A stretch of 64,000 nucleotides of DNA from an uncultured SAR86 cluster bacterium (GTDB lineage: Bacteria; Pseudomonadota; Gammaproteobacteria; Magnimaribacterales; D2472), in contig CAJIYN010000001.1 in the NCBI GenBank assembly GCA_905181645.1, forward strand, positions 696,691-760,690, read 5' to 3'. The notes under the pieces were generated by a model. The model ran no database searches and was not told the origin of the DNA. It saw only the letters and a list, made by a program, of their open reading frames with translations. Position 1 is the stretch's first letter. Every line of letters starts with the position of its first letter. Shown in pieces: positions 1-64,000 of this stretch. Made by a program: the position numbers and the translations under genes.

Positions 1-417
1 TGCGATAGAGATGCAAAAATTTGTAATGATTTTTATGCAAACTTTCCTTTGGATTCGATTAATCTTCCGAATAATATGTGGGCAAAATCAACAGAATTAT
101 TTTTAAGCTACGCTGTTAATGATTTACAAACAATTAAAGCAATTCAGGAAGTTTATGAATCTCATAATTATCTTATTGATCCCCATACCGCTGTAGCTTC
201 AGTGGCCGTTGATAACCTAAGCAAGCAATTAAAGAATTCCACACTGATACTATCGACAGCTCATCCAGCTAAATTTCCAGACTCAATTGCAGAAGCTGGA
301 ATAGCCATCAAAGAAATACCTAAGAGACTAAGTGATGTTTATGATAAAGAAGAAATATTCTATGAATTTTTAGCAGATAAAAATGCTATTTTTAATTTTA
401 TAGCTTCTAATAATTAA
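1..417 (+). CDS. thrC: threonine synthase, C-terminal part (runs in from window edge)
   Basis: YLIDPHTAVA and LSTAHPAKFPD motifs. Confidence 0.9.
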   Translation, partial: CDRDAKICNDFYANFPLDSINLPNNMWAKSTELFLSYAVNDLQTIKAIQEVYESHNYLIDPHTAVASVAVDNLSKQLKNSTLILSTAHPAKFPDSIAEAGIAIKEIPKRLSDVYDKEEIFYEFLADKNAIFNFIASNN

Positions 418-419
418 TT

Positions 420-1520
420 ATGGATTCCTCAGAACTTAAAAGCATTTTATTGGATCTTCAGTCAAGAATTGTAGAAATAAGAAATGGTATTTTTGATGTC
501 ACATCCAAAGAAAAGAGACTTAATGAAATTTCAGATCAGCTTTCAAAAGAAGAGGTTTGGAGCAATCTAGATTTATCTCAAAAGCTTAGCAAGGAAAAGG
601 TTTCAATTGAAAAATCATTAACCTTTTTTCAATCAACTGAAATGCAGGTTAGTGACAATCTATCATTGCTTGAAATGGCTTTAGAAGAATCAGATCTTGA
701 AACAATAAAAGAAATAGCAATTTTCAGATTTATGAACATAGAAGTATCAATTGCATCATATGAATTTAGAAGAATGTTTAGTGGTAATATGGATCAAAAT
801 TCTGCATATCTAGATATTCAGTCTGGATCTGGAGGAACAGAAGCTCAAGACTGGGCAGAAATGCTTCTTAGGATGTATTCTAAGTGGGCTGAAAGTAGAG
901 ATTTTGATATAGATGTTACTGAAATATCTCATGGTGAAATTGCTGGAATTAAATCAGCAACACTTCATGTGAAAGGAGACTATTCATATGGATGGCTGAG
1001 AACAGAAACTGGAATTCATAGACTTGTAAGGAAATCACCCTTTGATTCAGGAAGCCGGCGTCATACCTCCTTTGCATCGGTTTTCATATCTCCTGAGGTT
1101 GATGATTCTATTGAAATTAACATTAACAATGCTGATATTAGAGTTGATACATATAGAGCATCTGGAGCAGGCGGACAGCATGTTAACAAAACTGATTCTG
1201 CAGTTCGTCTAACCCATATTCCCAGTGGTACAGTTTCAGAATGTCAGGATGGAAGGTCTCAGCATAAAAATAAAGAAACTGCTTTTAAACAACTAAAATC
1301 TAAGCTTTACGAGTTAGAATTACAAAAACAAAAAGATGAACAACAGGTATTAGAGGACAGCAAGTCTGATATTGGATGGGGTAATCAGATTAGGTCTTAT
1401 GTATTGGACCAATCAAGGATAAAAGATCTCAGAACTAATTTAGAATCAGGCAATACAACTGCAATACTAAATGGCGATCTTGATGATTTTATGAAAACAA
1501 GCCTTAAGGAAGGGGTATAA
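420..1520 (+). CDS. prfB: peptide chain release factor 2
   Basis: SGSGGTEAQDWA, SPF anticodon-mimic motif, GGQ motif, IGWGNQIRSYV; sits before lysS. Confidence 0.97.
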   Translation: MDSSELKSILLDLQSRIVEIRNGIFDVTSKEKRLNEISDQLSKEEVWSNLDLSQKLSKEKVSIEKSLTFFQSTEMQVSDNLSLLEMALEESDLETIKEIAIFRFMNIEVSIASYEFRRMFSGNMDQNSAYLDIQSGSGGTEAQDWAEMLLRMYSKWAESRDFDIDVTEISHGEIAGIKSATLHVKGDYSYGWLRTETGIHRLVRKSPFDSGSRRHTSFASVFISPEVDDSIEININNADIRVDTYRASGAGGQHVNKTDSAVRLTHIPSGTVSECQDGRSQHKNKETAFKQLKSKLYELELQKQKDEQQVLEDSKSDIGWGNQIRSYVLDQSRIKDLRTNLESGNTTAILNGDLDDFMKTSLKEGV

Positions 1521-2962
<1,442 letters not shown>

Positions 2963-3084
2963 ATTTATCAAAATTCTCAGGGTTAGCCCATCCTTTAGAA
3001 TTATTCCAATCTCTTTTATTATTATAAGTCTTTAAGTTATAAGCAAAGATACATAAGCCAAGTTTCTTATTTTCAAATTCCTGT

Positions 3085-3335
3085 GGAAACGATAATCTCG
3101 CAATTCATCCATCATTATCTCATAGGAAGGAAAGTAAAAAAGAGTTTTTAAAAGTGATTCACTGGATAAAACTTGATGAATGGCAGTTATCAAATGGGCC
3201 TTGCTTAAATTATTATCAACAAAGCCATTTTTTAAATGTCTTACCGGAGATACAGTTGTTATGATGAAAGCTTTCGGGTTGTTTACTTTTATTAATGAAA
3301 TTACTTCATCTTCAATGACATCAGATAGAAAACTT
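3085..3335 (-). other. fragment of GSCFA-family protein (likely foreign patch)
   Basis: TVSPVRHLKNG..NNLSKAHL..YFPSYEIMMDELRDYRF, typical of Bacteroidota GSCFA proteins; no N-terminal part present. Confidence 0.65.
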
Positions 3336-3360
3336 TGTATTATTTTATTTTGCGCACTGA

Positions 3361-4354
3361 TCACAAAAGATGTTTTACAGCCTCTCTCTCAGATTCAAGC
3401 TCATCAATAGATATAGCAAATTTTGTTTTAGCAAATTCAGATAGAGTCATATCTCTTATAATTTCAACACTTCCATCTGCCATCGTCATTAACGGATAGC
3501 CGCAAATTAAGCCTTCTGGAACATCATAAGCACCATCACTTGCTATAGCTGCACTAAAGCAATCCCCAGCTTCTGTAGGCGTCTCACAAGCAATTATTGT
3601 ATCTAACGCAGCTTTTGCTGCAGAGGTGGCTGAGGAGGCTCCTCTTGCGTCAATAACTGCTTTACCCCTCTGCTGAACAGTTGGTAAAAAATCATTTTCA
3701 ACCCAATTCATATCATTAATAATTGAACCAACTGAATTATTATTTACAAGAGCGTTTTCAACATCAGGATACATAGTTGGGCTATGATTTCCCCAAATAA
3801 TCATTTTCTTAACATCAGCTATAGAGCAGCTAACTTTTTTAGAAATTACTGATTTTGCTCGACTTGAATCTAGCATTGTCATTGCCATCCACAATTGCGT
3901 ATCAACTCCAGATGAATTTTTACCTATAAGAGCATTAGTATTTGCTGGGTTACCTACAACTAATATTTTAGCATCGGCTTTTCCATATTTTCCTACCGCC
4001 TCTCCTTGAGAAACAAAAATGCCACCATTAATTTTTAAAAGATCAGATCTTTCTTCTATTTTTTTACCTTCATAAACAATTCCTCTAGGAATACTGCCTA
4101 CTAACAAAAACCAGTCAGCATCTTTTGCAGCTTCAGGAAAATTATCTGTGTAGGTAACATTTCCCATATGAGGAAAAGAGGAGTCTTCTAACTCCATGAC
4201 CAAGCCTTCTAATTTTTCTACAACTTGAGGAATTTCAACAAGCTAAATCAACAATTTTGTTACCAAATGTTTTGCCATCTAGCAGTCTGGGTATAAGTGA
4301 ATATGCTATTTGACCTGCAGCGCCTGTAACAACAACTTTAACTCTTGAATTCAT
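3361..4354 (-). CDS. mdh: malate dehydrogenase, type 2 (5' part frameshifted)
   Basis: VVVTGAAGQIAYSL near 4290-4340, VVGNPANTNALI, IWGNHS, RGKAVIDARGASSA. Confidence 0.9.
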
Positions 4355-4379
4355 TTTTTTTCCTTAATTTACGAATTAT

Positions 4380-4928
4380 TTATGCCGTAATTATAGTCCT
4401 AAATGTAAGATTTAAACGGGGCTTAATTAATTTTTTTGATTTTTTTATACAATGTTTCCAGTATTTTTGAGTATCACCATCCATAACTATTACAGAACCA
4501 TGTGATTGATCTATAGCATCGAATTGTATCTTCATTTTTATGTTTAATTTTAGTATTAACTATCTCTAAATTTGACTCTCTATTTGCACCTTCAACATTA
4601 ATGGCAGGGCCAATAAATCACGATCACAGTCCTTAAAATCCATTTTATATTTATCGATATCAATAAAATTTGGAACTACTTTTATATCATTTTGAGTGTT
4701 GAATAAACGCTGAGTATCTTCTTTTAAACTTTGAGAAACAGAAGTAACGGCATCAGATTTATTAATACTAAAAGTTACTGCTGTTTTACCAAATAATTTA
4801 ATTTCTCCCTCAAGCCAATTTAATTCATCTAATGAGGATTCTAGCCATCTATCAGCCTGATCTTTTGTAAAAGAATCTTCGTAGTTTTTTATCGATAGAT
4901 TAGGGTATTTAAATATATTCTTATGCAT
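4380..4928 (-). CDS. AlkB-family 2OG-Fe(II) dioxygenase, middle replaced by a foreign patch
   Basis: N-term LNWLEGEIKLFGK; C-term HGSVIVMDGDTQKYWKHCIKK..RLNLTFR read on minus strand at 4395-4505. Confidence 0.75.
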
Positions 4929-4966
4929 TAATATAAAATGAAATAAAAGAGTCAATATTATATTTT

Positions 4967-6093
4967 ATGAAGAAAATTTTTGATATTCCATTAAACAGAA
5001 AAAATACTTGGAGCACTAAATGGGATCTTTACAAAAATAAAGATATTATTCCTCTTTGGGTTGCTGATATGGATTTTAAATCTCCTGATGTTGTCGAAAA
5101 TGCCTTTAAAGAAAGAATTGAGCATGGTGGATATGGATATACAGACATACCCCAAGAGCTAAATGAAGAAATTATACATTTCTATAAAAAAAATAATTGG
5201 CTTATTCAAGAAGATTGGATTGTCTGGCTTCCTGGCCTTGAGACAGTAATTCACCAAATTTATAATCTTATTATGGATACTCAATCTGTAATTGTTCCTC
5301 GGCCAATATATCCACCATTTTTAAATGCAGCCAAGCATAGTAATAAGAAGATAATTTTTCATGATCTAGAAAAAGTAGATGGAAGATTAGTTTATAACCT
5401 TGAAAAGCTTTCTGAAGAAGCTGAAGAAAATGCTAGGATGGTAGTGCTTTGTTCACCACATAACCCTGGTGGTCGCGTTTGGACCCGCGCCGAACTGGAA
5501 CGACTGGCTGCTTTTGTGCGTCGACATGATCTAATCTTAGTTAGCGACGAGATCCATCATGATCTAACATTCGGTATAAAACACACCCCAATGGCACTTA
5601 TAGAGGGAATTAAAGACCAGCTAATAATGATGACTGCTACCACTAAAACATTTAATATTGCAGGTGGACATGTGGGCAACGTAATTATTGAAAGCCCAGG
5701 CCTTCGAGACCAGTTTGCAAAGAGAATGACAGCACTCCATCACCAAGCATCTTTGGCCTGATAGCAACCCTAGCTTGTTTAAAGGGCGGAGAGGCATGGA
5801 AAAATAACCTTTTAGAATACTTAAATAAAAATAAAGATTTTTTACTTGAAGAATTATCTCCTAGAGAGGATATAGAAATCATAGAGCCCAAAGGAACATA
5901 TTTACTTTGGTTTAAGGTGCTGAATGCTAAAACTGAAAAGCTTCAAGAGCATTTTGAGAAATTTGGAGTTGGCTTATCAGATGGAAAAGATTTTGGTAAA
6001 GCTGGATGGATGCGATTAAATTTTGGGACTAATTTAGAGCTATTGACTCAAGCGGCACCCAGAATTCATAAAGCCTTGGACGATTTAGTCTAA
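4967..6093 (+). CDS. MalY/PatB PLP-dependent C-S lyase (frameshifted)
   Basis: IPLWVADMDFKSP, LCSPHNPGGRVW, SDEIHHDL; C-term GTYLLW and MRLNFGT in another frame. Confidence 0.9.
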
Positions 6094-7315
6094 TGAGTGG
6101 AGTAATAATTATTGGGTCAGGGCATGCAGGCTGCAATACAGCAATAAACCTTAGAAGATCAGGCTATGAAGATAACATCATAATTTTTTCTATTGAAAAT
6201 GAATTGCCTTATCATAGACCGCCACTTTCAAAGAAATTTTTTAAAGGGGATATCTCCTTTGAAGGTATTTTGATTAAAAATGAATCTTTTTATTCAGATA
6301 ATAATATTCAATTTAAAGCGAACTCTGAGATTACACAAGTAAATATAAAAGAAAAATATATAACAACACATGCAGGAGATCGCTATGAATTTTCCTGCCT
6401 TGTTTTTGCTACAGGTTCATCATCAAGAGTTTTTCCTGCAGGTATAATTTCTTTACCTGTATTATCCACTAAAGAAATATAGCAGATGTTAATTGTATAA
6501 ATAACTTACTCAAAAATTCTAAAAAACCTTTATTAATTGGAGGAGGGTATATAGGGCTTGAACTTGCGGCTTCAATGACTGAAATGGGAATGCCTGTATC
6601 AATTATTGAGCAAGAAGAAAGATTATTAAAAAGAGTTACAGCACCTGTTATGTCTAAATTTTATAAAGATCTACATGAATCAAGGGGTGTAAAAATATTC
6701 TGTGATCAGAGTATAGAAACTATAAATAAAATAGATAATAACTATGAGGTTTTAACCAATAACGGTATCTCGATTAGTACTGATTTAATAATTGCTGGAA
6801 TAGGCGCTATCCCTAATAACAAACTTGCACAAGATTCTGGAATAAAGTGCAAGAATGGAATTATAGTTGATCAATATTGCAGAACTAACGTGCCCTATGT
6901 ATTTGCTGCTGGTGATTGTGCAAATGCATTCAATGATCTTTATGGATACGCCATGAGGGTTGAAAGTGTTCCAAGCGCTAACGCTCATGCTAAAGTTATT
7001 GCATCTTCCATTATTGGCAACGAAGTGACGAATAGAGAATTGCCATGGTTCTGGTCTGATCAGTATGAGTTTAAACTGCAAATGGCAGGATTGTCTGAAG
7101 GATATGACGAAATTCATATTCATGGCAAAATTGAAGAGAACGCATTTATGGCATGTTACGGCAAAGAGGGTAGTTTAATAGCTGTAGATTCTGTTAATAT
7201 GCCTAAAAATTTTAATAATTATAAAAAAGCTTTAGCTAATAGCATGAGGCTATCCATGGATTTGATTAAGGATCCTAATTTTGATCCTTCTTCTATTTTT
7301 TCAGCTTCCTATTAA
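6093..7315 (+). CDS. NAD(P)H-dependent ferredoxin reductase (frameshifted)
   Basis: IIIGSGHAG, PYHRPPLSK, IGGGYIGLELAAS, FAAGDCA, PWFWSDQY. Confidence 0.9.
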
Positions 7316-7333
7316 TTTTATTTGGAGAAAAGT

Positions 7334-8235
7334 ATGAGTATAAGATTTGATAATCAGGTTGCCATTGTCACAGGTGCAGGTGGCGGAATTGGTAAAGAGC
7401 ATGCATTAGAGTTAGCAAGAAGAGGGGCTAAGGTTGTTGTAAATGATCTAGGTGGAAGCGTTGATGGCAGCGGCACAAGTGATGCAGCAGAAGCAGTGGT
7501 TCAACAAATCAAGTCAGAGGGTGGAGAGGCGATGGCTAATGGAGCAAGCGTTACCGACTTACCCGCTATTCAAAGCATGGTTAAAGATGTTATGGATAAA
7601 TGGGGAAGAATTGATATCTTAGTTAATAATGCTGGAATTCTTAGAGATAAAAGTTTTCATAATGTAACTTTAGAAGATTTTAATTTAGTCATGGATGTTC
7701 ATTTTCAAGGAACTTTAAACTGTACTCATGCTATTTATCCAATCATGAGAGAGCAAGGTTACGGAAGAATTGTATTTACAAGTTCATCAAGTGGAGTATT
7801 TGGTAATTTTGGTCAAAGTAATTATGGTGCAGCTAAAATGGCTATGGTTGGCTGCATGTTGATAAAATTGAAGGCCAAAAATATAATGTTTTTTCAAATT
7901 CAATTACTCCTGTTGCTTATACAAGAATGACAGAAGGCTTAATTCCTGAAGATTTTGGTAAAAATATGCAACCTGAGTATGTTACCCCAGCTGTTATTTA
8001 CCTTTCAAGCGACCAAGCCCCAAATGGTGCAATTATGTCAGCTGGTGCTGGTGTTTTCTCAAGAATATTTATTCATGAAACTATGGGTGTTTCTCTTGGA
8101 ACAGGTGAAGACATGACACCTGAAAACATTGCTGCTAATTGGGATAATATTTCTGATATATGACAGATGCAAGAGCGCTACAAAATGGCGGAGAGCAGAC
8201 ATTGAAAATATTTGAATTAATTAATAAAGAATAAA
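7334..8235 (+). CDS. short-chain dehydrogenase, MFE-2/3-hydroxyacyl-CoA dehydrogenase type (frameshifted)
   Basis: TGAGGGIG, VVVNDLGG, NNAGILRDKSF, GNFGQSNYGAAK. Confidence 0.88.
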
Positions 8236-8294
8236 AAATATTTTTTCAATTCAATGCACATAAGTCATTATATACATTGAATAACTTTGTAGTT

Positions 8295-8921
8295 TTAGCC
8301 AACTATGGAATATATAACTATGAAGTGCAGGATAGCTGCTACAGAAACCAATATATGAAAAAACTCATGATAACCAAAATACTTAGGGCTAAAATCTGGA
8401 AACTTTAATCCATAACCAATAGCCCCAACTGAATAAATAGTCCCACCGGCTACCGTCAAACTAAAGTTAGTAAAACCCATAACTGTAGATAGAACTGAAA
8501 GGTATGGAATGGCTATATAGCCTGCAATAAGATAAATTCCAGCTCGCACCAAGCGAGGGACATTTGTAAATAAGAATGTTTGAAGTATGCCAATACCTGC
8601 AACTGCCCACATTATTACAAGTAGCTGCAATCCTAGCTTATCAGGTAAAACAAGAAGACATATTGGAGTAAAACTACCAGCTATCATTATAAAAATTGAT
8701 GAGTGATCTAGTCTTCTCATAACCTTTAAGACTTTTGGTCTCCAGTTAATTCTGTGATACAGAGCGCTGAATCCAAACATCATAAATATACCCATTGAAT
8801 AAACAATAGTAGCTATGAGTTCATTGGGGTTTGTACTTTTATTTATTAGTGGGATGCATGCACCAATGGAGATGAAGAACATCCATTCGTGAAAATAGCC
8901 TCTTAAAAGAGGCTTTTTCAT
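8295..8921 (-). CDS. hemolysin III / PAQR family membrane protein
   Basis: KPLLRGYFH, SALYH, RRLDHSSIFIMIAGSFTP, FGYHEFFH. Confidence 0.92.
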   Translation of the reverse strand: MKKPLLRGYFHEWMFFISIGACIPLINKSTNPNELIATIVYSMGIFMMFGFSALYHRINWRPKVLKVMRRLDHSSIFIMIAGSFTPICLLVLPDKLGLQLLVIMWAVAGIGILQTFLFTNVPRLVRAGIYLIAGYIAIPYLSVLSTVMGFTNFSLTVAGGTIYSVGAIGYGLKFPDFSPKYFGYHEFFHILVSVAAILHFIVIYSIVG

Positions 8922-8932
8922 ATTAGATCTTA

Positions 8933-10201
8933 TTATTCCCAGTTAAGAGCACCACCAACTTGATATTCAGTAACTCTGGTTTCAAAGAAATTCTTTTCTT
9001 TTCTTAAATCAATAATCTCTGACATCCAAGGGAAAGGATTTGTTACGCCTTTAAACTCTTCCTCTAAACCAATTTGAGTTAGTCGTCTGTTAGCAATAAA
9101 TTTAAGATATTCTTCCATCATGGCTGCATTCATACCCAATACACCTCTTGGCATAGTATCCCTAGCATACATAATTTCTAACTCTGTGCCTTCTAGGATC
9201 ATTTGAGCTGCCTCAGATTTCATTTCTTCATCCCATAAATGAGGGTTTTCAATCTTAATTTGGTTGATAACATCAATACCAAAATTCACGTGCATAGATT
9301 CGTCTCTTAAAATATACTGGAACTGTTCTGCTGTTCCTGTCATTTTGTTTCTTCTGCCCATTGATAGAATCTGAGTAAACCCACAATAGAAGAATATTCC
9401 TTCAAGCACACAATAAAAAGCAATTAAGTTTTTTAGTAGCTGCTTATCTGTTTCCTCAGTACCAGTTTTAAAGTCTGGATCAGAAATTTCTTGTGTATAT
9501 TTCAATCCCCAAGAAGCCTTTCTTGCAACACAAGGTATTTCTCTATACATATTAAAAATCTCTCCTTCATCCATCCCTAAGGATTCAATACAATATTGAT
9601 ATGCATGCGTATGAATAGCTTCTTCTAAACTTTGTCTAAGAATATATTGTCTGCACTCTGGATTAGTTATTAATCTATAAAGAGCTAGGACAAGATTGTT
9701 GGCAACCAATGAATCTGCCGTTGAGAAGAACCCAAGATTTCTTTTAACAATCGTTCTCTCATCTTCAGTTAAGCCATCTTCAGATTTCCAAAGAGCTATA
9801 TCATTTGTCATATTTATTTCTTGTGGCATCCAGTGGTTAGCGCTTCCATCAAGATATTTTTGCCATGCCCAGTCATATTTAAAAGGCACTAATTGATTAA
9901 GGTCTGCTTTACAGTTAATCATCATCTTCTGATCAACTTGAACTCTTTCACCCATCATCTCATCTAGTTCTTCTATTCCAGCGGCTTCATCTAGATTTAA
10001 TACAGCTTCTCTGGCTTTTTCAGCTCTTGAACCTTCTTCAATTACTTTGCTAGAGTAGTTATCAGGACCTTCATCTTGAGCCACTACAGGAGTAGGTTCT
10101 ACAACCTGCTGAACTGGAGCAGGAGTTGCTGTTACTGTTTCAGTTGTAACACTTGGAGGTGCTGTATTTTCTTCTTTACTATATTCATCCCAATTTAACA
10201 T
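8933..10201 (-). CDS. nrdB: class Ia ribonucleotide reductase beta subunit
   Basis: [26 protein letters not shown] (radical Tyr present), [19 protein letters not shown]. Confidence 0.96.
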
Positions 10202-10217
10202 ATTCTTTTTCCTTTAT

Positions 10218-13113
10218 TTATTGACATGCCTCACACTCTGGATCATCCAAAGAGCATGCTGTTGGCACTGGAGCTGGAGCTCCAAGTTCTTGTTGTGGAG
10301 CTGATGCTCCGAGTTCTTGTTGCGGTGCTTGTTCAGCTCCCGCGCTAACTGCGTTGAGTTTCCCTTGTTGAACAGTTGATTTTTCAGTTGATGTTGCAGC
10401 GATAGATCTAAGATAATATGTTGTTTTTAAACCAGAATACCATGCCATTCTGTAGGTAATATCTAGTTTTTTACCATCCGCATTTCCTATATACAGATTT
10501 AATGACTGACCTTGGTCTATCCATTTTTGTCTTCTAGCTAGCTGCTTCAACAATATATCTTGGCTCAACTTCAAATGCTGTTGAGAAAAGCTTTTTAATA
10601 TCATCAGGGATTCTTGAAATTTCAATTCACGTAACCAATAATATTTAAGGTCATTAATCATAACCTCATCCCACAAACCTAAATCCTTCAGCTTACTAAC
10701 CAGATGTGGGTTAACTATTGTAAATTCTCCAGAAAGGTTAGATTTAACATATAGATTTTGATATGTTGGTTCAATTGATTGAGTCACTCCGGTGATATTG
10801 GAGATAGTTGCTGTTGGAGCTATAGCCATAACATTAGAATTTCTCATACCGTCTTTTATTACTTTTTTTCTTAATGTATCCCAGTCAAGAGTTTCAGATC
10901 TATCAACATTCAAATACTCATTACCTCTATTCTCTGCAAGTATTTCAATTGAATCTTTTGGTAAAATGCCTTTGCTCCACAAGGATCCTTCAAATGTCTC
11001 ATAACTTCCTCTTTCTTTTGCAAGCTCCATAGATGAGCGAAGTGCAAAGTAACTAATTTGTTCCATGCTTTTATCAGCAAAATCTACAGCTTCTTCTGAT
11101 GCATATGGGATTCTTAATTTATACAACGCATCTTGGAAACCCATTAATCCTAAACCAACCGGCCTATGCTTTCGCATTTGATGTTTCTTGCTTTTTCTAC
11201 ACTATAATAATTAATATTCTATTACATTGTCTAGCATTCTTATTGCTGTTGAGACCGTTTGCTTTACTTTTTTTTCTAAAACTCCTAATGAAGCTGCTAA
11301 ATTAACAGAACCTAAATTACACACAGCAATTTCATCTGCGCTAGTATTTAAAGTAATTTCTGTACAAAGGTTAGATGAATGCATTACCCCTGCATGTTGT
11401 TGCGGAGATCTCAAATTACATGAATCTTTAAAAGTGATCCATGGATGACCTGTCTCAAAAAGCATCGTAAGCATTTTTCTCCAAAGCTCTTTTGCAGGAA
11501 TTGATTTAGCTTGATCCATTTCACCAGCTTCAGCCTTTCTTTCATATTCCTCATACTTAGCTTTCAAAATCTTTTCCAATAAGATCATGAAGTTCTGGTG
11601 TTTCTCCTGGTGAAAATAATGTCCAGTTCTTACCTTGCTCAACTCTTTTCATAAATAAATCAGGCATCCAAGTTGGCCGTATTCATGTCATGAGTTCTTC
11701 TTCTTTCATCTCCAGTATTTTTTTGCATCATCTAGGAATTCTTCAATATCTACACCTTCTGGATTTCCTGCTCCTTTCTTTTCCCACCTTGATTAACTGC
11801 TACAGCTGTATCATTAGCAACTTTTAAGAATGGCACTACACCTTAGATGTTCCATTAGTTCCTTTAATATAAGATCCCGTAGCCCTAATCTCGGAGACCA
11901 ATCATTTCCAAGCCCACCTGCCCATTTTGATAAAAGAGCATTATCTTTCATAGCGCCAAATATTCCATCGAGATCATCAGGTATAGTTGTTAGATAGCAT
12001 GATGATAATTGCGGTCTCTTTGTTCCAGAATTAAATAATGTTGGAGTAGAGCTCATATAGTCAAAACTTGATAATAATCTATAGAACTCTATTGCTCTGT
12101 CTTCCCTGTTTTCCTCTTCAACTGCTAAGCCCATAGCAACCCTCATAAAGAATACTTGCGGCAATTCATATCTAACATCATCACAATGAATGAAAGTATC
12201 TATCATATAAAGTTTGAAGACCTAGGTATGTAAATTGGTTATCTCTCGTATAGTCTAAAGCTGCTCCTAGCTTCTCTAAGTCAAAAGTTTTTAATTCAGG
12301 GTTTAATATATCTAATTCAATTCCCTTATCTATGTAGGCATTTAAAGCCTGCGGATAATACTTTTCCATTTCATCATATGTTGCCTCATCAGCAACACCA
12401 AGAAATCCTAAAGCTTCGCTTCGAATTTGATCCATTAGTATTCTTGCTGTAACAAATGAATAATTTGGTTCTTTTTCAACCTTTGTTCTCGCTGACATAA
12501 CAAGACTTGTTCTCATATCTGCTAAAGATACTCCGTCATAAAGATTTTTCAGAGCTTCTTCTAAGACTTCATTCATTGAAACCTCTTCTAATCCTTCGCA
12601 AGCATCATTAATCAAGGAAGCAACTTTATCTATATCTAATGGAACAACAGATCCGTCTGTTTTAGTAATATTTATATTTGGTCTATTTGATATATTAATT
12701 TCTGGTGCTTCTTTTTTTCTTTCTTGTGTTCTTCCCGCTCTATATAAAATGTAACTTCTTGCAACTTCAAGCTCTTCTGCTCTCATTAATTGGAGCTCTA
12801 CCTGATCCTGAATTTCTTCTATATGAAGAGTTCCTCCAGAAGGCATCCTTCTTTCAAACACATCAATTACACCAACTGATATTTGATTCACTTTTTTATG
12901 TATTCTTTCACTGGCTGCTGCATTGCCTGATTCATTTGCTAGAAATGCTTTTGTAATTGCTACCTTAATTTTGTCTTCTTCAAATGCAACAACTTTTCCA
13001 TTTCTTTTAATTACTCTAATTTTTCCTGGGGCATTTATTGCTAATTCGTTTGCTTGTTTTTGCTGTGTTGCGAGTATATTCGCTGCTTCTTGTGTTGTTT
13101 CATTCAATGACAT
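10218..13113 (-). CDS. nrdA: class Ia ribonucleotide reductase alpha subunit with two ATP-cones (frameshifted)
   Basis: VIKRNG ATP-cone, [42 protein letters not shown]-terminal CEACQ. Confidence 0.95.
10279..10330 (-). repeat. 27-bp tandem duplication encoding APQQELGA twice in the NrdA tail
   Basis: [18 protein letters not shown] in translation. Confidence 0.85.
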
Positions 13114-13252
13114 CTTTTCTTTTAATCCTTTAGCTTGTTATTTATTGTCTTTTTTCGTTAAACTCTTTTGCGGTTATTTCGTTTTTCTTGTGGTTTTGAT
13201 TTAAGCTTTAATTTACTGCGCTTTCTTTCGCCCCATGGATAATATTACTCAC

Positions 13253-13360
13253 TGTGGATAAAGAAGCAAGAGGAAAACACAATATATAGTATATTTTTTT
13301 TACATATAGTCTATATAGTGTATATAGCCTGTTATTGACTTGTTGATAATTTGTGGATAA
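13253..13360. promoter_or_regulatory. nrdAB upstream region with NrdR boxes and DnaA boxes
   Basis: ACACAATATATAGTAT 13277-13292 and ATAGTCTATATAGTGT 13306-13321 match the NrdR box; TGTGGATAA at 13253 and 13352, TGTTGATAA at 13341. Confidence 0.85.
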
Positions 13361-13382
13361 ATTTTTGTTTTTTAGGATATTT

Positions 13383-14883
13383 ATGAAAGAAATTCTTACT
13401 ATAGATCAAGGGACTACGAGCTCTCGCTCGATCATTTTTAATAAATCTCTGGATACTGTTCAGGAAATATTCCAACAGCAGTAGCAGCAATTAAAGAAGG
13501 TGCATCAAAAGCTGAAGCTGATGATATTCTTAAGCAGCTTGAAGAAGCTGGTGCTACTGTCGAAATAAGAGCACCTCACTATCAAACATTGTTGTGTGTG
13601 CTGGTATTACCAACCAAAGAGAGACCACTTTAGTTTGGGATTCCGTGTCTGGGGAACCTATCTACAACGGTATTGTTTGGCAAGATAGAAGAACTGCAGA
13701 TTACTGCTCATCTTTAAAAGAGCAAAACCTTGAGCAAATCATCAATAAAAAAACTGGCCTTCTGCTTGATCCCTATTTTTCTGCAACAAAAATTTCATGG
13801 ATTTTAGATAATGTTGAAGGCGCTAGAAAAAAAGCAATGAAAGGGGATCTGAGGTTTGGGACGGTAGATACATATCTTCTTTGGCATCTATCAGGCGGAC
13901 AGCTACATAAAACGGATGTTACCAACGCATCTAGAACTAATATTTTTAACATCCATTCAATGGAGTGGGATCAGGAGCTTCTGAATATCTTTGATATTCC
14001 TGCTTCGATACTGCCTGAGGTCGTTGCATCAGATGCAATGTTTGGAAATATTGAGATTGGTGATAATAGCATTCCTATTTGTGGCGTATTAGGCGATCAG
14101 CAGAGCGCACTAGTTGGACAAAACTGTTTTCAACAAGGAGATGTAAAAAATACATATGGAACAGGCTGTTTCTTAATGGTAAATACAAAAGATAAACCTT
14201 TAAAAGTGGAAGAGGGCCTTCTTACAACAGTTGCTTATAAATTAAACAATGAAGTTAATTACGCTCTTGAGGGTAGTATCTACTCATGTGGAAATATCAT
14301 TCAGTGGTTAAGAGATAAGATGCAATTCTTTGAAAATGCCAAGGATAGTGAGTTGTTTTTAGATTCAAAAGGTATTTCAAATAATGTTCATTTCTTTATT
14401 CCAGCCTTTACCGGTCTTGGAGCTCCTCAGTGGAATCCGGATATTAGAGCAAGTTTTTATGGTATTACCAGAGATACATCTAAAGAAGATTTTATAACAG
14501 CAGCATTTAATTCTTTGTGCTATCAAACTAAAGAAATCCTAATAGCAATGAAAGCAGATGGTCTCGAAGTAAAAGAGATGTCTATAGATGGTGGCATGGC
14601 AAACAATACTAGTTTTGCTCAATTACTTTCAGATATAACAAGTACCGATATTTCGATCCCAGCTAATACAGAAGCCACAGCTTTAGGAGCAGCCAAGGTA
14701 GCTGCAGTAGGTTGCGGTTTGGTCGATAATATTGAGATCTTTGATGAAATGGCCGAAAGAAAGCAACTTGTATCAAATTTTTCTCAATCTCATAAAATCA
14801 ATTTTATGATATGGAAAGAGTATTTAGATACAATGCTGACATTGAGCACAAAACTAAAAAATATTATGAACAACAAGGACTAA
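13383..14883 (+). CDS. glpK: glycerol kinase (N-terminal part disrupted by a foreign patch)
   Basis: IDQGTTSSRSI, GITNQRETT, IVWQDRRT, PYFSATKI, TDVTNASRT, KNTYGTGCF. Confidence 0.93.
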
Positions 14884-14884
14884 T

Positions 14885-15905
14885 ATGAAATATTTATATT
14901 CACTTTTTTACTTCTTCCCTTAGCAGCATCTGCAGCTTTTAATGATTATTCTAATTTGAATTCTTTTTTAAAAGAAAGTGATATCAATAATAAAAAAGTA
15001 TTTGTTTTACTTAATAACAAAAGATTATTTTCTACAGATTATCACCCTTCTTCTTTTAAGAGAGCTCGAGATGAATATCCTCGATACCCATCAACAATGA
15101 TTAAAAAAGGAATTGAGGGTTTTGTAGAAGTTGGCTTTAATGTTAATGAGGATGGTTCCACGTCAGATCATAAAATAATTACTTCAGAACCCTCTGATTA
15201 TTTCGATAATAACTCTTTAGAAGAGGCAAAGGGCTTACGTTACACAAAGGATACAAATACAAATTATACAAATACCAAAGGCTCTAAGCATATGCATAGA
15301 TTCACTTTCAACCTCCCGGAAGAATCTAGAAAAGTTCCAAATGGAGTATTCTCTTGTATGGAATTAATTTATCAAGACAAGCACCTTGCAGCAAAAAAAT
15401 GTTCTGAAAATAGAGTTAGTATTCACAGCGGTTATACGGTTCCTTACGCAATGTCCCTTTACTATATGAATCAAAGTGATGAAGCAATTAAATTATTAAC
15501 CGAGCTCCTTAAAGACCCTCAAGAAGAAAGTTTTTATGTTAAGGCTTTAAGTGCTTCAGCTGTTTCTATTTTTCTATTTGCAAATAAATCTTATCAAGAA
15601 ATTATAGAATTAGAGCCTTTCTTTATAGATATAAGAAAAGTTGGATATGAAGAGGCAATGCTAAATGCCTTTTATTTCCTTAGGCGTTTCATTGTTTTAT
15701 GCAAACAAAACAATTGATTCTTTATACTATTTGAAACTTACTCAACAAGATTCTAATTGTAAAATTTCATCGATGAATTCAAATGATGATATTAAAGCAA
15801 AAAAAGCCCAAAGTTTATTTAGGCTTATTACCTCAAAAGAGCTGCTATATTGATCAATTCAATAGAACAGAAGAAACATTAAAAGCTATAAATAAAATAA
15901 TTTAG
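14885..15905 (+). CDS. periplasmic protein with TonB C-terminal domain and helical repeat region (frameshifted)
   Basis: signal-like start; PRYPSTMIKKGIEGFVEVGFNVNEDGS TonB_C motif. Confidence 0.7.
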
Positions 15906-16492
15906 TTTAAACTCTATAATTTCTTTATTTCCAAGTAATCCAAAAATAAGTTTTCCACTATGACCCTCTACAGTTGATATTTTAATAGATCCTCTTGAAA
16001 TTTTCTTCTAGTTTGCTCATCAACTGCTGAAAAAGGTTCATCCATTAATAACACTTGAGAATCAACACTCAAAGCTCTTGCTAAACCTACTCTTTGTCTC
16101 ATACCACCTGATAGTTCATGAGGAAAGCTATTTTCAAAACCTTTTAAACCAACATCACCAATATATTTTGCTGCAATTGATTCTCTTTCAGATTTTGCAA
16201 CACCTCTTAATTCTAAACCAAATCCAACATTTCGAATAACAGATGCCCAATCCCCCTTTTTTCAGAAGGGACAAAATCCTCAGAGGAATTCAAAACAATA
16301 TTATTAATTTTTATAAGACCTTTATCTGGATGCATCAATCCTGAGATGATATTAAGAAGGGTGGTTTTACCACAACCACTTTCACCAACAAAACTAAGAG
16401 TATCTTTATCGATATCTTCAAAATTAATATTATTAAGTCCAACACCATATTTAGAAATTGCTAAAGGATAGATTTGAAATTAAAAGGCTCAT
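15905..16492 (-). CDS. ABC transporter ATP-binding protein (disrupted/chimeric)
   Basis: Walker [10 protein letters not shown] at ~16365-16392; [15 protein letters not shown] and LLMDEPFSA at 16025-16115. Confidence 0.75.
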
Positions 16493-16587
16493 TTGTTAAT
16501 AAAAAGTTTCTTCTTGTAATGGTATGTAATAAACTAATTCAAAATTAATGCTTGGTTGATAATACCAAAGACTATCTCTTACTAACA

Positions 16588-17730
16588 ATGTATAAATATA
16601 AAATTTTCAATAATATTGCTGACGATGGCATTGATGTTCTGAAAGGACATAACTTTATAATCGATGAAATAAATCCTGAAACGATTATATTAAGAAGTCA
16701 GGTTCTATCTAGTGATGATTTCAATAAATCTCTCAGATGTATTGGCAGAGCCGGAGCAGGCACTAATAATATACCTTCAGAGGAAGCAACCAAGAAAGGT
16801 ATTGTAGTTTTTAATACACCTGGAGCCAATGCTAACGCTGTAAAAGAACTTGTTGTTTGTGGAGTTGAGTTTCTTGCAGAGGCAATCCAAGGCAATACTT
16901 TTTCAAAAACCTTAGATGGGCTTGATACTTCAGATTTAAATAGCGCTATGGAAGAGCAAAAAAAGCTTTTTAAGGGGACGGAGTTAAAAGGTAAAACCTT
17001 AGGAATAGTTGGTTTGGGCGCAATTGGATCTTTAGTTGCTCAGACTGCGCAAAGCATGGGTATGAATCTGATCGGATTTGATCCTCATATTTCAGTTGAT
17101 TCAGCATGGAGACTTCCAAAGGAGGTTGAAAAAGCTGAAAGCCTAGAAGCTTTATTAAGTATGTCTGATTATATTTCTTTACATGTTCCACTGGTCGAAG
17201 CTACCAAAGACCTTATATCAATAGAAAAACTAAAGAATTGTTATACAAAAGTATTAAAATTAGTTTGTTTATTAAATGGAAAAGACTAAAAAATGATGAT
17301 ATTATTTTACAACTTTAATTAGCTCGAATTTATATTGTTAAAAAACAGATACTTCATCTAGATAAAAAACAGTTTGAAAAACTTTTTTCTTTTACCGCAT
17401 CTTGGAGCTAGCACGAATGAAGCAGAAATAAATTGTGCATTTATGGCATGTGACCAAGTTAGTAACTTTTTACTACATGGAAATATTATAAATTCTATAA
17501 ATTTTCCACCTATAAGATTAGGCAGGACAACACCATTTAGGTTAGTGATTATTAATCGTAATGAGCCAGGAATGATTGGAAAAATTGCAGATGAAATTGC
17601 ATCTGCAGAAATCAATATTGCTGACATGACAAATAAAAGTAGAGATGAAATAGCAATAAACCTTATTGATATCGATGAAGAGCCCTCGCAAAATCTTATT
17701 AGATAGTATTCAGAAAATAGACCATGTTGG
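16588..17730 (+). CDS. serA: D-3-phosphoglycerate dehydrogenase with C-terminal ACT domain (frameshifted)
   Basis: GRAGAGTNNIP, VFNTPGANANAVKELV, GIVGLGAIG, PHLGASTNEAE, NEPGMIG. Confidence 0.88.
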
Positions 17731-18062
17731 AATATGATATTTTAACTAGTATTAATTATAAATTTCTTAAAAAAACTTCTTGGATAACAGGTGAACTTCA
17801 TGGAAATAGAGATTTTGAGCCCTAAATATAGTTAATTTATATAACCTTATAGCTGAAATTTATTTTATTAAAAATTAAATAAAATAATACTTGCCCACAA
17901 GTAAAAAAAGTGATATTAAGAAAAATATGCAATAAATAAACCCATACTACATGTTATTTCGTTAAATTACTGAAATGCGGTAATAAAAGACTTTATTGTA
18001 TAAAAATTAACCAATTAGCATAAAAGCCTTATTCTAAAGGATTTACAGTGTAGAATATAAAG

Positions 18063-18097
18063 TTATCCAATAAGTTATCCACAGATTCTGTGGATAA
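18063..18097. promoter_or_regulatory. cluster of three DnaA boxes
   Basis: TTATCCAAT-aag-TTATCCACA-gattc-TGTGGATAA; two perfect boxes, one with 2 mismatches. Confidence 0.85.
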
Positions 18098-18110
18098 AAT
18101 TTCATAGAAA

Positions 18111-18787
18111 ATGAACAAATTTAAACCTGAAAATTACCTCGATCCAAAGTGGAGACTTTTGTTACAAAAAAAATAAAACATCCATATGTAGATATAATTA
18201 GTAATTACATAAAATTAGAAAAAAAAATATACCCAGATGTAAGAAATATTTTTAGCTTTCGAACTTTTGCCAGCCTGAAGATATTAATATTGTTATTATT
18301 GGTCAGGATCCATATCACGGAAATGGCCAAGCGAATGGGCTAGCTTTTTCAGTAAATGAAGGAATAAAAATACCCCCATCTTTAAGAAATATATTTAGTG
18401 AATTAGAGTCTGATTTAAGTATTCCAATTCATAAAAATGGTAATTTAGAATCTTGGGCAAAGCAGGGCGTTCTTCTATTAAATACATGCCTTACAGTAGA
18501 AGAATCAAAACCCGGGTCTCATCAAAATATTGGCTGGGAAGAGTTTACGGATGCTATTCTCCAAAATATTGGATACAAAGGCTCAGTTGTATTTATGTTG
18601 TGGGGAGCAAAAGCTCAAGCTAAAGAAAGTATCATCTATAAAGACAATAATCTAATTATTAAATCAGCACATCCGTCTCCATTTTCTGCAAGAAGAGGTT
18701 TTTTTGGATCAAAGCCATTTTCTCGTGCAAATGCTTTTTTAAAGTCAAACGGTAAAAATGAAATTAACTGGAATCTGGATATCTAAT
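18111..18787 (+). CDS. ung: uracil-DNA glycosylase (frameshifted)
   Basis: IIGQDPYHG, GLAFSV, WAKQGVLLLNT, MLWG, SAHPSPFSA..GFFGSKPFS. Confidence 0.93.
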
Positions 18788-18789
18788 AA

Positions 18790-19509
18790 ATTCAATTGAT
18801 TTATATATGTCATTTTGAAAATCATCTCTTTTGATGTGAGTAGTAAAAATTTTATGATCTAAAAACTTTAAGGTTTCTCCATGAATTTTTAATTTAGTAT
18901 CTATAGCGACTCTGCCTGGGACCACTGCTGTAACGAATTCCCTTCTATTAACTCCTAAATAGTGAACTCTAGCTACTACCTCTTGGCCTCTGAAACAACC
19001 CTTGCTAAAGGAAATTGGGACTCTTAAATATAGGGTTACACTAGTAAATCTAGTCGACTAATACGATAATTTTGTTGTTTTGAGTTTCTACAACACCACC
19101 ATTCACCTCAAAAGATTCTTTTTTGCCATTTTCTAGAGCAATGGTGATTTTGCCTCCAGATAGTGTTGCAATAATCGGGGCGTGATTGTTTAAGATTTCA
19201 AAACTACCGTCCGAACCTGGAAGCTCAATAGATAGAATGTCGCCTGAGAATAGCTCTTTGTCTGGTGTGATAATATCAACTAACATATTGCGTAGATTAA
19301 GCTTTAGCCTCAGCTAAAATTTCAGCCTGAATGAACCCCTTATGATCAAGTAAACAAGACATTTGGGCATTGTTATTAGCTAATTCTGAAATATCAGACG
19401 TGACTTGTCCCTGTAATAAAGCTTCAACTTTATCAATATCACCATTAAGTTTTAAAACCTCATAGGTATCTAAATCAATAGAGCCTGTTTTTATTAGATT
19501 CTTTAGCAT
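18790..19509 (-). CDS. ygfZ: YgfZ folate-binding Fe-S repair protein, middle replaced by foreign atpD/atpC patch
   Basis: N-term LLQGQVTSDI..LDHKG; SFSKGCFRGQEVVARVHYLG at ~18955-19015. Confidence 0.8.
19050..19286 (-). CDS. atpC: short ATP synthase epsilon subunit, Bacteroidota-like, out of context
   Basis: DIITPDKELFSG..LPGSDGSFEILNNHAPII..NGGVVE; lacks the C-terminal helices; lies inside ygfZ. Confidence 0.8.
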   Translation of the reverse strand: MLVDIITPDKELFSGDILSIELPGSDGSFEILNNHAPIIATLSGGKITIALENGKKESFEVNGGVVETQNNKIIVLVD

Positions 19510-19552
19510 CAGTTTTCTTGTAGAATTAACCTCTTTAACTTTATTCTAACTA

Positions 19553-19808
19553 ATGAGCGAACAAATAAATAGATTGAGATGGAAATGTAGACGAGGTATG
19601 CGTGAATTAGATCTGTTGCTTAAAGAATTCTCTGAGAAAGAAATGCTTAATTTATCTTCTGACGATCATGCTACTTTTGATGAAGTGCTAAATTACGATG
19701 ATCAGACTCTTTACGATTTTATTTTTAAAAAATTAAGCTTATCTTCATACATGAAAGGTTTATTAATAATAAATTAAAAAAATTTACAAAATTAGAGAAC
19801 TTTTAATA
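19553..19808 (+). CDS. sdhE: FAD assembly factor SdhE
   Basis: RLRWKCRRGMRELDLLL. Confidence 0.92.
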
Positions 19809-19848
19809 ACAAGACTGGTCATATTGGTAAGGAAATTGAGTTTTTAAA

Positions 19849-20423
19849 ATGGATAAAAATAATATTAACGAAGATTTCTATTTAATAGAGAAAGTTAAGG
19901 AAAAGAACCAGGATGCCTTTAAAGTGTTAATGATCAAATATCAACCAAGAATATATAGTGCTTTGTTCGGTTATGTTAAGTCAAAAGAAGATGCCGAAGA
20001 CTTGACTCAACAAGTATTTATAAGAGTGTGGAATAAGATAGATTCATTTAGAGGGGATAGTGCATTTTTTACATGGGTTTATAGAATAGCTATTAATCTT
20101 GCTAAGAATCATGATAACTAGTGCGACTTTCAAAAAAGATAAATTAAATATTTCAGATGATGTCATGCATTTTGATTATCCTCACTTTAGCTCACCTGAA
20201 CTAAGTGTTGAAAGCGCAGAAACATCTATAACTATTAAAAATTTTATTTCTACCTTAAATGAAAATTTTAAAAACACCCTTTATTTTGCGAGAGTATGAG
20301 GGTAAAAGCTATCAAGAAATAGCTGAAATAATTGAATGTCCTATTGGCACTGTTAGATCAAGGATCTTCAGAGCTCGAGAAACTATATTAGATTTTATAA
20401 AAGAGGAAATATCCAATGACTGA
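19849..20423 (+). CDS. rpoE: ECF sigma factor RpoE (frameshifted)
   Basis: AEDLTQQVFIR, FRGDSAFFTWVYRIAIN, SYQEIAEIIECPIGTVRSRIFRAR. Confidence 0.93.
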
Positions 20424-21108
20424 TATTAATGAAAAGCTTTCAGCTCTATTTGATGGAGAACTCTCTCACTCAGAAACAGATGAATTATTGATGCAGATTA
20501 ATGACAACGGTGTTCAAGATAAATTAAAAAATTATGCTCATCTTAGTGCAATGATTTCTAACGAAAAACAAACAAAATTAAAATCTAATGTAACTTATTT
20601 AAAGTTTCCAGATTTTCTACAATACAGGCCCTGGCTCTCAAATGGGATGTCAGCTGCTGCAGCCATTCTCTTAACAGTTTTTTTAATAAACCCATCAGAT
20701 TCAGACAGGCTTGGTTTTAATAGTGAAGCACAATCTCAAATACAAGCTGCAATAAACAGCGATGAAGCAAAAAATAATATTATTAGAATTGAGGAGGGCT
20801 TATTGGAGCATATGTTAAACGTTTTAGATCAAAGCGGCATTGAAAGTAAAAATCAGTACAACCCAAACTTAACCAATGTTGGCTTTCAAAGCAGATCCAA
20901 CAGACCAGGACACTATACTAATGGGAAAGAGAATTTTTATATGCACATTGCAAATAAAGATTTAGGTTTAAAGAATGTAAGATACTGGAAATCTGGAAAA
21001 AATATGGTTTACTTATATCCATTACCAGGCGGAAAAGTAATCACACTTTATGGAAATCTTCGTTTAGAAGAAGCCAATAGAATTATTAGTTCAATACAAA
21101 TTAGATAG
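20416..21108 (+). CDS. rseA: anti-sigma-E RseA-like membrane protein with RseB-like C-terminus
   Basis: EKLSALFDGEL N-terminus, one TM segment (AAAAILLTVFLI), directly after rpoE. Confidence 0.8.
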   Translation: MTDINEKLSALFDGELSHSETDELLMQINDNGVQDKLKNYAHLSAMISNEKQTKLKSNVTYLKFPDFLQYRPWLSNGMSAAAAILLTVFLINPSDSDRLGFNSEAQSQIQAAINSDEAKNNIIRIEEGLLEHMLNVLDQSGIESKNQYNPNLTNVGFQSRSNRPGHYTNGKENFYMHIANKDLGLKNVRYWKSGKNMVYLYPLPGGKVITLYGNLRLEEANRIISSIQIR

Positions 21109-21116
21109 GAGATATC

Positions 21117-22504
21117 ATGAAAAAATTCGCAAACATTAGTTTTGTTTTAGTCTTCGCATTAAGTATTAACCTCTCAGCTGTAGGCTTGCCTTCAAATATA
21201 GCTGGTCTTGTTGAGGACTCTGCTCCTGCTGTTGTAAATATCACATCAAGAAAAGAAGTCTCTTCTCAAAACTCATACAGAGGAATGCCTCCAGAGCTAG
21301 AAAGATTTTTTGGAATTCCAAGAGGTTATGAAGAGGCTCCACAACAAAAAAGGAAAGCAGAAGGATATGGATCTGGGTTTATTTTTTAAGAATAATTATA
21401 TTCTAACTAATTACCATGTTGTTGAAGATGCTACTGAAGTTTTGGTATCACTCTCTGATAGAAGAGAATATGTTGCAGAAATAATTGGAGTTGATCCTTT
21501 ATCAGATCTAGCTGTCTTAAAAGTTGATGGAACAAATCTACCTAAAGTATCGATTGGTGATAGCGAGAATTTAAGAGTGGGTGATTGGGTTGTTGCTATA
21601 GGTTCTCCTTTTAGTTTTGATTTTTCTGTTACTGCTGGAATTGTAAGTGCTAAGGGAAGAAGTATTCAAAATAATAATATTGGAAATTATGTCCCTTTTT
21701 TACAAACAGATGCTGCAATTAATCGTGGCAATTCTGGTGGACCTTTATTTGATATGAATGGTAATGTTGTCGGCATAAATTCTCAAATTTATTCTAGAAG
21801 TGGCGGTTATCAAGGTCTTGCATTTGCCATACCTATAAATGTAGCTATTGATGTTGCCGAACAAATTATAGATACAGGTATTGTAGCAAGAGGCTATTTA
21901 GGCGTTAGAGTTGGGGAGGTTGATAATGATCTTGCTGAAGCTCTTGGCATGGATAAGCCATATGGAGCTTTAATAAATGATCTTGAAGAAGGAGAATCTG
22001 GAGATAATGCTGGATTAATTCCAGGAGATGTCATCTTAGATTTTGATGGTAAGGAAATTAAATTTAGTGCAGATCTTCCTCATGTCGTAGGGCAAATAAA
22101 ACCAAATACGGAATCTACTGCAACTATATTTAGGGACGGTGAGGAGATGGAGCTGACTTTTATTCTTGGAGAATTACCTTCAAGTGATAAACCATTTGTG
22201 CCTGCAAAAAGTGATAATAATTCTGATATGTTAGGACTTCAAATTGAAGAAATTGATAGAGATAGCACCGCAAATGGAAAATTTAGAAAAAGAAATTGGA
22301 CTAAATGTTATCAAGGGTCTCCTGCATCAGGCAAAATACAAAGAGGTGATGTTATTACTCATATACGTTATAGAAATATGAAATATAAGATAGATAGCCT
22401 TGAATCTTTTCGGATACCATAGAAAAACTTGAATCTGGATCAATAGTAGCTGTTTTTGGTAAAAGAAATAACGCTCGTTTTATTGTTCCAATCAGATTAA
22501 ATTA
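21117..22504 (+). CDS. DegP/MucD family serine endoprotease with PDZ domains (frameshifted)
   Basis: PAVVNI, GSGFI, LTNYHVV, DLAVLKV, QTDAAINRGNSGGPL. Confidence 0.95.
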
Positions 22505-22571
22505 AAAATATTTATAAATAGACTCCTCTAAAGCTAATAACTTAATAGCTTTCCTTGTAAAATGTATTCAT

Positions 22572-24368
22572 ATGAAGAACATTAGAAACTTTTCTGTAAT
22601 TGCCCATATTGACCACGGGAAATCGCACCCTGTGCTGATAGGCTTGATTAGAGTTTTCTGGCGGCCTGTTACTGCACAGAGAGATGTCTGACCAGATTGC
22701 TTGACTCATATGGATATTAGAAAGAGAAAGAGGTATTACTATAAAGTCTCATGCGGTAACACTGGAATATATCAAAGACGGAACGCCGTACCAATTAAAT
22801 TTTATTGATACCCCAGGACACGTGGATTTTTCGTATGAAGTTTCTAGATCACTTTCAGCATGCGAGGGAGCACTCTTGGTAGTTGATGGCTCTCAGGGTG
22901 TCGAAGCTCAAACTTTAGCTAATTGTTATACAGCTGTTGATCAAGGCTTAGAAGTTATTGCTTGTTATTAATAAAATTGACTTACCTCAATCTGATCCTG
23001 ATAGAGTTAAAAAAGAAATAGAGGACATGATAGGTATTAATTCTGAAAATGCACCTCTTGTAAGTGCAAAAACTGGTGAAGGAACAGAAGAATTATTAGA
23101 TATGCTGGTCAGAGATATACCCCCGCCAGAAGGAAGTCCAGATGCTCCATTACAGGCCTTGATAGTAGATTCCTGGTTCGATCCTTATTTAGGAGTTGTC
23201 TCGCTTATCAGAATTAAGAATGGAACATTAAATACTGGACAAAAATTTAAAATATTTACAACTGGTGATGAGCACCTTGTAGATGAGGTTGGTATCTTCA
23301 CTCCTAAAAGAACCAAGACTGATAGTTTAAAGGCTGGAGAAGTTGGCTATTTGATTGCTAGTATTAAAAATATTGATGGTGCTCCAGTAGGAGATACTAT
23401 TACTGGAAGCAAAGATCCAGTTAAGGTTCCATTGGAGGGTTTTAAGCCAGTACAACCAAGAGTTTTTGCGGGTTTATTTCCAACCTCTGGAGAAGATTAT
23501 GAGAAATTTAGAGATGCACTTGCAAAGTTACGTTTAAACGATGCTGCCTTACTTTTTATCCCAGAAAGCTCTGCTGCTTTAGGCTTTGGTTTTAGGTGTG
23601 GTTTTCTTGGAATGCTTCATATGGAAATTATTCAAGAAAGACTAGAAAGAGAATATGATTTAGATCTTATATCTACAGCTCCTTCAGTTGAATATGAAAT
23701 TTTAAAAACAGATGGTACTGTTTTCAAATGTGATAATCCCTCCCAGATGCCTGTATCAAATGAGATTGATGAAATTAGAGAGCCAATAGTTCTTGTAAAT
23801 GTTTTAACTCCAAATGATTATGTTGGAAGTGTTATCACTCTTTGTACAGGCAAAAGAGGGATTCAAAAAGAGATGAATTATTTTGGCACTCAAGTATCCA
23901 TTATATTTGAAATGCCTCTTTCTGGAGTGATTGTTGATTTTTTTGACCAAATAAAATCTTCAACAAAAGGTTTTGCCTCTATTGAGTATAGCTTGATTGG
24001 TTTTAGAGCCTCTGACCTTACAAAGATAGATATTTTGATAAATGACCAAAAAGTAGATGCGCTTTCTATGATTGTACATAAATCTTTTTCTATGATGAAG
24101 GCTCGTGAAATTGCTAAAAATCTACAGAAATTAATTCCAAGACAAATGTTTGATGTTCCAATTCAGGTAGCGCTAGGTTCAAAAATTATCCAGGGAAACA
24201 GTAAAAGCACTTAGAAAAAATGTTACTGCTAAGTGTTATGGTGGTGATATCTCAAGAAAGAAAAAACTTTTAGAAAAACAAAAGAAGGGCAAGAAGAAAA
24301 TGAAGCAACTTGGCAGAGTATCAATACCTCAAGATGCATTTTTGAATTACTTTAGCTCACAGGATTAA
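22572..24368 (+). CDS. lepA: elongation factor 4 (frameshifted)
   Basis: [56 protein letters not shown]. Confidence 0.96.
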
Positions 24369-24371
24369 GCT

Positions 24372-25265
24372 ATGTTTACAGATCCAATATTTTTATTAGC
24401 TCTAGTGGGAGTTGGTATATGCCTTTCAATATGGGTGCTAGAAGCCATGAAAATGGATGAGTCTAATAATATTGATATAAAGACACCCAGCCAAGACAAG
24501 ATTTCAAAGATTGGCTTTGCATTAGGTCTTGTCATTTTATATAGAGTTTTTATTAATGCTGGCGACCTCAGCATCATCCTCTTACTTGCGACTATTATCA
24601 GTTTAATAATTTGGCTTACTGGTAAGTTTACGAGCAATTCATATTTGGGAGCCTCAGGAAGAAGTTGGTTTATCCCCATTTTTTTAATATTTGTATTAAG
24701 AACATTTATGTATGAACCTTATCAAATCCCATCTGGCTTAAATATTAATCGATAAAATTGAGTTTTTATATTAGTTAATAAACATTCATATGGTTTAAAA
24801 CTTGAAAGAACAGGTAAATCTTTTGCCTTAGCAAAAGACCCTAAACTAGGAGATGTTGTTGTATTTATACCTCCACATAAACCAATGCCTTTTGTTAAAA
24901 GATTAATTGGAAAACCTGGTGACAAGGTGAGTTATATCAACAAGAAGCTTTATCTTAATGACATTGCTGTTCCTCAAAATTATTATAAAACTGAATCAGG
25001 TATTGATTTTTATCTTGAGAATTTTAATGGTAAAGAGATAACGGTTCAGCATATGAGATCAAGACCATCTGGCGCTCCATCAGAGTGGATTGTCCCAGAT
25101 AATATGTATTTTGCAGTTGGAGATAATCGTGATAATTCTAACGACAGCAGGTACTGGGGCTTCGTCCCAAGAGATAATTTTATGGGAACAGGCGAAATGA
25201 TCTGGATGACATGGGAGTGTTGGACCTGCTTGCCTTCCTTTGAGCGAGCAGGAAGTATTAAGTGA
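24372..25265 (+). CDS. lepB: signal peptidase I (frameshifted)
   Basis: LRTFMYEPYQIPSG, FVKRLIGKPGD, GDNRDNSNDSRYWGFVP. Confidence 0.93.
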
Positions 25266-25890
25266 AACTTGAAGATTTTGAATTAGTTATTAACTATTCT
25301 TTTAATGATCAAGAACTCCTGGAGACTGCTTTTCAGCATAAAAGCTTTAATAAGAATACTAATAATGAAAGATTGGAGTTTCTGGGTGACAAATCTTAAA
25401 TTCTGTAATTGCAGAATATCTTTTTATTAAGTTTCCAAATTTTTCAAAGTCTTCAATGATGTCTGAGCTTTACTCGTTAAGGGGAGCTCATTAACAAAAA
25501 AAGCTAATGAAATAAAACTTGATGAAATAATAAAACTTTCAAAAGGGATGATTAATTTATCTGATGACAGAAAGTTTTCTTTATTAGAAGGTGCTTTTGA
25601 GGCAGTCATTGGGCACTAATAACTTCAATTAGATATTTGAAATCTCAAATTTATCAAAATGATTTTAATAATTTATCACTAGATAATGACTTTAAGGACC
25701 CTAAGTCTCTATTGCAAGAAGCTATGCAGGCCAAGGGAATAACACCGCCTGACTATCACACTGAGGAGCTTAAAGATCAAAGGTTTAAATCCAGTCTTGA
25801 GCTTAAAGGTAATTTATATAGCGCAACTGGAAAATCAAAAAAATCTGCTGTCATTCCAATTATATAGAAAATATTTTAAATAAAGGAATG
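25262..25890 (+). CDS. rnc: ribonuclease III (frameshifted)
   Basis: NNERLEFLGD, EGAFEAVIG, KDPKSLLQE; lepB-rnc-era synteny. Confidence 0.88.
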
Positions 25891-26790
25891 AACAGTAAAA
25901 TTATTATTGTGGATACATATCAATAATTGGAAAGCCTAATGTTGGAAAATCATCTCTAATCAATATTTGGCAAGAAAATTTCTATAACTTCTAGGAAATC
26001 TCAAACAACACGAAATAATATTCTTGGCATTAAGACTGTTGATAATAAGCAGATGATTTTTGCTGACACCCCTGGAATGCATATCAAATCTACAAAAGTA
26101 ATGAATAGATTACTTAATAAATCAGCTGCAAGTTTAGTAAAAGATTCAGATTTAATATTATTTGTTATCCAAAGAGCTTCAATGCAAGAATTAGATCATT
26201 TGGTGCTTGAAAAAATAAAGGAATCTGATTCTAGGGTTATATGTGTCATTAATAAATCAGATCAAGTTGATGATAAAAATAAACTCCTACCTTTAATAGC
26301 CCAACTTCAGGATGCTTATAATTTTTTAGATATTATTCCTATTTCAGCAATCAATGATGAGGGTATCGAAGAATTAGAAAAACTAATATTAAGTTATCTA
26401 CCTGAAAATAAACATATATATGGAGAAGAGGGTTCAGAAATTAATCAAGATAATTTCATGGTATCTGAGCTTGTTAGAGAAAAAATTATTAGATCACTGG
26501 GTGATGAACTCCCGCATGACACCTTTGTCCAAGTCGAGCAGCTAGAGGATGAAAAAGATATTGTTAGAATTCACGTAATTATTTTTGTAGCTCGTCAAAC
26601 ACAAAAACAAATAGTTATTGGTCAAAAAGGAGAAGTTTTAAAGAGGATTGGCACCCAAGCAAGGATTGATTTAGAAAAGTATTATGGTAAAAAAGTTTTC
26701 TTAAAAACCTGGGTAAAGGTTAAGAAAAACTGGAATACAGATTCAGATTATCTTCAAAGTCTTGGTGTCGGTGGAAGCTATGAGTCCTAA
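25888..26790 (+). CDS. era: GTPase Era (5' part frameshifted)
   Basis: GKPNVGKSSL, SITSRKSQTTR, DTPG, NKSD, ELVREKI, IVIGQKG. Confidence 0.94.
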
Positions 26791-27465
26791 TGACTGGGAG
26801 GAATGCTTTCTACTTCATCAAAGGTCCTATGGCGACACAAGCATTATTGCTGAAATCTTTACTAGAAAATCTGGAAAAATGTCAGTAATAGCTCGAGGAG
26901 CTAAAAAACCAAAGTCTAAGTTTTTTGGATATCTAGTTCCATTTTCAAAACTTCAGATAACCTATTCAGGCAGATCTGAATTAAAAACACTAACTAATAT
27001 CGATAGAGATTTATCTCTTTTAGATAATAATCTCTCTAAAAAAAGCTATAGCTTGCTTTATATAAATGAATTGATGATTAAGCTTCTTCCAAAAGATGCT
27101 GCAAATGAAGATTTATTTAATTTATATAGCTCCATCCAGAGTTCTGTAGATATGAGATTTTTATTACGAAGTTTTGAATTAGACCTTTTAGAAATGCTTG
27201 GCTACGGAATAAATTTCCAAACAGATATAGATGCACATGAGCCAATAGAAGCTACTTTGGATTATATTTTTATTGCAGAAAGAGGTTTTCAATCATCTGA
27301 TAAGAATCATTATTAACAGGTGAAGATATTATTAATATAAGAAATAGAAACTTTACTGATGTTCCTAGTAATAAACTAAAGCAACTGACCCAAGCTACAA
27401 TTATGTTTTGTTTAGAAGGTAAAGATTTAAATAGTAGGCAAATTTTTAGAAGGCTACAGAAATGA
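26780..27465 (+). CDS. recO: DNA repair protein RecO (frameshifted)
   Basis: FLLHQRSYGDTS, IARGAKK, LLYINEL, LRSFELDLLEMLGYG. Confidence 0.92.
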
Positions 27466-27826
27466 TTTATGGTATTGGTACAGATATAATTTTTTGAGAA
27501 TATTTACAAATAAAGAATCTTTTGCAAAAAAAATATTATCTGATAATGAAATAATTCTATGGAAAAAAAAATCGCCTTTAAAACAGCCTTTCTTGCTAAG
27601 CGTTTTGCTGCAAAAGAGGCGTTTTCAAAAGCTCTAGGCACAGGAATTGGAAGGGTAGTTAGCTTTCAAGATCTAACTATTCGAAACAATGAAAATGGAA
27701 AGCCCATATATCAACCCTCTGGATAGTTTAAAAAAAATATTTAGTGATTTAAAAATCATTGGCAGCCATGTTAGTATTGCAGACGAAACTGATTACATAG
27801 TCGCATTCGCTATTATTGAAACATGA
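27462..27826 (+). CDS. acpS: holo-ACP synthase (frameshifted)
   Basis: [35 protein letters not shown]. Confidence 0.9.
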
Positions 27827-28467
27827 ATAAATTAATTTTATTAGGACCTCCTGGCGCTGGCAAAGGCACTCAAGCAGATTTGATCTGTCATTTCTTAAAT
27901 ATTCCAAAGATTAGTACAGGAGATATGTTGCGAGAAGCTATAGCTTCTGAAAGTGAACTAGGTAAGCGTGTATCTGGAGTACTAAATTCTGGCGCCTTAG
28001 TGTCTGATGAAATCATAGGCTCAATAATTGTTGAGAGGATTCAACAAGATGATTGTAAAAATGGTTTTTTATTCGATGGAGTTCCAAGAACTCTAGGTCA
28101 AGCAAATATGTTGGTTGATATGAATGTTTCTTTTTCTCATGTAATAGAAATACAAGTAAATGATCAAGTTATCATCGACAGAATCTCAGGGAGACGTTTT
28201 CATATAGCATCAGGTAGAAGCTATCATCTAGATTTTAATCCACCAGCAAATGAAGGCTTGGATGATCTGACTGGTGATGCCTTGGTGCAACGCGAAGATG
28301 ATAAACCTCAAACTGTTACTAAAAGACTCCATGTATATCACGAAGAAACCAAACCATTATCAGAATTCTATGCTCAAAAATCTAATAACAGTGAGTTAAT
28401 GTATTTTGCCGTTAATGGATCAGGAACAGTGGAGTCTGTATTTGAATCCATTAAAGTTAATCTGTAG
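27823..28467 (+). CDS. adk: adenylate kinase
   Basis: GPPGAGKGTQA, ISTGDMLR, GFLFDGVPRT, QREDD. Confidence 0.97.
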   Translation: MNKLILLGPPGAGKGTQADLICHFLNIPKISTGDMLREAIASESELGKRVSGVLNSGALVSDEIIGSIIVERIQQDDCKNGFLFDGVPRTLGQANMLVDMNVSFSHVIEIQVNDQVIIDRISGRRFHIASGRSYHLDFNPPANEGLDDLTGDALVQREDDKPQTVTKRLHVYHEETKPLSEFYAQKSNNSELMYFAVNGSGTVESVFESIKVNL

Positions 28468-28473
28468 TCAGCC

Positions 28474-29148
28474 ATGAAGCTTCTTGCAATAGATAGCTCT
28501 GGTGATTCTTCTTCTGTAGCCCTTATATATGAAAATCTTATAATATAGATGTGAATTATATTTCAAGAAAAGAAAGACCTAATTGGAATAAACTTTTAAG
28601 GTAGTTGGTATTAATTCTCAAATAAATATTTCTGAGATAGATTGTTTTGCTTTTGGAAGAGGGCCTGGTTCGTATACTGGCATTAGAAGCCTGGCTAGTT
28701 TTATGAAAGGTCTTAGTTGGACTCAAAATAAACCACTTATAGGTATCTCAAATTTAAAATCTATAGCCTATCAAGCAATTAAGCAAAAAAATGATACAGA
28801 ATTTAATGTAATAAATGTGGCACTGAAATCAGATCTAGATGAAGTTTATTTCTGCAAATATCTCAGCTCAGATTTGTTGGAAAATCAATCAGATGAAAAA
28901 ATAATGTCTTATAAAGAATTATCTGACCCGATGCTTTTAAGCAATCCATCTGCAATTTATGCTGGAAATGGATGGGATGATAAAAGAATTAAATTAGAAG
29001 CCAACTCTCCTTTAATATTCATTCAGATGCTTTATCTATAGCTCATCTAGCAGAGTTAAAATTTAATAACCAAGATAAATTTTTACCTGAAGATGCAAAT
29101 CCAGTATATTTAAAAGACACTAATTACAAAAAGATTTCTAATGAATGA
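28474..29148 (+). CDS. tsaB: t6A biosynthesis protein TsaB (frameshifted)
   Basis: MKLLAIDSS, FGRGPGSYTGIR, C-terminal ANPVYL. Confidence 0.88.
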
Positions 29149-29938
29149 CATTTTTTTAAGCGTAGTATTAGCATTAATTCAGGGCTTAACTGAATTTTTA
29201 CCCGTTTCAAGCTCTGCGCATTTATTATTTCCTAGTCTTTTATTTGGAGCTAATGATCTAGGTTTAAGTTTTGATATCGCAACTCATGGAGGCACACTTC
29301 TTGCAGTTCTTATTTATTTTAGAATTGAACTTCAAAAAATGATTTTATCGATAAATCCACTGAATCCCAATAAAGACAAGGAGAGCAGGCAATTAGCTTT
29401 CTATCTTGTAGTTGCAACTCTTCCTATTGTTCTTTTTGGTTTATTAGGTTCTGATTTTATTACAAATAGAAATTTTGGGGTTAACTCTATAGCATGGGCA
29501 AACTTAGTTTTTGCTGGTATTTTATTTTTAGCCTACCGATACAGCTCTCAATCTAAGACAATGTTGCAACTCAGCATACTAACGGTTTTTTTTATAGGTT
29601 TATTTCAAGTTTTTGCATTAATACCTGGAGCGTCAAGATCAGGTACGGCAATAACAGCGGCACTCTTGGTTGGATTAAATCTTAAAGAGGCTTCAAAATT
29701 TGCATTTCTTTTAAGCATTCCAACTATATTAGGAGCGCTAGTATTTTTAATTATAGATAGCATAGATTCGTTTGCAGCAATTAACCTATTAAGCTTATTT
29801 ATTGGATTTAGTGTCTCTGCAATCTTTGCATTTTTTACAATAAAATTCTTCTTAGCATTTATCGATAAAATTGGAATGTATCCCTTTGTTGTATATAGAT
29901 TATTACTTGGATTTGCACTTCTTAATATTATTGTATGA
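29141..29938 (+). CDS. uppP: undecaprenyl-diphosphate phosphatase
   Basis: IQGLTEFLPVSSSAH, ALIPGASRSG, FLLSIP. Confidence 0.96.
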   Translation: MNDIFLSVVLALIQGLTEFLPVSSSAHLLFPSLLFGANDLGLSFDIATHGGTLLAVLIYFRIELQKMILSINPLNPNKDKESRQLAFYLVVATLPIVLFGLLGSDFITNRNFGVNSIAWANLVFAGILFLAYRYSSQSKTMLQLSILTVFFIGLFQVFALIPGASRSGTAITAALLVGLNLKEASKFAFLLSIPTILGALVFLIIDSIDSFAAINLLSLFIGFSVSAIFAFFTIKFFLAFIDKIGMYPFVVYRLLLGFALLNIIV

Positions 29939-30654
29939 CCTGTGTTATATATCTAGAAGACTCTTATAAATTGAAGAAATTTCAGATTATCTTAATTTAC
30001 AAATAGTTAATAAAATTCCAGTAAGCGGTTCTTTTTTAGAGATTAAAGAAGAGGGCTTATGTTTTATAAATGATGCCAAAGACCCTCTTAAATATCTTCA
30101 TATCGACTTTTTATCAGGTTCAATGGGTTGGAGAATAAAAAGATCAGAGCATGAAACTTTACTAAAAAAGACATTAGGAAAAACTAAAGATACTTTGACT
30201 ATTTTTGATGGAACTGCCGGCTTTCTATCTGATGCAATTATATTTTTATCTCTTGGTCATAAAGTTATTGCTTGTGAGCAAAGTAAGATCTTATATTTAC
30301 TGGTTAAAGATGCTTGTAATAGAGCAATTGAAGAACTACCTTTTTTATCAAACTTAACACTGCTTCATGGAAATTCTTTGGAGGTTTACAAAGAGCAAAT
30401 GGATATTGATGTAATTTACTTAGATCCTTTATACCCAATAACTAAAAAACATATATTAAGAGCTGGAAATATTAGTGCTATAAGACCTTTAAGAGATGGA
30501 GTTATTGGATATGGCGGATACTCTTTTTACAGAATTTAAAGAATTAAATTACAAAAAAATTATTTTAAAAAGACCTATTAAAGGTGAAAAAATTTGTAAT
30601 AATATTAATTATCAAATCAAAGGCAAGTCAACTAGGTTTGATATATACATTTAA
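29935..30654 (+). CDS. rsmJ: 16S rRNA m2G1516 methyltransferase RsmJ-like (frameshifted)
   Basis: HIDFLSG, IFDGTAG, DVIYLDPLYP, LKRP, GKSTRFDIY. Confidence 0.8.
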
Positions 30655-30676
30655 AAATAATTTTTTGGAGAATTAA

Positions 30677-30844
30677 ATGAACCCATTTGCAATGATGAAA
30701 GATGCTAAAAACATGGAAAAAATGTTAAAACCAGCATTAGAAAAATTTATGAAAGAGTCGGGTTTTATTAAAAAAGATGAGCTTGAGCCATTAAAAAGAA
30801 GAATCGCTGAACTAGAAGCTGAGGTAAATAAGTTAAAGCGTTAA
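30677..30844 (+). CDS. small coiled-coil protein, UbiK/BMFP-like (55 aa, absent from ORF track)
   Basis: GGAG RBS; MNPFAMMKD..GFIKKDELEPLKRRIAELEAEVNKLKR. Confidence 0.6.
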   Translation: MNPFAMMKDAKNMEKMLKPALEKFMKESGFIKKDELEPLKRRIAELEAEVNKLKR

Positions 30845-30849
30845 CTTAT

Positions 30850-31113
30850 TTAAATATTATTACCCTTAAAGAATCAGAAAACAGAATCATTGAAATGGCC
30901 TGGGAGGACAGAACTCCCTTTGATGCCATAGAAGCTACTTACGGCCTTAATCAGAATCAGGTAGAAGATCTTATGCGTGAAAACCTTAAGAAGAATAGCT
31001 ATACGCTCTGGAGAAAGAGGGCTAGCGGAAGAAAGACTAAGCATGTTGGCCTAAGAGAGTTTGGCCAGGTGGGCAGGCACCACTCCTATGATCAGCACAA
31101 ATATAAAAAGTAG
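30850..31113 (+). CDS. TIGR03643/DUF2805 family protein
   Basis: RIIEMAWEDRTPFDAI..WRKRASGRKTKH. Confidence 0.85.
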   Translation, partial: LNIITLKESENRIIEMAWEDRTPFDAIEATYGLNQNQVEDLMRENLKKNSYTLWRKRASGRKTKHVGLREFGQVGRHHSYDQHKYKK

Positions 31114-31402
31114 CCACTTCAAGATAGAGAACTTATTTAAGTCTATCTTCTCCGACATACCCAACACATCTATTGTTCTCAATGACACTTCGGTCATTAT
31201 TCAGCATGATGATGCGACTAACCAAGATGCAGCATCAATAGAAATAACCGAAACAGCAAATATATATAAAATTACCTATTGGGATGGTTACTCTCTTGCA
31301 GAAGAGGAAGAGAGTGATAATTTAGTAAAATCTTTAAAAATATTTAAAAGGTTTTCAAAAAAACTAGCCAAAAATCTAACCAGGTTTAACAAAAAACCTT
31401 AA
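31088..31402 (+). CDS. hypothetical protein
   Basis: open frame with YKITYWDGYS; no family recognised. Confidence 0.55.
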   Translation: MISTNIKSSHFKIENLFKSIFSDIPNTSIVLNDTSVIIQHDDATNQDAASIEITETANIYKITYWDGYSLAEEEESDNLVKSLKIFKRFSKKLAKNLTRFNKKP

Positions 31403-31405
31403 CGA

Positions 31406-32660
31406 TCAAGCTCTTGTATGACCATTCCCGTTTACGAGATACTTAAAGCTTGTTAGTTGTTCCATTCCTACCGGACCCCTTGCATGAAACTTTCCGGTTG
31501 CAATGCCAATCTCGCCACCAAGTCCGAATTCCCCTCCATCAGCAAACTGGGTTGATGTATTGTGCATAACAATAGCGCTATCGATTGTATTTTGAAAGTA
31601 TGAGGCTGTGTTTAGATTCTCGGTCATAATCGACTCAGTATGGCCTGTAGAGAATTGCTCAATATGACTCACGGCATCATCAGTAGATTCAGCAATTTTA
31701 ATACTTACAATTGGCAGCAAGTACTCTGTGCTCCAGTCTTCTTCGGTAGCAGGAAGAACTTGATCTGATAGTAATTGCGATAGCTTACATCCACGAACTT
31801 CACAACCTTGAGTGGAGAGGGCATTAACTATTATTGGTACGAAAAGAATTAGCTATATCTTTATGAATAAGGATTGTTTCAACTGCTCCGCAGATCCCAG
31901 GCCTTCGCATTTTTGCATTAAGACAAACGTTAACTGACTTATCTTCGTCTGCTTCCTTGTCTACATAGATATGACAAATACCCTCTAGGTGTCCAAAGAC
32001 AGGTACCTTTGCTTCTTTTTCAACTTCAGCTACTAAGCTTTTACCTCCCCTAGGAACTATGACATCTATAGATTTATTAATACCTTGAAGCATTAACTTG
32101 ACCGCCTCTCTGTCAGTATCATCAACTATCTGGATAGCATGCTCAGAAATACCAGCTTCTTTAAGACCTGCAACTAAGCACTTATGGATTGCTAGGCTAG
32201 AGTTAAGGCTGTCAGAGCCGCCTCTTAATACCGAAGCATTACCTGCTTTAATACAGAGTACACTAGCATCAACTGTTACATTAGGCCTGCTTTCATAAAT
32301 AATACCTATTACTCCAAGGGGAGTAGATACCCGTGATATTTGAAGGCCATTAGGTCTTGTCCAATTTGCAAGTACTTTGCCAACAGGATCTTCAAAGGAA
32401 GCAATATCTTTAAGAGTATTTGCAATAGAGGTAATGCTTTCACTATCCAATTGAAGCCTATCTATAAATGACTCAGACAGTCCTTTTTGCTTTGCATTTT
32501 TAGCGCCGTTGGCGCTGGGTTTTCTTTTTTCGTCAGCTAGAATATACAAGAGGGGATGCCTGAACGACTCCTTCGATTTTCGCTCCAGAAATTCTAGCAA
32601 GTTCCTTGGATGCTACTTTGGCCTGAATACCAATTTGATTAACTGTCTTTTCTATTGTGC
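31406..32660 (-). CDS. proA: gamma-glutamyl phosphate reductase (frameshifted, 5' end scrambled)
   Basis: [45 protein letters not shown]. Confidence 0.94.
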
Positions 32661-33440
32661 TCATGACTTAGCTATAAACCTTGTTGCTTTGGTTGTTGTT
32701 CTTGAAAGACTCTTAATAGGGTCTTTCTTTAGTCCTGAAGTAATAATGACTGAGCATTTAGACTTCATACATATCTCAGCTGCCTTAATCTTAGAAACCA
32801 TGCCGCCTTTACCAAGCTTAGATGCTGTTCCTGCCATGGACTCAATTTTCTTTGTAATACTTTTAACTTCAGTTATTAAAATATCATTTTTTTGATTCTT
32901 TGGAGGCTCACTGTAAAGACCATCAATATTCGATAGAAGAATTAGATGATCGGCACTGACAAGCTTAGAAATTTTGGCAGCGAGAATATCGTTATCGCCA
33001 AACTTTATTTCGTCGGTTGAGGTTGTATCATTCTCATTAATGATTGGCACACATCCAAACATTAATAGATTCTCAATAGTGGCTATAGCATTCTTAGATG
33101 ATTTTTTATTCTCTGCATCAGAGGGCGAGAGAAGAATTTGTGCAACCTGAAGCTTGTGCTTCTTAAACTCTGACTGCCATGCTGCCATCAGCTCAATCTG
33201 ACCTGTTGCGGCAACGGCTTGAGATTCATTTAATGTAAGTTCTGACTTAAGTTTTAATTTTCCTCTACCAAGCGCGATAGCTCCTGAGGAAACAACAATC
33301 ACATCCTTCTTTTTATTTAGAAGCCAGACAATATCAGCTACTACATTTTTTAGAACAGATTTATTAACTACGCCTTTGGAGTTGGTTAGAAGAGATGATC
33401 CTATTTTCACAACCAATATATAGTTATAATTAATTATCAA
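32661..33440 (-). CDS. proB: glutamate 5-kinase lacking the PUA domain
   Basis: VVKIGSSLL, VSSGAIALG, VPIINENDT, FGDND, GGMVSKIKAA. Confidence 0.94.
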   Translation of the reverse strand: MIINYNYILVVKIGSSLLTNSKGVVNKSVLKNVVADIVWLLNKKKDVIVVSSGAIALGRGKLKLKSELTLNESQAVAATGQIELMAAWQSEFKKHKLQVAQILLSPSDAENKKSSKNAIATIENLLMFGCVPIINENDTTSTDEIKFGDNDILAAKISKLVSADHLILLSNIDGLYSEPPKNQKNDILITEVKSITKKIESMAGTASKLGKGGMVSKIKAAEICMKSKCSVIITSGLKKDPIKSLSRTTTKATRFIAKS

Positions 33441-33496
33441 TATAAATGATAAAATAAGTTAGAAAGATGCTTGAAACATAAACAATAACTAAAACT

Positions 33497-33581
33497 TGGT
33501 GCCCCATGCCTGAGTCGAACAGGCACTCCCGAAGGAACGCGATTTTGAATCGCGCGCGTCTACCAGTTCCGCCAATGGGGC
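33497..33581 (-). tRNA. tRNA-Leu(CAA)
   Basis: 85 nt, GCCCCAT acceptor stem, CGCGA-TT-CAA-AA-TCGCG anticodon arm, long variable arm, TTCGA, CCA end. Confidence 0.96.
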
Positions 33582-33631
33582 ATGTTGGGCATTGTAGCTA
33601 AGTATTATCTAATTTAAAATCATCCTCATTC

Positions 33632-35731
<2,100 letters not shown>

Positions 35732-35742
35732 GGAGAAATAAT

Positions 35743-36039
35743 ATGGATACTACTGGATCAGCATTCACACCGCTTATATTCCTTTTTACCTTTATGATAC
35801 TTTTGTATTTTATGTGATAAGACCACAGAACAAAAGAAATGCAGAGATATTAGATATGATCTCCAAAGTAGAAAAAGGATCTGAAGTAATCGCAGCAAGT
35901 GGAATTCTTGGAAAAGTAACTGATGTTAAAGACTTACTATGTTGCAATAGAAGTTAGTGAAAACATTACTTTTAAACTCCAAAAAAATGCTATTTCAAAC
36001 ACATTACCTAAAGGCACTATTGCCTCAATCAACAGCTAG
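35743..36039 (+). CDS. yajC: preprotein translocase subunit YajC (frameshifted)
   Basis: TM segment then IRPQNKR, GILGKV, LPKGTI; between tgt and secD. Confidence 0.88.
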
Positions 36040-36047
36040 GATAATTT

Positions 36048-37904
36048 GTGAATAGATTTTCTCCATTTAAGTACTCTCTGATATTACTAGTACTTACTCT
36101 TGGGATTCTCTATGCTCTTCCAAATCTCTATCCTACGCAGCCTTCAATTCAGGTTGCTTACACTGATTCTGGTAAGTCAGCAGATCAGATATTGCTGAAT
36201 CAGCTTGAGGATACACTTAAAGAAACTAACTCAGATTTTGATAACTTATTTCTAAGAGATAATAAGATTGTTATACAATTCTTCTCTATCGAAGATCAAT
36301 TAAGTGCCAAAACAATCTTGCAAAGAGCTTTGCTAGATGACGCAATCATTGCTTTAAATCTTGAACCATCAACTCCACAATGGCTTAAAGATATCGGAGG
36401 CAGACCATTAAAGCTTGGTTTAGATCTCTCTGGTGGAGTGCATTTCCTTCTTGAGGTTGATATAGAAAGCGCATTAGATAGCAGACTTGACGCTCAATTA
36501 AACTCATTACAGAAAAACATTTAGAGATCAAAAAATTTATCTAAATGATTCATCAAGTAAAGCTATGACGATGATGTTTGAATTTAAAGATTCAGAAGGA
36601 TTCACCAAAGCAAGTAGCATTATTGGTAAGGATAATATAATCGGTATCAATGGCGCCCTTTATGATGTTACTGAAAATATTGAACGTAACTTGATATCAG
36701 TTGCATATACAGATGCATCAATTAAAGAGATTAGAGACTATGCGGTAGGACAAAATCTTACTACGCTTAGAAATAGAGTAAATGAATTAGGTGTTTCTGA
36801 GCCAATTGTTCAAAGACAAGGCAGTAGCAGAATAGTTGTAGAACTTCCTGGTGTGCAAGACCCTACAGCTGCTAAAAAAATTATTGGAAAAACAGCTAAT
36901 CTTAGAATTTAGACTTGAAGCAGCTCCTACAACATCACGTTTACGCAAAGAAGAATTTACTTATCAAGATGAAAGAATGGGCTCAGCTTATCTAGAAAAA
37001 AATATTATTGTTGCCGGCGAGAGGAAAAACAACAACTACATCTTGATGAGAGCGGTTTCTCACAAGTCAACATTACTTTAGATATGCAGGGCGGAAGAGC
37101 TCTTCAAAAAGCTACCTCAGAATATTGGTAGAGGTCTAGCAGTTCTTTTTGTTGAACAAAAAAGTAAATATGAAAATTGAAAATGATGATGATGGAAATG
37201 AAATTATTACTCAAACTTCTTATATAGAAAAAAGAATTATTAGTCTAGCGACCATTCAAGCTAATCTAGGAGCTTCATTTCGAATCACTGGCGTAGGAAC
37301 TCCTCAAGAAGCAAGTGAATTAGCACTGTTGCTTAGGGCGGGTGCTTTGGCTGCTCCAATGAAATTTGTTGAAGAGAGAACAGTTGGGCCCAGCCTTGGT
37401 AAAGAAAATATTGAAACTGGTTTTAGATCTGTAGTTATTGGATTTATGTTAGTTGTTCTCTTTATGGCTTTTTATTATGGAATGTTTGGTATTGCAGCTA
37501 ACGTAGCTCTTTTTAGTAACTTAATCCTTATAACAGGCATTATGTCTTTGTTAGGAGCCGCTTTATCATTACCAGGTATAGCAGGTATTGTTTTAACAGT
37601 TGGTATGGCGGTAGATGCCAACGTGCTTATCTTTTCAAGAATTCGTGAAGAGTTAAAAACTAAAAATCCACAGAGCGCCATCAATGATGGTTTTTCTAGA
37701 GCTTTTGTTACTATCTTTGATGCAAATGTAACTACATTAATTGCCTCACTTGTTTTATATACCATTGGTACTGGTCCAGTTAAAGGTTTCGCAATTACCC
37801 TTTCAATTGGAATTGTTACTTCAATGTTTACAGCAATTCTAGTCACAAGATCCATTGTGAATATTATTTATGGTGGAAAAAATATTAAGGAGCTCAAGAT
37901 ATAA
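36048..37904 (+). CDS. secD: protein translocase subunit SecD (frameshifted)
   Basis: [51 protein letters not shown]. Confidence 0.96.
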
Positions 37905-38822
37905 TGAATAATCCTATTCCATTTATGAAGTTCCGCAAAATAGCAGGAATAATCTCAATAGCACTTTTTTCTATTTCTGTTCTTACATTAGGTTTTAGAG
38001 GATTAACTCTAGGTTTAGATTTTAGTGGCGGCACCTTAGTTGAAATCTCTTACGAAGAACCTGCGAACCTTGAAGAAATTAGATCAATATTAATATCCAA
38101 TAATTTTGAAGACTCACAGGTTGTAAATTTTGGAACAGATTTAGATGTTTTAATTAAAGTAGCAGATCGAAGTGGTAATAGTAAATTAGGTGATCAGATA
38201 TTTACTTTACTTGAAGATCAAGGCTTACCGGGTACATTGAAGCGCTCTGAATTTGTAGGACCTCAGGTAGGTTCAGAACTAAGAGATCAGGGTGGTGTAG
38301 GTATGCTTGTAGCCCTTGTTTATGATATTGCTTTACGTTGCTTTTAGATTCCAATATAAGTTTGCCTTAGGAGCTGTTACTGCTTTGGGTCATGATGTAG
38401 TAATCATTCTAGGTTTATTTTCTATCTTTGCATGGGATTTTGATTTAACTGTTTTAGCTGCACTTTTGGCTGTTATTGGTTATTCATTGAACGATACAAT
38501 TGTTGTCTCTGACAGAATAAGAGAAAACTTTAGAACACAAAGGGAACTTGATGATCCGCAAGAGATAATAGATCTTTCATTAAATCAGACTCTAAGTAGA
38601 ACGGTTATAACCTCATTTACTACATTATTAGTATTATTTGCTCTATTTATATTTGGTGGTGATTTGATAAGAGGCTTTAGTCTTGCATTAATACTAGGAG
38701 TTCTTATAGGTACCTATTCATCTATTTATATCGTTGCAAATATGCTCATGTCATTGGGAATAACTCAAGAGGACATGGCTATCCCAGAACCAGAAGGCGC
38801 AGATTTTGATGAAATGCCTTAA
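37904..38822 (+). CDS. secF: protein translocase subunit SecF (frameshifted)
   Basis: GLDFSGGT, VGPQVG, IGYSLNDTIVVSDRIREN, GTYSSIY. Confidence 0.96.
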
Positions 38823-39618
38823 GGGGCTTTATAGAAAGGTTTTATAGCCTGTAACATCGGCTTGAAGCACTTAGGTGATGAACAAATAAAATGATCTCCA
38901 TCCAAATACTTTGGATCGCCATTAAAGTCACTTATTAAAGCTCCAGCTTCTTCGGCTATAAGTAATCCAGCTGATACATCCCATTTTTTTAACCCATGAC
39001 CCCAAAAAGCATCTAGCCTTCCTGATGCTACATAACAAAGGTCTAGAGCTACAGAGCCAGATCGTCTAATCGTTACCTCATCTTCATAAAGCTTTTGAAA
39101 AGTTTTCATATTCTCATATTTATAAGGTTGCGAAGAATCTGTATGAGATGAATTTGAGAGCAGAGAGCCATCCAAACCGGGTTGCTTACTAACTCTAATC
39201 TTTCTATTATTTAAATCAGCTCCACAGCCTTTAGAAGCACTAAATTCTTCTTGGCGTGTTGGATCAATAATTACTCCAGCTACAGGAGCGCCATCCACAA
39301 GACAGGACAAAGAAATACAAAAATGAGGATAGCCATGCATGAAGTTTGATGTGCCATCAATTGGATCTAAAACCCATACAAATTTGAGCTACCTAACTCT
39401 TCACCAGTTTCTTCACCAAGAAAATTATCATCTGGATAAAATCTCTTGATCTCTTCTAAAACAATTTTTTCGACTCTGCGATCAATTGCAGTCGTGTAAT
39501 CAGCTGGACCTTTCTTTTTAACATCAAGGGTATGAACTTTTTTTACGGCAAATTCAATTTCAGCAGCGCCCTTTCTTGCAGATAAGAGAGCAACATTTAA
39601 TAAAGCTGGTATAGACAT
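38819..39618 (-). CDS. suhB: inositol monophosphatase / Nus factor SuhB (frameshifted)
   Basis: DPIDGTSNFMHG, RRSGSVALDL, WDVSAG; divergent from trmJ. Confidence 0.92.
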
Positions 39619-39653
39619 GTCGCTATTGTAATGGAAATGAGGATAATAGTTGC

Positions 39654-40378
39654 ATGACTTTTAAAAGTAAATCAAAAATTGTATTGGTTGAAACATCTCA
39701 TCCAGGCAATATTGGCGCCGCTGCGCGCGCCATGAAAACAATGCAACTAAGCAACCTAGCCTTAGTCAATCCGGGGGATTTGCATGACCCCTCTGCCAGA
39801 GCGCGAGCAACACGAGCCTATGACATTTTGGATCAGGCGCAAATCTTCAGCAGTTCTCGAGGAAGCAATCAAGCAAAGCACTTTTGTATATGCTACTTCT
39901 GCCAGAAATAGGAGTATTAATTGGCCTACAGTGAATCCTGAAAAAGCTGCAGATCAAATTACTGAACAAATAGCTGGTGATAAAGAGATCTCCATCATAT
40001 TTGGAAGAGAGGATAGGGGTCTTACCAATGAAGAGCTACAGTTAGCCAACACCCATATCGAGATTCCAGCTAATCCAGAATATCCAGTTTTAAATATAGC
40101 TATGTCAGTTCAAATGTTGTTAAATAAATTTTTTTAAGAATATAAACAATACTGAAGACAGAGAGTGGAGAGATTATCCGGAAATTAATTCAGAAGATCT
40201 ACAAAGACTTATTGATCATTTTGTTGAGACCTCAATTAAGCTAGATATGATCGATCCAAAAAATCCTTCCCAAATAATTGCACGTATTAAAAGAATGTTT
40301 TCAAGGCTTCAACCTGATTCAATGGAAGGGAACTATTTAAGAGGTTTTTTAACCGCAATAAATAAACGCCTGAAATAA
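39654..40378 (+). CDS. trmJ: tRNA C32/U32 2'-O-methyltransferase (frameshifted)
   Basis: IVLVETSHPGNIGAAARAMKTM, FGREDRGLTNEEL, IPANPEYPVLN. Confidence 0.92.
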
Positions 40379-40431
40379 CAAAGAAGGCTTTTATATTTTA
40401 ACTTGAACCAATATAATGGCACTCGCATCTA

Positions 40432-40507
40432 GTCCCGTTCGTCTAGAGGCCTAGGACACCGGGTTTTCATCTCGGCAACAGGGGTTCGACTCCCCTACGG
40501 GATACCA
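40432..40507 (+). tRNA. tRNA-Glu(TTC)
   Basis: 76 nt, GTCCCGT..ACGGGATACCA, CCGGG-TT-TTC-AT-CTCGG anticodon arm; TATAAT at 40412. Confidence 0.96.
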
Positions 40508-40517
40508 TCTTTCTAAG

Positions 40518-40541
40518 AAGCCTACATTAGTGGGCTTTTTT
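40518..40541 (+). terminator. intrinsic terminator after tRNA-Glu
   Basis: AAGCCTAC-loop-GTGGGCTT followed by a T run. Confidence 0.75.
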
Positions 40542-40559
40542 ATGCCTTTAAGAAAAAAA

Positions 40560-40668
40560 TGTAGTCATATAAGCTTAAATTGTAGTCAGTATTTAAGCTA
40601 AATTACACACCAATTATTTCAGAAAAGTAGTCACAAAGTCTAAAAACTGTAGTCATATTGCAGTCATT
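40560..40668 (+). repeat. five direct copies of (T/A)G(T/C)AGTCA, resembling integrase arm-type sites
   Basis: copies start at 40560, 40581, 40626, 40648, 40659; copy 2 is flanked by inverted AGCTTAAAT/ATTTAAGCT. Confidence 0.8.
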
Positions 40669-40677
40669 CCTTGGCAA

Positions 40678-40751
40678 GGGGTGGGGCAGGAGTGCCATAC
40701 CGGGTGGGTGGTATATATATAGTGGTCGAGTATTTTGAGAAGTTATTGGGT
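40678..40751 (+). repeat. G-rich direct repeat, copy 1
   Basis: GGGGTGGGGCAGGAGTGCCATACCGGGTGGGTGGTATATATATAGTGGTCGAGTATTTTGAGAAGTTATTGGGT. Confidence 0.92.
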
Positions 40752-40756
40752 GTTAA

Positions 40757-41440
40757 CTAGATTTCAACTACTACCGGAACATGGTCACTTAATTTAATCC
40801 AATCATCATAAGAGCCTATCTCAATACTTTTAGGATTCAAGCCTTTCAAAAATACATAATCAATATGATAGGTCTTATCCCTTTTCTTTGTGTGATATAG
40901 AGTTGCACATTCTTCAGTTCCAAAATCCTCATTATTCAATTTGTGATAACAGCTTTTAAATCCCATGGATTCTAAGACTGCATTAGTATTCCCGAAGTTA
41001 GAATCTTTATTGCCTTTATCCCAAATAACAGAATTATTAAAATCACCTGAGATTATTGCTTTATCAGAACCTTCTAACCAATTTTTATAGTACTTAATAG
41101 CTTCACTTACATGTCCAATATGTCCTTCTCCAAATCTACCTGCAGCCCTGTGAGTGAATGACCATGTTGCTAGAAGCCTTGTGCCATTGTCTAGATTAAG
41201 CGGAAGGAAGTAATCCAACTTATCATTAAAAGATTTATCTACCTTGGCTGTATTATTAAAAAGAACTACTCCTATACCTTTATTTTTTGTATGACCAGTC
41301 CAGTAATACTTAGCATTCGGAAAGAAATCTTCTGGCAGTTCTTCACATTCTTGAATTATTAAAATATCAGGATTAAGTCTATTAATTTCTTCAAATTTCT
41401 TTGACAAATTAAGACAGCAATTCCAGGTTATTAATTTCAT
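40757..41440 (-). CDS. endonuclease/exonuclease/phosphatase (EEP) family protein
   Basis: LITWNC, PDILIIQEC, ISGDFN, YHIDYVF, LSDHVPVVVE catalytic motifs. Confidence 0.9.
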   Translation of the reverse strand: MKLITWNCCLNLSKKFEEINRLNPDILIIQECEELPEDFFPNAKYYWTGHTKNKGIGVVLFNNTAKVDKSFNDKLDYFLPLNLDNGTRLLATWSFTHRAAGRFGEGHIGHVSEAIKYYKNWLEGSDKAIISGDFNNSVIWDKGNKDSNFGNTNAVLESMGFKSCYHKLNNEDFGTEECATLYHTKKRDKTYHIDYVFLKGLNPKSIEIGSYDDWIKLSDHVPVVVEI

Positions 41441-41469
41441 AACTTATCCTAAACAATATCAGACGCAAT

Positions 41470-42359
41470 ATTTTGAAAAAGACTTAATAAAAATTGAAGG
41501 TCTAGATTATGAGAATCTAAAGTTTAAGGTAGTTCGTCATAAGATGAATAGTAAAGAGTGGGAAGACTTTGATAACTTAATCAGATTTGATAATGAAATG
41601 CTTTCTGCTTTTGCAGGAAGTCAATCAAGACAGGTCTATAAAGATGCAGATATCATCCTTACGTTTGTTGCTTTGCCAGGTACAAAAGCTTTATTTAGAA
41701 CAGCTCATATCAATCACGGACAAATTTCTTTCAATCAATATAAAAAATACTACAGTGGATATAAATCCTTCTTGAACTATATAAAGATTAACAACATCGA
41801 AGGAGGAACTCTTGAATACCTTCACTATTACAAGCTTGAAAACTCTCAGCTTCTAGAAAGTTATAAAAACAGACTGGTAATTGAATGGGGAAGGTCAACA
41901 GTATCATGGGTTCAGTCTGGTATTGAAAAGGAAGTAACAGAAATTTATCCAAAAGGCTTTGTTTCATTGTTTCCGGGTTGGGATAAAGTTCATCTTTCAC
42001 ATAAGGAGCTATCAGAAATAATAAATAACCCCAACGGTAATAAAGATTGGTATGAGTACTTGTCTAGACATTCGGGTGTATATGTAATCTTTGATTCATC
42101 AACAGGCAATCAGTATGTTGGTTCAGCATCTGGCGGAAAGGGTATCTGGTCAAGATGGGAGGGCTATGTAAAGACAGGACATAATGGAAATAAAGGGTTA
42201 AAGGCTCTTGCTAAAAATAACCTAGACTTTGCTAACAACTTTACCTACTCGCTGCACCATGTCTTTCCTAAGACAGTTAGTAAGAATGATGTTTTATACT
42301 ATGAGTCATTATTAAAAAATAAACTTGGCTCTAGAGCTTTTGGATTAAACGAAAACTAG
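41470..42359 (+). CDS. GIY-YIG nuclease family protein (frame is open upstream of the 41544 ATG)
   Basis: N-term KVVRHK, NRLVIEWG, FPGW, GVYVI..QYVGSASG..GIWSRW, GHNGNKGL, KLGSRAFGLNEN. Confidence 0.88.
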
Positions 42360-42431
42360 GCGGGGCAGATGACCATAGGGGGTGGGGTGGGTATATATCT
42401 AGTGGTCGAGTATTTTGAGAAGTTATTGGGT
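42359..42431 (+). repeat. G-rich direct repeat, copy 2
   Basis: GGCGGGGCAGATGACCATAGGGGGTGGGGTGGGTATATATCTAGTGGTCGAGTATTTTGAGAAGTTATTGGGT; last 32 bp identical to copy 1, offset 1680 bp. Confidence 0.92.
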
Positions 42432-42546
42432 TTTCTATTAGATTGCTTTTTAAGCTTATCAATCATTCCTTCTAATTCACTGTTCTTCTTATCCATTTTA
42501 GTTTTGTACCCATAAAGAGTATATAAATGTACCCATGATTGATATT

Positions 42547-43128
42547 TTATTCACCTCCGCCGCCAATTGCGCCTCCATCAGCTGAAGCTGCAGCAGCAGC
42601 TATAGCAATAGAAGAGAATAAAGCAATTTGATCAACTCCATTTCCAAGTCCAAAAGTCAAATGATCTTTAGCAAAGTTTGCTAATTCTGGCGCCTCTATG
42701 CATTTGCCAGAATCAATTTGTACATGGAAGGATTTTTTCTTCGATAATATATAAATCTTATCTTTTGCTACTGTTAGGATATAGGTTGATGAGTCATACC
42801 ATTTTTTAAATTTAGTTTGAAAAAGTAATTTACCTGATATTCCGCATAATTTGCATACAGCACCTTTAGCATTAGTAAAAAAGATGTCTCCTTTATGATA
42901 TTGCGGAACAATCCAACATCCAATGTCTGTTGCTGCCCATATTTGATTGCCTGTTTGAGAATCTAGAAGGTAATGGGTATATTTCCCCCATATAGTTGAA
43001 CTTTGAACCAAGACATTATTACCGCAGGTAGAAATTATAGATGGAGAGCCCTCAATAGCCTTACCCCAGACTGATTTTTGAGTATCTAGGTTAAATCTAG
43101 CAACGGAATTTTTTTGACCTAAAAACAA
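42547..43128 (-). CDS. PQQ-like beta-propeller repeat protein with Ala/Gly tail
   Basis: LDSQTGNQIW-type blade motifs; C-terminus AAAAASADGGAIGGGE. Confidence 0.6.
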   Translation of the reverse strand: MFLGQKNSVARFNLDTQKSVWGKAIEGSPSIISTCGNNVLVQSSTIWGKYTHYLLDSQTGNQIWAATDIGCWIVPQYHKGDIFFTNAKGAVCKLCGISGKLLFQTKFKKWYDSSTYILTVAKDKIYILSKKKSFHVQIDSGKCIEAPELANFAKDHLTFGLGNGVDQIALFSSIAIAAAAASADGGAIGGGGE

Positions 43129-43247
43129 TTAGAAGGGTTGTTTTGTAGCGTGAATCTGACCAGAATAAAAACGGTAAGAGAACTAAGCAAAGCAATTGTT
43201 TAACTAGCTAGTTAAATTTTTTTAAATATTATTGAAGGGGAATTTCA

Positions 43248-43625
43248 ATGAATAAGACTCTAATCGCTCTTGCGATCACTGCTGCTCATCATGAAGAAGA
43301 GAAGGTTGCAGCCCAAGGAATGATTTCATCAGATGTCTTTGATCTTGCTGGAGAAATGGATTTATATGTTGAAAAATATGAATCGTGCGGTCAAGCCGAT
43401 GGAAAAGAACATTTTCATCCATATGGAACAGTTGTTTATGTCTTAGATGGCGAGACTACAACAAATTCGTCCGGTTCATTTGAGCCAGTAAAGAAAGACG
43501 AATATTGGTTTGAAAGATCAAATTGGGTTCACGGTGGTGTAGATCCAGACTCTCCAGAAGTAGACGATACTCAATGCAGAAAGATGTTAGTTATTCGAGT
43601 TGCAAAAAAAGGTGAATCTCCTTAG
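43248..43625 (+). CDS. secreted cupin-domain protein
   Basis: signal-like start; HFHPYGTVVYVLDGE and WFE..WVH cupin motifs. Confidence 0.75.
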   Translation: MNKTLIALAITAAHHEEEKVAAQGMISSDVFDLAGEMDLYVEKYESCGQADGKEHFHPYGTVVYVLDGETTTNSSGSFEPVKKDEYWFERSNWVHGGVDPDSPEVDDTQCRKMLVIRVAKKGESP

Positions 43626-43643
43626 GTTGCTGAGATAAGAGAA

Positions 43644-44385
43644 TCAAAAGTTACTTAGCCTTTTATTAATAATGCTGTCAGCCTCGGTCATAATGGAATC
43701 AATTAAGTCTTTAACGGTAGGTATATCGCTAACTAATCCTGCAACCATGCCGCATGACCAAGCCCCTACTTCCATCGTGCCCTCATGCATAATTTTTGGG
43801 TAAACCCCAGCCACTTCATCAACAATATCTTCAAATCTTAACTTGTCGCCAAGAGCTTTTTCTTTTTCCATGAGGCGCTCAACAGCATCGTTATTTAATA
43901 CTCTCTCTGTGTTAGTTAAAGAACGCATAATTAATCTTGTATCTAACTTCGCTAGCATTCACAATTGCATCTTTAACATTCTGATGCACCGGAGCATCTT
44001 GCGTTGCAATAAATCTAGTGCCCATATTTATTCCATCTGCACCAAGTGCTAAGGCGGCAACTAATTGCTGACCATTGCCCATGCCTCCAGAAGCAACAAA
44101 TGGAATTTTTAATTCTTCTGCTGCTCGTGGCAACAAAATCATATTTGGTATATCGTCTTCACCCGGATGACCACCACATTCAAACCCATCAACACTAGCG
44201 GCATCACAACCAATTTTTTCTGCTTTTAAAGCGTGACGTACAGAAGTACATTTATGAATAACTTTAATTCCCGCACCTTTAAGAGCTCCCATATACTTTT
44301 CTGGACTCCTACCTGCTGTTTCAACAATCTTAATTCCACCTTTAATTATTGCATCTATATAACCTGGGTAATCAGGTTCAACAAA
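43644..44385 (-). CDS. nitronate monooxygenase family flavoprotein (frameshifted, 5' end missing or replaced)
   Basis: IVETAG, KVIHKCTSVRHA, DGFECGGHPGEDD, GINMGTRF, WSCGMVAGL. Confidence 0.88.
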
Positions 44386-44550
44386 ACCAGGAAGAAGATG
44401 TAAAAAAATTAGATCAGTGGATTCTTTTTATTCAATATCTAGACCTTTTTTGGAGAAAATCGATAGAAAAATTAGCACCTATTTATAAAGATAAAATGGA
44501 TATATCCGCTCTAGAAAAAAAACTGTCTTTATTAAGTTAACTGATTAAGT

Positions 44551-45348
44551 TTAATTTTTTTCATCGCCTTCCATAGGAGTTAGAAAATCTTCATATTGCT
44601 TTTGCAGTCTTTGCATTCCTCCAATCCATCTATCTCGATCGTTTGCTTTTCTTTGCATATATTCTGTTACTTCTTGATGAGGTAGAACTAGAAAACGCTC
44701 TTCCTTTATTGCGTCTAATACATCATTTGCCACAACATCCGCTTCAAGCATTCCATCTACTCCTGCAACACCAGGGCCTTGTTCGGTCATAGCTGTTCTA
44801 ACTGCCTGAGGGCATAGACAAGAAACTCCTATTCCTTTGTTACCATATGTAATTTTAATCCACTCAGCAAAGCTTACAGCCGCTGCTTTCGTAACAGAAT
44901 ATCCAGCAGCACCCAGTTGAGTTAATAAGCCTGCTGCAGAAGAAGTGTTTACTAAATAACCTTCGCCCCTTTCTATCATCTGAGGCAAAACATGCTTAGC
45001 CGCATGAATATGAGACTGAACATTTACACCCCAAATATGATTCCAATCAGCAGTATCGGCTTCAAAAAAACCGGGTTTGCCACCGATACCAGCATTAGAA
45101 CAAAAAATATCAATACCACCTGAGAGTTCATTAGCCTCGCTAATAACATTAATAATATCCTGCTCGTTTGAAACATCAGCAGCAACTGCGAGACCCCCAA
45201 TAGTATCTGCAGTTTCCCTTGCTCCATCAATATTCATATCAACACATACTATAGACTTTGCACCAGATTCTTTAAAAGCAATACATAAAGCTTTACCAAT
45301 CCCGCTAGCAGCACCTGTAACTACGACTCTTTTATCTTTAATTTCCAT
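44551..45348 (-). CDS. short-chain dehydrogenase/reductase
   Basis: TGAASGIG, SNAG, YSVTK. Confidence 0.93.
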   Translation of the reverse strand: MEIKDKRVVVTGAASGIGKALCIAFKESGAKSIVCVDMNIDGARETADTIGGLAVAADVSNEQDIINVISEANELSGGIDIFCSNAGIGGKPGFFEADTADWNHIWGVNVQSHIHAAKHVLPQMIERGEGYLVNTSSAAGLLTQLGAAGYSVTKAAAVSFAEWIKITYGNKGIGVSCLCPQAVRTAMTEQGPGVAGVDGMLEADVVANDVLDAIKEERFLVLPHQEVTEYMQRKANDRDRWIGGMQRLQKQYEDFLTPMEGDEKN

Positions 45349-45363
45349 ATCACTATCCTTTTA

Positions 45364-46362
45364 TTAAAATTTCACAACTGGTGGCATCGAATAAGGCCAT
45401 AGCATTTCTTCATCATCTAGATTATTACTAATAAAAATCCAAGTGAAGCATTTTGCTTGATAGTTAAAAGTTTTTTGTTTCCAAGTAGATCCATTAATTT
45501 CAGCTTCCCATGTATCAGCATTCTGTTTAATCGCTTTGTCTTTCATTAACCTGAAATGCTCTTCTTTTAAAATATCTTTAAGAGTTTGAGGACTATCTTC
45601 CAGACTTGTCCAATTTAATTGCTCTGGATCAATACCAGTTAAATCCTCCATCACATCTACCCATGCAACACTTCTAGATGAGATTTCATGAGCAATTTTT
45701 CTTGAAGTTGGATCAAAGCCAACAAGTTGTGTGAGCTGACCATAGATAGCAAAGTCTGCTGAGGAGGGTTTATCGCCAAAGAGGAAAGGACTTATTAATA
45801 AATGAGCTTCCATTAATTTTAAAAATCTTTTGTAACTTGAATCAATTAATGCAGCAGTTTTATCGCTTGAGCCTACAACCCAAAGTCTATCAATTTGTCT
45901 TTTAGCAACAATAGATTTGAAGTCTGAATGGATATCCTTGGGAAGATTTACCGCATGGCTTAATGGAAGAATTGTTCCAGCATTATCTGCATCTTCTTCA
46001 AAATGCCATCTATAATGAAACATATATTTGGTAACCCACTCATCACCAAAGTCTTCTAATAAATAATTTATAAAAGCTAGAGCAGGGTCATTTGGAACTA
46101 TCCTTCTTTCAGTAAATTCATTTTCTAATCTTCTTATAATTGGAGTAGTGTCAGTTGTTGCAATGTAATCATTTTCTTCATTTTTTAAAAGTACCGTAGG
46201 CAATAAAATAGGACGTGGTGGCTCTATACCTAATTTTGCAAGATGAGTAGCAACATCACCCCAATGGACTTCATATGGAATATGCTTATATCTTAAAATA
46301 GATAACATTTTGCGCGTATAAGGCGAATTAGCTACGCCAATAATTTTTATTCTCTCAACCAT
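45364..46362 (-). CDS. glutathione S-transferase family protein
   Basis: SPYTRK, DTTPIIRRLE, EDFGDEW, FLFGDKPSSADFAIYGQL. Confidence 0.88.
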   Translation of the reverse strand: MVERIKIIGVANSPYTRKMLSILRYKHIPYEVHWGDVATHLAKLGIEPPRPILLPTVLLKNEENDYIATTDTTPIIRRLENEFTERRIVPNDPALAFINYLLEDFGDEWVTKYMFHYRWHFEEDADNAGTILPLSHAVNLPKDIHSDFKSIVAKRQIDRLWVVGSSDKTAALIDSSYKRFLKLMEAHLLISPFLFGDKPSSADFAIYGQLTQLVGFDPTSRKIAHEISSRSVAWVDVMEDLTGIDPEQLNWTSLEDSPQTLKDILKEEHFRLMKDKAIKQNADTWEAEINGSTWKQKTFNYQAKCFTWIFISNNLDDEEMLWPYSMPPVVKF

Positions 46363-46470
46363 AAATATTCCATATAAGATAGTTACGTTGATATATTAAA
46401 GTAACTAAAAAAGTTAAACAAATTGAATTGTTTTTAACAAATTAAATGAAGAAACTCATGATAAAATCCT

Positions 46471-46917
46471 TTGATGATAAAAGTTACAGAAAATAAGATA
46501 TGGCATGATTCTATTGATTCTCAAGATAGTTATGGGGCAATGGTTAATATGGATAAACACCTAGGTGTAGAAATTATAGAAATTGGTGATGATTATGTTA
46601 TTGCGAAGATGCCAGTATCAGAAAAAACTAAACAGCCTTTTGAGATTCTTCATGGAGGTGCTTCATGTGTTCTTGCAGAAACAGTTGGAAGTATAGGAGC
46701 AAACCTTGTTCTCGATAATAATACTCATATTGCAGTTGGCCTTGAGATTAATGCAAATCATCTTGGGTCAGTAAGGGAGGGTTTTGTTTATGGAAAAGCT
46801 ACTGCAGTACATATTGGAAAATCAACATCTGTTTGGAATATAGACATCACAGATGACAGCGGCAAAAGAACATGTTTTTGTAGATTTACAGCTATGAACA
46901 AAGAGTTACGTATATGA
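46471..46917 (+). CDS. hotdog-fold thioesterase (PaaI/MenI type)
   Basis: QPFEILHGGASCVLAETVGS, VGLEINANHL. Confidence 0.92.
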   Translation: MMIKVTENKIWHDSIDSQDSYGAMVNMDKHLGVEIIEIGDDYVIAKMPVSEKTKQPFEILHGGASCVLAETVGSIGANLVLDNNTHIAVGLEINANHLGSVREGFVYGKATAVHIGKSTSVWNIDITDDSGKRTCFCRFTAMNKELRI

Positions 46918-47222
46918 AGCAACTATTTATTTTGTTAGGTATATTGCTTTCAGTTAATGCTTTTAGCAATGGCTTAAAAGAGGCCATTATTATTGATGTA
47001 AGATCAGAAGCAGAGTGGAACCAGGGACATCTTTCTAGAGCTCAAAGAGTTAACTGGGATGATATTTCAAATGAAATCGCAACAGATAGCCCCTGATAGA
47101 AAATGGAAAAAATAATTCTTTATTGTAGATGATTCCTGGAGCTGGAAAAGCCATGAAAGATGTAGATATAGATGATGATGCATTTAAGCATCTGAAGCGT
47201 ACAACTGTAATTCATGGCTAAT
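46914..47222 (+). CDS. secreted rhodanese-like protein (frameshifted, 3' end garbled)
   Basis: IIDVRSEAEWNQGHL; IILYCR in another frame. Confidence 0.7.
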
Positions 47223-47247
47223 ACGATAAAGTGGTAACAGATTAATC

Positions 47248-47841
47248 ATGAACTATAAGTTTCTATTTCTTATTTTTCTTGTTCCTAGTTTACATGCTCA
47301 ATCAACAACAAAAGTTATTTGTGAGCTTGAAGGAACCTACTCTATAACTTATGAAGATGTTACTAAGAACTATTTATCTGAAGGCATCGAGCTTTTTAGA
47401 AACCTTGCAGTTCAAACTCAACAATCTATTTTTCTTTTACAGAAAGCTAAAAGCAATTTTGCTGAAGAATTTTGGCAAAAAGATCCAATTACAGTCACCC
47501 AGTATTGGGAGATAAATAAAAAAGATGACACCATGGTTAAGCTAAATTATATTTTTGAACCATCACCAACCTGGATTAACCCTGAAGCTAAATGGGTTGA
47601 AAATAATACAGATAAAGGTATAGAAATATTAACAACAATGCTGCCTGATGAAATCCATCCTGTATTTACAGATTTTAAAGTTGATTTATACCGTGTCAGT
47701 AATTCGATTAACTGGTATACAGGAAAAGGTAGAATTGATGCTGATATTTGGTTAAAAAAAACCGATGGTACTAAAAATAAAAATCCTAAAGTAGAGATTC
47801 AAGCTTCAGGAAAATGTGGTCCACAAAAAAGAAAATTTTAA
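47248..47841 (+). CDS. hypothetical secreted protein
   Basis: signal peptide (SLHA|Q), one Cys near each end, C-terminal GKCGPQKRKF. Confidence 0.7.
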   Translation: MNYKFLFLIFLVPSLHAQSTTKVICELEGTYSITYEDVTKNYLSEGIELFRNLAVQTQQSIFLLQKAKSNFAEEFWQKDPITVTQYWEINKKDDTMVKLNYIFEPSPTWINPEAKWVENNTDKGIEILTTMLPDEIHPVFTDFKVDLYRVSNSINWYTGKGRIDADIWLKKTDGTKNKNPKVEIQASGKCGPQKRKF

Positions 47842-47907
47842 GATTTTGAACTTTTTATTATAAAACCAATCTATATTAGTAATATATTTTATATAAATAG
47901 CGTAATT

Positions 47908-48351
47908 ATGAAACATACATTAATCCTCACAATATTACTTTCAATGCCCCTTTTTGCAGTTTCAGCTGAGCAAGATAAAAGAGTTATGGAAAGATTAAGA
48001 GTAGATATAGCAGAGCTCAAAGGTGCGCCAAGCGTTGAGCAGATTGTCGAAAAGCAAAAAGAAGCGGCTGATGACCTTCTTTTAGTTATCAACTCTGGAA
48101 GATATGAGGGAAAGCGACTTGCTTATTTACAACAAGTTCATAATCAGATGCTACTTCGTCCAGAACCTACTCAGGCCGAAGTTAATAGAACTCATGCCGC
48201 AATGATTGAGCATATGAGCAACAATCAGAGAGATAATATAAAAAATAATTCATCTAACCAAAATAATAATTTTCGTGAGCAGCAAATTAAGATGCGTGAA
48301 ATGAGACAAACAATGAAACGAGATTCAGCAACTAATCCAAGCACCCCGTAA
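47908..48351 (+). CDS. hypothetical secreted helical protein, paralog A
   Basis: signal peptide; SGRYEGKRL..PEPTQA; ends STP. Confidence 0.75.
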   Translation: MKHTLILTILLSMPLFAVSAEQDKRVMERLRVDIAELKGAPSVEQIVEKQKEAADDLLLVINSGRYEGKRLAYLQQVHNQMLLRPEPTQAEVNRTHAAMIEHMSNNQRDNIKNNSSNQNNNFREQQIKMREMRQTMKRDSATNPSTP

Positions 48352-48397
48352 TTAAATATAGTTTATAATATTTCAATAATTTAAGGAGACTACAGCC

Positions 48398-48802
48398 ATG
48401 ACTTTAAAAAACCTACTAACTTTATGTATTACTTTTTCTTTATTTGCATCTTCGCAACTTGAAGCTTCTGGACCATCAACAGTTGAAGATGAGTTAGCTA
48501 AAGTGACGATTACTGTTTTCAGAAATGTTTTCAATAGATTCTGGTAAATATTCAGGTAAGCAATTAGTACCTACAAAGACTTTCATCAAAAAATTCTTGA
48601 TTTCCCTATTCCTACTCAAGCTCAACTAGATTCGAGATATACAAATAATCAAGAAAAGATAGCGCAATCTATTATTGACAGAGAAACTCAAAGAATGGCC
48701 ATACTTCCCATGAATGCAGATAATATGGAAAAGAGGGCTGATGCGATCGATAGAAATGCTAGAGCAGACAGTAGAGGTGCTGGATCCTCAACACCAGATT
48801 AA
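48398..48802 (+). CDS. hypothetical secreted protein, paralog B (frameshifted, absent from ORF track)
   Basis: AAGGAG RBS; MTLKNLLTLCITFSLFASSQLEA; SGKYSGKQL..PIPTQA; ends STPD. Confidence 0.7.
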
Positions 48803-48838
48803 GCTTAACTTTTTATTTCTTTTTAAAGGATCTTTGTA

Positions 48839-49759
48839 ATGAAGAATTACTTTGAAATATTCTCCCGTAAAAAAGCAAAACGAGTCCTGTCATTTGATGG
48901 AGGTGGAGTTCGAGCTATAGCTGGAGTAGTTTTCTTAAAACAGTTAGAAGTCGCAACCGGAAAATCTATTTTTGATTTATTTGATATGTTCATTGGAACT
49001 AGCGCTGGCGGAATGAATGCTCTACTAATTGCTGTTGAAAAAATGAACGCCAGTGAACTCCATGAATTTTGGTCAAGAGAAAATATTCTTTCTTCTATGT
49101 CAGCTTCATGGGAAAACAGAACTTCTTTTTTACATACCAGGCCTAAGTATGATGGTATCGGTAAAACTGATACCTTAAAAAAATATTTATCTGATGCATC
49201 AATGGGAGAAGCTCATAAACCCATTATGACTCTGAGCTACGATGTCGAAAATAGAAAACCTACACTTTTAAGTAGTATGAATACGCCAGAAATCAAAGCA
49301 GTAAGCGCAGCAATGGCAACTAGTGCAGCACCAATATATTACCCAACCTCTGAGCTTGAAGATGGAAGCTGGCATATTGATGGAGGAATAGTTTCAAACA
49401 ATCCTGCATTGATAGGTTATGCAGAGGCAATGAAATTATTTAAGACAGATAAAGTTAAAGTCTTAAGTATAGGCACCGGGATTGATAGAGAAAAAATTGA
49501 TGGCGCTGCTTCAAAAAAATGGGGCGCCCTTGGATGGCTCAAAAATGATGTTATTGGAATAATGCTTGAACAAAATATGGATCATGAAATTGCTATTGAT
49601 TTAATGAAAGAGAAGTATTTAAGGATTAATTCGCCTACTGAAAAAGTAAATAAAAAGCTTGATGATAGCTCTGAAATCAACCTCGAAAGAATCCATTTAA
49701 TGGGTATGGAATGGTGGTCTGAGTTTGGAGACTCAACTATTAAATTCGTTAATAATTAA
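48839..49759 (+). CDS. patatin-like phospholipase
   Basis: DGGGVR, GTSAG nucleophile motif, SAAP, DGG. Confidence 0.93.
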   Translation: MKNYFEIFSRKKAKRVLSFDGGGVRAIAGVVFLKQLEVATGKSIFDLFDMFIGTSAGGMNALLIAVEKMNASELHEFWSRENILSSMSASWENRTSFLHTRPKYDGIGKTDTLKKYLSDASMGEAHKPIMTLSYDVENRKPTLLSSMNTPEIKAVSAAMATSAAPIYYPTSELEDGSWHIDGGIVSNNPALIGYAEAMKLFKTDKVKVLSIGTGIDREKIDGAASKKWGALGWLKNDVIGIMLEQNMDHEIAIDLMKEKYLRINSPTEKVNKKLDDSSEINLERIHLMGMEWWSEFGDSTIKFVNN

Positions 49760-49821
49760 AAAAAGTTACTCAGACGAAGAAATGTAATGTAAAATGCATT
49801 TTTTTTTATAAATAGGAAATT

Positions 49822-50067
49822 ATGAATATATACGTTGGAAACCTTTCTTGGGGCATGAGCGACCAAGATCTTGAAAACCTTTTTGCAGAACACGGAACAG
49901 TTACTTCAGCAAAAATTATTACTGACAGAATGACTAACCGTTCTAGAGGTTTTGGCTTTGTTGAAATGAGTGAAGGTGCTGAAAAAGCAATTGAAGCTCT
50001 TAACGATTCCGAAATTGAAGGCAGAAAGTTGGTTGTTAACGAATCACGTCCTCGCGAATCTAGATAG
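49822..50067 (+). CDS. single-RRM RNA-binding protein
   Basis: RNP2 IYVGNL, RNP1 RGFGFVEM, KLVVNESRP. Confidence 0.95.
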   Translation: MNIYVGNLSWGMSDQDLENLFAEHGTVTSAKIITDRMTNRSRGFGFVEMSEGAEKAIEALNDSEIEGRKLVVNESRPRESR

Positions 50068-50098
50068 TCTCTCCTTTTAAATTTCTTATAACAAATTT

Positions 50099-50135
50099 TA
50101 CGTCTCTTACCTTTTAGGTAGGAGATGTATTATTT
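50099..50135 (+). terminator. hairpin downstream of the RRM gene
   Basis: TACGTCTCTTACCT-ttt-AGGTAGGAGATGTA followed by a T-rich tract. Confidence 0.65.
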
Positions 50136-50199
50136 TGTTTAAATTTTAAGGCAAATATTTGTGCGTAAGAAATGCGCACAATTATCCTCAGTAGTTTTT

Positions 50200-50275
50200 T
50201 TGCATTTATACCCAATTTTTAGATATAATTGCGTGCATATATAACTGACATCGATGTCATTAAATTATCGATGTA
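50200..50275 (+). promoter_or_regulatory. sigma70-like promoter with downstream palindromic operator
   Basis: TTGCAT 50200, 18-bp spacer, TATAAT 50224; perfect palindrome TGACATCGATGTCA 50246-50259; partial copy ATCGATGTAA at 50267. Confidence 0.7.
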
Positions 50276-50303
50276 ATCATTCTTTAATTAGAATAGAGGG
50301 GAA

Positions 50304-53282
50304 ATGATGAATTTTAATAGGTATTTACTTTCATTGCTTGTAATTTCATTTGCAAGTATCACTAATCATACTTTTGCTCAAGATGAAGCAGATGCTTCTA
50401 TTGAAGAGGTAATTGTTACAGCAACTAAACGTGAAACTAACTTAATGGAGACACCAATTGCTGTTTCTGTTGTATCTCAAGATCAATTGAATACACAAGG
50501 TATAGCAAGAATTTCAGATTTATCAAATCTAGTTCCTAATATGCAAGTCGGAACTTCTGCTGAAGATTCAGGAGTTAATATTGCTATTAGAGGTATCGGT
50601 TCTAATAACTATACTGAAATAGGCGATCCAACTGTTGCAGTTCATGTTGATGGAATGTATTCACCAAGACCTCAAGCAGCTTTAATGCTTGCCCATGATG
50701 TTCAAAGAATTGAAATAATAAGAGGACCTCAAGGAACTCTATTTGGAAGAAATAATACTACTGGGGCCATTCAGCTAGTCTATAACAAGCCTTCTGATGA
50801 TGGGTTTGTAAGCTGAGATTCCAGCGCGGGTGTTTTAAACAGTAATTGATGGTTTCATTAACATTATTATTTTTAGCATCGTCGAACATGGGCTGTAAAA
50901 AGAAGAAATCAAATTTCAAGTGAGTAAAGTCACTTGGCTGGTTACAACAGAGATGGAAAGATAGGTATTAATAGATCTGGTCCAGGTGGTCCAAATCAAA
51001 GCACAGAAACTTGGGCTGATGGCAGAGATGTTATGGCTGATGGAATAGCAAACGTTGACCAAAGAAGAGCTAAAGATGTTAAAGCAGCAGATGCATACGG
51101 TAATACAAACAATTGGGCTGGTAGATTAGGATTCTTATTTGCACCAGCAAATAATTTAGATCTTGAATGGTATGTTGCTTTAGATCATTTTCAAGATGAT
51201 GGTGCTGGTAGTATCTATTTAAAAGATTGTGAACAGGCTGAAATGTCTAGAGGAATGGCATATGACTTTTCATGTGATCAAGGTCCTGACGATCCTTTTC
51301 ATGCAGCTATTAATAACCCAGGTGAATTAGATTTTGGAATCACTAGTTTAAGATCTGAACTTAAATTCAGACCAATTTGAAGACGTTCTTGGAGAATTAA
51401 ACAAATATATGAGCAAGATAGATATCAAATTAATGATAATGATGGTGGTAATTTTGTAGATCCATCTCACCCTGCTTATGGTTTTAAAAGACAACACCCA
51501 GACTCAATGATGACTGGATGGTTTGCTCTTAGAGGGCATCATGATTGTGGCGGCATATATGGCTGTCAGTATGGTTGGGGCCCTAAAGTTGAAGGCTCAA
51601 ATGGAACAGGATTTAATGGTGATGCATATTTCCAAAATACTGCTTGGAGCATGGGTTATGATAATTGCCAAATGGGCTGGGGTGGATCAGTTGAAGCTTC
51701 ATATGCTTATGGATGTCAGTATTCAGTTTGGATGCAAGATTTTGATGCAGTTGCAGGAGCACTTGGTTTAGTTCCAGGTTCAGCAGCAGCTACTTTAGCT
51801 GCTAATGTTAGACCTATGTGGTTTGATGAGATGTCAAGAACAACACAGGAAATGAGTTCAAATGTTGTTGAATTCCAACTTAAATCAGATACAGATGATC
51901 AACTTCAATGGGTTGCTGGTGTTTTTTATATGGATGAAGATAACTCATCTAGATATGATGTTGAGCAGCCTTTTAATGGTGTAACTATGAGGCCTTTTGC
52001 AGCTTCTTACTATCAACCAAATAGAACAGTTGAATCAATGGCTATTTTCGGTCAAATGGATTATGCAGTTGATGATAGATTAAATATTACTTTTGGTTAC
52101 AGACATACTTGGGATGAAAAAGAAGATGTAGGCGGTAAAACTATAATCACTCATGGATATTGGACAAATCCAAATATGTATTGTGCTGATGCAAATGACT
52201 GTTTTTGGTTTGAAAGTTATGATTTCGTTGGTAATACACGTTTAGTTAGTGATGCAGGCGGAAATTTAACTTTTGTAGACTGGTCAGTTTATAACGGAGT
52301 TTATCAATCAGATGATCTTGGAATGAATGACGGTATTTATAATCCTAACTTCCTTGATATTCCAGCTAATGCAGACAATAGCTATGCAGCAGAATGGGAT
52401 GCAGGAACTTATAAATTAGGTTTTGACTATATTGTTAATGATGATCTATTTGTTTATGGTTCTGTAGCTACTGGTTTTAAAGCTGGTGGTTTCGGTGATA
52501 ATGTAGACAGAGGTGACGGTGTATTCATTAATTTCCCTTACGAACCTGAAGATAACACAACATTTGAATTAGGATTTAAAGCTTCCTTATTAGGTGGAGA
52601 TTTAAAACTTCTAGGTAATGCTTTTGTTTCTCAATATGAAAACATGCAAAGAACTATGTTTGGTTTTGTTGGTTACGATGAGCAAAATGGAAATGCAATT
52701 TACACATTAATGACCAAGAATCTTGAGGAAACAACAATTCAAGGTCTTGAATTAGAGTTTGATTGGAATGCTTGGGACAATGGAAGAGTTTATGGTTGGG
52801 TAGCAGCATTAGATGCACCTCAACCTGGCGGCTCAGAAGATTTTGCCGATGGTTATCTTTGTCTTGAAAGAGCTTTATTAGGTCAAGATCCTTGTGCAGC
52901 AGCTGGCGATCATAATCTTGATGGTAAGAACTTAATGTGGTCTCCTGAAGTATCAGCAACGGTAACTATTGAGCATACTTTCTATCCAGCATCTGGATGG
53001 TTTGTTAGACCTAATCTAAGTATTAGTCATACTGGAGAAATGTTCTTTAATGAAACTAACTATGCTGTAGCTCCTTTCCATAGTGGACAAGAGGCTACAA
53101 CTACTGCAAATGCTGCAGTAACTCTTGTAAATGAAACTGAAGCATGGGGTCTTGAGTTCTATGTATTTAATTTAACTGATGAGTTAATTAAAACAGATTC
53201 TTTTGCAGGCAATGCTGGTTATGTTAGAGCTATGTATGCTCCACCAAGAGCATTTGGATTTAGATTCCAAACTGCAATCTGA
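50304..53282 (+). CDS. TonB-dependent receptor (frameshifted into three ORFs)
   Basis: IEEVIVTATKRE TonB-box region, IRGIG, RIEIIRGPQGTLFGRN plug, ATGFKAGGF, FNLTDE, PRAFGFRF. Confidence 0.95.
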
Positions 53283-53297
53283 AATAATTAGAATATT

Positions 53298-53329
53298 AAA
53301 AAGAGGGTTTTTTTAACCCTCTTTTTTTT
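53298..53329 (+). terminator. intrinsic terminator after the TonB receptor
   Basis: AAAAAGAGGGTT-loop-AACCCTCTTTTTTTT. Confidence 0.85.
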
Positions 53330-53361
53330 GGTTTAATACTTTTAATGGTAATATTAGGACC

Positions 53362-55334
53362 ATGAAATCTATAACAAAACCAATCTTAACTCTTTGTGTA
53401 TTATGTATTGTTGCAGCTTGCGGCGGCGGTGGCGGCGGTTCTGGTTTTCAATAACTGCTAACTCTCAAAGTTTTTCTACAGATGAAGACGCTATCTATAT
53501 CGGGAATTTAACAGCATCAATTTCAAGTGCTTCAAGTGTTACTTTTCAAAATATTTCAGGCCCAAGTTATGGAGCAATTAATTTAAATCCTGATGGAGGC
53601 TTCTCATACACCCCTCAAGCAGAGTTTAGTGGGAGTGACTCATTCCAATTTACGGCGACTGCAGTAGAGAATTCAACTGTATCGAGCCCAGGAACAGTTT
53701 CAATTACTATTAATGATGTTAATGATTCTCCTGTTGTTCAACTTACCAATGTGCCTCAAGCATGGGCGGGAATGTCAGATATATTAATGCCTGAAAACTC
53801 CACTTTTGAATTTACGGTAAATGATCCAGACAATGATCCTGCAGAATTAAGATGGATGATGAATCACAAAGCAACTGCTATAGTTACAATTTCTGAAAAT
53901 GGCGCTAATATGATTACTCTTGATTTTACTGATGTAACCAGTGCTGGTTTTAAAGAAGTTACTATTATTGCTAATGATGGTAACTCTTCAGGTGAATCGT
54001 CATTTACTGCCATTATTCCTTCAAATATCGTAGTCACTGAAAAGTACAAAACTTATGTAGTCAGCGGAACAAAAAGACAAAATCAACAGCCTGGAACGAA
54101 TTACTTAATTGTGGCTGATTCGGTTACAGATATAGAGGACTTTAGAAATAGACTTGGTCAAACTGCTTACAATCTAATTGAAAGAATAAATGAAGGAGGT
54201 TTTGTAGAAGAGTATTTTAATATTCTTGCGGTTGAGCCCTTGCTTTTAGACGGAACTGATTCTTTTGTTGGCTTGTATACAGGTTGTTTAGATTGGGATA
54301 CTTCAATATATTGTTGGGATTGGGATGTGCTTGATGCTAATGTGACTGCAGCTTTTCCAGATGGACCTTTGCCTGATACCATTTCTATTCTTGCTGGTTT
54401 TAATGGAAGGGGAGTAGCAAGGGGGTATGTAAATGCTCAACCTCTAGGCGGCTCAACATCTTATATTGCTATGCATGAGCTTGGTCATAGTCATGCTAAT
54501 CTTGGTGATGAATATATAACAAGTGATGACAGAGGTTTTGATATGAGTATTTATGCTGATTCGTCACCTAATACAACTACAATCAATGATCCTTATAATG
54601 TTAAATGGTCTCATTGGATTCAAGATAAAACTAATGTACCTGGCTATACAGAGGGAGCTTCTAGCAGTGGTGTGGGCTTATTTACAGGAACATATTATTC
54701 TTCAGATGCATCATGGAGGCCTGAGGACTATAACGTAATGTATGGAGGAGACTACAATGGAAGTTGGGGAGTGCCTGAAAACTTTATCTCTCAATACGGC
54801 CCCATTAATACTGAAGCTTTTATTATTCAAACCATTGCCAATCAATGTTTTAAACAATATGACAATTATGATAATTGTCCTAATGTTTGGGGCAGCATTT
54901 ATTTAGTAAATAGTGATGGAGTTGAAACTGGTTTAGATCGTCTTCAACAAGACTCAGGTTATACATCTATTAAGTACAATCTAGGTGTTGAATTTAATAC
55001 AAATAATATTCAACTTAATTGGTATATTAATGGAGTACTTCAAGAAGACCTTGTAAATCAAACTGAAGTTATTTTTACCAAGCCTGAAAATGGTGGAGTT
55101 ATGGAGTATTCATATAAAGCAGTTGATACTTTAGGCTTTATGACAGCTCCTGATGACATACTTTTAGACTCAGATAATTATGAAGGTTTCTTTAACAGTG
55201 AATATTATTGGAATACATCTATAGACTGGTCTGGTAGCTATGAAGCAAATCCAACAAATAAATCTGATTATGCTATAGGTTATATAGATGGAACTACTGG
55301 CGGCACGATTGGAATCAACTGGAGTAATTTATGA
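53362..55334 (+). CDS. lipoprotein with Ig/cadherin-like domains and M64-family zinc peptidase domain (5' frameshift)
   Basis: MKSITKPILTLCVLCIVAA-CGGGGGGSG lipobox; DGGFSYTP..FSGSDSF..DVNDSP; HELGHSHANLGDEY; VKWSHWI; GVGLF. Confidence 0.82.
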
Positions 55335-55813
55335 TAATTCTCAAACAAATTTTTCTAGCATCACTTATTGCTGTGCCAACTTTCATTATGGCTGCAGATG
55401 ACCTTATTCCAGGCAAACATCAAATCTTAAAAGATACCAAAGTAACTATTAATGATAATAAATTTCATCAGGTAAAGCTTTTCATGAAGGATGGAGTTTT
55501 TGAATTTAAATCAGTTGAATACTGGTATGTTGAATAAAGCTATCGCTTTAAAAAAGATCCTATAGAAATAGAAACTTATGAAGCTGTATTCTTAGATTCT
55601 GAGGGTAAACAGCTTTATCAAGTTAATATCGGTAATCCGTTATTAGTTAAAGCTCAACATATAGGGTTTGAAGATAGTGAATTTTTCTATGGTTATGATA
55701 ATCAAGCTAGCTTTTATATACCTTTTCCAAAGAATATTGAGCCTGCTTCAGTGGTCATTTATAAAGATTTTTTAAATACAAAAGAGAAACTGCAAAAAAT
55801 TTTTATTAATTAA
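55331..55813 (+). CDS. hypothetical secreted protein translationally coupled to the peptidase (frameshifted)
   Basis: ATGA overlap; signal peptide; continues ..FLDSEGKQLYQVNIGNPL..FYIPFP.. to TAA at 55813. Confidence 0.65.
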
Positions 55814-55898
55814 TTTTCTTTAGAGATATCTTAACTTTACCTTGGGTTTTTAATAATAGATAATACTGCTCCAGACCTTATCAAATAAGGTTAATAAT

Positions 55899-55974
55899 GC
55901 GGGAATAGCTCAGCTGGTAGAGCGCAACCTTGCCAAGGTTGAGGTCGCGAGTTCGAACCTCGTTTCCCGCTCCA
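55899..55974 (+). tRNA. tRNA-Gly(GCC)
   Basis: 76 nt GCGGGAATAGCTCAG..CAACC-TT-GCC-AA-GGTTG..TTCGAA..TTCCCGCTCCA. Confidence 0.97.
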
Positions 55975-56021
55975 ATTTATATACTTTGACTGGATAAAAA
56001 TTTCTATTTACTATCAAGTCT

Positions 56022-57353
56022 ATGAATAAAATCTAAGCATTTTTTTAATTTCACTAACTCTTCTAGCCTATGGTGACGAAGATCCATTTAATGCATTTAT
56101 TAATATAGATAATACCAATTTGGACTCAAAGATAAATATAGGTATTAAAGACAATATAGATGTAAAGGGTATGATCACATCTGCAGGCTCATTGGCTCTA
56201 TCTAATAACTATCCTAGTAAAGATGCTTTTTTAATTTCTAAATTAAATTTCATTATATTACCATATCTATGGAAAAACAAATTTATCAGAATGGGCTAAT
56301 TTTAGATCATTCAATTCGGTAAGTGGCTGGTCAAGTTTTGGAGGTCAAACTATTAATCCTTATGGAAAAAATAGAAATCCTTGTGGCTCAAGCTCAGGCT
56401 CAGCTGTTGCAGTTGCTTCAGGAATTGTAGATATTGCTATTGGAACTGAAACAAATGGATCAATATCTTGCCCAGCCTCAGTAAATGGAATTGTTGGGAT
56501 GAAGCCATCCGTTGGCTTGGTTAGCAGAAGTGGCATAGTGCCAATCTCCTCAACTCAAGATACTGCAGGCCCTATGGGTAAGACGGTTATGATTGTAGCT
56601 CAGACACTGGAAGCTATGGCTGGGAAAGATCCACTAGATGATTCCACCCAAAATATACCGAATAATTTTGATTTTAATTTTATTATACGAAATAAGAAAA
56701 ACTCTTTAAAAAATAAACGCTTTGGATTATTAGACTCAGGATCAGATGATGAAGAGGGCCAAAAACTTTTAAATAAAATAACTAAAGTTATTACATCTCG
56801 TGGTGGTGATGTTGTTGAAATACAAGATACAAGAGTCTATCCAGGTGAAGAGGAGTTTTTCTTATTATTATATGAATTTGAAAGAGACTTAAAACTTTAT
56901 CTAGGTAATTCCGAATATCAGTCCCTTGGCGAATTAATCGCATTTAATAATTCAAATGCAGGCTCTGTTATGCCTTATTTTAAACAAGAAATATTTGAAG
57001 CCAGTATTGAGGCCTCTTTAGATGACGATAAATACAAAGCAGTTCTAGTTACTCTTGAAACGGTTAAGGGAGATTTTGATAGATTACTCGATAAATATAA
57101 TTTAGATGCATTTGTTGGCCTTACCCGCAATCCAGCATGGCTTATTGACTATAAAAACGGAGACGGTGGAGCTATGGAAGGGCAGAGAAGTTGGGGTAAT
57201 GGAGGCTTTGCTGCTATAGCAGGTTATCCTCATATCACTTTGCCTTTAGATAAAGTTGAAGGTTTGCCTGTTGGAGTTTCATTTATAGGGACCAAATGGT
57301 CTGATAAATCATTGCTTGAATATGCAGCTTCTTTTGAAAGGGCAAATAGATAG
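56022..57353 (+). CDS. amidase signature family protein (frameshifted)
   Basis: IKDNID, GKTNLSEWANFRS, PCGSSSGSAVAVA, GTETNGSISCPA. Confidence 0.92.
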
Positions 57354-57354
57354 T

Positions 57355-58929
57355 TTATTTATCTTTTAAAATTTCTCTAGCAGCATTCTTTCCAGGAAGA
57401 CCAGTAACACCTCCACCCGGATGAGTACCTGCTCCACACATATATAAAGATTTAAGAGGCCCTCTATAGTCTCCATAGTTTAAAAGAGGTCTCGCAGCCC
57501 ACATTTGATCTAAAGTCATATGACCATGCATGATATCTCCTCCAATAAGACCAAATTTTTCTTCTAAATCAAGTGGAGATAAAATCATAGTTCCTTCAAT
57601 AGAGTTCCTGAAATTTGGAGCATATGCATTTACAGTATCAATAATACATTCAGCGGCATCAAGGCGAGCATCATGCCAAGAAACACCATTTTTTAATGTA
57701 GGAGAGAATTGTTGACAAAATAATGAAGCAACATGCTTACCTGCTGGCGCCAAGCTATTATCTAAAGTTGAAGGTATAAGCATTTCAACAATTGGCTGTT
57801 TAGACCATCCGTAATTTTTAGCATCAATATAAGCTTGATCCATATAATCCAAGGTTGGAGCTATCACTATTCCTGATTGATGATGCTCTGCAACATCTTT
57901 GCCAGGCAGTGATGTAAAGTCTGGAAGTTCTGATAAAGCAACATTCATCCTAAAAGTACCTGAGCCTGATTTATAACCATCCATGCTTCTATTAAATTCT
58001 TCATCTAAATCACTTTGATCAATTAATTTTTTATATAAAAGAGTTGGGTTTAGATTAGATACAACTTTTGATGCATTAATAACATCACCATTCTCTAATT
58101 GAATACCTGTAACTCTTTTATTATCAACCATAACTTTTTTAACCGGAGCATTAGTGGTTATCTTCACACCAACATCCACACATGCTTGTTGCATAGCTTG
58201 AGTGATAGCACCCATTCCACCTATAGCATGACCCCATGCTCCTTTTTCACCATCAACTTCACCAAAAACATGATGAAGTAGCACATAAGCAGAGCCTGGA
58301 GTATCAGGACTAGCATAGTTACCAACAATGGCATCAAAACCAAAAGCTGCTTTAATATGCTCGTTTTCAAACCATGAATCTAAGAAAGATCGAGCACTTT
58401 TTGTAAAAAGATCATAAACATCTCGGTGGACCTGATTACCTTTTTTTACAATTGGCCAAGCTTGTAACGCTGCACCCATAAGAGCCTTAATGCCCTGTTT
58501 TGGATTTGGGGGAGTTTTAATTGATAGGTCCCTAAGAACATCTGCTACCGCCTCAATGCGGTCATAGTAATCTGGAAGCCTGTTAGCATCTCTTTCTGAA
58601 AACTTTCTAAACTCAGCTTGAGTTTTTTCAAGACCACCACCCAATTTTAAATATTTACAGATTCTGCAAAAAACCAAAAATCAATATTACTATTTGAAAA
58701 TATTCCTTTAATTTCATATCGACTTCTATCGGTTTGATTTGGCAGTCTAACTTGCTACTGAGTTTCTAAAACCTGGATGGAATTCTTCTGTAACAGCAGC
58801 GCCACCAACAATATGTCTACGTTCAAAGATATGAACATTTAGTCCAGCCTTAGCAAGATAATAAGCACATACGAGCCCGTTATGACCTGCACCGATAATC
58901 AAAGCATCAATATTTTTCTTATGAATCAT
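57355..58929 (-). CDS. phytoene desaturase-like FAD oxidoreductase (frameshifted)
   Basis: [52 protein letters not shown]. Confidence 0.9.
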
Positions 58930-59009
58930 ATAATAATTATAAATTATTTAATGGGGATTTAATCAGTTCAAATGTTTTATAGACTTACTAGCTTGTATAT
59001 AATTCTGTT

Positions 59010-61236
59010 ATGAATATTTTTACAAAACTTGTCTCATTATTCGAAACAGAAATGGTTCCAAATCCTATAGATGATTCAGCGAGAGTTAAATATGGCAATC
59101 TTCATGTTTCAAAAGAACTTGATAATTTTTTAAGAGAAGAGCTGGCTCCCGGTATTAATATTCAGCCTAGTCTTTTTTGGAAATCGCTTGAATCAATTTT
59201 AGATACTTTTGGTCCTAAAAATCTTGAACTCTTGGCGAAAAGAGAGTCTTTACAGAAACAAATTGATAATTGGCATTTAGAAAGAAAAGGCCAAGAGCAT
59301 AATGCACCTGAATATAAGAACTTTCTTAAAGAAATAGGTTATTTACTTGAAGAGGGTGACGATTTTTCTATTGAAACCTCTGATGTGGATGCGGAAATAA
59401 AGACTATTGCAGGTCCTCAGTTAGTTGTTCCTGTTATGAATGCAAGATTTGCATTAAATGCTGCAAATGCAAGATGGGGTAGCTTTATATGATGCTTTAT
59501 ATGGAACAAATGTGATTTCAGAAGAAGATGGAGCTGAAAGAGCAGGAGGTTACAACCCAGCAAGAGGAAGTAAAGTTATCGCCTTTGCTAAAAACTTTTT
59601 AAATGAAACTGTGCCCCTTAAGAATGGATCATATGAAGATGCAATTAGCTTTATGATTTTAGGTGAAAGTCTTCAAGTTGAATTATCTGATGGTACTCGA
59701 ACAGAATTAAAAGATACCAATCAATATATAGGTTATGCAGGAGAATAACAATCCTAGTGGCATTTTATTAAAAAATAATAATCTACATTTAGAAATTCAA
59801 ATTGATAAAGATCACAATATAGGAATGGATGATCTAGCAGGTATCAAGGATGTATTGGTAGAGTCTGCTATTACTACTATTCAAGATTGTGAGGATTCAG
59901 TAGCAGCTGTAGATGCAGCTGATAAAGTTATTGTTTATAGAAACTGGTTAGGTCTTATGAAAGGTGATTTAAAAGAAACCTTTATGAAGGGTGATTCTGA
60001 GATGACTCGATCACTTAATCCTGATAGAACCTTCACCTCAAAAGACAATAAAAAATTAAATCTACCAGGAAGAAGTTTAATGCTAGTTAGGAATGTAGGT
60101 CACCTCATGACTAATCCAGCAGTACTTGACAAAGATGGTAATGAAATTCCTGAAGGAATTCTTGATGCTATGTTTACTATTTGTATATCTAAACATGATC
60201 TAGAGAGAACTGGTAATTATTCTAATTCACGAAAAGGCAGCATTTATATAGTTAAGCCAAAGATGCATGGACCTAAGGAAGTTAAATTTACTTGCGACCT
60301 GTTTGCAGCAGTTGAAAAAGAATTAAGTATCAAGCCTCTCAGCTGCCAAAGTTGGAATTATGGATGAGGAGAGGAGGACTACTGTAAACCTTAAAGAATG
60401 TATTAGGATAGCCAAGGATAGAGTTATTTTTATCAATACTGGATTCTTAGATAGAACTGGAGATGAGATACATACAAGCATGGAAGCAGGCCCTATGCTT
60501 TTAAGGCCGATCTAAAAGCTATGCCTTGGATTTCTGCTTATGAAGACTGGAATGTTGATACTGGTCTTGAGACTGGATCTCAAAGGTAGGGCTCAAATAG
60601 GCAAGGGTATGTGGGCGATGCCAGATGAAATGTTAGAAATGTATAACACTAAAGCAATGCATTTAAAAGCAGGAGCTAATTGTGCATGGGTTCCTTCACC
60701 AACTGCTGCATCACTTCATGTTATTCATTATCATCAAATACTTGTTTCAAGCGAACAAGAATCAATTGCTTTAAGACCTAAAGCTAGTCTCGATGATATT
60801 CTTACTATCCCTGTTATGACTGATCCTGAGAGTCTATCAACAGAAGATATTCAAAAAGAATTAGATAATAATGCCCAAGGCATTCTGGGCTATGTTGTTA
60901 GATGGATCGATAGCGGCGTTGGTTGCTCAAAAGTTCCAGATATAAATAATGTTGGATTAATGGAAGACAGAGCTACGTGTAGAATATCAAGCCAACATAT
61001 TGCTAATTGGTTGCATCATGATTTATGTTACAAATGCCCCACCTAAGACAATGAAAAAAATGGCAATTATTGTCGATAAACAAAATGCTGGCGATCTTGA
61101 TTATCATAATATGTCACCAGATTATAATAGCGTTGCATTTGTAGCAGCTTGCTCCTTAGCATTAGAAGGAAGGAATCAGCCAAGTGGCTATACAGAGCCC
61201 ATCCTGCATTCAAAAAGATTAGAGTTTAAAAGCTAG
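59010..61236 (+). CDS. glcB: malate synthase G (frameshifted)
   Basis: [57 protein letters not shown]. Confidence 0.96.
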
Positions 61237-61237
61237 T

Positions 61238-61525
61238 ATGAAAGGATATTGGATTGCAAGATGCCATATTACCAATGGAGATGAATATTCAAAATATGCA
61301 GCTTTAGCAGGACCTATCATTGAAAGTTATGGCGGCAAGTTTTTAGTAAGAGGAGGAAATCAAATAGAGGTTGAAGGAGGCTTATTTGAAAGAACGGTTC
61401 TTGTAGAATTTGAAAGTTTTACTGCAGCTAAGAACTGTTATGAATCAGATGCCTATCAAGCAACATATACAAATCATGTTACTGGTTCTGCAATAAGATA
61501 TGTTGTTTTGGTGGAAGGGGTTTAA
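61238..61525 (+). CDS. DUF1330 family protein
   Basis: GYWIA, YGGKFLVRGG, RTVLVEFES, YESDAYQ. Confidence 0.88.
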   Translation: MKGYWIARCHITNGDEYSKYAALAGPIIESYGGKFLVRGGNQIEVEGGLFERTVLVEFESFTAAKNCYESDAYQATYTNHVTGSAIRYVVLVEGV

Positions 61526-61529
61526 TAAT

Positions 61530-62141
61530 TTAGATCTTTTTTAAAGTTTCTAAATTTTTATTTAATAAATCAAGATTATTTTCTTTAAAGTCATTAATGG
61601 ATATTAAAGCAGACGAGCCGACTGCTACAACATTATCTAACTCAAGATAAGATTTCATATTAGATAAATTAATGCCACCAGTAGGGATAAATTTTGCCTC
61701 TGGAAATACAGAATTAAAGGCTTTTAATTTCTCAATACCACCAGAATATTCAGCAGGAAAAAATTTAAGCAATTTATGGCCATATGATAATGCTTGCATT
61801 ACTTCAGATGCAGTGTCTACTCCAGGAATTAACAAGAAATTTTTACTCTCAGCATATTCAGATAACTCAATATTTAATCCTGGTGATACACCAAAGTTAG
61901 CTTTAGCATCTATGGCAGTATCTATATCAGATAGGTTTTTAATAGTTCCAATACCAAGAAGGATATTATCAAGATCAAGATTCTTAAGTGCTTTTTTAAC
62001 TCTTGAATCTCTTAAAGTTATTTCTACAACAGGAAGACTATTCTTTTTTAAATATTTAAATAATTCTTGTGCAGTCTTCTGCTCAGTAACTGTAACAATA
62101 GGTATAGCTTTATAAAGCGATAATTTTTTTATAATATCCAT
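61530..62141 (-). CDS. eda: KDPG aldolase
   Basis: EITLR, GIGT, FGVSPG, KFFPA, PTGGI. Confidence 0.92.
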   Translation of the reverse strand: MDIIKKLSLYKAIPIVTVTEQKTAQELFKYLKKNSLPVVEITLRDSRVKKALKNLDLDNILLGIGTIKNLSDIDTAIDAKANFGVSPGLNIELSEYAESKNFLLIPGVDTASEVMQALSYGHKLLKFFPAEYSGGIEKLKAFNSVFPEAKFIPTGGINLSNMKSYLELDNVVAVGSSALISINDFKENNLDLLNKNLETLKKI

Positions 62142-63914
62142 TATGAGTTATCCATAAAAATTGAAGCACCATCATCTGTAGAACCTACATTGCTTCTAAA
62201 TATATTAAATAACTCCCTTCCAACACCTTGATTTGAATTGTTTAGTTCACATAGGTTTCTAGATGCTAACTCTTCATTAGAAAGGTTTACTGAAAATAAA
62301 CCACTCTTAATATCTATGATTACTTCATCGCCATTATTTATTTTTCCAATAGCGCCATCGTTTTTAGCTTCAGGTGTTACATGAATAATTGCAGGAAAAC
62401 TTCCTGATGCCCCTGACATTCTTCCATCCGTAATAAGAGCAATTTTATATCCTTTTGACTGAAGAACATTAATAGGCGAGGTTAATTTATGGAGCTCAGG
62501 CATACCATTGGCGCTTGGACCTTGACCTCTAACAACAATTATACAATCTTTATTTAAATCGCCTTTATTAAAAGCATCGATTACTTTATTTTGGCAATTA
62601 AATACAAGCGCCTCTGTTTTTATTGTTTCTGAAGTTTTTAAAGCTGAGGTTTTAATGATTCCTTTCCCAATATTACCTTGCATTAATTTTATACCTCCAG
62701 ATTTTTTGAATGGATTATTAGCATCTCTGATAATACCTTGATCTAATATTTTTACCTCATTAATCCATACAACCTTCGTATATTCTCCTAACCCACCTTT
62801 AGAAACAGTGGCAACGTCGGAGTACATACAGCCAGCATCAATCAACTCTCTAATAATAAATGCTGGGCCACCTGAAGCTTGAAATTCATTTACATCAGCT
62901 TTACCATTTGGATAAACACTTGCGAGTAAAGGAACTGATTTTGCTAAATTATGAAAATCTGTCCAATCGATAATAATGCCAGCTGCTCTTGCTATCGCTA
63001 CCCAGTGAATTAAATGGTTTGTAGATCCACCTGTAGCTAGTAAGGCTGCCATAGCATTAATACAAGATTTAGCAGTTAGCATCTCACCAAATGAAATATC
63101 TTTATTTGATAGTTCTAAAATTGTATCAACAGTTTTTTTAATTAACCCATCTCTTAATTTAGATCCAGGCGGAGTAAAGGAAGATCCTGGGAGTTGAATC
63201 CCCATTATTTCCATAATTAATTGATTTGTATTTGCAGTTCCATAAAAAGTACAAGTTCCGGATGTATGATAGGCAGCTTGCTCTGATGCTATTAATTCAG
63301 ATCTATCTATATCACCAGCTGCAAAAGCATTCCTTGTTTGCGCTTTTTCAATATTACTTATACCTGATGGCATTGGTCCAGCAGACATAAAAGCAATTGG
63401 CATATGACCAAAAGTTAATGCAGAAATTAAAAGACCTGGAACAATTTTGTCACAAATTCCAAGCATTAATACTCCATCAAAAACATCATGAGATAGCCCT
63501 ATAGATGAAGACATTGCTATCGTGTCTCTTGAAAAAAGACTGAGCTCCATTCCAGGTTCACCTTGTGTGACGCCGTCACACATAGCAGGAACCCCAGATG
63601 CAACTTGTGCTGTCGCCCCATAATTTGCTGCAAAATTTCTTATTATTTTAGGATAATCCTCATAGGGCTTGTGCTGAAAGCATGTCATTATATGCAGATA
63701 CAATGCCAATAACTTTTTTACCTTCTGCAGCACCTGCTTGTTGATCCTTATCGCATGAAGCAAAAGCATGCGCAAAATTACTACAACCCATATTATTTCT
63801 TGCAGATTTATTATGCTCTTTGGAATGCTTCAACATCTTCTAAATCTATTCTAACATCTTCATCTAATAGTTTAAAAAATTTTCTACCTCTATAAGAGCA
63901 GGGTGTATCTTCAT
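62141..63914 (-). CDS. edd: 6-phosphogluconate dehydratase (5' part frameshifted/garbled)
   Basis: NMGCSNFAHAFA, VPAMCDGVTQG, GICDKIVPG, GTCTFYGTAN, GMPELHKL, TDGRMSGASG. Confidence 0.95.
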
Positions 63915-63915
63915 A

Positions 63916-64000
63916 TTATTTTCCATTTCTCCAAGATCTATTTTCCTTATCTAACATAAGATCTGATGCTGAGGGTCCCCAGCTACCTGAAAGATATTCA
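63916..64000 (-). CDS. zwf: glucose-6-phosphate dehydrogenase C-terminus (window edge)
   Basis: EYLSGSWGPSASDLMLDKENRSW; immediately upstream of edd. Confidence 0.75.
   Translation of the reverse strand, partial: EYLSGSWGPSASDLMLDKENRSWRNGK

What the first reader, a model, noticed from the sequence alone, without database searches (positions are those of the whole stretch)
40678..42431. Two ~70-bp G-rich direct repeats delimit an integrase-less nuclease cassette next to tRNA-Glu
Seen: two copies (40678-40751 and 42359-42431) lie exactly 1680 bp apart. Their 3' 32 bp are identical; the 5' half keeps GGGGCAG..CCATA..GGGTGGG..GTATATAT. They bracket the cargo tightly: the EEP stop is 5 bp from copy 1 and the GIY-YIG stop runs directly into copy 2. 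Both copies diverge at the same right-hand base, and each is followed by a minus-strand gene reading toward it. No integrase or transposase is in the window, and the repeat does not look like attC, an IS end or a CRISPR repeat. Inference: a cassette capture/exchange site, or the repeated end/packaging signal of satellite-like elements, that builds an array of defence-type cargo at tRNA-Glu using a recombinase supplied in trans. This is my best candidate for an undescribed system.
Basis: partly seen in the sequence, partly recalled or inferred. Interest (0 to 1): 0.85.

Follow-up and report, generated by a model that had tools for sequence, protein, structure and literature searches.

The report
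Boundary element of SAR86 tRNA islands
The two repeats are copies of an 85-base element that marks the tRNA-side end of small mobile gene islands in the marine bacterium SAR86, here flanking a damaged anti-phage nuclease gene and a later insertion; the way such islands grow is already known, but what the element itself does is not.

Summary
Two co-oriented copies of an ~85-nt G-rich element ("E") lie 1680 bp apart just downstream of tRNA-Glu, and these are the only two in this genome. E is not private to the window. It occurs in 36 of 139 genomes of the same SAR86 family and in at least 118 marine metagenome contigs, 32 of which hold 2-4 copies separated by 0.4-3.2 kb of variable cargo.

The canonical layout is tRNA, then a terminator-like hairpin, then five phased 8-10-nt repeats, then E, then cargo. 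The short repeats are integrase arm-type sites. An intact 9.5-kb relative (G015) and three metagenome contigs carry a tyrosine integrase beside such repeats and a partial-tRNA attR.

So this is a tycheposon-like tRNA island. It is built by integrases that are absent from the window, and decayed modules are left behind.

The "GIY-YIG" gene is UzuA of the Uzume defence system. Its stop codon abuts E in 7 of 7 cases, and here it has lost its start codon to a later insertion of the EEP gene.

E's own function is unresolved. It has no RNA fold, no Rfam match and no attC-like symmetry. Most internal copies (28 of 33) lack att remnants, so a capture-site role is not excluded.

The parts
40432..40507 (+). 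tRNA-Glu(UUC), the integration target (attL side) of the island
   Evidence: ARAGORN and Rfam tRNA at 53 bits. A same-strand tRNA-Glu lies upstream of E, within 400 nt, in 25 of 118 metagenome loci. The same holds for all the tRNA-Glu genome loci mapped.
40517..40546 (+). Hairpin plus T-run after the tRNA (terminator-like); part of the mobile P' arm
   Evidence: Read by eye. It is conserved in relatives. It is repeated together with the partial tRNA at internal module starts. It was NOT flagged by the consensus terminator scan.
40560..40666 (+). Five phased short direct repeats (TGTAGTCA type) at 40560, 40581, 40626, 40648 and 40659; inferred integrase arm-type sites
   Evidence: At least 5 sequence types sit at conserved positions and do not follow genus. 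In the intact G015 element the same 9-mer lies on both arms, 2 + 3 copies. Repeats of this kind also lie on P arms beside integrases.
40678..40762 (+). E copy 1, in the canonical position directly after arm repeat 5
40757..41440 (-). EEP (endonuclease/exonuclease/phosphatase) family gene; its stop codon lies inside E1's last bases
   Evidence: Pfam PF03372, E 2.9e-09. No PADLOC match.
40768..41476 (.). 709-bp block carrying EEP, absent from a population variant; its insertion removed the UzuA start codon
   Evidence: One contig of run X15 joins 40767 to 41477 with 24 other letters between, which restore an MSDLTL start (tables 5 and 5c). That start matches the G151 homologue.
41477..42359 (+). 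UzuA (Uzume) homologue: PUA/ASCH-like N-domain plus C-terminal GIY-YIG nuclease. It is 5'-truncated; the first ATG is at 41544
   Evidence: - PADLOC UzuA, E 2.3e-69.
- 70% identical to the G151 protein.
- AF2 model of the G151 homologue, pLDDT 93.7.
- I-TevI catalytic domain, Z 10.1.
- Family profile against PDB, E 2.4e-06.
- Reading frame open from 41442 without a start codon.
42356..42442 (+). E copy 2, abutting the UzuA stop codon
   Evidence: The same UzuA-stop/E joint is seen in 7 of 7 cases.
42547..43128 (-). First backbone gene after the island (PQQ_2-like), syntenic with same-genus genome G002
   Evidence: Pfam and the locus maps.

Best explanation
**What it is.** The two repeats are two copies of "E", a conserved ~85-nt cis element. 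E forms the inner edge of the tRNA-proximal (P') arm of a family of small integrative elements in one SAR86 family. These elements insert into the 3' end of tRNA genes: mostly tRNA-Glu, also Phe and Thr, plus a tRNA-Met locus.

**How the island grows.**
- A tyrosine integrase recombines the element's attP with the tRNA. The integrase is carried by rare intact elements and is absent from this genome.
- The short phased repeats next to the tRNA are its arm-type binding sites.
- Each new arrival pushes older modules inward. The older modules then lose their integrase, partial tRNA and arm repeats by deletion, so E copies and cargo remain as an array. This is the growth model proposed for tycheposon islands in Prochlorococcus.

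**In this window.**
- Copy 1 is the current tRNA-proximal module.
- Copy 2 belongs to a UzuA-E unit, an Uzume defence nuclease gene whose stop codon always abuts E.
- The EEP gene was inserted later between copy 1 and UzuA and destroyed the UzuA start.

**Shown and inferred.**
- Shown: the anatomy, the family distribution, the arrays, the partial-tRNA repeats, integrases with matching arm repeats, and the composite nature of the "cassette".
- Inferred: that the window's two copies arose by this route, since no att remnant survives here.
- Inferred, at about 0.3: E's function. My preferred reading is a polar insulator. E is closed in all six reading frames. On the strand read by genes that converge on the tRNA it is C-rich, G-poor and unstructured, like a Rho-loading site. 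It would stop cargo translation and transcription from running into the arm sites and the tRNA.
For: **Conserved layout.** The order tRNA, hairpin, 5 repeats, E is seen in relatives of several genera.

**Distribution.**
- E is in 36 of 139 family genomes, in 8 of 10 genera.
- Those loci hold 1/2/3/4 copies in 86/27/4/1 cases. Copies are co-oriented in all loci but one.

**Module starts.**
- Internal modules start with the last ~17 nt of tRNA-Glu, then the hairpin, then repeats of another type (L101 and L135).
- 15 partial tRNA-Glu copies were listed, at least one of them cut by a contig end.
- Partial copies also lie inside the islands of G151, G132, G069/L013, G156 and G089.

**Intact element in G015.** It runs tRNA-Phe, E, cargo, integrase (Pfam E 2.3e-16), then a perfect 52-nt attR. 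The same 9-mer occurs 2x on one arm and 3x on the other.

**Integrases in metagenome contigs.**
- Integrases of 441-455 aa lie next to arm repeats and a partial tRNA-Glu in L112, L094 and L187.
- A homologue lies on a short G010 contig with no tRNA or E on it.

**Other points.**
- G089 holds a 3.9-kb integrase-less element with the same repeat type on both arms.
- 14 of 60 'naked' E copies keep a 12-32-nt remnant of an arm directly against E; the shifted control gave 0 of 60.
- Copies within an array differ as much as copies from different contigs (0.160 vs 0.158 mismatches per column). They were therefore acquired independently and are not duplications.
- The EEP-less variant restores the UzuA start.
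- Tycheposon model: passages of the preprint 10.1101/2020.12.28.424599.

**For the insulator idea.**
- 102 of 113 copies are closed in all six frames, and the + strand is 35% G and 12% C.
- 68 of 125 downstream ORFs converge on E, and 19 of them stop 4 or 8 nt inside E as the script reckoned its end.
- RNAalifold gives -0.94 kcal/mol.
- Rho is present in 4 of 4 genomes checked.
Against: - The window holds no partial tRNA-Glu, no integrase and no arm remnant before copy 2. The accretion route is therefore not shown for this locus.
- 28 of 33 later copies in arrays have neither a partial tRNA nor repeats within 330 nt. 46 of 60 naked copies show no arm remnant. Simple accretion plus decay does not obviously explain them.
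- E is shared by elements that target different tRNAs and carry different arm types, so it is not explained by integrase specificity.
- Integrases are rare: 3 of 118 loci hold a homologue, and nearly all of the 139 genomes have at most the two Xer-like genes.
- No excised circle or empty site was seen, but only assembled contigs could be laid, and these cannot show rare forms.

**Against the insulator idea.**
- Conservation is at the level of sequence, not just composition.
- Copies from genera g8/g9 (G015, G089, G096) carry the G-run inverted.
- 47 of 125 downstream ORFs are co-oriented with E.
- No strand-specific RNA data were available.
Confidence: 0.6

Rival explanations
1. E is itself a recombination (capture/exchange) site, functionally like attC/attI. 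Circular [cargo+E] units would integrate at a resident E through a recombinase acting in trans, or through RecA using E as 85 bp of portable homology. This would build integron-like arrays independently of the tRNA att site.
For: - Arrays of 2-4 co-oriented copies occur with 0.4-3.2 kb spacing, that is 1-2 genes.
- 28 of 33 later copies have no att remnants.
- The right-hand junction is sharp, and convergent ORFs end inside E's last bases.
- The same cargo flank follows E copies of different variants and arm types.
- The same E1/EEP joint occurs behind a different arm type in L080.
- 3'-half-only copies and the window's identity break all fall at the same short AT-run/CTAG boundary.
Against: - No recombinase is linked to E. 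Only two Xer-like genes occur per genome in most of the 139 genomes, and the SAR86 dif site does not resemble E.
- E has no inverted-repeat or foldable structure.
- Mismatch maps of 23 within-array pairs show no shared breakpoint.
- Cargo orientation relative to E is mixed, 68 against 47.
- 14 of 60 naked copies are demonstrably truncated arm modules.
Confidence: 0.2
2. UzuA behaves as a selfish, homing-type GIY-YIG endonuclease gene whose target is the arm-repeat/E junction. Break repair would copy UzuA, and sometimes E, into new islands, which would explain E1-UzuA-E2 here.
For: - The GIY-YIG domain is closest to I-TevI.
- UzuA is sporadic: 3 of 139 family genomes, 5 of 266 order genomes and 4 of 118 metagenome loci.
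- Its stop abuts E in 7 of 7 cases.
- In 4 cases (G128, G151, L166, L161) it sits between repeat 5 and E, behind three different repeat types and with unrelated upstream leaders.
Against: - It is a full-length match to the Uzume defence family.
- The N-domain looks like a modified-base reader (PUA/ASCH/YTH, PD-T4-3 Z 6.9), not a homing-endonuclease DNA-binding module.
- In other SAR86 families it lies in tRNA islands without E.
- Most E arrays have no UzuA.
Confidence: 0.07
3. E is purely a gene-expression signal that travels with individual cargo genes: a promoter or leader for the gene to its right, or an unstructured small RNA. Its repetition would then only reflect repeated use of the same signal.
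For: - There are weak sigma-70-like matches in both directions inside conserved columns.
- 47 of 125 downstream ORFs are co-oriented, many starting 9-100 nt after E.
- The 3' half of E stays attached to one cargo gene (NTF2-like) in 5 genomes.
- All 12 ORFs after E in the G015 element are co-oriented.
Against: - Promoter-like matches are not above the shuffled expectation, 8 found against a mean of 8.3.
- The putative -10 lies partly outside E and is not conserved.
- 68 of 125 downstream ORFs are convergent.
- There is no Rfam family and no covarying pair, 0 of 10 predicted pairs.
Confidence: 0.1
4. The repeat is a chance match or an assembly/polishing artefact of an error-rich long-read assembly.
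For: Many genes in the window are split by frame breaks, and the genome scores only 59.8% complete.
Against: - The 32-mer was found in 0 of 100 shuffles.
- E recurs in 36 of 139 genomes and at least 118 metagenome contigs.
- All four joints are covered by contigs of independent public runs.
Confidence: 0.01

Closest known systems
Tycheposons and tycheposon-built genomic islands of Prochlorococcus (preprint 10.1101/2020.12.28.424599; passages read)
   Same: - Both involve a streamlined marine bacterium.
- Elements integrate at tRNA genes through tyrosine recombinases.
- Successive integrations are separated by partial tRNA copies.
- Older elements are pushed inward and decay.
- Intact elements are rare, and most island material lacks an integrase.
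- Cargo is adaptive or defensive.
   Different: - The host is SAR86. No paper in the library links SAR86 with such elements.
- A conserved 85-nt element and five phased arm repeats of at least 5 interchangeable types mark every module.
- E also recurs without any att remnant.
- Homology of the hallmark genes (integrase, replication module) to tycheposon genes was not tested.
Lambda-type attP with arm-type integrase sites (textbook knowledge, recalled)
   Same: Short direct repeats lie in helical phase on both sides of a core that overlaps a tRNA 3' end, next to the int gene.
   Different: Binding is not shown. There are five sites on the P' arm, with a fixed further element (E) that is shared between elements of different core and arm specificity.
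Integron cassette arrays, attC sites and integrase-less attC clusters (recalled)
   Same: Co-oriented repeats of 60-130 nt separate 1-2-gene cargo. ORFs run into the repeat. Arrays occur without a recombinase nearby.
   Different: - E has no imperfect-palindrome structure.
- There is no IntI-type integrase.
- Cargo orientation is mixed.
- The first copy sits in an attL arm next to a tRNA.
Uzume (UzuA) single-gene defence system and the GIY-YIG restriction enzyme PD-T4-3
   Same: - The window ORF matches the PADLOC UzuA model over its full length.
- It has a GIY-YIG nuclease domain. The preprint 10.1101/2024.10.26.620412 lists Uzume among single-gene systems with this domain (passages read).
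- The N-domain resembles the non-catalytic part of PD-T4-3, Z 6.9.
   Different: - The window copy has lost its start codon.
- The invariant abutment to E has no known counterpart.
- Defence activity is untested.
- The original Uzume description is recalled, not seen.

Membership tests
tRNA-integrating tyrosine-recombinase islands (tycheposon-like) | The element lies directly 3' of a tRNA gene | tested here: met
   E1 starts 171 nt after tRNA-Glu. Same-strand tRNA-Glu lies within 400 nt upstream in 25 loci and tRNA-Thr in 2, of 118 metagenome loci. tRNA-Phe precedes E in G015 and G135.
tRNA-integrating tyrosine-recombinase islands (tycheposon-like) | A partial tRNA direct repeat (attR) bounds the element | tested here: not met
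   In the window there is none: the 25-nt tRNA 3' end matches only the gene itself at up to 3 mismatches. Relatives do meet it: a 52-nt attR in G015 and 15 partial tRNA-Glu copies listed.
tRNA-integrating tyrosine-recombinase islands (tycheposon-like) | Integrase gene within the element | tested here: not met
   The window and its genome hold only two Xer-like genes, both outside the island, and no resolvase. Relatives G015, L112, L094 and L187 do carry one.
tRNA-integrating tyrosine-recombinase islands (tycheposon-like) | Hallmark genes homologous to tycheposon integrase and replication genes | not tested
   No tycheposon sequences were at hand. The 465-aa and 435-aa neighbours of the integrases had no replication-family match: only a below-cutoff, unrelated hit for the first, and the second was not scanned itself.
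tRNA-integrating tyrosine-recombinase islands (tycheposon-like) | Excision, circular forms or empty sites in populations | tested here: inconclusive
   Only contigs could be laid. One contig lacks the EEP block, and one weak joint (shorter side 22 nt) links the tRNA end to E2. No circle junction was seen.
Integron / attC cassette array | attC imperfect inverted-repeat structure | tested here: not met
   The repeat finder reported no inverted-repeat pair with an arm inside E. The consensus fold is -0.94 kcal/mol, and 0 of 10 predicted pairs covary.
Integron / attC cassette array | IntI-type integrase with attI next to the array | tested here: not met
Integron / attC cassette array | Cassettes mostly co-oriented with the repeat 3' of each ORF | tested here: not met
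   Of 125 E copies, the downstream ORF is convergent in 68, co-oriented in 47, and absent in 10.
Uzume defence protein UzuA | Full-length match to the family model | tested here: met
   PADLOC PDLC03973, E 2.3e-69, residues 11-271 of the window ORF against model positions 33-278 of 278.
Uzume defence protein UzuA | GIY-YIG catalytic domain | tested here: met
   Family profile against I-TevI chains, E 2.4e-06. Foldseek probability 1.00. VIA Z 10.1, rmsd 2.1 over 88 residues. Pfam alone is below cutoff, E 0.054.
Uzume defence protein UzuA | Intact gene and anti-phage activity | tested here: not met
   The window copy lacks the first ~28 codons and the native start. Activity cannot be tested here.
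Free-standing GIY-YIG homing endonuclease gene | Sporadic presence at one fixed insertion point | tested here: met
   The stop abuts E in 7 of 7 cases. The gene is in 3 of 139 and 5 of 266 genomes. This shows resemblance only. Cleavage of the empty site cannot be tested here.
Free-standing GIY-YIG homing endonuclease gene | Sequence-specific DNA-binding module of the homing-endonuclease type | tested here: inconclusive
   The N-domain resembles PUA/ASCH/YTH folds at Z 4-7.
Known RNA family (Rfam) | Match to any of 4227 covariance models | tested here: not met
   Only the tRNA matched at E <= 1 across 39500-44000.
IS / MITE ends | Terminal inverted repeats with a target duplication | tested here: not met
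   Copies are direct, not inverted, and none of the inverted pairs listed between 38000 and 45000 brackets the cassette.

The most novel reading that the evidence does not exclude
E is a new kind of cassette-exchange site. It would be an 85-bp, non-palindromic, six-frame-closed module that SAR86 cells use to swap single-gene cargo in and out of tRNA islands, and it would be the fixed docking point of the Uzume nuclease gene. It would work through a host factor or RecA, without a dedicated integrase. That would amount to an integron-like gene-capture system in one of the most abundant streamlined ocean bacteria.
Probability: 0.2. Interest if true: 0.8.

Novelty: new variant of a known kind. Interest (0 to 1): 0.55.

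Why it matters
SAR86 is among the most abundant bacteria of the surface ocean. It has a tiny, streamlined genome with almost no recognisable mobile elements.

This locus shows how such cells still trade genes. A tRNA-anchored hotspot is fed by rare integrase-bearing elements. At least five interchangeable arm specificities are in play, and an 85-nt element is conserved across them.

The element gives a simple sequence handle for finding the flexible gene pool of SAR86 in metagenomes, including defence genes such as Uzume. It also poses two concrete questions:
- What does E do?
- Why does the Uzume nuclease gene always dock against it?

Tried and rejected
- **Coding element.** A 46-aa ORF (42356-42496, minus strand) overlaps copy 2. 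In copy 1 and in relatives the same frame is closed at E's edge, and 102 of 113 copies are closed in all frames. Rejected.
- **Structured RNA.** Rfam gave only the tRNA. RNAalifold found no stable or covarying fold.
- **Promoter or terminator by consensus.** Matches were not above shuffles, and no terminator was flagged.
- **Phage or satellite origin.** Three pattern scans of viral contigs gave two chance hits inside unrelated coding regions and one empty result.
- **XerCD/dif-type site.** The SAR86 dif match lies on another contig and does not resemble E.
- **Partial tRNA-Glu in the window.** None found.
- **Gene conversion or duplication between neighbouring copies.** Rejected.
- **RNA evidence.** Run X15 has contigs over the repeats and E1. 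But depth sums all strains, DNA carry-over cannot be excluded and strand is unknown, so no claim on expression is made.
- **Weak joint.** The joint from 40507 to 42380 (shorter side 22 nt, one contig) is not used.
- **Sampling bias.** The metagenome loci were selected with a pattern that demands the commonest 5'-half variant, so their counts are conditional on it. Copy 2 of the window itself would not match.
- **Partial analyses.** Searches used only the first 80 of the 118 loci. Searches used all 118.
- **Weak matches outside the family.** E matches in other families (6 of 111 genomes, 19-29 bits) were not inspected.
Full report
**1. The observation**

The region reads as follows:
- tRNA-Glu(UUC), 40432-40507
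- a hairpin with a T-run
- five copies of an 8-mer (TGTAGTCA or a one-base variant) at 40560, 40581, 40626, 40648 and 40659
- repeat copy 1 (40678-40762)
- a minus-strand EEP gene (40757-41440)
- a plus-strand 271-aa ORF (41544-42359)
- repeat copy 2 (42356-42442)
- a minus-strand PQQ_2-like gene (42547-43128)

The two copies are 1680 bp apart. They share an identical 32-mer that was found in 0 of 100 shuffles. They are the only copies in the 1.33-Mb genome held. Contigs of independent seawater runs cover all four joints.

**2. The repeat is a family element, "E"**

- BLAST found single copies downstream of tRNA-Glu in 4 of 60 relatives.
- A sequence-only covariance model of 9 copies found E in 36 of 139 genomes of the family, in 8 of 10 genera.
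- Outside the family, matches are only weak: 6 of 111 genomes, at most 29 bits.
- One record title identifies the group as SAR86: single-cell genome AAA076-P13.
- Of those 118 loci, 86 hold one copy, 27 two, 4 three and 1 four. Copies are co-oriented in all loci but one.
- Spacings run from 115 to 3216 bp (on 102 sources).
- Among genomes, 7 of the 36 positives have more than one match. G151 has four copies in 5 kb and G158 has three in 3.6 kb.

**3. What lies around E**

- Upstream synteny is conserved (tgt-like, yajC, secD, secF, an inositol monophosphatase, a SpoU methylase, tRNA-Glu). Everything after E varies.
- Between the tRNA and E there are always five short repeats, at conserved offsets of 43/53, 54/74, 101/119, 113/141 and 134/152 nt.
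- Their sequence falls into at least five types: TGTTTCCA, TGTGTCCA, TGTAGTCA, TGTAGCCA and TGTACCTAC. The types do not follow genus.
- In arrays, some internal modules begin with the last ~17 nt of tRNA-Glu, the same hairpin, five repeats of another type and then E (L101 and L135).
- 15 partial tRNA-Glu copies were listed in all, at least one of them cut by a contig end. Partial copies also lie inside the islands of G151, G132, G069/L013, G156 and G089.

This is the signature of successive site-specific integrations at the tRNA 3' end.

**4. The recombinase exists, but elsewhere**

- Most of the 139 genomes have only two Xer-like tyrosine recombinases.
- G015 carries an intact 9.5-kb element: tRNA-Phe; E 170 nt later; twelve co-oriented ORFs; a small GIY-YIG/T5orf172 protein; a 465-aa and a 102-aa ORF; an integrase (Pfam E 2.3e-16); and a perfect 52-nt copy of the tRNA-Phe 3' part.
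- One 9-mer occurs twice on the tRNA-side arm and three times on the integrase-side arm of that element.
- Metagenome contigs L112, L094 and L187 carry 441-455-aa integrases (DUF6538, SAM-like and catalytic domains in the two that were scanned). Each lies directly beside TGTACCTAC-type repeats, a partial tRNA-Glu and the next module.
- A homologous integrase lies on a 3.5-kb contig of G010 that shows no tRNA and no E.
- G089 has a 3.9-kb integrase-less element with TGTAGTCA repeats on both arms.

I therefore read the short repeats as arm-type integrase sites. I read the whole block of hairpin, repeats and E as the P' arm that each element brings with it. Binding itself is inferred. E also follows tRNA-Thr in 2 loci. 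It lies inside a ~1-kb insert bounded by a 42-nt 5' half of tRNA-Met and the full gene in the three genomes checked.

**5. The cargo of the window**

The 271-aa ORF is not a recombinase.
- It matches the PADLOC model of UzuA (Uzume defence) over its full length, E 2.3e-69.
- An AlphaFold model of the 307-aa G151 homologue (pLDDT 93.7) has a C-terminal GIY-YIG domain closest to I-TevI. Support: VIA Z 10.1, Foldseek probability 1.00, family profile against PDB E 2.4e-06.
- Its N-domain is of the PUA/ASCH/YTH kind. It also resembles part of the 5hmC-dependent enzyme PD-T4-3 (Z 6.9). This suggests a nuclease that reads modified bases.
- The family is large: 1531 clusters at E <= 0.001.

The window copy is damaged.
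- Its frame is open back to 41442 and homologous to the G151 N-terminus, but it has no start codon.
- One contig of run X15 joins 40767 to 41477 through 24 letters that restore the MSDLTL start.
- The 709-bp block with the EEP gene is therefore a later insertion between E1 and UzuA. This rests on one contig of depth 3.7.

UzuA is rare: 3 of 139 family genomes, 5 of 266 genomes of the order and 4 of 118 metagenome loci. Yet its stop codon abuts the first bases of E in all 7 cases where the 3' end is seen (G000, G128, G151, L166, L161, L170, L187). In four of these it sits between repeat 5 and E, behind three different repeat types. In two other SAR86 families it lies in tRNA-adjacent DNA without E. 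I have no tested explanation for this fixed joint.

Cargo elsewhere includes a beta-lactamase-family hydrolase, an NTF2-like protein, ABM monooxygenases, an ion channel, an FG-GAP protein and many unknowns. The arrays are therefore not specifically defence arrays.

**6. What E is not, and what it might be**

What E is not:
- It has no Rfam match.
- It has no stable or covarying fold.
- It has no inverted symmetry.
- It has no convincing promoter.
- It has no resemblance to the SAR86 dif site.
- It was not found in viral contigs.

What the copies show:
- Neighbouring copies in an array are as different as copies from unrelated contigs (0.160 against 0.158 mismatches per column, 23 pairs). No breakpoint is shared. 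The copies were acquired independently.
- 102 of 113 copies are closed in all six frames, and the + strand has 35% G and 12% C.
- Of 125 copies, the next ORF converges on E in 68 cases and is co-oriented in 47. 19 of the convergent ORFs stop 4 or 8 nt inside E as the script reckoned its end.
- Rho is present in 4 of 4 genomes checked.

My preferred reading, held at about 0.3, is a polar insulator at the inner edge of the att arm.

Results against the simple accretion-and-decay picture:
- 28 of 33 later copies have no partial tRNA or repeats within 330 nt.
- Only 14 of 60 naked copies keep a 12-32-nt arm remnant, although the control gave 0 of 60.
- The same cargo flank, and the same E1/EEP joint (L080), occur behind different arm types.
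- Several truncations share the AT-run/CTAG boundary in the middle of E.

These results keep alive the idea that E is itself a site of exchange.

**7. Comparison and novelty**

- The island mechanics match the model drawn for tycheposons in Prochlorococcus: integration at tRNAs, tandem arrivals separated by partial tRNAs, decay, and rare intact elements (passages read).
- Membership in that family was not tested at the gene level.
- E fails the defining features of integron attC arrays (see the membership table).
- Library searches found no paper describing such elements in SAR86:
  - SAR86 + genomic island + tRNA gave 23 papers.
  - SAR86 + integrase + mobile genetic element gave 9 papers.
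  - tycheposon + SAR86 gave 2 papers, both on Prochlorococcus metabolites.
  - Only listings and the passages cited were seen.

I rate this a new variant of a known kind. It is a tRNA-island system with an unexplained, highly conserved 85-nt module and interchangeable arm sets.

**8. Verdict**

- Best explanation, at 0.6: E marks the P' arm of tRNA-integrating, integrase-mobilised islands, and the window shows a decayed two-module remnant with a broken Uzume gene.
- Most novel surviving reading, at 0.2: E is itself a capture or exchange site.

Noticed in passing
window 36048-40137 and 43644-44292: Housekeeping genes are split into pieces: SecD in 3 ORFs, and SecF, an inositol monophosphatase, a SpoU methylase and a nitronate monooxygenase in 2 each. 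Rho is split elsewhere in the genome. Relatives have them intact. This points to an indel-rich (long-read) assembly rather than pseudogenes, and it fits the 59.8% completeness score.
   Followed up: partly
window 41378-41504 (especially 41454-41498): Summed contig depth jumps to 500-1070, against 5-55 in the bins either side, in three DNA runs. 4-5 contigs per run diverge just before 41454. So a ~45-nt stretch at the EEP/UzuA joint is shared with something far more abundant. Its identity is unknown.
   Followed up: no
L047 4889-5960 (G158:C3); also L074, L075: A second E locus. A ~1-kb insert with E and a 124-aa membrane-protein ORF is bounded by a 42-nt copy of the 5' half of tRNA-Met, broken in the anticodon loop, and the full tRNA-Met gene. 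The same layout is seen in 3 genomes checked.
   Followed up: partly
E copies of G015, G089, G096 (L072 1533-1613 and others): The G-run in E's 5' half occurs in three forms. One is G-rich. One has a central 5-mer replaced by its reverse complement, which makes a short palindrome. One has the whole run inverted to a C-run. This looks like templated small inversions.
   Followed up: partly
L072+L203 (G015:C1:1231290-1240900): An intact 9.5-kb integrative element at tRNA-Phe. Its cargo includes a MORN-repeat protein and an SRAP (SOS-response-associated peptidase) protein. It also carries a small GIY-YIG/T5orf172 protein and a 465-aa ORF without a significant family match, next to the integrase.
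   Followed up: partly
L187 3922-5229; L094 2860-3846: A 435-aa protein (329 aa seen in L094) sits beside the integrase. L094 has several treble-clef zinc-finger (DUF4379) repeats by Pfam. The L187 translation shows many Cys-X2-Cys pairs and, by eye, a T5orf172-like C-terminus. It could be a hallmark gene of these elements.
   Followed up: no
L208 1274-2400 (G049, another SAR86 family): UzuA is the first gene after tRNA-Asp, about 150 nt downstream, with no E after its stop codon. So the defence gene rides tRNA islands across SAR86 families.
   Followed up: partly
L087 133-610: This is the only locus with two E copies in inverted orientation, about 400 nt apart.
   Followed up: no
window 42356-42496 (minus strand): A 46-aa ORF reads through copy 2 of E. 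It is probably spurious, because the same frame is closed at E's edge in copy 1 and in relatives.
   Followed up: yes
G000:C2:70273-70297 (outside the window): A dif-like site with an alternating AT central region is present once per genome in the 4 SAR86 genomes searched. This is useful for locating the replication terminus.
   Followed up: no
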